The notes under the pieces are model-generated. The model ran no database searches. It saw nothing but the letters and a program-made list of their open reading frames with translations, and had not been told where the DNA came from. Below, piece after piece: positions 1 to 16,563 of a stretch of DNA of 16,563 nt (positions within the stretch are counted from its first letter, which is position 1; the number at the start of each line of letters is the position of its first letter). The translations under genes and the position numbers were made by a program. The stretch is taken from positions 1 to 16,563 of the forward strand of contig CAZJUB010000058.1 in NCBI GenBank assembly GCA_964549075.1. Direction: 5' to 3'. This DNA comes from an uncultured archaeon. Its GTDB lineage: Archaea; Asgardarchaeota; Heimdallarchaeia; Heimdallarchaeales; Heimdallarchaeaceae.

Positions 1-3
1 TGA

Positions 4-77
4 AGACCCGTAGTCTAGTGGAAGGATACGGGACTCTGGATCCTGAGACAGGCGTTCAAATCGCCTCGGGTCTACCA
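4..77 (+). tRNA. tRNA-Gln (anticodon CTG)
   Basis: Cloverleaf: acceptor AGACCCG/CGGGTCT, D-stem GTCT/GGAT, anticodon stem CGGGA/TCCTG around loop CT-CTG-GA, T-arm AGGCG-TTCAAAT-CGCCT, discriminator A, encoded CCA. A1-U72 is the archaeal tRNA-Gln hallmark. Confidence 0.97.
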
Positions 78-80
78 TTT

Positions 81-557
81 TTAACATTTTAAACATAGAT
101 TCTTTTTGTGGATGGTTTTTTCATTACAATTATTACACAGTTTTACTTGTAGCTCTTCTAGTTGATATTTGCTCAGTTTATCCATTAAATCCTCTTTTGA
201 TACATATTCGATAAGAACAACATGAGGTCCACCTTCGACCATCCTTGATAAAGGTCTATTTTTTTTATCAATCAAACCTATGACAGGGATATCATAGATA
301 TAAGCATACATGATTTCCATTCCTACTCCATGAGATGGTTCATTTACATCTGCTATAATAATATTAGATTGTTTAAGCCAATAAATATCTCTTTCAAAAA
401 TTGCTTTAGATGTGGCATCATCCATCTTTCCTGGAACAAAAGGCAGGAAATTCTGATCCTTAACAAAATCGATTAATAAATTTAATAACGAGAAGTCAAG
501 CTGTTTAGCTTTTATCATCGAACAAGCGATGTAAATATTCTTACTTCTCTTAGACAT
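81..557 (-). CDS. Nucleoside 2-deoxyribosyltransferase / DNPH1(Rcl)-like N-hydrolase with C-terminal Zn-binding tail
   Basis: Motifs IYIA, IFERDIYWL..SNIIIADV, PSHGVGMEI match the NDT/Rcl family; C-terminal CNNC..H..CLKC. Confidence 0.8.
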   Translation of the reverse strand: MSKRSKNIYIACSMIKAKQLDFSLLNLLIDFVKDQNFLPFVPGKMDDATSKAIFERDIYWLKQSNIIIADVNEPSHGVGMEIMYAYIYDIPVIGLIDKKNRPLSRMVEGGPHVVLIEYVSKEDLMDKLSKYQLEELQVKLCNNCNEKTIHKKNLCLKC

Positions 558-595
558 AAATAGAAGAAAGAAAATAAAACTAAAAAATATTCTGC

Positions 596-2011
596 TTACT
601 CAACGATTTCTTGTTCAGCCATATTTTTTAGTGCGATTAAAGCTTTTAGAGCAATTGTTGTTTCTTCGATATTTCCACCCCATAGTCCTTCTTTATCTTG
701 GACAGCTGCAAGATATAGAGCTGCTTTCTTTAATGATAAAGATTCTGCTGTTTCGCTTGGAATAAGAGAAAGAATAACATATCCTGTAGTACCGATATTT
801 CCACCCCATGAACCTTCTAAAAATTGGTGCCCAATAACTGCTTGGATGAATTGTTGTCTCCTTGGTGGAGCTCTTCGAATATCATGTAAAGCCAACATTA
901 AGCGAGCAAACATCTCTATAGGCGTTTTACCAGTTTGAGAAGTAGAAAATCTTGCATAGCCTCGTTTTATCACAATATCAATTGCTGCAATGAAAAGATT
1001 AGCCATTCTATCTAAAAGTTTGATATTTCCAGTAACATCGCCAACATAACTCATCATTATATGTAATGGAGTTGTTCTAGAGCGTAAATTGGGGGTGAAC
1101 CTGTTCAATTTGTTGATGAAATCCCATTCTGTTTCTTCAATAGTCGAATTGTAAAAGTCTTCTATTTCTTTGATATATGTATCAAAAATGACCGGATTGT
1201 ATAAACTTAAGGTATGAAGAATAAAATAATGCTCATAAGTTGTATCAACTGTTTCAGCTGTTTCTACTATAGCATTCAGACTTTCTAAAGATTTTCTGAG
1301 TTTGAAGGCTTTCTTACCTTCTTCTCTTTGAACTATCCATTCTGTATCTTCATTGTAACTAAGTTTGTAAAATAGCTCAACTACACAAGCTGTTTCATAA
1401 ACAGGACTAAGGTCACCCCAAAGACCATCTTCGTTTACTCTTTTCTTTAAAGCATTAATACCTTTATTGATAGTTTTATCAAGATTTAAATCAGATAATC
1501 GCTTACTTTTCAAATCCTTTTCTAAAAGTGAAAACTGATATTCTAAACCAAAAGAATCAGATCTATCTGCTCTAGGAATTGAAAATAGAAAATATGCTAT
1601 TTCTATTATATTGAGAAGGAAGAAAAGAACTATTAATGCGATTGTTTGAGGATGGATTTTTCCATCTACTGTTGTGTATAATCCTGGAATAGCTGCATAG
1701 AGTACTATAACAATTAATGATAAGATTCCCATAATTGCAAGAACTTTGTTTGAATTTTCACCGAAAATATCCATTCGATAATGATTCTCGATGTAACTCA
1801 AGATAAGAACTATCTCAAAAAACAAACCAATTGGAAAGAAAATGTACTTTCCAGTTGAACCTATTGGTGCAATTGAAATTGCAAATATGTATACCAGTGT
1901 GATGGCAAAAATAGTGATACTAAAAACAATAGTCTCTACTAGTCTTCTGAACCCAATTTGCTGACCAAACTTTAGAACCCTCGAATATATTTTGTAAGTC
2001 TCTTGAGTCAT
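596..2011 (-). CDS. Membrane-anchored prenyltransferase/squalene-oxidase-repeat (alpha/alpha toroid) protein
   Basis: Four hydrophobic N-terminal helices, then QW-like repeats VNEDGLWG, HQFLEGSWGG, QDKEGLWGG each followed by an amphipathic helix. ATG at 2011 preferred over TTG at 2014. Confidence 0.7.
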   Translation of the reverse strand: MTQETYKIYSRVLKFGQQIGFRRLVETIVFSITIFAITLVYIFAISIAPIGSTGKYIFFPIGLFFEIVLILSYIENHYRMDIFGENSNKVLAIMGILSLIVIVLYAAIPGLYTTVDGKIHPQTIALIVLFFLLNIIEIAYFLFSIPRADRSDSFGLEYQFSLLEKDLKSKRLSDLNLDKTINKGINALKKRVNEDGLWGDLSPVYETACVVELFYKLSYNEDTEWIVQREEGKKAFKLRKSLESLNAIVETAETVDTTYEHYFILHTLSLYNPVIFDTYIKEIEDFYNSTIEETEWDFINKLNRFTPNLRSRTTPLHIMMSYVGDVTGNIKLLDRMANLFIAAIDIVIKRGYARFSTSQTGKTPIEMFARLMLALHDIRRAPPRRQQFIQAVIGHQFLEGSWGGNIGTTGYVILSLIPSETAESLSLKKAALYLAAVQDKEGLWGGNIEETTIALKALIALKNMAEQEIVE

Positions 2012-2083
2012 CAAGATAAAATAAATGGTACATTATTCTTAAATCTTCTCTCAATAACAGTTAGAGATAAACTTAGGTGAAAT

Positions 2084-2425
2084 TTATGCTAAGACGATTG
2101 CTAAGATAATAATTATGATTGCAATAGCTGTAATTCCACCCATTATCCATGCCCATTCTTTGAAAATATTTCCAGCTTCTTCTGGTTTTTCTCTCTTCTT
2201 CATACGTAGAGCAGCTGCAACCCCTCCAACTGCAAGAGGATATAGGAGGAACACAATATTGACAGCATTAAATCTTGCACTCAGAAATACTGAAACTAGT
2301 GAAATTAAGAAAATTACTACACCAACGATGGAAATTAAATCTAGTATCTTATCTCCGAAATCTATTTTACCATATTCTTCCTTTACTGAAGAAATAGTCT
2401 TTCCGATATTTTCTCTGATACTCAT
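2084..2425 (-). CDS. Hypothetical 3-TM membrane protein
   Basis: 113-aa ORF with three hydrophobic segments, co-oriented with neighbours, GTGA SD-like element upstream of the ATG. Confidence 0.75.
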   Translation of the reverse strand: MSIRENIGKTISSVKEEYGKIDFGDKILDLISIVGVVIFLISLVSVFLSARFNAVNIVFLLYPLAVGGVAAALRMKKREKPEEAGNIFKEWAWIMGGITAIAIIIIILAIVLA

Positions 2426-2499
2426 GGGTATTCACTTTTTTGTATCTCTCGATTTAAAGACAGACAATCTATTTATAAAGAATTTTGTCATGTAGTAGG

Positions 2500-2871
2500 C
2501 TACTCGACATTCTCAATTTTTACTCCAGCTGATGTTTTCAGGTTTTCAAACGTTTTCAGGTTTTTTGTAACTGAACCTATAACTGCCATCTTTGAATCGA
2601 AGTTTTGATCAGCTAATAGTATAATAATTGCTTTAGCTTGTGAATCATAAGCAATTTCACCTTTTTTACCAAATTCTCGGGGTTTTTCGATGGCATAAAG
2701 AACTTCTGTAGGAATAACAAACATATCTCCTCGCTTTAAACCTCGAGAAGTAATAGGTAAACTTCTGTTGATTATCTCGGTGAGATGCGGACCTTTGATT
2801 CTGACTAATTCTCCTTCTACATCCTCCATTCCTGGAATGGTGAACTTGATTTTATAAACGTCTCCAATCAT
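2500..2871 (-). CDS. Cyclophilin-like fold protein (TM1367/DUF369-like)
   Basis: Pattern P.L...I...LPI.S, KGEIAYD...KAIIILL, VIGSV..NL..F resembles archaeal cyclophilin-like proteins. Confidence 0.6.
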   Translation of the reverse strand: MIGDVYKIKFTIPGMEDVEGELVRIKGPHLTEIINRSLPITSRGLKRGDMFVIPTEVLYAIEKPREFGKKGEIAYDSQAKAIIILLADQNFDSKMAVIGSVTKNLKTFENLKTSAGVKIENVE

Positions 2872-2997
2872 AATAAAATCCGTGATTCTTCACCCATATT
2901 TATATTGTTCTGTATGTTATCTTTTTGAAACAGAATCTATATTAGAGAAGAGGTGAAATGTATATTAGTTTCTACTAAATTTGTAGGAGAGTAGCTT

Positions 2998-3198
2998 ATG
3001 AGTCGCTATATCACACCCAAAGTAGACGTAAAAGAGCTTCTATTGGTTTCTGAAGAAGAATCAGATATAAAATGTGGAAAATGCAACAAACCGATGATGT
3101 TCACTATTTATTATAAAGATAAAGAATCATATGATTTTCTTGTATGTAAAGACTGCGAAATTTACATGCAAAGAGTAATTGTTGAAGACGATTTCTAG
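2998..3198 (+). CDS. Small zinc-ribbon protein
   Basis: 66 aa with CGKC and CKDC pairs; AGGAG SD and an AT-rich TATA-like element upstream. Confidence 0.75.
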   Translation: MSRYITPKVDVKELLLVSEEESDIKCGKCNKPMMFTIYYKDKESYDFLVCKDCEIYMQRVIVEDDF

Positions 3199-3265
3199 AA
3201 TAATATAGTATTTTTCATCTATCGAAAGTAAACTTAAAAAAGACTATAGGGATTTTAATAAAAAT

Positions 3266-3341
3266 AGCTCCATCGTCTAGTGGCCAAGGATACAGTGATG
3301 TTCTCACTGTGACGGATGTTCGAATCATCCTGGAGCTACCA
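3266..3341 (+). tRNA. Non-canonical tRNA: tRNA-Gln/Glu-like body, GTT at positions 34-36, C37
   Basis: AGCTCCA/TGGAGCT acceptor (A1-U72), GTCT/GGAT D-stem, CAGTG/CACTG anticodon stem around loop ATGTTCT, 4-nt variable loop TGAC, GGATG-TTCGAAT-CATCC T-arm, A73 plus CCA. TATA-like TTAAAAAA about 30 nt upstream. Confidence is for the tRNA fold; amino-acid identity is uncertain. Confidence 0.88.
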
Positions 3342-3342
3342 A

Positions 3343-3356
3343 TTTTCTTTTCTTTT
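3343..3356 (+). terminator. T-rich archaeal terminator after the tRNA
   Basis: TTTTCTTTTCTTTT directly after CCA. Confidence 0.55.
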
Positions 3357-3402
3357 ATGGTATAATTTCTCTCTTTCTTTCAAACACTACTCGTGCGATA
3401 TC

Positions 3403-3426
3403 TTTATTAATTCTTATTAGAATTAA
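3403..3426 (+). promoter_or_regulatory. TATA box overlapped by a perfect palindrome (putative operator)
   Basis: TTTATTAA at 3403-3410; TTAATTCT-N4-AGAATTAA at 3407-3426. Confidence 0.5.
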
Positions 3427-3440
3427 AAATTACACAAAAT

Positions 3441-3628
3441 GGAGGTGTCATAGACAAAATGAATGCAAGAAGAAATATCACTATAGAACCATTTGTTTGC
3501 ATCCTAAGACATACTATGACATCTCAGGAAAGGTTCTAACCTTCTCCCTTTTGCAACTTTTTTACCTAAGAAATCTCTACAGCAAATGATTCTCTTTTTG
3601 TCTTGACTCTCTATGTGGATGTGATATT
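3441..3628 (+). promoter_or_regulatory. Structured attenuator-like 5' leader of the RIO kinase gene
   Basis: 12-bp stem 3442-3453/3514-3525 (one G-U), inner stem ATGCAA/TTGCAT, hairpin 3527-3547 followed by U-tracts, competing helix TAGAACC 3484-3490/GGTTCTA 3532-3538. Confidence 0.55.
3459..3539 (+). CDS. Putative 26-aa leader peptide MNARRNITIEPFVCILRHTMTSQERF
   Basis: ATG..TAA frame preceded by GGAGGTG (3441-3447) with an 11-nt spacer; too short for the ORF track. Confidence 0.45.
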   Translation: MNARRNITIEPFVCILRHTMTSQERF

Positions 3629-3631
3629 AAA

Positions 3632-4420
3632 GTGCTAAACAAAGAATATTTAGAAAGAAGAGATGGAGCTGGTGTTGAGGAGATCTCTACATCAGAATCT
3701 ATAGCTGAGGCTATAGAAAACGGTTTAATAGCTGAAGCTCGTCAGATAATAGGACAAGGTAAAGAAGCATTTGTTTGTTGGGGTACAGACAATCAAAATC
3801 GCATGGTTGCTGTTAAAACATACAAACTTTTCAAAACCACACATAGAGATGTCATTCACGGTACTTACCGAACTAATCCCTATGTGATTGTTTCCCAATT
3901 TGCTAAACTTGAATATTATAAAAACCTCGACTTATTTCAAGCTAAACTTCCCGTTCCTGAACCTTACAAATATGCTGGTTTCAGTTATTCTATGCAACTG
4001 ATAGGTGATGAAGAAGGTCCTGCACCTTTATTAAGAGATGTAAGTAAGAGCTTTTTTGATGATCCTGCAGATATCCTAGAAGAGTGTATCGATATCTTAT
4101 ATGATATGTTCCAAGCTCATTTTGTTCATGGAGATTTTAGTGAACATAATCTGCTATGGTATGATGAAAAAATACATGTTATCGATTTTCTTCAGACCAA
4201 GCACTTTGCGTTGAAAGATGCTGTTCCTTATGGTTCATCGTTAATTCCACTATCTAGAGCATATAGGATTTTGAAAAAAGATCTCAACTCTCTTCTCCCT
4301 TTCTTCAAGAGGCTATTCAGAATTGAAGTCAACTATGATGAAGTTCTGGAGTATATTTTAGGAGATATAAAAAATAAAATTGATAGAGAACTCGAGCTTA
4401 GTTTAGAAACAAGTTCGTAA
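3632..4420 (+). CDS. RIO-family atypical protein kinase/ATPase (Rio1-like, no wHTH domain)
   Basis: IGQGKEAFV P-loop, AVKTY, VPEP, VHGDFSEHNLL catalytic loop, IDFLQ metal-binding loop; GTG start with GGATGTGA SD. Confidence 0.9.
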   Translation: MLNKEYLERRDGAGVEEISTSESIAEAIENGLIAEARQIIGQGKEAFVCWGTDNQNRMVAVKTYKLFKTTHRDVIHGTYRTNPYVIVSQFAKLEYYKNLDLFQAKLPVPEPYKYAGFSYSMQLIGDEEGPAPLLRDVSKSFFDDPADILEECIDILYDMFQAHFVHGDFSEHNLLWYDEKIHVIDFLQTKHFALKDAVPYGSSLIPLSRAYRILKKDLNSLLPFFKRLFRIEVNYDEVLEYILGDIKNKIDRELELSLETSS

Positions 4421-4432
4421 ATTCTCTCTTTT

Positions 4433-5116
4433 TTATTTTAATTCTTTTATTCCTTTAAGAGTGCTTAAACCATAACTATCATCTTGTTCTGTGAATATTG
4501 CTTCTATACGTTCTATTTCGTTTGTAGTTTTTTCTTTCGAAACAATCCTTGTTTTAATCTGAAACTTTAATTTCATCATATCTGCCCATGCAGCTAAACC
4601 CTTGTCTTTTGGTTCTTGTAATGCTATTTTTACCGTCTCTTCAAGTGTTTTAATCGAATCATCTGTGTTTCCTTTAAGAAATTCACCTAGTCCAACCATC
4701 CACATTGACCAAAGCATGGAGGTTTTTTCACCTATTGCTTTTCTTAATTCCAGATCTTTAACAGCTGCTTGATATCCAGGTTCAATGAATTTTTTATCTA
4801 CACCATCATCCATGTTAGGGAAACAAAAAGAAGCAACATTATGATTAAGTTTACCTGCAGTAAGCTTATCTCCTTTATCTAAAGCATATTTGATTGCTAG
4901 ATCAGAATAAGCGAAAATTTCATCCATTGTTGAAATTTGCTTTCCAATGGGAGGCCAGCCTCCTCCAAGTTCTTTAATTTGAATTTGAACGCTAACAATT
5001 GTTTTGAGTGTTTCAGTTTCATCATCAAAAAGATTGCTGATAAAAGGAATGATTTCTTCTGATTTATTATTTTTATAACATTCAAGGAATTTTTTTGCAA
5101 TTTCTTTAGGTTCCAT
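4433..5116 (-). CDS. Hypothetical alpha-helical (TPR-like) protein
   Basis: Long ORF with helical-repeat character (LNHNVASF, WSMWMVGLGEFLKGNTDDSIKTLEE). ATG at 5116 follows the TTGATAAAA motif. Confidence 0.65.
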   Translation of the reverse strand: MEPKEIAKKFLECYKNNKSEEIIPFISNLFDDETETLKTIVSVQIQIKELGGGWPPIGKQISTMDEIFAYSDLAIKYALDKGDKLTAGKLNHNVASFCFPNMDDGVDKKFIEPGYQAAVKDLELRKAIGEKTSMLWSMWMVGLGEFLKGNTDDSIKTLEETVKIALQEPKDKGLAAWADMMKLKFQIKTRIVSKEKTTNEIERIEAIFTEQDDSYGLSTLKGIKELK

Positions 5117-5173
5117 TTTTATCAATAAAAGAATCGAAATTCAGTTTATAATAGTTTAAGTAAGGACAAATTT

Positions 5174-5992
5174 CTAACCTAAAGCGAAATAATAGATTAA
5201 GAACAAGATGTTGCCTAGAAAAAGATTTAGAATATATCCAAACAACAGAAACACAACACCAGGAGGTAAAACTTTCACCCATATTTGCTTTCTTCCTGTT
5301 TCTTTTATGTTCTCCTCTACTTCTTTCTTAAATTCCTCCTCTTCTTCAACTTCAGTTACTTGGATAAAATGTTTGATATTCCATTCTTTTCTCTTATTAT
5401 CATAAACTTCAGAATAAACTATATCATGTCTGTTTACTGCTTTTTCAGTTTGAATCAAGTAGCCTGATATCATCATCAAAATTTTGCTAGCAAAGTTGGC
5501 ATTAGTATTTTCAAAGAGTTTCTTTCCCTTTGTTTTGAGAAAAATATTATAGAAAAGTAAAGGTAGAGGATAGAATATCACCATCACAAGTAACCAGTTA
5601 AAGAAAGTATTGAAAATTGGAGGAATGAAGGTATATACACCTTGTGTTAAGAAATTCCAATTGAAAATGTAGATGGGAGTATTAAAAGATAAAGCCATGA
5701 TCGCTTTTGCATCTGCCCCTCCCATAATCCCTGTATAGTAAAGTAATAATCCTAAAACAATGCCAACTCCAATATTTACTCCATACATTATTCCAACTTG
5801 TCTTGGATTTTCAGAATAAATTATTAGGAAAATAGATGTAATAGCACCAGTCGAAGCTATAACAATCCACGGTATATCAGAAATCTCTCTTTTTAATAAA
5901 TCAAAAACTGAACCAAAAATTAGACAAATTACTACCGCTGCAACTTGAATATAAAACATAACATGGAATACTATTGGTGAAGGTACGACCAT
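5174..5992 (-). CDS. A24-family prepilin/prearchaellin peptidase (FlaK/PibD-like)
   Basis: Multi-TM protein with catalytic aspartates in SVFDLLKREISD and MGGADAK (GxGD-type), C-terminal IWV...P...FL segment. Confidence 0.88.
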   Translation of the reverse strand: MVVPSPIVFHVMFYIQVAAVVICLIFGSVFDLLKREISDIPWIVIASTGAITSIFLIIYSENPRQVGIMYGVNIGVGIVLGLLLYYTGIMGGADAKAIMALSFNTPIYIFNWNFLTQGVYTFIPPIFNTFFNWLLVMVIFYPLPLLFYNIFLKTKGKKLFENTNANFASKILMMISGYLIQTEKAVNRHDIVYSEVYDNKRKEWNIKHFIQVTEVEEEEEFKKEVEENIKETGRKQIWVKVLPPGVVFLLFGYILNLFLGNILFLIYYFALG

Positions 5993-6110
5993 TTTAATAC
6001 ACTAATTTGGTGATTAAAGCATTATAAAAATGATTTGTGTGTGTCATTAAAAAAACTGAAATAAACTTAAAACTAATTAATCCGAGTATCGTTTTATAAG
6101 ATGATAATAG

Positions 6111-6899
6111 ATGACTGAACTAAACTTTGAACCTTTACCCACTGATTCATTACTTGAGCTTACAAAACGACTGAATTCTGCAGTTGGAGACAAAATGATT
6201 ATCTTAGCTGGGAGATGTACAGCTGAATTCGATGGTAGAATAAAGTCATCCTTAGATATAGGTGATAGGTTGCTTATAATTAAAAAAGATCTTTCTATTA
6301 TAATGCATGGCCCTATAGGTGTCAAACCTTTAAATTGGCAAAAGCCAAACGCTGGACCCATTAATTTCAATTCAAATCATGATTCTCTGGAGATGATAAC
6401 TCGAAGAACTAAAACCAAAGAACTACTTACAATTGTATTCACAAACCTTTCTTCTGTTTCTCTATGGCATGCAACTGATGTATCAGAAATGATTATTTAT
6501 GGAGATGAGAGTGATTTAGTAAAATATCTTGTTTCTTCACCTGATTTGATAGAAGAAGGATTTCAAGTTTTAAGAACAGAATATAATACAGATGTTGGTC
6601 CAGTTGATATAAGAGGTATTGGTAAATCAGGAGAAATAATTGTTGAAGTAAAAAAGAGAAATGCAACTCCAGCTGATGCATATCAATTAAAACGATATAT
6701 AGAGTATTTTGAGGAAAAGGAGAAAAAAGATGTTATAGGAATGCTGGTAGCACCTGATTTCCCAGAAAAAGTGCTTCAGTATCTAAATGAAAACGATTTA
6801 GTAGCAAAGAAAATTCATTGGAAAGATGTTTTTCCAACTTTACAACGCCCAAAAAGTGCACTACTAGAAGAATTTTTTGAAGAAAAAAAAGAAAAATAG
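6111..6899 (+). CDS. nucS: Endonuclease NucS/EndoMS
   Basis: FDGRIKS.L..GDRLLIIKKD.S..MH..G.KPLNWQ N-terminal domain; G.E.DL, GPVDI, IVEVK, QLKRY nuclease motifs; PIP-box-like C-terminal ..LLEEFF. Confidence 0.95.
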   Translation: MTELNFEPLPTDSLLELTKRLNSAVGDKMIILAGRCTAEFDGRIKSSLDIGDRLLIIKKDLSIIMHGPIGVKPLNWQKPNAGPINFNSNHDSLEMITRRTKTKELLTIVFTNLSSVSLWHATDVSEMIIYGDESDLVKYLVSSPDLIEEGFQVLRTEYNTDVGPVDIRGIGKSGEIIVEVKKRNATPADAYQLKRYIEYFEEKEKKDVIGMLVAPDFPEKVLQYLNENDLVAKKIHWKDVFPTLQRPKSALLEEFFEEKKEK

Positions 6900-6907
6900 T
6901 AATTAAA

Positions 6908-7225
6908 TTATTGAATCTGACCGCATGGCTCTTCTGGGATAATAATCCACATAATGATATAAGCCCAGAAAGTAGCTGAACCAGTAAATAAGAAACTTAT
7001 TACAGTTAATGCTCTAACCAAATTCAAATCTAAATTAGTGTATTTTGCTATACCAGAACATACACCTGCAACCATCCGGTTATCTGTACAACGCACAAAT
7101 TTCTGAGTTTGTTCATTAATTACCAACTGTTGAGGTTGAGCTTTAGCTTCACCTATATTTCTACCACATTTTCCACAAAACATGGCATCATCTGGATTTT
7201 CTGTTCCGCACTGTGGACATTTCAT
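6908..7225 (-). CDS. Zinc-ribbon + PspC domain membrane protein
   Basis: CPQCG..N..DAMFCGKCG ribbon followed by the PspC signature R..DNRMVAGVCSGIAKY..LD..LVR...AYIIMWIIIPEE. Confidence 0.88.
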   Translation of the reverse strand: MKCPQCGTENPDDAMFCGKCGRNIGEAKAQPQQLVINEQTQKFVRCTDNRMVAGVCSGIAKYTNLDLNLVRALTVISFLFTGSATFWAYIIMWIIIPEEPCGQIQ

Positions 7226-7343
7226 TTTTATCAAGAAATAGTTTTACTTCCACTATTTAAAATATATGCATTCAAAGGCTAAGACTAGTCTGTTATAGTT
7301 CTGCAAGAATAATTTATATATAACTATTCTATCTCAAAACATT

Positions 7344-8363
7344 ATGACTAAAGATCCTTATATTATAATAAATCCTAGTGCTAATACTGGACGACTTGGA
7401 AAAAATTTAGATAAAGTTTTGAAACTAGTAGAACAATATATTGGAAAATTTGAATATTCTTTAACAGAAAGTCCAAGACATGAAAAAGAGCTAGCTCAGA
7501 AGGCAATAGATGAAGGTTATAAATTCTTAGTAGCGCTTGGAGGGGATGGAACTGCTACCAATATGGGAGATGTAATTATTAACCATCCTGATGTAAAACT
7601 TGGTTTGATTTCAGCTGGATCTATGTGTGATTGGCATCAATCTTATTATATCCCCTTTCATATGGAAGAAAGTCTTAAAATTCTAAAGGAAGGTCATGTA
7701 GAAAAAATCCCCGCGATGAGATGTAAAGGTGATGAAGAGACCTACTCTTTTGATATGACAGACGGTGGTTTTACAGGAAAAGCTGCTGCTGCAGCTCATT
7801 ATGAAATGAAGTGGATGAAGATAGGTTCAATTAAATATGATCTTCTCGCTGTAAAATATGTTATTAAAACAAAAAATACTCCTTGTATGATAAAGATAGA
7901 TGATAATGAACCTTTCAAAATAGATGCATTAACAAATTTCTTTGTGGCGTTAAGTGATGATATTTCAGGATTTCATGTGCTTCCTGGAAACACAGTATTT
8001 TGTAAAAAGAATAAGGATTTAGGTATTGCAATAGTTCATGGGAAAAAGGGATTGAGCAGAATAAGTATGTTGGTTAAAGCTATTCCTGGTAATCATATTG
8101 GAATAAAAGGTGTATGGTTTTCAAGAGGAAAGAAAATTGAAATAGAATCTTTGAGAGATCCTCTGTGTTGTGAAGCAGAAGGAGAAATCTATAATGAACA
8201 CGGAATGAAAATTGAGATAGAGCGAGTAGATGATGCTATTAGCTTAATCGTTCCAAAAGAACGAGAGTATAAAATCGAGTATGATGAATCGTATTTCCAC
8301 GAAAAATTTGAAGATTCTTTTAAGAAACGTAAATTTGAGAGAGTTCCAGAGTTTACTAAATAA
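7344..8363 (+). CDS. Diacylglycerol-kinase-family lipid kinase (YegS/DgkB-like)
   Basis: IINPSAN, LT..PRH..ELA, ALGGDGT, C-terminal EGE motif. Confidence 0.85.
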   Translation: MTKDPYIIINPSANTGRLGKNLDKVLKLVEQYIGKFEYSLTESPRHEKELAQKAIDEGYKFLVALGGDGTATNMGDVIINHPDVKLGLISAGSMCDWHQSYYIPFHMEESLKILKEGHVEKIPAMRCKGDEETYSFDMTDGGFTGKAAAAAHYEMKWMKIGSIKYDLLAVKYVIKTKNTPCMIKIDDNEPFKIDALTNFFVALSDDISGFHVLPGNTVFCKKNKDLGIAIVHGKKGLSRISMLVKAIPGNHIGIKGVWFSRGKKIEIESLRDPLCCEAEGEIYNEHGMKIEIERVDDAISLIVPKEREYKIEYDESYFHEKFEDSFKKRKFERVPEFTK

Positions 8364-8454
8364 ATACCTTTATTGCTTCTTCGTTGAAAAAAGATTTAAA
8401 AGAGCAGTCACGTTATATTGACTAACCTCTATTGAATAAACGGAGAAAGACGAC

Positions 8455-8739
8455 ATGTCAGATGATAAAAAAAACGCGATCTACATTGGAAAAAAAGGAA
8501 CTATGAATTACTGTTTAGTCGTTGTTACAATCTTCAATAAAGGAGAAGAGGAATGTACAATAAGAGCAAGGGGTAGAGCGATTTCTAAAGCGGTTGATGT
8601 CGCTGAAATCACTGTAAGACGATTCTTACCTGAAATAATAGTAATCTCTGATGTAATCATTGGTTCTGAAGTACTAGAAATTGATGGTCAAGAAAAAACA
8701 GTTTCAACAATCGATATAATACTTAAACGTAAATCTTAG
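8455..8739 (+). CDS. albA: DNA/RNA-binding protein Alba
   Basis: IYIGKK..MNY, IRARGRAISKAVDVAEI..RRF, VSTIDI.L. Confidence 0.96.
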   Translation: MSDDKKNAIYIGKKGTMNYCLVVVTIFNKGEEECTIRARGRAISKAVDVAEITVRRFLPEIIVISDVIIGSEVLEIDGQEKTVSTIDIILKRKS

Positions 8740-8830
8740 AATAATAGCAACTTAGTATGAATTGAGTTGAGGTTTTCTTAGTTTACTCTTTTTATATTTG
8801 AAAGTAAAAAAATCGAAAATTGTGACACTT

Positions 8831-9004
8831 CTACTCTTTTAATTTCATTGGAGCACCACAGCAAGAGAACTCACAGTGCTCGTCACATCCACAGGATTCA
8901 GCAGAAGTACCACATTCCTCACATTCTACGACAACTTTTAATTCTAAACCACAATCCTCGCACATATAAATTTGACCTAGTTTCATGTTATGACAATTAA
9001 CCAT
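8831..9004 (-). CDS. Small Cys-rich desulforedoxin-like metal-binding protein (57 aa)
   Basis: MVNCHNMKLGQIYMCEDCGLELKVVVECEECGTSAESCGCDEHCEFSCCGAPMKLKE. Start at 9004 follows TTGATAAAA (alternative ATG at 8986). The longer track ORF to 9259 overlaps the SDR antisense. Confidence 0.8.
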   Translation of the reverse strand: MVNCHNMKLGQIYMCEDCGLELKVVVECEECGTSAESCGCDEHCEFSCCGAPMKLKE

Positions 9005-9089
9005 TTTTATCAAGCTAAGGTAAATTTTCTGGAATAAAAGACTTGTGGATTGTAAAAAAATTATTAATCTTATCTGTTCTCGTTTTCGT

Positions 9090-9899
9090 ATGAAAAATAT
9101 ACCTTTAGGTTCCAAAGTTGCCGTAATTACTGGTGCTTCAAGTGGAATTGGTGAGATGTTCGCTCGAGAATTAGCAGCAAAAGGATATAATTTGATTCTT
9201 GTTGCTAGAAGAAAACCAAAACTTGAGGAATTAGCAAATGAAATGAATTTAAAGTTCAAAGTAAGTACAGAGGTGATTTTAGCAGATTTATCAGAAATGA
9301 CAAAAATAGAGGAACTTGTAACTTACTTTACTGAAAAGGAAGGGATAGAAGTTTTAGTAAATAATGCTGGATATGGTTTATTAGGTAATTTTGTGGATAT
9401 AGAGTTGTCAAAACAACTTAAGATGATTAAAGTTCATAGTATAGCTAGCTATTGCTTTTCTAAAGCTGTTTTACCTGTAATGCTTAAGAATAATAAAGGT
9501 TTCATAATAAATGTCTCTTCTCTGAGTGGTTTGATGCCTAAATATGGGAATGTAGCCTATACTGTTTCAAAATCATTTCTTATAGTATTCTCTCAAACCT
9601 TACAAGAAGAGTTGAGAAATACCAATATCAAAATTCAAGCTCTCTGTCCGGGGATGACTGTATCTGAATTTCATAATAAAGAGAAATTACCTGACTTTGA
9701 CAAATCTTCTGTTCCTAAAAATTTCTGGATGACTTCAGAAGAAGTTGTAAGAAAATCCTTGAAATCTTTAAGGAAGAGAAAAACAATTTATGTTCCTGGG
9801 TGGAAAAATCGTTTGTCTTTAAGAATCTCAAATAATTTCCTTATTGGAGCAATTATTAGATATTTTATTTCATTAAGATTTAGGAGAAACAAAGAATAA
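9090..9899 (+). CDS. Short-chain dehydrogenase/reductase (likely NADP-dependent)
   Basis: TGASSGIG, VARR, LVNNAG, NVSS, YTVSK (YxxxK), LCPG. ATG at 9090 preferred over GTG at 9045. Confidence 0.93.
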   Translation: MKNIPLGSKVAVITGASSGIGEMFARELAAKGYNLILVARRKPKLEELANEMNLKFKVSTEVILADLSEMTKIEELVTYFTEKEGIEVLVNNAGYGLLGNFVDIELSKQLKMIKVHSIASYCFSKAVLPVMLKNNKGFIINVSSLSGLMPKYGNVAYTVSKSFLIVFSQTLQEELRNTNIKIQALCPGMTVSEFHNKEKLPDFDKSSVPKNFWMTSEEVVRKSLKSLRKRKTIYVPGWKNRLSLRISNNFLIGAIIRYFISLRFRRNKE

Positions 9900-9917
9900 A
9901 GTGAATATTCTTTTACT

Positions 9918-10574
9918 TCAAATAACTTGAACCCATCTTGGTTCATACTCATTTCGTGCAAATTTGATTCTCACTAGCTGTTGAATTGATTCTGGTTCAT
10001 CTTTTCTTTGAGTTTCTACAACCATATCTACTATTGTGTGAAGAGTATTTTCTGTCTTCTCATCGATAACGCCTGAATCTAACAATAAAAGAGCAGTTTG
10101 TTTTCTCTGACGAATTCTAGCTGCAAGAGTCTGAAGAAAATTTAATACCTGCATAGGTCTGTTATATAACATCAGTATAGCTAATTGATCAAATACGATT
10201 CGCAACTTAGGAGCTTTTTTAGAAAGTTCGTCTATTGTAACTGAAAGAGTAATAAGGTCACTTGCATGTTCTAAGAAGAAAGTATTTTTTGGTTTAACTT
10301 CAGGTATGGATCTATAGGATAAAGAATCAATGAAGTGTATTTTTCCTGTATCAATATGTGTTTGTAAACCAGTAATGGAATTTTTTAACTGGTCTACATA
10401 ATCCTCAGCAGATTGAGCAAATAGCACAATTAAAACAGTTTCTCCTTTTTTGATTCCATCTTCGATAAATCTAGTGGCTAGAACTTCTTTAGATGTACCT
10501 GATTCTCCAGCCATTAAGATTAATGAACTATCAACACTTTTTACTAAAATATCTATCCTTGTTTGTACAGACAT
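9918..10574 (-). CDS. KaiC/RAD55-like RecA-fold protein with degenerate Walker motifs
   Basis: ILMAGESGTSKE (Walker A variant), F..DGIKKGETVL, IHFIDS, RIVFDQL (Walker B region), IVDMVVE, RIKFAR. GAGGT SD. Confidence 0.8.
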   Translation of the reverse strand: MSVQTRIDILVKSVDSSLILMAGESGTSKEVLATRFIEDGIKKGETVLIVLFAQSAEDYVDQLKNSITGLQTHIDTGKIHFIDSLSYRSIPEVKPKNTFFLEHASDLITLSVTIDELSKKAPKLRIVFDQLAILMLYNRPMQVLNFLQTLAARIRQRKQTALLLLDSGVIDEKTENTLHTIVDMVVETQRKDEPESIQQLVRIKFARNEYEPRWVQVI

Positions 10575-10588
10575 TCTTTAACCTCTTA

Positions 10589-11395
10589 TTACGAAAGTTG
10601 TTTGACAACTTCTTTGCAGAACTTCAATCCATTTTCTGTAAATTTTTCAATATTAACAGATTTTGCTGCTAGTCTAAGATAATGAGCAGTCTGGAAAGGT
10701 GTGATATCAAGTTTATCTTTATATTTGTCTTCAAGAAGGATTATAGCAGAACTTCTGTAAAACTCAGTTTCACCTTGATAATAAAGATAAGCACAACCAC
10801 AACCGAGTACAGCATCAACTGTTAGATAACGTTTATCATAATCATCTACATCTTTTAAAGTCGGAATAGCTTCCATATCTTCTAAAAACATTTTTGCCAT
10901 ATCTCGAGCAGATTCTTTTATATCTTTTTCTTCGATTTTTATTCCTTCAAAAGGATTTTTTCCTATTAGCGCTTTACCTTGTTGTGCTACCAGTACTCTG
11001 GTCCAAGGATAATCAGTAGGTTTTCCAGCTTTAGGTATTTCTTCTTTTGTTAAAACTTCAACATCAAGTAACGAACTATACAACGGGTCTTCAAGATATG
11101 TAAGTACAACATCACTTATTCTTTCCATTGATTTTTCTAAATTCTCGTCTTCTGCTGCTTTATCTTTGAGAATTATAAGGAAATCGCAATCAGATTCACC
11201 AGCTATATGTTCCTTAGTTACAACGCTACCGACCAGTAAAAGGCTATCTACAATATCCTTTAATTTAGTTTTAACATCTTTAACAAATTCTTCAGTTAGA
11301 TTCTGGTACTCGTCTCTCATAATTGTTGGCCCTCTTGGAGGACCAGGAGGACCTGTTGGTGGACCAGTAGGGGGACCGGAAGATTGATCACTCAT
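10589..11395 (-). CDS. Pol-beta-superfamily nucleotidyltransferase with helical C-terminal domain and Pro-rich N-terminus
   Basis: LLLVGSVV...GESDCDFLII (hGS..DxD) plus a third Asp in LLDVEV; helical C-terminal half (HEPN/KNTase-C-like). ATG at 11395 (alternative GTG at 11404). Confidence 0.8.
   Translation of the reverse strand: MSDQSSGPPTGPPTGPPGPPRGPTIMRDEYQNLTEEFVKDVKTKLKDIVDSLLLVGSVVTKEHIAGESDCDFLIILKDKAAEDENLEKSMERISDVVLTYLEDPLYSSLLDVEVLTKEEIPKAGKPTDYPWTRVLVAQQGKALIGKNPFEGIKIEEKDIKESARDMAKMFLEDMEAIPTLKDVDDYDKRYLTVDAVLGCGCAYLYYQGETEFYRSSAIILLEDKYKDKLDITPFQTAHYLRLAAKSVNIEKFTENGLKFCKEVVKQLS
11327..11377 (-). repeat. Coding GPP(T) repeat: GPPTGPPTGPPGPPRGP
   Basis: Read from the translation. 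Codons are synonymously diverged, so the repeat is at protein level. Confidence 0.85.
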
Positions 11396-11566
11396 AGTAT
11401 TCACGTTTCCTAATGTTCAGTATTTTTATATCTTAATAATCCATTTGGTATGGTTTTCTTAAACTTTCCTAAAAATATCAAGGCTATTGTCAGAGTAATA
11501 TTACAAATAAAATTTAATAGTAGGAGAATTATCAGTTAGTATAAACTGAATCTTCGGCTGAATCAG

Positions 11567-14521
11567 ATGAGGAAGAAAACTAAAACGAGTGATTTTGCTA
11601 AACAAAAAGAATTGTGTCCTCATAATATGCATTACGAAATCATTGCAGAAGAACTCGATACAGATATAAAATTCGGTTTGAAACAAGAAGTAGTTGACCA
11701 ACGTTTAGAAAAATATGGTCGAAATATCATCCCCAAAGTAAAAGGATCTGTTTGGGAAGTTTATATTGCTCCTTTGCTTAATTGGCTCATAAATATTTAT
11801 CTTATAGTTGCTGTAATTATGGTCATTTTAGGATTAATTCAAGATATAGTTTTTCGAGGTCAATCACAAAGCAGTGTGTGGGGACAAATTGGATTTTGGA
11901 TGGCTATTATTGGTGTGAACATCATTTTCACTATATTTCAACAGGTAAGAGCTCAGTTCAAATTAGATGCCTTACATAAGCTCTCTGCACCTTCTTCTAC
12001 AGCTATAAGGAATGGTATTCCTGAAAATATTAGTGCAGAGTTACTCGTTCCCGGAGATTTAATCGAATTAGATCAAGGAGACAGGGTTCCAGCTGATTCT
12101 AGAATTATTTATTCAAGTAATTGTTTGGTAAATGAGAGCGCTTTAACAGGGGAATCGGTGTCTGTAGAAAAAACTAGTACTCCTCAAGAGTGTCTCGATG
12201 AAGATACTCCAATCTCTCAAAGAGTAAATATGCTCTACACAGGGACTTTTCTAGAAGCAGGAAGAGCTATCGCTATAGTTGTTAATACAAGTATTTACAC
12301 CGAACTAGGTAAACTCTCTTCTGAACTACAGCAAATAGGTTCAAATGAAATCCCAATAAGATCAAAAGTAAACAGATTAGCAAAATTCCTTGGTTTAGCA
12401 GTTGTAGCTTTTATTGTAATTTCTGTAATTTACAAAATAGCTTTCCATTCAGTCACACAAACCATTTTAAAAGTAGATTTCGTTAATGATTTGATTTTAA
12501 CAGTAACAACTTCCATGGCAATAATGCCAATCAGTATACCTTTGCTAACAACATTAATCCTACTAACAGGAGTGTTGGCAATGGCAAAAGATAGAGTGAT
12601 AATAAGAAACCTTTCTGCAGTAGAGACATTAGGAAGAAGCTCGATTTTGTGTAGTGATAAGACAGGAACGATAACATCAAATCAAATGACTATCCAACGT
12701 ATTTGGGATGTAGAAAATTTTTACGGTGTATCTGGAGTAGGATATAGTAACAAAGGAGCAATCTATCCATTAGGAGAGGAATTCCCAGAAAAATTCGAGG
12801 AATATACTTTACCTGATTCTTTGAAACCATTTGCAGAAGGGTCATCTTTAGAATACTTACTTATAGGTGGGATGTTGAATAATAACGCTCATCTTATAGT
12901 CGAAGAGGTGTTTGAGCCAAACTATCAGATATCTTGGAAAACTACAGGTGATCCAACAGATGGTGCTTTTCTGGCTTTGTTTAATAAATCAGGATTGATA
13001 GAAAAAGAAGTGAGGACAAAGTACGGTTATCTCTCAGAATTTAATTTTGATTCATTAGTAAAACGAATGAGTAAGACCTATCAGAATGAAGCAGGGTATA
13101 TTTTATTCTGTAAAGGAGCAACAGAAACAGTACTCCCACTATGTGATAAGATAGGTTATCCTGAAAAATACCGAACATTAGAAGAGGAAGATAGAAAGAA
13201 AATAATGGAGTATGTAACAATTTTTGCTGCAGAAGGATATAGAGTGATATCACTAGCAGCTAAACCGATGGACAAAGAAACAACATTGACACATGATCGT
13301 GAGCAAGAAGAAAATGAGTTGATTTATAACGGATTTGTCTGTATGCTGGATCCAGCAAGATATGGGGTGAGAGATGCAGTAGAAGAATGTCTTAGAGCTG
13401 GAATAACACCAATTATGATTACAGGAGATTCACCTGTAACAGCAAAAGCTATAGCCAGAGAAGTAGGAATAATAAAAGAGAAAGAGCTAACAATAGAAGG
13501 AAATCAAATAAGTGATTTGACAGAAGAAGAATTCTTCAAAACAAGAATTTTTGCAAGAGTATCACCTCAACATAAACAAGTGATAGCAAGAAAATATCAA
13601 GATAAGGGAAAGGTTGTGTCGATGTGTGGTGATGGAGTGAATGATGCATTAGCTCTGACAATTGCAGATGTGGGTATCTGTATGGGTATTTCTGGTACAG
13701 AAGTTGCTAAACAAGCCTCTGATGTTGTTATTGCTGATGATAGTTTTACAAGCACAGTTTTAGGTATTCGAGAAGGTCGTGGTTTGTTTGACCGTATACG
13801 TGTTATGATTTTCTTCTATATAACACTCAATATTGCTGAAGCTATCATTTATTTTGCTTCTTCTTTTATCCCTGGCTTTCACCTTGTTAACGATTTTCAA
13901 CGAGTGTATATTTTCTCTACAGCTCATCTTATCCCTCCATTTGCATTTATCTTCGATAGTATCGCTTCTGAGATAATGGACTACCCACCTAGAGATGATG
14001 AGGAGATTTTTAATCGAAGGTATGTTCTAGCTCTTGTAATTCTTGCTCTCTCTCTAGCTTTTTCAGCTGGTGTGATTTATCTAATAGGGTATTTTGGTAT
14101 CCTTCCTGTGAATGATTTTAATCTCTTGGGTAACATAATAACAGGAGACACTGGTCCCCTCCCTCGAACTTTTGAACAAGCTAAGGCAAGAACAATGTTT
14201 GTAACTGTACTGGTTATTGCAGAGAGTCTTATTGTTCTCAGTCTAAGAAGGTTAAACAAATCAGTTTTCAAATCGTTTAAAGAAGATTGGAAGTGGCTTG
14301 TAATTATACTAGTCGCAGTCGTACCTATACTTCACCTCTTGCTAATGTATATACCCGCTCTGCAAAATCTTGTTGTAACGATTATGGGTGAAGGGTACAA
14401 TCCTGGTTTGATGCCTTTGAGTATTCTGGATTGGGTGGTGGTTCTAATAGCAATAGCTATACCAATAGTAACAATGGAATTATACAAGTATTTCATCAGA
14501 AAAAGAAAGATGTATTATTAA
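11567..14521 (+). CDS. P-type ATPase, P2A (SERCA/PMR1)-like scaffold with non-canonical substrate site
   Basis: LVPGD, VPAD, ESALTGES, CSDKTGT (D364), GDPTD, KGATE, DPAR, MITGD, FARVSP.HK, GDGVND; about 10 TMs; TM4 reads PISIP instead of PEGLP. Confidence 0.93.
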   Translation: MRKKTKTSDFAKQKELCPHNMHYEIIAEELDTDIKFGLKQEVVDQRLEKYGRNIIPKVKGSVWEVYIAPLLNWLINIYLIVAVIMVILGLIQDIVFRGQSQSSVWGQIGFWMAIIGVNIIFTIFQQVRAQFKLDALHKLSAPSSTAIRNGIPENISAELLVPGDLIELDQGDRVPADSRIIYSSNCLVNESALTGESVSVEKTSTPQECLDEDTPISQRVNMLYTGTFLEAGRAIAIVVNTSIYTELGKLSSELQQIGSNEIPIRSKVNRLAKFLGLAVVAFIVISVIYKIAFHSVTQTILKVDFVNDLILTVTTSMAIMPISIPLLTTLILLTGVLAMAKDRVIIRNLSAVETLGRSSILCSDKTGTITSNQMTIQRIWDVENFYGVSGVGYSNKGAIYPLGEEFPEKFEEYTLPDSLKPFAEGSSLEYLLIGGMLNNNAHLIVEEVFEPNYQISWKTTGDPTDGAFLALFNKSGLIEKEVRTKYGYLSEFNFDSLVKRMSKTYQNEAGYILFCKGATETVLPLCDKIGYPEKYRTLEEEDRKKIMEYVTIFAAEGYRVISLAAKPMDKETTLTHDREQEENELIYNGFVCMLDPARYGVRDAVEECLRAGITPIMITGDSPVTAKAIAREVGIIKEKELTIEGNQISDLTEEEFFKTRIFARVSPQHKQVIARKYQDKGKVVSMCGDGVNDALALTIADVGICMGISGTEVAKQASDVVIADDSFTSTVLGIREGRGLFDRIRVMIFFYITLNIAEAIIYFASSFIPGFHLVNDFQRVYIFSTAHLIPPFAFIFDSIASEIMDYPPRDDEEIFNRRYVLALVILALSLAFSAGVIYLIGYFGILPVNDFNLLGNIITGDTGPLPRTFEQAKARTMFVTVLVIAESLIVLSLRRLNKSVFKSFKEDWKWLVIILVAVVPILHLLLMYIPALQNLVVTIMGEGYNPGLMPLSILDWVVVLIAIAIPIVTMELYKYFIRKRKMYY

Positions 14522-14596
14522 AGAAATTTGAAGTTCATGTGTGAAGCTTTATAATAATTATTGAAAACTCAAACATGGATTTGAGCTGGTGTAGTA

Positions 14597-16563
14597 ATGG
14601 ATTCCCAAAAGCAACAACGCATCACTGAACATCCTATATTGTTAGAAGATGATTTTGAATTCGTATCGTTTTCATTTGATGGAAAACCGTTATTAGGTAA
14701 GAAAGGAGAGATGTTATCTTCTGCCTTAATAGCTAATGGTATACAAATATTCGGACATCACCCTAAAGATGGTGCACCTCAAGGTATTTTTTGTGCTAAT
14801 GGTCAATGTTCTCAATGCACAGTAATTGTTGATGGTATTGCAGTTAAATCTTGTATGACCCCCTTAGTTGAAGGAATGAAGGTTGAAAGCTTAGAAGGTT
14901 ATTCTAGTCTTCCTGAAGATGATGAAAAGTTTGAATTCCACAGTATAAAAACAGTTGAGACTGATGTATTAATTATAGGTGGAGGACCCGCTGGATTACA
15001 AGCTGCCATCACCTTGGGGGAATATGATGCTAATATTATACTAATAGATGATAAGAGTAGATTAGGAGGAAAATTACTTCTTCAGACGCACAAATTCTTT
15101 GGATCTGTTGCAGATTCATTCGCGGGAACCAGAGGTTTAGATATAGCTAAAATTCTCGAGAAAGAAGTGCGTTACATACCGAATATCGATGTTTGGTTGA
15201 GTAGTCCATGTATAGGGATTTTTTCTGATAAACTAGTAGGTGTTTTAAAAGGTGATCAATATTTCTTAATTAAACCTAAGAAGTTGTTAGTTGCTACTGG
15301 AGCTAGAGAAAAAATGCTAGCCTTTCCAGGAAATACACTCCCTGGAGTATATGGTGCTGGAGCTTTTCAGACTCTTGTTAATAGAGATTTGGTTAAATCC
15401 AGCGAGAAAATTTTTATCATAGGTGGGGGAAATGTTGGTATTATTGCAGGTTATCATGCTATTCAAGCTGGAATTGAGGTGGTGGGATTAGTTGAAGCTC
15501 TCCCTAGCTGTGGAGGGTATAAAGTACATGAAGATAAATTGAGAAGGCTTGGAGTACCTATCTTTACACGACATACAGTAATTGCTGTTCATGGTGAAGA
15601 TCATGTTAAAGCTGTTACTATCTCTGAAATAGATGAACAGTTTAAATCTATTGCTGGAACTGAAAGAACTTTTGAAGTTGACACAGTCTTGATTGCTATT
15701 GGTTTGGATCCTATCAACGAATTCTATCAGAAAGCAAAGGAGTTTTGTATGGATGTCTGGGCTGCGGGAGATGCTTATGAAATCGCTGAAGCTTCCTCTG
15801 CTATGTTCAGTGGAAAAATTGCTGGAATGAAAATTGCTAAGTCTTTGGGATTGACTGACGACGAAGTTCCCAAAGAATGGGAATTAAAAGCTGAAATTTT
15901 AAAGAGTCATCCTGGTATTGTAATTAAAAAAGAAAAACCGATTAAAGAGGAAGGGGTATATCCTGTTTTCCATTGTAATCAAGAAATTCCTTGTAATCCT
16001 TGCACATCTGTTTGTCCTAAAGGACTCATCGTTATACCTGAAGGTGGTCTTTTAGGGCTTCCTGAATTTCAATATCAGAAAGATGTAGAATGTATTGGCT
16101 GTGCTCAATGTGTAGCTGTTTGCCCTGGGTTAGCTGTAACTTTGGTTGATTTTCGTTCGGATTCAAACCATCCATTAGTTACTATTCCGACTGAGATTTT
16201 TTGTGGGAAAATAGCGGAAGGTGATGAATTAATTGTTATTGGAGAAGAATATCAGGAAATTGGAAAATTTGCTGTAGAAAAAGTACGAATTCTTAAAAAA
16301 TATCCAAACACACGGCTAGTTTCAGTTAGATTACCAAAAGAAGCAGCGTTGGACGCTATCTCCTTCAAACATCCTCAAGATCACGTGATTAAAGAGTTAC
16401 AGAAATACCATGATATTATCCCTGATGAAGCTATTATTTGCAGATGTGAACGAATAACAGCTGGAGAACTTCGAACACTTATTAGACAAGGAGTAAAAGA
16501 TGCTAACGAACTTAAGGCTATAACTAAGGTAGGTATGGGCGCTTGTGGAGCAAAAACCTGTAC
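14597..16563 (+). CDS. Multi-Fe-S FAD-dependent oxidoreductase (sarcosine oxidase alpha / L-proline dehydrogenase alpha-like fusion), 3' truncated by the window edge
   Basis: My translation: RITEHPIL; FCANGQCSQC..C (2Fe-2S); IIGGGPAG and IGGGNVG Rossmann motifs; ATGARE; CNQEIPCNPCTSVCP and CIGCAQCVAVCPG (2x4Fe-4S); IICRCE..GMGACGAKTC (BFD-like). The frame stays open to the end, which is why the track omits it. Confidence 0.92.
   Translation, partial: MDSQKQQRITEHPILLEDDFEFVSFSFDGKPLLGKKGEMLSSALIANGIQIFGHHPKDGAPQGIFCANGQCSQCTVIVDGIAVKSCMTPLVEGMKVESLEGYSSLPEDDEKFEFHSIKTVETDVLIIGGGPAGLQAAITLGEYDANIILIDDKSRLGGKLLLQTHKFFGSVADSFAGTRGLDIAKILEKEVRYIPNIDVWLSSPCIGIFSDKLVGVLKGDQYFLIKPKKLLVATGAREKMLAFPGNTLPGVYGAGAFQTLVNRDLVKSSEKIFIIGGGNVGIIAGYHAIQAGIEVVGLVEALPSCGGYKVHEDKLRRLGVPIFTRHTVIAVHGEDHVKAVTISEIDEQFKSIAGTERTFEVDTVLIAIGLDPINEFYQKAKEFCMDVWAAGDAYEIAEASSAMFSGKIAGMKIAKSLGLTDDEVPKEWELKAEILKSHPGIVIKKEKPIKEEGVYPVFHCNQEIPCNPCTSVCPKGLIVIPEGGLLGLPEFQYQKDVECIGCAQCVAVCPGLAVTLVDFRSDSNHPLVTIPTEIFCGKIAEGDELIVIGEEYQEIGKFAVEKVRILKKYPNTRLVSVRLPKEAALDAISFKHPQDHVIKELQKYHDIIPDEAIICRCERITAGELRTLIRQGVKDANELKAITKVGMGACGAKTC

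What the first reader, a model, noticed from the sequence alone, without database searches (positions are those of the whole stretch)
3266..3341. Intact tRNA with a Gln/Glu body but an aberrant GUU/C37 anticodon loop: candidate non-ribosomal or recoding tRNA
Seen: every stem pairs, CCA is encoded, and there is a TATA-like element and a T-tract terminator. Compared with the tRNA-Gln at 4-77 it shares A1-U72, A73, the GTCT/GGAT D-stem and a 4-nt variable loop, while the stems differ by compensatory changes, arguing against decay. The loop AUGUUCU gives anticodon GUU (Asn), C37 instead of the near-invariant purine, and an A32-U38 pair that extends the stem; a Glu-like UUC sits one nt out of register. 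The T-stem has A51-U63. Established: A1-U72 is the GatDE determinant; U11-A24, U13-G22-A46 and no nt 47 are GluRS identity features (defined in bacteria); staphylococcal non-proteinogenic tRNA-Gly species have an extended anticodon stem and pyrimidine 37; A51-U63 weakens EF-Tu binding. Inference: a dedicated Glu/Gln donor for a tRNA-dependent transferase, a regulatory or decoy tRNA, or a Gln-for-Asn mistranslator.
Basis: partly seen in the sequence, partly recalled or inferred. Interest (0 to 1): 0.85.

Follow-up and report, generated by a model that had tools for sequence, protein, structure and literature searches.

The report
Anticodon-less tRNA-Gln relic kept by selection
This is a spare glutamine tRNA gene of a Heimdall-group archaeon that has lost a working anticodon yet has kept its tRNA shape across several species, so it probably has a job outside normal decoding.

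Summary
Window 3266-3341 (+) encodes a 76-nt cloverleaf with CCA, loop AUGUUCU (GUU, C37, A32-U38), a promoter box like other tRNA genes of this genome, and a T-tract. Contigs of four other sequencing runs show the same letters.

The Asn anticodon is incidental. The genome has a canonical tRNA-Asn(GUU) and both tRNA-Gln isoacceptors. In more distant species of the genus, the gene at the same position is a normal tRNA-Gln(CUG). In four close relatives the loop differs every time: GAU, UUA, an 8-nt loop, and G33/CUU.

Everything else is conserved. The body differs at 3-7 of 59 positions, while four-fold codon sites of the neighbouring RIO kinase gene differ by 48-55%. The stems keep pairing through compensatory changes. 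A32-U38 is present in 5 of 5.

A second tRNA-Gln-like family with a disabled anticodon is found in 7 other genomes of the genus, and a similar gene in another genus.

Best reading (0.62): a non-decoding tRNA-Gln derivative kept by purifying selection. The fixed Gln-for-Asn recoding idea is not supported. The gene sits in a GlnRS/tRNA-Gln locus, and the genome also has GluRS and GatDE. A regulator or carrier role on that machinery is my guess and is untested.

The parts
3266..3341 (+). tRNA-Gln-derived tRNA-like gene, 76 nt with encoded CCA; ARAGORN names it tRNA-Asn(gtt)
   Evidence: ARAGORN. Rfam RF00005 44.2 bits on a short stretch. Syntenic genes in G020, G023, G001 and L094 have other loops, and in G017, G012, G022 and G005 the gene at this place is a canonical tRNA-Gln(CUG).
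3293..3309 (+). remodelled anticodon arm: stem CAGUG/CACUG and loop AUGUUCU (3298-3304). A32-U38 and A26-U44 can extend the stem to 7 bp, leaving a 5-nt loop
   Evidence: Sequence. ViennaRNA folds the arm as 7 bp plus a 5-nt loop, whereas canonical arms give 5 bp plus 7 nt. A32-U38 is paired in 5 of 5 odd forms and 0 of 3 canonical forms.
3300..3303 (+). loop core (positions 34-37: G U U C), the only part that varies freely among the syntenic genes
   Evidence: Five different loops in five lineages.
3224..3242 (+). promoter-like box GAAAGTAAACTTAAAAAAG (TTAAAAAA at 3234-3241), about 25-40 nt upstream of the mature 5' end
   Evidence: A similar RAAA..TTAAAAAA box stands at a similar distance before many other tRNA genes of G000. 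The box is conserved in L001-L004 while the surrounding spacer diverges. Its promoter function is inferred, not shown.
3343..3356 (+). T-rich tract TTTTCTTTTCTTTT directly after the CCA end, a terminator-like signal
   Evidence: Sequence. Similar T-rich tracts follow other tRNA genes of G000. Inferred.
4..77 (+). canonical tRNA-Gln(CUG) ('type A'), the working CUG isoacceptor of this genome, 3.2 kb upstream in the same locus
   Evidence: ARAGORN. Rfam 61.6 bits. It is 97-100% identical in G020, G023 and G001.

Best explanation
The gene descends from a second tRNA-Gln(CUG) gene that sits just upstream of the RIO kinase gene in this Heimdallarchaeota-type genus. In the common ancestor of G000, G020, G023, G001 and the organism of metagenome contig L094, its anticodon arm was remodelled. 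The stem was rebuilt, A32 and U38 became able to pair, and CUG was lost. Another copy (window 4-77) carries the decoding of CAG. Since then the loop core has drifted freely. The acceptor stem, A73-CCA, D arm, T arm, tertiary-contact nucleotides, anticodon-stem pairing and the upstream promoter box have all been kept by purifying selection. I therefore read it as an expressed, L-shaped, non-decoding tRNA-like RNA. Descent, the loss of a conserved anticodon and the constraint are shown. Expression and any function are inferred. My most likely mechanism is a guess (about 0.25-0.3 on its own). The RNA would still be recognised by proteins that read the acceptor end and elbow but not the anticodon. 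The first candidates are the Gln-tRNA machinery encoded in this genome: GatDE, which is reported to read A1-U72 and the D loop, together with GluRS and/or GlnRS. On that machinery it would act as a regulator, a decoy, or a non-ribosomal Glu/Gln carrier.
For: (1) Descent and synteny. The same flanks surround the odd gene in G000, G020, G023, G001 and L094, and a canonical tRNA-Gln(CUG) with the same body in G017, G012, G022 and G005. Those flanks are a 66-aa Zn-ribbon ORF upstream and, downstream, a conserved small ORF followed by the RIO kinase gene. (2) The genome does not need it for decoding. A canonical tRNA-Asn(GUU) lies at C76, tRNA-Gln(UUG) at C87, and tRNA-Gln(CUG) at C58:4-77. (3) The loop is free. 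Five lineages have five loops: AUGUUCU, AUGAUCU, AUUUAUU, AUAUUUAU and AGCUUCU. Position 37 is a pyrimidine in the four 7-nt loops, one loop has G33, and one has 8 nt. (4) The body is constrained. It differs at 3-7 of 59 positions in all 10 pairs. Four-fold sites of the adjacent RIO gene differ by 48-55% among G000, G020, G023 and G001, where about 66% would be saturation. The 150 nt downstream are only 28-67% identical. (5) The structure is kept. On the named cloverleaf, 94% of cells are paired, 5 pairs changed on both sides, and 0 of 500 shuffles reach the covariation score. Pair 30-40 occurs as U-A, U.G and A-U, with one G.A mismatch. (6) The remodelled features are shared derived states of all five odd forms against the three canonical forms: A28, G31-C39, A32, U38, A7-U66 and A51-U63. 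The disabling therefore predates their split. (7) It happened again. A second family ('type C') derives from a classical tRNA-Gln(UUG) body and has a 6-bp stem plus a 6-nt loop UUUNGG. It is found in 7 other genomes of the genus. Its body differs at 0-5 of 57 positions while four-fold sites differ by 11-57%, and 100% of cells are paired with 3 compensatory pairs. G026, from another genus, has a similar odd gene between its UUG and CUG genes. (8) Expression signals resemble those of working tRNA genes. (9) The sequence is identical in contigs of four other runs.
Against: No RNA data exist: no listed run holding this stretch is on record as RNA, so expression is unshown. The neutral yardstick is a single gene with 65-73 four-fold sites per pair. 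Only five sequences of this family are known, so the claim that the loop is free rests on five observations. The body evolves somewhat faster (5-12% differences) than the working tRNA-Gln(CUG) of the same genomes (0-3%), which indicates relaxed constraint. The feature is dispensable in several lineages. The model search and fetches found only two canonical tRNA-Gln genes in G017 and G012, in both single-contig genomes of genus g4 (G027, G030), and in G025, G029 and G028. The odd forms were in the model's training set, so an odd gene of another type could have been missed. In the D stem, G020 and G001 have a U13-U22 mismatch. No gene was seen to co-vary with the odd tRNA. GlnRS and GatE-like genes also occur in genomes without it. 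The proposed link to the Gln machinery therefore rests only on retained tRNA-Gln acceptor and D-arm features and on location.
Confidence: 0.62

Rival explanations
1. It is a redundant tRNA-Gln(CUG) copy that died when its anticodon arm mutated. It is a pseudogene without function, and the conservation of its body has a cause other than selection on an RNA function.
For: It is redundant: the genome has a working tRNA-Gln(CUG) 3.2 kb away. The ortholog was lost outright in the seven genomes that carry type C instead; no tRNA lies within 1.5 kb of their RIO gene. The body changes faster than that of the working copy. G020 and G001 have a D-stem mismatch. The similar gene of G026 has an A1-A72 mismatch.
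Against: With 48-55% change at four-fold sites, a neutral 59-nt body should differ at about 30 positions. It differs at 3-7, with a binomial P of at most 7e-10 per pair against p = 0.5. Stems are kept through changes on both sides. The promoter box is kept. A second, independently derived family behaves the same way in 7 genomes. Gene conversion from the working copies is unlikely, because they differ in length and in many positions.
Confidence: 0.2
2. It still decodes. Either it is charged as Gln/Glu and misreads Asn codons. Or its identity follows the anticodon, giving Asn in G000, Ile in G020, an ochre suppressor in G023 and Lys in L094. In that case it would be a tRNA being remoulded to new codons.
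For: The cloverleaf, CCA and tertiary nucleotides are intact. Each 7-nt loop can formally be read as an anticodon. I recall, and did not test, that several synthetases take the anticodon as their main identity element.
Against: The anticodon is not conserved among the syntenic genes. Position 37 is a pyrimidine in the four 7-nt loops, although readers of ANN codons normally carry a modified A37 (recalled). A32-U38 closes the loop to 5 nt in 5 of 5. L094 has G33 and G001 has an 8-nt loop. The discriminator is A73 with A1-U72, unlike the genome's own tRNA-Asn, which has G73. That canonical tRNA-Asn is present, and it is the least similar to this RNA among those ranked, at 41 of 76 matches.
Confidence: 0.07
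3. The conserved unit works at the DNA level or as a processing signal. It could be an attachment site for an integrating element, a boundary element, or an RNase P/Z cleavage signal for a neighbouring transcript.
For: tRNA genes are common integration sites (abstract of PMC3399842). In G001, 3.7 kb are inserted between the odd tRNA and the RIO gene.
Against: No integrase or other mobile-element family was found among the 19 window ORFs scanned. The G001 insert holds two tandem paralogous large secreted or membrane proteins, not an integrase. Neither 3' pattern matched any viral contig. G.U-tolerant compensatory changes point to selection on RNA pairing, not on DNA. The gene has its own promoter-like box and T-tract, so it looks monocistronic. 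The G001 insertion shows that the RIO gene does not need the tRNA next to it.
Confidence: 0.05

Closest known systems
Canonical archaeal tRNA-Gln(CUG), i.e. the gene at the same position in G017, G012, G022 and G005 ('type B')
   Same: Same genomic position and flanks. Same body: A1-U72, G2-C71, A73-CCA, D stem GUCU/GGAU, 4-nt variable loop and T loop UUCGAAU. BLAST identity is 75-77% over the full length.
   Different: The anticodon CUG and the canonical loop CUCUGAA are gone. The stem is rebuilt, A32-U38 can pair, and position 37 is a pyrimidine. The Rfam score is 44.2 bits against 61.6-62.3.
Bacillus cereus tRNAOther, a pseudo-tRNA that does not act in translation
   Same: A tRNA-derived gene that no longer decodes and was recruited to another role. 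The authors suggest that inactivated tRNA genes can become tRNA-like elements with new functions (abstract of PMC3399842).
   Different: tRNAOther flanks a genomic island and is part of longer regulatory transcripts. The gene here has its own promoter-like box and T-tract, lies among housekeeping genes, belongs to an archaeon and derives from tRNA-Gln. I read only the abstract and outline of that paper.
mascRNA, a mammalian tRNA-like small RNA
   Same: A near-perfect cloverleaf without a conserved anticodon loop. It is not aminoacylated, binds GlnRS and raises its stability (passage in the review PMC9976931, section 45). This is a functional analogue for a Gln-machinery-linked tRNA mimic.
   Different: mascRNA is cut out of the long non-coding RNA MALAT1 and is not a tRNA-Gln descendant by synteny. 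Binding of the archaeal RNA to GlnRS is untested. The resemblance is a lead, not a membership.
Staphylococcal non-proteinogenic tRNA-Gly
   Same: tRNA paralogues that serve outside ribosomal decoding, as glycine donors for cell-wall peptides (abstract of PMC4574755, seen in the listing).
   Different: Those tRNAs keep glycine anticodons (GCC or UCC) and are charged by GlyRS. Here no anticodon is kept at all, so charging by an anticodon-reading synthetase is doubtful.

Membership tests
tRNA fold (Rfam RF00005) | Score at or above the family's gathering score (29 bits) with a full cloverleaf | tested here: met
   44.2 bits, model positions 1-71 of 71, on the 86-nt stretch. It was missed on longer stretches because of speed filters.
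Decoding elongator tRNA | 7-nt anticodon loop with U33 and purine 37, not closed by a 32-38 Watson-Crick pair | tested here: not met
   G000 has C37 and A32-U38. The syntenic genes have pyrimidine 37 in the other three 7-nt loops, G33 in L094 and an 8-nt loop in G001.
Decoding elongator tRNA | Anticodon conserved among orthologs | tested here: not met
   GUU, GAU, UUA, CUU and an 8-nt loop in five lineages; CUG in the canonical orthologs.
tRNA-Asn | Body and discriminator like the genome's own tRNA-Asn (G73, A37), and needed as the genome's Asn decoder | tested here: not met
   The canonical tRNA-Asn(GUU) at C76 c10327-10433 has loop CUGUUAA and G73. It shares only 41 of 76 aligned matches with the odd RNA. 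The odd RNA has A73 and A1-U72.
Archaeal tRNA-Gln (by descent) | A1-U72, A73 and orthology with a tRNA-Gln gene | tested here: met
   A1-U72 and A73 are present in 5 of 5 odd forms. The gene is syntenic with tRNA-Gln(CUG) of G017, G012, G022 and G005. Of the 36 ARAGORN calls in G000, 4 start with A: the three Gln-type genes and one doubtful intron-containing Lys call.
Archaeal tRNA-Gln (working isoacceptor) | Anticodon YUG | tested here: not met
   GUU in G000; none of the five odd forms has YUG.
Neutral pseudogene | Divergence at about the neutral rate and loss of pairing | tested here: not met
   3-7 of 59 body differences against 48-55% at four-fold sites. 94% of cells are paired and 5 pairs changed on both sides.
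Non-proteinogenic aminoacyl-carrier tRNA (Staphylococcus tRNA-Gly type) | Aminoacylated by the cognate synthetase and used by a tRNA-dependent transferase | not testable with these tools
   This needs charging assays. I did not search for any tRNA-dependent transferase gene. The window ORFs scanned show none.
tRNA mimic of mascRNA / pseudo-tRNA kind | tRNA-shaped RNA without a conserved anticodon loop, kept for a role outside decoding | tested here: inconclusive
   Shape, missing conserved anticodon and purifying selection are met. Expression, the lack of charging and a partner such as GlnRS or GatDE were not testable.
GatDE substrate or ligand | A1-U72 pair and tRNA-Gln-type D loop, which are the elements GatDE is reported to read (PMC9499178, section 18) | tested here: inconclusive
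   A1-U72 is kept in 5 of 5. The D loop AGUGGCCAA has 9 nt, like the canonical type B but unlike the 7-nt loop of type A. GatD and a divergent GatE-like gene exist in G000. Binding was not testable.

The most novel reading that the evidence does not exclude
Heimdall-group archaea that carry both routes to Gln-tRNA (a GlnRS beside their tRNA-Gln genes, plus GluRS and GatDE) have at least twice turned a surplus tRNA-Gln gene into a dedicated anticodon-less tRNA mimic. This mimic docks on GatDE/GluRS or GlnRS through its A1-U72 acceptor end and elbow. It tunes or partitions the two pathways, or it carries Glu/Gln for a non-ribosomal use. It would be an archaeal counterpart of mascRNA binding to GlnRS, and the first conserved non-decoding tRNA described in Archaea.
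Probability: 0.2. Interest if true: 0.85.

Novelty: new variant of a known kind. Interest (0 to 1): 0.6.

Why it matters
Non-decoding tRNA-like RNAs are known from bacteria (tRNAOther, non-proteinogenic tRNA-Gly) and mammals (mascRNA). My four literature searches found no report of a conserved, anticodon-disabled tRNA in Archaea. That is a limited search of open-access text, not proof that none exists.

Here the comparative signal is clean: a free loop core, a constrained body, compensatory stems and a repeated origin. The gene also sits in a locus that bears on an open question, namely how the lineage nearest to eukaryotes handles Gln-tRNA formation. A 2022 review states that all known archaea lack GlnRS, yet these genomes have GlnRS, GluRS and GatDE together.

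If the RNA binds that machinery, it offers a direct handle on the change from the indirect to the direct pathway. If it is only a slowly dying relic, it is still a useful annotation warning: ARAGORN names it Asn, Ile, Stop or Lys depending on the species.

Tried and rejected
(1) Expression: the run search listed 21 holders and none is on record as RNA, so there is no RNA holder listed and nothing can be said about expression.

(3) Rfam on the whole window and on 301 nt gave no tRNA hit for the odd gene. In the 7-locus scan, L001, L002 and L004 were also not reported. The 86-nt call traced this to speed filters, so it is not evidence against a tRNA fold.

(4) Mobile-element or viral origin: I scanned 19 of the 30 listed window ORFs, leaving out 11 short or overlapping ones. 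None matched an integrase or phage family. Two 3'-end patterns gave 0 hits in viral contigs. The G001 insert next to the tRNA is not a mobile element.

(5) Ranking the odd RNA against all G000 tRNAs by global identity hardly separates Gln (55 of 76 matches) from others (up to 54), so it is not informative about isotype. Only the low value for tRNA-Asn (41) is clear. Synteny was the useful evidence.

(6) An intron, split or permuted tRNA explanation: the gene is 76 nt with normal arms and I saw no bulge-helix-bulge motif (inspection only).

(7) Co-occurrence with Gln-pathway enzymes: GlnRS and a GatE-like gene are also present in genomes without an odd tRNA, so there is no co-variation signal.

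(9) Structure and complex prediction tools take proteins only and were not used.

(10) Supplementary files of the papers were not opened.

Full report
THE OBJECT.

The window is contig C58 of a 3.23-Mb, 217-contig assembly with 32% G+C. Close relatives carry record titles that read 'Candidatus Heimdallarchaeota archaeon'.

ARAGORN finds two tRNAs in the window: tRNA-Gln(ctg) at 4-77 and 'tRNA-Asn(gtt)' at 3266-3341.
- a 7-bp acceptor stem with A1-U72, followed by A73 and an encoded CCA;
- a D stem GUCU/GGAU;
- an anticodon stem CAGUG/CACUG;
- the loop AUGUUCU, giving GUU, C37 and a possible A32-U38 pair;
- a 4-nt variable loop;
- a T stem with A51-U63.

Rfam's tRNA model missed the gene on long stretches. 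On an 86-nt stretch it scores 44.2 bits against a gathering score of 29. That is about 17 bits below the canonical Gln tRNAs, which score 61.6-62.3 bits.

A box GAAAGTAAACTTAAAAAAG lies at 3224-3242. It matches a motif seen at the same distance before many tRNA genes of this genome. A T-rich tract follows the CCA end.

Contigs of four other runs cover the gene without a single difference, so the loop is not an assembly error. Those runs may be one sampling campaign.

WHAT THE GENOME ALREADY HAS.

With introns allowed, ARAGORN lists 36 tRNAs in the assembly. Among them are:
- a canonical tRNA-Asn(GUU) with loop CUGUUAA, G73 and an intron (C76);
- a tRNA-Gln(UUG) with an intron (C87:10920-11024);
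- the tRNA-Gln(CUG) at window 4-77.

The odd gene is therefore a supernumerary copy.

RELATIVES.

A BLAST of the 76 nt in 61 related genomes gave full-length matches in 7, counting the window's own genome. All 7 are in the same genus. The genus holds 25 genomes.

The flanks show that six of these loci are the same locus. A 66-aa Zn-ribbon ORF ends about 70-110 nt upstream. Downstream lies a strongly Shine-Dalgarno-led small ORF and then the RIO kinase gene.

In G017 and G012 the gene at this place is a normal tRNA-Gln(CUG) with loop CUCUGAA. The same is true in G022 and G005, which BLAST missed but ARAGORN found beside the RIO gene.

The RIO proteins closest to G000's are those of G020, G023 and G001, at 87, 84 and 79% identity. 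In these three genomes the body is the same but the loop is different each time:
- G020: AUGAUCU;
- G023: AUUUAUU;
- G001: AUAUUUAU.

A metagenome contig (L094) with the same gene order adds AGCUUCU. Another contig (L093) repeats the G020 form exactly. ARAGORN accordingly names these genes Asn, Ile, Stop, '???' and Lys.

CONSTRAINT.

Outside the anticodon arm, the five forms differ at 3-7 of 59 positions in all ten pairs.

Among G000, G020, G023 and G001, four-fold degenerate sites of the adjacent RIO gene differ at 48-55% (65-73 sites per pair). Given the base composition, about 66% would be saturation. The 150 nt downstream of the tRNA are only 28-67% identical. A neutral body should therefore differ at about 30 positions.

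The working tRNA-Gln(CUG) of the same genomes is 97-100% identical. The odd body is thus somewhat relaxed but clearly under purifying selection.

I counted pairs on the cloverleaf I named, using five odd and three canonical forms. 94% of cells are paired, five pairs changed on both sides, and no shuffle out of 500 reached the observed covariation score. Slid controls pair at only 27-48%.

Within the anticodon arm:
- pairs 27-43, 29-41 and 31-39 are fixed among the odd forms;
- pair 30-40 runs through U-A, U.G and A-U, with one G.A mismatch;
- A32 and U38 are present in 5 of 5 odd forms and pair, whereas the canonical forms have C32 and A38;
- only positions 33-37 vary.

Folded alone, every odd arm gives a stem of 6-7 base pairs (one of them, G001, with an internal mismatch) and a loop of 3-5 nt. 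The canonical arms give 5 bp and 7 nt.

All five odd forms share several derived states against the canonical forms: A28, G31-C39, A32, U38, A7-U66 and A51-U63. This places the remodelling before their divergence. The body has therefore been kept for the whole time over which synonymous sites came close to saturation.

A SECOND CASE.

While mapping the other tRNA-Gln genes I found another odd family, which I call type C. It has a 75-nt body of the classical archaeal tRNA-Gln(UUG) kind, a 6-bp stem that includes a U26-A44 pair, and a 6-nt loop UUUNGG with N = U, C or A.

It occurs in G010, G013, G006, G024, G009, G011 and G014. In G011, where all three genes lie on one fetched locus, it sits between the working tRNA-Gln(UUG) and tRNA-Gln(CUG) genes.

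- Its body differs at 0-5 of 57 positions, while four-fold sites differ at 11-57%.
- All cells pair, and three pairs changed on both sides.
- These seven genomes have no tRNA within 1.5 kb of the RIO gene.
- The four genomes with the odd RIO-side gene gave no type C match in the BLAST.

The two families are thus complementary in distribution among the genomes examined.

G026, of another genus, has a similar gene between its UUG and CUG genes. It has a 6-bp stem, the loop UUUAU and an A1-A72 mismatch.

I built a covariance model from these sequences, ran it on 61 genomes and fetched the candidate hits. Only two canonical tRNA-Gln genes turned up in G017, G012, G025, G029, G028 and the two single-contig genomes G027 and G030. 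The feature is therefore lineage-specific and dispensable. The odd forms were in the model's training set, so unknown types could score lower and be missed.

CONTEXT.

The window holds ordinary chromosomal genes:
- a nucleoside deoxyribosyltransferase-like protein;
- a cyclophilin-like protein;
- the RIO kinase;
- a prepilin peptidase;
- NucS;
- a DAG-kinase-like protein;
- Alba;
- a short-chain dehydrogenase;
- a KaiC-like ATPase;
- a P-type ATPase.

No integrase was found.

The genus has two enzymes of the GluRS/GlnRS family. One is a bona fide GlnRS: G000:C87:8926-10851 scores 676 bits on TIGR00440 against a cut-off of 426. Contig C87 ends in tRNA-Gln(UUG), and the window's contig begins with tRNA-Gln(CUG).

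In the more contiguous G001 the order is GlnRS, tRNA-Gln(UUG), tRNA-Gln(CUG), the odd tRNA, then RIO, all within 10 kb. The odd gene is therefore part of a GlnRS/tRNA-Gln locus.

G000 also has an archaeal-type GluRS (C5). It further has a gatE-like gene scoring 383 bits next to a gatD gene scoring 489 bits on C3. GatE homologues in three other families of the class score 560-650 bits.

GlnRS above the curated cut-off is present in 30 of the 61 genomes.

A 2022 review states that all known archaeal lineages lack GlnRS, and that GatDE reads the D loop and A1:U72 of tRNA-Gln (passages seen). A 2024 preprint mentions GlnRS genes in Hodarchaeales and Kariarchaeaceae (passage seen).

INTERPRETATION.

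Shown:
- the gene descends from a tRNA-Gln(CUG);
- it has no conserved anticodon;
- its loop geometry is unlike that of a decoder;
- its tRNA shape and acceptor end are under purifying selection;
- the same outcome arose in a second tRNA-Gln lineage.

Inferred: the gene is transcribed from its own promoter, matures like a tRNA and has a role that does not use an anticodon.

My mechanistic guess follows from what is kept and where the gene lies. A1-U72, G2-C71, A73-CCA, the D arm and the elbow are kept. The RNA may therefore still be bound by the Gln-tRNA machinery. GatDE is the best candidate because it is reported to ignore the anticodon. On that machinery the RNA could act as a regulator, a decoy, or a carrier for non-ribosomal use.

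The nearest functional precedents are two. mascRNA is a cloverleaf without a conserved anticodon loop that binds GlnRS and is not charged (review passage). The pseudo-tRNA tRNAOther of Bacillus cereus no longer acts in translation (abstract).

The fixed Gln-for-Asn recoding reading is not supported. An anticodon-following 'remoulding' tRNA is unlikely because of pyrimidine 37, the A32-U38 closure, G33 in one form and the 8-nt loop in another. A plain pseudogene is hard to square with the rate contrast, but it is not excluded while there are no RNA data.

LIMITS.

- No expression data exist.
- There are five sequences for one family and five distinct sequences for the other.
- The neutral yardstick is a single gene.
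- I grouped genomes by RIO identity, not by a species tree.
- All genomes but two are incomplete assemblies of many contigs (63-96% complete), so 'not found' does not mean absent.
- Identity rules for archaeal GluRS and GlnRS are not established (table passage).
- Supplementary files of the cited papers were not seen.

Noticed in passing
G000:C87:8926-10851 (other contig of the same genome); relatives: A bona fide GlnRS (TIGR00440, 676 bits against a cut-off of 426) lies directly upstream of tRNA-Gln(UUG). GlnRS above the cut-off is present in 30 of 61 related genomes: all five genera of the window's family, family f6 and part of f5, but none of f2, f3 or f4. It often lies next to a tRNA-Gln(UUG) gene. 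A 2022 review says all known archaea lack GlnRS. A 2024 preprint mentions it for Hodarchaeales and Kariarchaeaceae.
   Followed up: partly
G000:C3:61210-63105 and 63249-64454: A gatE-like gene (383 bits on TIGR00134) stands next to gatD (489 bits on TIGR02153), so GlnRS, GluRS and GatDE coexist. In all 29 other genomes of the window's family that gave a match, GatE scores at most about 410 bits. In families f3, f4 and f6 the best matches reach 560-650 bits, and f6 also has a second copy of about 430 bits. This suggests that only a divergent paralogue was kept here.
   Followed up: partly
L007:1501-1575, L073-L078 (G010, G013, G006, G024, G009, G011, G014): A second family of anticodon-disabled tRNA-Gln-like genes ('type C'). 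It has 75 nt, a 6-nt loop UUUNGG and a U26-A44 pair. In G011 it lies between the working UUG and CUG tRNA-Gln genes. It is conserved with compensatory changes.
   Followed up: yes
L081:1501-1574 (G026); L109 (G004:C97:135119-135264, minus strand): G026 has an odd tRNA-Gln-like gene with loop UUUAU and an A1-A72 mismatch. By my own reading of the fetched sequence, G004 has at the matching place a tRNA-Gln(UUG)-like gene with an insert in the T loop, an A1-A72 mismatch and no clean CCA. ARAGORN did not call it.
   Followed up: partly
window 3479-3559 (+): A short ORF of 26 codons follows a strong GGAGGTG site between the odd tRNA and the RIO gene. It is conserved in G020, G023 and G017, starts MNA and holds a T-M-T-[SP] motif near its end. 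It may be a small protein or a leader peptide of the RIO gene.
   Followed up: no
L108 (G008:C54:3108-3254): The canonical type B tRNA-Gln(CUG) of G008 appears to carry an insert of about 30 nt in its T loop. ARAGORN does not call it, but the covariance model scores it at 79.5 bits over 107 nt.
   Followed up: no
L130 (G052:C207:33167-33262): A tRNA-Gln(UUG) copy in another family of the class has C33 instead of U33 (loop CCUUGGA). It stands beside a second, intron-containing UUG gene. Extra and slightly aberrant tRNA-Gln copies seem common in this class.
   Followed up: no
window 1-77 and G000:C87 end: [quoted passage not shown] The assembly probably broke at the similar tRNA-Gln genes, and the two contigs are probably neighbours, as in G001.
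   Followed up: partly
L004:1522-3075 and L034:3-1259 (G001): Two tandem paralogous genes for large, probably secreted and membrane-anchored proteins are inserted between the odd tRNA and the RIO gene in G001 only.
   Followed up: no
G000, all contigs: The ARAGORN-called tRNA genes of this genome encode their 3' CCA in nearly every case printed, and many carry introns, some at non-canonical positions. Several intron-containing calls look mis-assigned in isotype.
   Followed up: no

Follow-up and report, generated by a model that had tools for sequence, protein, structure and literature searches.

The transport site is what assigns a P-type ATPase to its subclass, and until now every subclass has meant one kind of substrate. 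P2A Ca2+-ATPases (LMCA1, SPCA1/yeast PMR1 and SERCA) read PEGLP in TM4 and N..TD in TM6, and in SERCA Asp800 bridges both Ca2+ sites. P4 flippases such as Drs2 and ATP8A1 carry DGET in the A-domain, a PISL motif in TM4 that is conserved family-wide and a Lys/Asn motif in TM5. The gene studied here lies in a window (the whole stretch of DNA that was analysed, 16,563 nucleotides) from an uncultured archaeon of the Heimdallarchaeaceae. Its open reading frame starts with ATG, has no internal stops and is predicted to encode an intact, working P-type ATPase that follows the P2A Ca2+ pumps in fold and domain order (Table 1). The Pfam domains are Cation_ATPase_N, E1-E2_ATPase, Cation_ATPase, Hydrolase and Cation_ATPase_C, and the Pfam search found no extra domain (e.g. 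metal-binding) at either terminus. The initial annotation had described all catalytic motifs as intact and had located the TM motifs; when the motif positions were recomputed this description was reproduced, with PISIP and the start of TM6 matching exactly.

Table 1. Positions of the pump gene, its motifs and the upstream spacer within the window
Feature	Residues	Positions	Strand	Remarks
Whole gene, P2-like P-type ATPase		11567..14521	+	984 aa; stop codon within coordinates (ORF list, translation)
A-domain TGES dephosphorylation motif	194-197	12146..12157	+	G195, E196 invariant (n=139 members)
TM4 PISIP	321-325	12527..12541	+	PEGLP position of Ca2+ pumps (HMMER/MAFFT alignments, column counts)
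DKTGT phosphorylation motif	364-368	12656..12670	+	Invariant (n=139 members)
KGATE motif	516-520		+	
P-domain TGD (within MITGD)	619-621	13421..13429	+	T619, G620, D621 invariant
P-domain GDGVND	688-693	13628..13645	+	G688, D689, G690, N692, D693 invariant
TM5 LNIAE	754-758	13826..13840	+	N755 = N768 position; E758 = E771 position
TM6 QRVYIFSTAHLIPP	778-791	13898..13939	+	H787 = 13925-13927
TM8 IAES	884-887	14216..14227	+	E886 = E908 position (profile alignment)
A+T-rich spacer, 162 bases		11405..11566	.	Common to the pump gene and the divergently oriented upstream gene

P2A Ca2+-ATPases were the best sequence and fold matches of the pump, sharing its domain order, ten-helix fold, TGES and other catalytic motifs. 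The pump scored 243.4 bits on the P-type superfamily model TIGR01494 (HAD-IC), well over the cut-off of 62.3. However, it stayed below the cut-offs of both P2A Ca2+-ATPase models, with 397.0 against 703.4 bits on TIGR01116 and 417.3 against 798.3 bits on TIGR01522, whereas fourteen PEGL relatives reached 590-823 bits on these models. On the P3A model TIGR01647 it obtained 277.6 bits (cut-off 615.5), and on the ENA-type model TIGR01523 394 bits, aligned over residues 23-845 and under the 645-bit cut-off. The P4 model TIGR01652 was among the weakest P-type models matched (78.7 bits, cut-off 431.25), while the P2 models gave about 400 bits. The structure prediction to be compared with SERCA, as had been recommended for this gene, yielded a confident AF2 model with a pLDDT of 85.1 and a pTM of 0.79. 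Its best 50 Foldseek matches were all P2 pumps (SPCA1, SERCA, Na,K-ATPase, H,K-ATPase and LMCA1) with no flippase among them, and the TM-scores to SPCA1 and SERCA were 0.60-0.76.

It is the transport site that differs from the P2A pattern, PEGLP being PISIP here and N..TD being F..AH. In the HMMER alignment with Listeria LMCA1, PISI pairs with PEAL, and F783, A786 and H787 pair with N, N and D. The replacements proposed earlier from a manual alignment (E309 by I322, N796 by F783, T799 by A786 and D800 by H787) agree with the HMMER alignments to LMCA1 and human SPCA1, and a MAFFT alignment including 54 PEGL pumps gave the same column equivalences; the SERCA numbers (E309, N768, E771, N796, T799, D800 and E908) are those that we take to belong to these columns. 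Ca2+ site II is indeed dismantled in the alignments, Ile322 standing in place of the TM4 Glu, Phe783 of the TM6 Asn and His787 of the TM6 Asp. The site-I ligands N768, E771 and E908 are matched by N755, E758 and E886 in the profile and MAFFT alignments, as the initial annotation had also held, but T799 is replaced by Ala and D800 by His. In the family-profile alignment E886 lies opposite an Asp of SPCA1 and an Arg of LMCA1, a column presumably equal to the E908 position. The C-terminal 245 residues alone matched nothing in the PDB (phmmer, E <= 0.001), which is why full-length profile alignments were used for the TM8 equivalence. In the AF2 model the TM4 helix is broken at residues 320-322 and the TM6 helix spans residues 776-786 with a break at 787-791, so that the unwinding of both falls at the expected places. 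The remaining pocket, at the position of Ca2+ site I, would be lined by E758, H787 and N755, by E886 of TM8 in most members, and in TM4 by a small polar residue, Asn in the family and Ser in the host lineage; a contact between E758 and H787 is suggested by homology to site I of SERCA.

These changes were not private to one sequence. Among the 139 members of the family that were aligned, none departed from P321 or E758 (139/139), H787 was kept in 138, N755 in 134 and I322 in 132, indicating more than chance substitution at the site. The TM8 Glu was present in 110 members and replaced by Ile in 26. A conservation check of PIS[IL] and the TM6 His, suggested beforehand, came out in favour of the His and against the PIS, since the TM4 consensus of the family is PINIP. 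Among 28 close relatives position 323 is Ser in 23, Thr in 2, Ala in 2 and Met in 1, against Asn in 109 and Ser in 2 of the other 111 members. At the readable loci, Ser or Thr occupied this position in 20/20 cases from the host's own taxonomic family and Asn in 26/26 cases from other families. Ser at 323 is confined to the host's taxonomic family, where Thr, Ala and Met also occur. PISIP, with Ser323 in place of the family Asn, is a local variant of PINIP and no flippase signature. The Arg described as entering TM6 is present (R779, at the start of the AF2 TM6 helix and eight residues ahead of His787) and is shared by all 28 close relatives, but by only 50 of the 111 other members.

The family formed one clade with an SH-aLRT of 100 both in the LG+G4 tree (68 of 132 rows) and under a mixture model (21 of 47 rows), and the pump sat within this PINIP/TM6-His clade in both trees. 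It has all the traits of the clade (P-hydrophobic-(N/S)-x-P in TM4, N..E in TM5, His in TM6) and scored 1448 bits against the family profile. P2A pumps and the PINIP family grouped apart from P3A, with an SH-aLRT of 99 in the LG+G4 tree and 83 in the mixture-model tree. The phylogeny that had been called for gave a distinct clade away from P3A, and the eukaryotic P2B, P2C, P2D, P4 and P5 classes were compared by model scores and PDB rankings. The stem of the family was long, at 0.33-0.51 changes per column in the two trees. The family was nested among the PEGL pumps in the LG+G4 tree (supports 85-96), and the mixture model put it in a polytomy in which the PEGL pumps form one side (support 66); it may branch either inside or beside them. 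Members were found in 172 of 251 Asgard genomes at a strict threshold (E <= 1e-280) and in none of 401 sampled Chloroflexota genomes (E <= 1e-260). Scored with the family profile, the canonical PEGL pumps in three genomes of that phylum did not exceed 796 bits. A general P-type pattern search for related loci returned almost only canonical PEGL pumps, the family motif being seen at L015 only among the TM4s read. By the alignments and trees, the pump belongs to a large and chiefly Asgard clade whose transport site has been rebuilt around a conserved Glu-His pair. No published account of it was found among the papers listed on Asgard P-type ATPases, P2A phylogeny and flippases, those on phylogeny being judged by title or abstract, and neither PINIP nor PISIP was found there as a term for P-type ATPases. 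Databases name the relatives 'Ca2+-transporting ATPase'.

One parallel is offered by the P3A H+-ATPases, in which the E309 column is likewise hydrophobic and the P-x-x-x-P frame of TM4 is kept; their TM4 reads PVALP (as in Asgard P3A pumps) or PAALP where the pump has PISIP. Furthermore, they hold a single acid-base pair at the same TM5 and TM6 columns, for in the MAFFT alignment E758 shares its column with the TM5 Arg of P3A pumps, and H787 with their TM6 Asp. Acid and base have changed places, P3A having Arg in TM5 and Asp in TM6 where the pump has Glu in TM5 and His in TM6. These shared columns would be consistent with a one-site, counter-ion-free mechanism. The pump itself is no P3A member: its score lies under the cut-off, its TM5 and TM6 columns are Glu and His, and P3A is a separate clade from the PINIP family in both trees. 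A second parallel is offered by the fungal P2D ENA Na+/K+ efflux ATPases, which were compared by model score and published numbering. In a paper on NcENA1 (PMC10779151), TM4 is given as I341-P342-A343-S344 and the TM5 Glu as essential. By this numbering ENA has no TM4 Glu and a Ser one place after, and I341-S344 may occupy the same TM4 columns as in the pump. However, ENA keeps a TM6 Asp (D860) where the pump has His.

We therefore favour, as the probable explanation, a pump with a single site that moves a small cation but not Ca2+, with H+ or Na+ as the preferred candidates. The idea of a non-Ca2+ substrate had already been put forward, sensibly so, because the site changes are conserved across the family. 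The pump would run the usual E1/E2 cycle and export one small inorganic cation, not Ca2+, per cycle. E758 would carry the ion or proton, and H787 would serve as an internal counter-charge, neutralising the site when no ion is bound, the two together corresponding to the P3A Asp-Arg pair with its charges swapped between TM5 and TM6. The 26 of 139 members that lack the TM8 Glu keep a single carboxylate, which would be easier to reconcile with a monovalent than with a divalent ion. On another contig of the host genome there is a fragment of a canonical Ca2+-type pump (TM5 NFDE, TM6 NLLTDALP), so the present pump is likely a paralogue with another job. As to the ion itself, H+ can be named tentatively, and Na+ or K+ more tentatively still. 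P3A pumps above the TIGR01647 cut-off occur in 26/151 Asgard genomes, including holders of the PINIP family (e.g. G041, G083, G109 and G113), and a further proton pump would be partly redundant in those genomes. A new P-type subclass, with a previously undescribed Glu-His site and a substrate new to P2-like pumps, is far likelier than a lipid pump.

The Glu/His/Glu/Asn set counts against H+ or Na+, for Mn, Fe and Zn are classically bound by such a set too, and His is unusual in alkali-cation sites. Export of a divalent metal (Mn2+, Fe2+, Zn2+, Co2+, Ni2+ or Mg2+) through Glu758, His787, Glu886 and Asn755 has this typical and conserved set in its favour; moreover, the sequencing runs with near-identical DNA are labelled salt-marsh metagenomes, and in sediments of this kind reduced metals can be abundant. 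The His would then serve both as ligand and as internal counter-ion, for which a review (PMC10654040) gives a precedent as to the counter-ion role in a P1B-4 ATPase. This explanation is unlikely nonetheless, given that the TM8 Glu is missing in 26/139 members, that the site has no Cys and the protein no metal-binding domain, and that two CPC-type P1B pumps are already encoded in the genome. In addition, no metal regulator or chaperone recurs beside the gene in the 21 loci compared.

It is quite improbable that the pump still moves Ca2+, one ion at the retained site I, as the database names imply. The retained equivalents of N768, E771 and E908 would allow it, and the nearest models and structures are Ca2+ pumps. 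Sources also name the relatives Ca2+-transporting, and in a transportome paper an Asgard orthologue group is called a putative Ca2+ ATPase (PMC7997004), a group that may or may not be the PINIP family. Against this, the Asp800 equivalent is His in 138/139 members and the T799 equivalent is Ala in the pump. In the alignments the single-site Ca2+ pumps LMCA1 and SPCA1 keep site II, not site I. The equivalog cut-offs were missed widely (417 vs 798 and 397 vs 703), and the same genome holds the canonical Ca2+-type paralogue.

The initial annotation had suggested a lipid, organic or anionic substrate and a P2-to-P4 intermediate or convergent archaeal flippase; Ile322 would be the hydrophobic gate of such a pump. 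P-I-S does coincide, letter by letter, with the start of the P4 PISL motif, the acidic ligands of site II are lost, and the host is one of the archaea that stand closest to eukaryotes. However, the features in common with P4 flippases are limited to the Ile in the E309 column and, for the host lineage, the Ser after it, so that the likeness comes down to one lineage-specific residue, with Asn at all 26 readable loci of other families. The pump keeps the second TM4 Pro, its A-domain reads LTGES rather than DGET (TGES is also found in nearly all relatives listed), its TM5 motif is NIAE, and the P4 model score is low; the earlier remark that it is not a true P4 was thus borne out. The bulky-substrate and intermediate ideas were not supported: loss of the TM4 Glu is seen in P3A too and, by the numbering of PMC10779151, in ENA, and no flippase appeared among the best 50 fold matches or the best 60 PDB profile matches. 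None of 151 Asgard genomes searched held a match above the P4 cut-off. A search of the 89.7%-complete host genome for CDC50 (PF03381) had 0 matches, a count without a positive control as the control search also gave 0/14 genomes. The invariant buried Glu-His pair suggests an ion site, and a lipid flippase is very unlikely; that the clade, or the PISIP branch alone, moves a lipid, bulky or organic substrate along a TM4 groove as a prokaryotic forerunner or convergent analogue of eukaryotic P4 or P5 pumps is likewise very unlikely.

The clade is large, old and present in most sampled Asgard archaea; its site fits no described subclass, and its database label is that of a Ca2+ pump. Ca2+ signalling should accordingly not be read into Asgard genomes from annotation alone. 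If the pump is a primary pump for H+ or Na+, it would bear on membrane energising and desalting in the closest archaeal relatives of eukaryotes. It would also provide a natural, charge-swapped test case for the idea of a built-in counter-ion in P-type pumps.

The gene neighbourhood was compared over 21 loci (20 Asgard genomes and the pump locus) with 334 ORFs, among which no neighbour gene family recurred beyond close kin; the most widely shared neighbour was found at 5/21 loci, all from one taxonomic family. The neighbours of the pump gene in the window are an NTP_transf_2 protein, a KaiC-like ATPase and a FAD/2Fe-2S oxidoreductase, and neither these nor the 21 loci gave a clue to any substrate. 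No RNA run was present among the run records with near-identical sequence, and five of the DNA runs may represent the source sample itself. In the upstream spacer, TATA-like stretches may be picked out by eye, for example TATAAA about 21-26 bases 5' of the ATG.

The gene of the PISIP pump, the P-type ATPase of the window, is a single unbroken ORF with an ATG start (ORF listing and translation), and its product has the complete P2-type Pfam architecture (Cation_ATPase_N, E1-E2_ATPase, Cation_ATPase, Hydrolase and Cation_ATPase_C). When motif positions were recomputed, every motif named in the initial annotation was found in its place, and the catalytic machinery is unimpaired.

Genes of the window and recomputed motif positions in the PISIP pump
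Feature	Residues	Nucleotides	Strand	Remark
DAGK_cat/YegS-like lipid-kinase-type gene		7344..8363	+	3 kb upstream of pump gene
Cys-rich ORF		8831..9259	-	
Short-chain dehydrogenase gene		9045..9899	+	
Nucleotidyltransferase-domain protein (PF01909)		10589..11404	-	divergent from pump gene
PISIP pump		11567..14521	+	984 codons
TGES	194-197		+	
PISIP	321-325	12527-12541	+	TM4
DKTGT	364-368		+	
TGD	619-621		+	
GDGVND	688-693		+	
LNIAE	754-758		+	TM5
QRVYIFSTAHLIPP	778-791	13898 (first base)	+	TM6
IAES	884-887		+	TM8
Large FAD/2Fe-2S/4Fe-4S oxidoreductase		14597..16561	+	directly downstream of pump; extends past window end

In a phmmer search against PDB chains, the top match was Listeria LMCA1 (1.6e-106), whose PEAL aligned to PISI and whose TM6 Asn, Asn and Asp aligned to F783, A786 and H787. 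The profile of 139 members of the PINIP/TM6-His family, the Asgard-centred clade that includes the pump, aligned Phe and His of the family TM6 to the human SPCA1 residues Asn and Asp, and the TM8 Glu, which we take to be in the E908 position, to SPCA1 Asp and LMCA1 Arg. A MAFFT alignment including 54 PEGL pumps (canonical Ca2+-type P2A relatives) gave columns identical to these HMM-based pairings. Because phmmer, profile and MAFFT gave the same columns, the exchanges read earlier by manual alignment (E309 to Ile, N796 to Phe, T799 to Ala and D800 to His, with N768, E771 and E908 retained) were confirmed, the SERCA numbers being those we assume for these columns. The alignments show that site II is erased, whereas a site-I-like pocket built on the invariant Glu of TM5 and the His of TM6 is conserved. 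Furthermore, the substitutions were not private to this sequence: among 139 full-length family members, P321 and E758 were invariant, and H787 was found in 138, N755 in 134, I322 in 132, E886 in 110 (Ile in 26) and F783 in 100. The TM4/TM6 substitutions are thus real and conserved. The best 120 matches in a 5.8-billion-protein collection, where named, were Heimdall-, Hod-, Odin-, Thor- or Lokiarchaeota and two Dehalogenimonas species, and named deep-branching members are Promethearchaeota (= Asgard). In 50%-identity cluster representatives, P-hydrophobic-Asn/Ser in TM4 gave way to PEGL as scores fell from 489 to 458 bits, and the family motif persisted in three lower-scoring protein matches (P0168, P0175 and P0190).

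Comparison within the family shows that PISIP is a local variant of the family PINIP. Position 323 was Ser in 23 of the 28 closest relatives (Thr in 2, Ala in 2, Met in 1), and Asn in 109 and Ser in 2 of the other 111 members. In a survey of 50 loci from genomes (4 unreadable), this position was Ser (17) or Thr (3) in all 20 that could be read from the taxonomic family to which the window belongs, and Asn in 26/26 from nine other families. The pump fell within a 9-row clade (SH-aLRT 100) with PISIP, PITIP, PIMIP or PIAIP in TM4, and at least three changes were needed for TM4 Asn loss across the 68 family rows of the tree. In the window's subclade, position 784 was Ser and the residue following the TM6 His was mostly Leu, compared with mostly Ser/Thr elsewhere; it looks as if small polar side chains were locally reshuffled while the Glu/His/Asn/Glu core that they surround stayed unchanged. 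The Arg noted earlier in TM6 held for 28/28 of this subclade but only 50/111 elsewhere; in the AlphaFold2 model it lies at the beginning of the TM6 helix, eight residues ahead of His787.

The PISIP pump is P2-type by fold and ancestry. It lacks the defining site-II residues of P2A Ca2+ pumps and falls below their equivalog cut-offs. With NCBIfam models it scored (bits, cut-off in brackets) 417 (798) for the PMR1, 397 (703) for the SERCA, 394 (645) for the ENA and 375 (507) for the PMCA type, 278 (616) for P3A and 231 (618) for P5; 14 PEGL relatives scored 590-823 bits on both P2A models. In a maximum-likelihood tree with 132 rows (68 family, 54 PEGL, 8 Asgard P3A, and 2 P1B from the window's genome as outgroup), the family was one clade (SH-aLRT 100, stem 0.33), placed inside the PEGL pumps (supports 85-96), and the two together excluded P3A (support 99). 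A site-mixture model with 47 rows again gave one clade (support 100, stem 0.51), placed beside the PEGL pumps (66), the two together being supported at 83. The AlphaFold2 model (139-row alignment; mean pLDDT 85.1, pTM 0.79) has helix breaks at 320-322 in TM4 and 787-791 in TM6, as would be expected for unwound ion-site helices. Its top 50 Foldseek PDB matches were all P2 pumps (SPCA1, SERCA1/2, Na,K-ATPase, H,K-ATPase and LMCA1), with the highest TM-scores for E2P-like states. Its model scores and diagnostic motifs are not those of P3A or P4 pumps.

Of 251 sampled Asgard genomes, 240 matched the family profile at E <= 1e-100, but this cut-off lets in canonical pumps as well. At E <= 1e-280 it was at least 172/251, a lower bound because just three candidates per genome were scored, corresponding to 71/89 high-quality genomes and 46/63 genera. 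The 150 matches listed at this threshold ranged from 1204 to 1484 bits, and in three Chloroflexota genomes no canonical PEGL pump scored above 796. P0095 and P0103 (Dehalogenimonas etheniformans and D. formicexedens) belong to the family and have both PINIP and the His in TM6. Since none of 401 sampled Chloroflexota genomes had a family-level match, these copies look like sporadic transfers, probably from Asgard archaea. We found no description of the family in the literature searched, largely outside subscription journals, and the accessible part of a 2023 review of P-type ATPases does not mention one. According to a transportome paper, each of its five Asgard proteomes has a 'putative Ca2+ ATPase (TC 3.A.3.2.21)', which could be this family or a different one. 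Three findings are new here: the lineage-specific TM4 Asn loss, the presence of a canonical paralogue in the window's genome, and a charge swap relative to P3A that holds column for column.

In the MAFFT alignment, Asgard P3A pumps have their TM5 Arg in exactly the E758 column and their TM6 Asp in exactly the H787 column; TM4 of these pumps (PVALP or PAALP) has no Glu but retains both prolines. According to PMC10779151, TM4 of NcENA1, a Na+ pump of fungi, contains I341-P342-A343-S344, and this pump requires its TM5 Glu; these TM4 residues may correspond to the window's TM4 columns. The PISIP pump is most likely a one-site pump in which Glu758 would carry an ion or proton and His787 would neutralise the empty site, so that a counter-ion would be unnecessary; the pair would be the P3A Asp-Arg device with charges swapped. 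Two observations speak against this reading: some genomes hold both P3A pumps and this family, and the Glu/His/Glu/Asn set would also make a good Mn/Fe/Zn site. A single carboxylate in 26/139 members would favour a monovalent ion; H+ is tentatively placed first, and Na+/K+ is a possible second candidate. A divalent metal is a somewhat less likely third. Ca2+ transport is improbable. Four P-type loci are present in the window's genome, which is 3.23 Mb in size and 89.7% complete: the PISIP pump, two P1B pumps of CPC type and a canonical P2A fragment at a contig end (contig C194:2-1480 (+), 493 aa, TM5 NFDE, TM6 NLLTDALP), and thus a normal Ca2+-type pump accompanies the PISIP pump. The flippase reading is not supported, and the bulky or lipid substrate that PISI had suggested is very improbable, since the P4 flippase model gave 78.7 bits (cut-off 431), flippases were absent from the best 50 Foldseek matches and from the 60 best PDB matches of the family profile (E <= 1e-60), and PISIP is local; P4-type matches above cut-off were found in 0/151 Asgard genomes searched (top, 84 bits). 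The pump merits a bench test.

True P3A pumps above cut-off were found in 26/151 Asgard genomes, and the window's genome had no P3A match at E <= 1e-100. Many Asgard genomes have other P-type ATPases (frames of ~840-990 aa) with sub-cut-off scores of 380-560 bits on the P3A model, for example G006:C2:319115-321241 and G001:C1:1292529-1294835 (genome:contig:positions); they are a further unclassified group. No conserved neighbour gene was found across 21 pump loci, and the lipid-kinase-type gene and the oxidoreductase were not recurrent beside the pump in other taxonomic families. Tandem family copies occurred in some Asgard genomes (G025:C86:1220-4132 and 4592-7492; G178:C13:22237-25128 and 25367-28303), with 24 pump ORFs at the 21 loci (L117-L136 and the window). 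By eye, the nucleotidyltransferase-domain protein has a Pro/Gly-rich N-terminal repeat. The Cys-rich ORF, which overlaps the short-chain dehydrogenase gene on the opposite strand, has a short Cys-rich C-terminal part with several CxxC-like pairs and perhaps encodes a small metal-binding protein.
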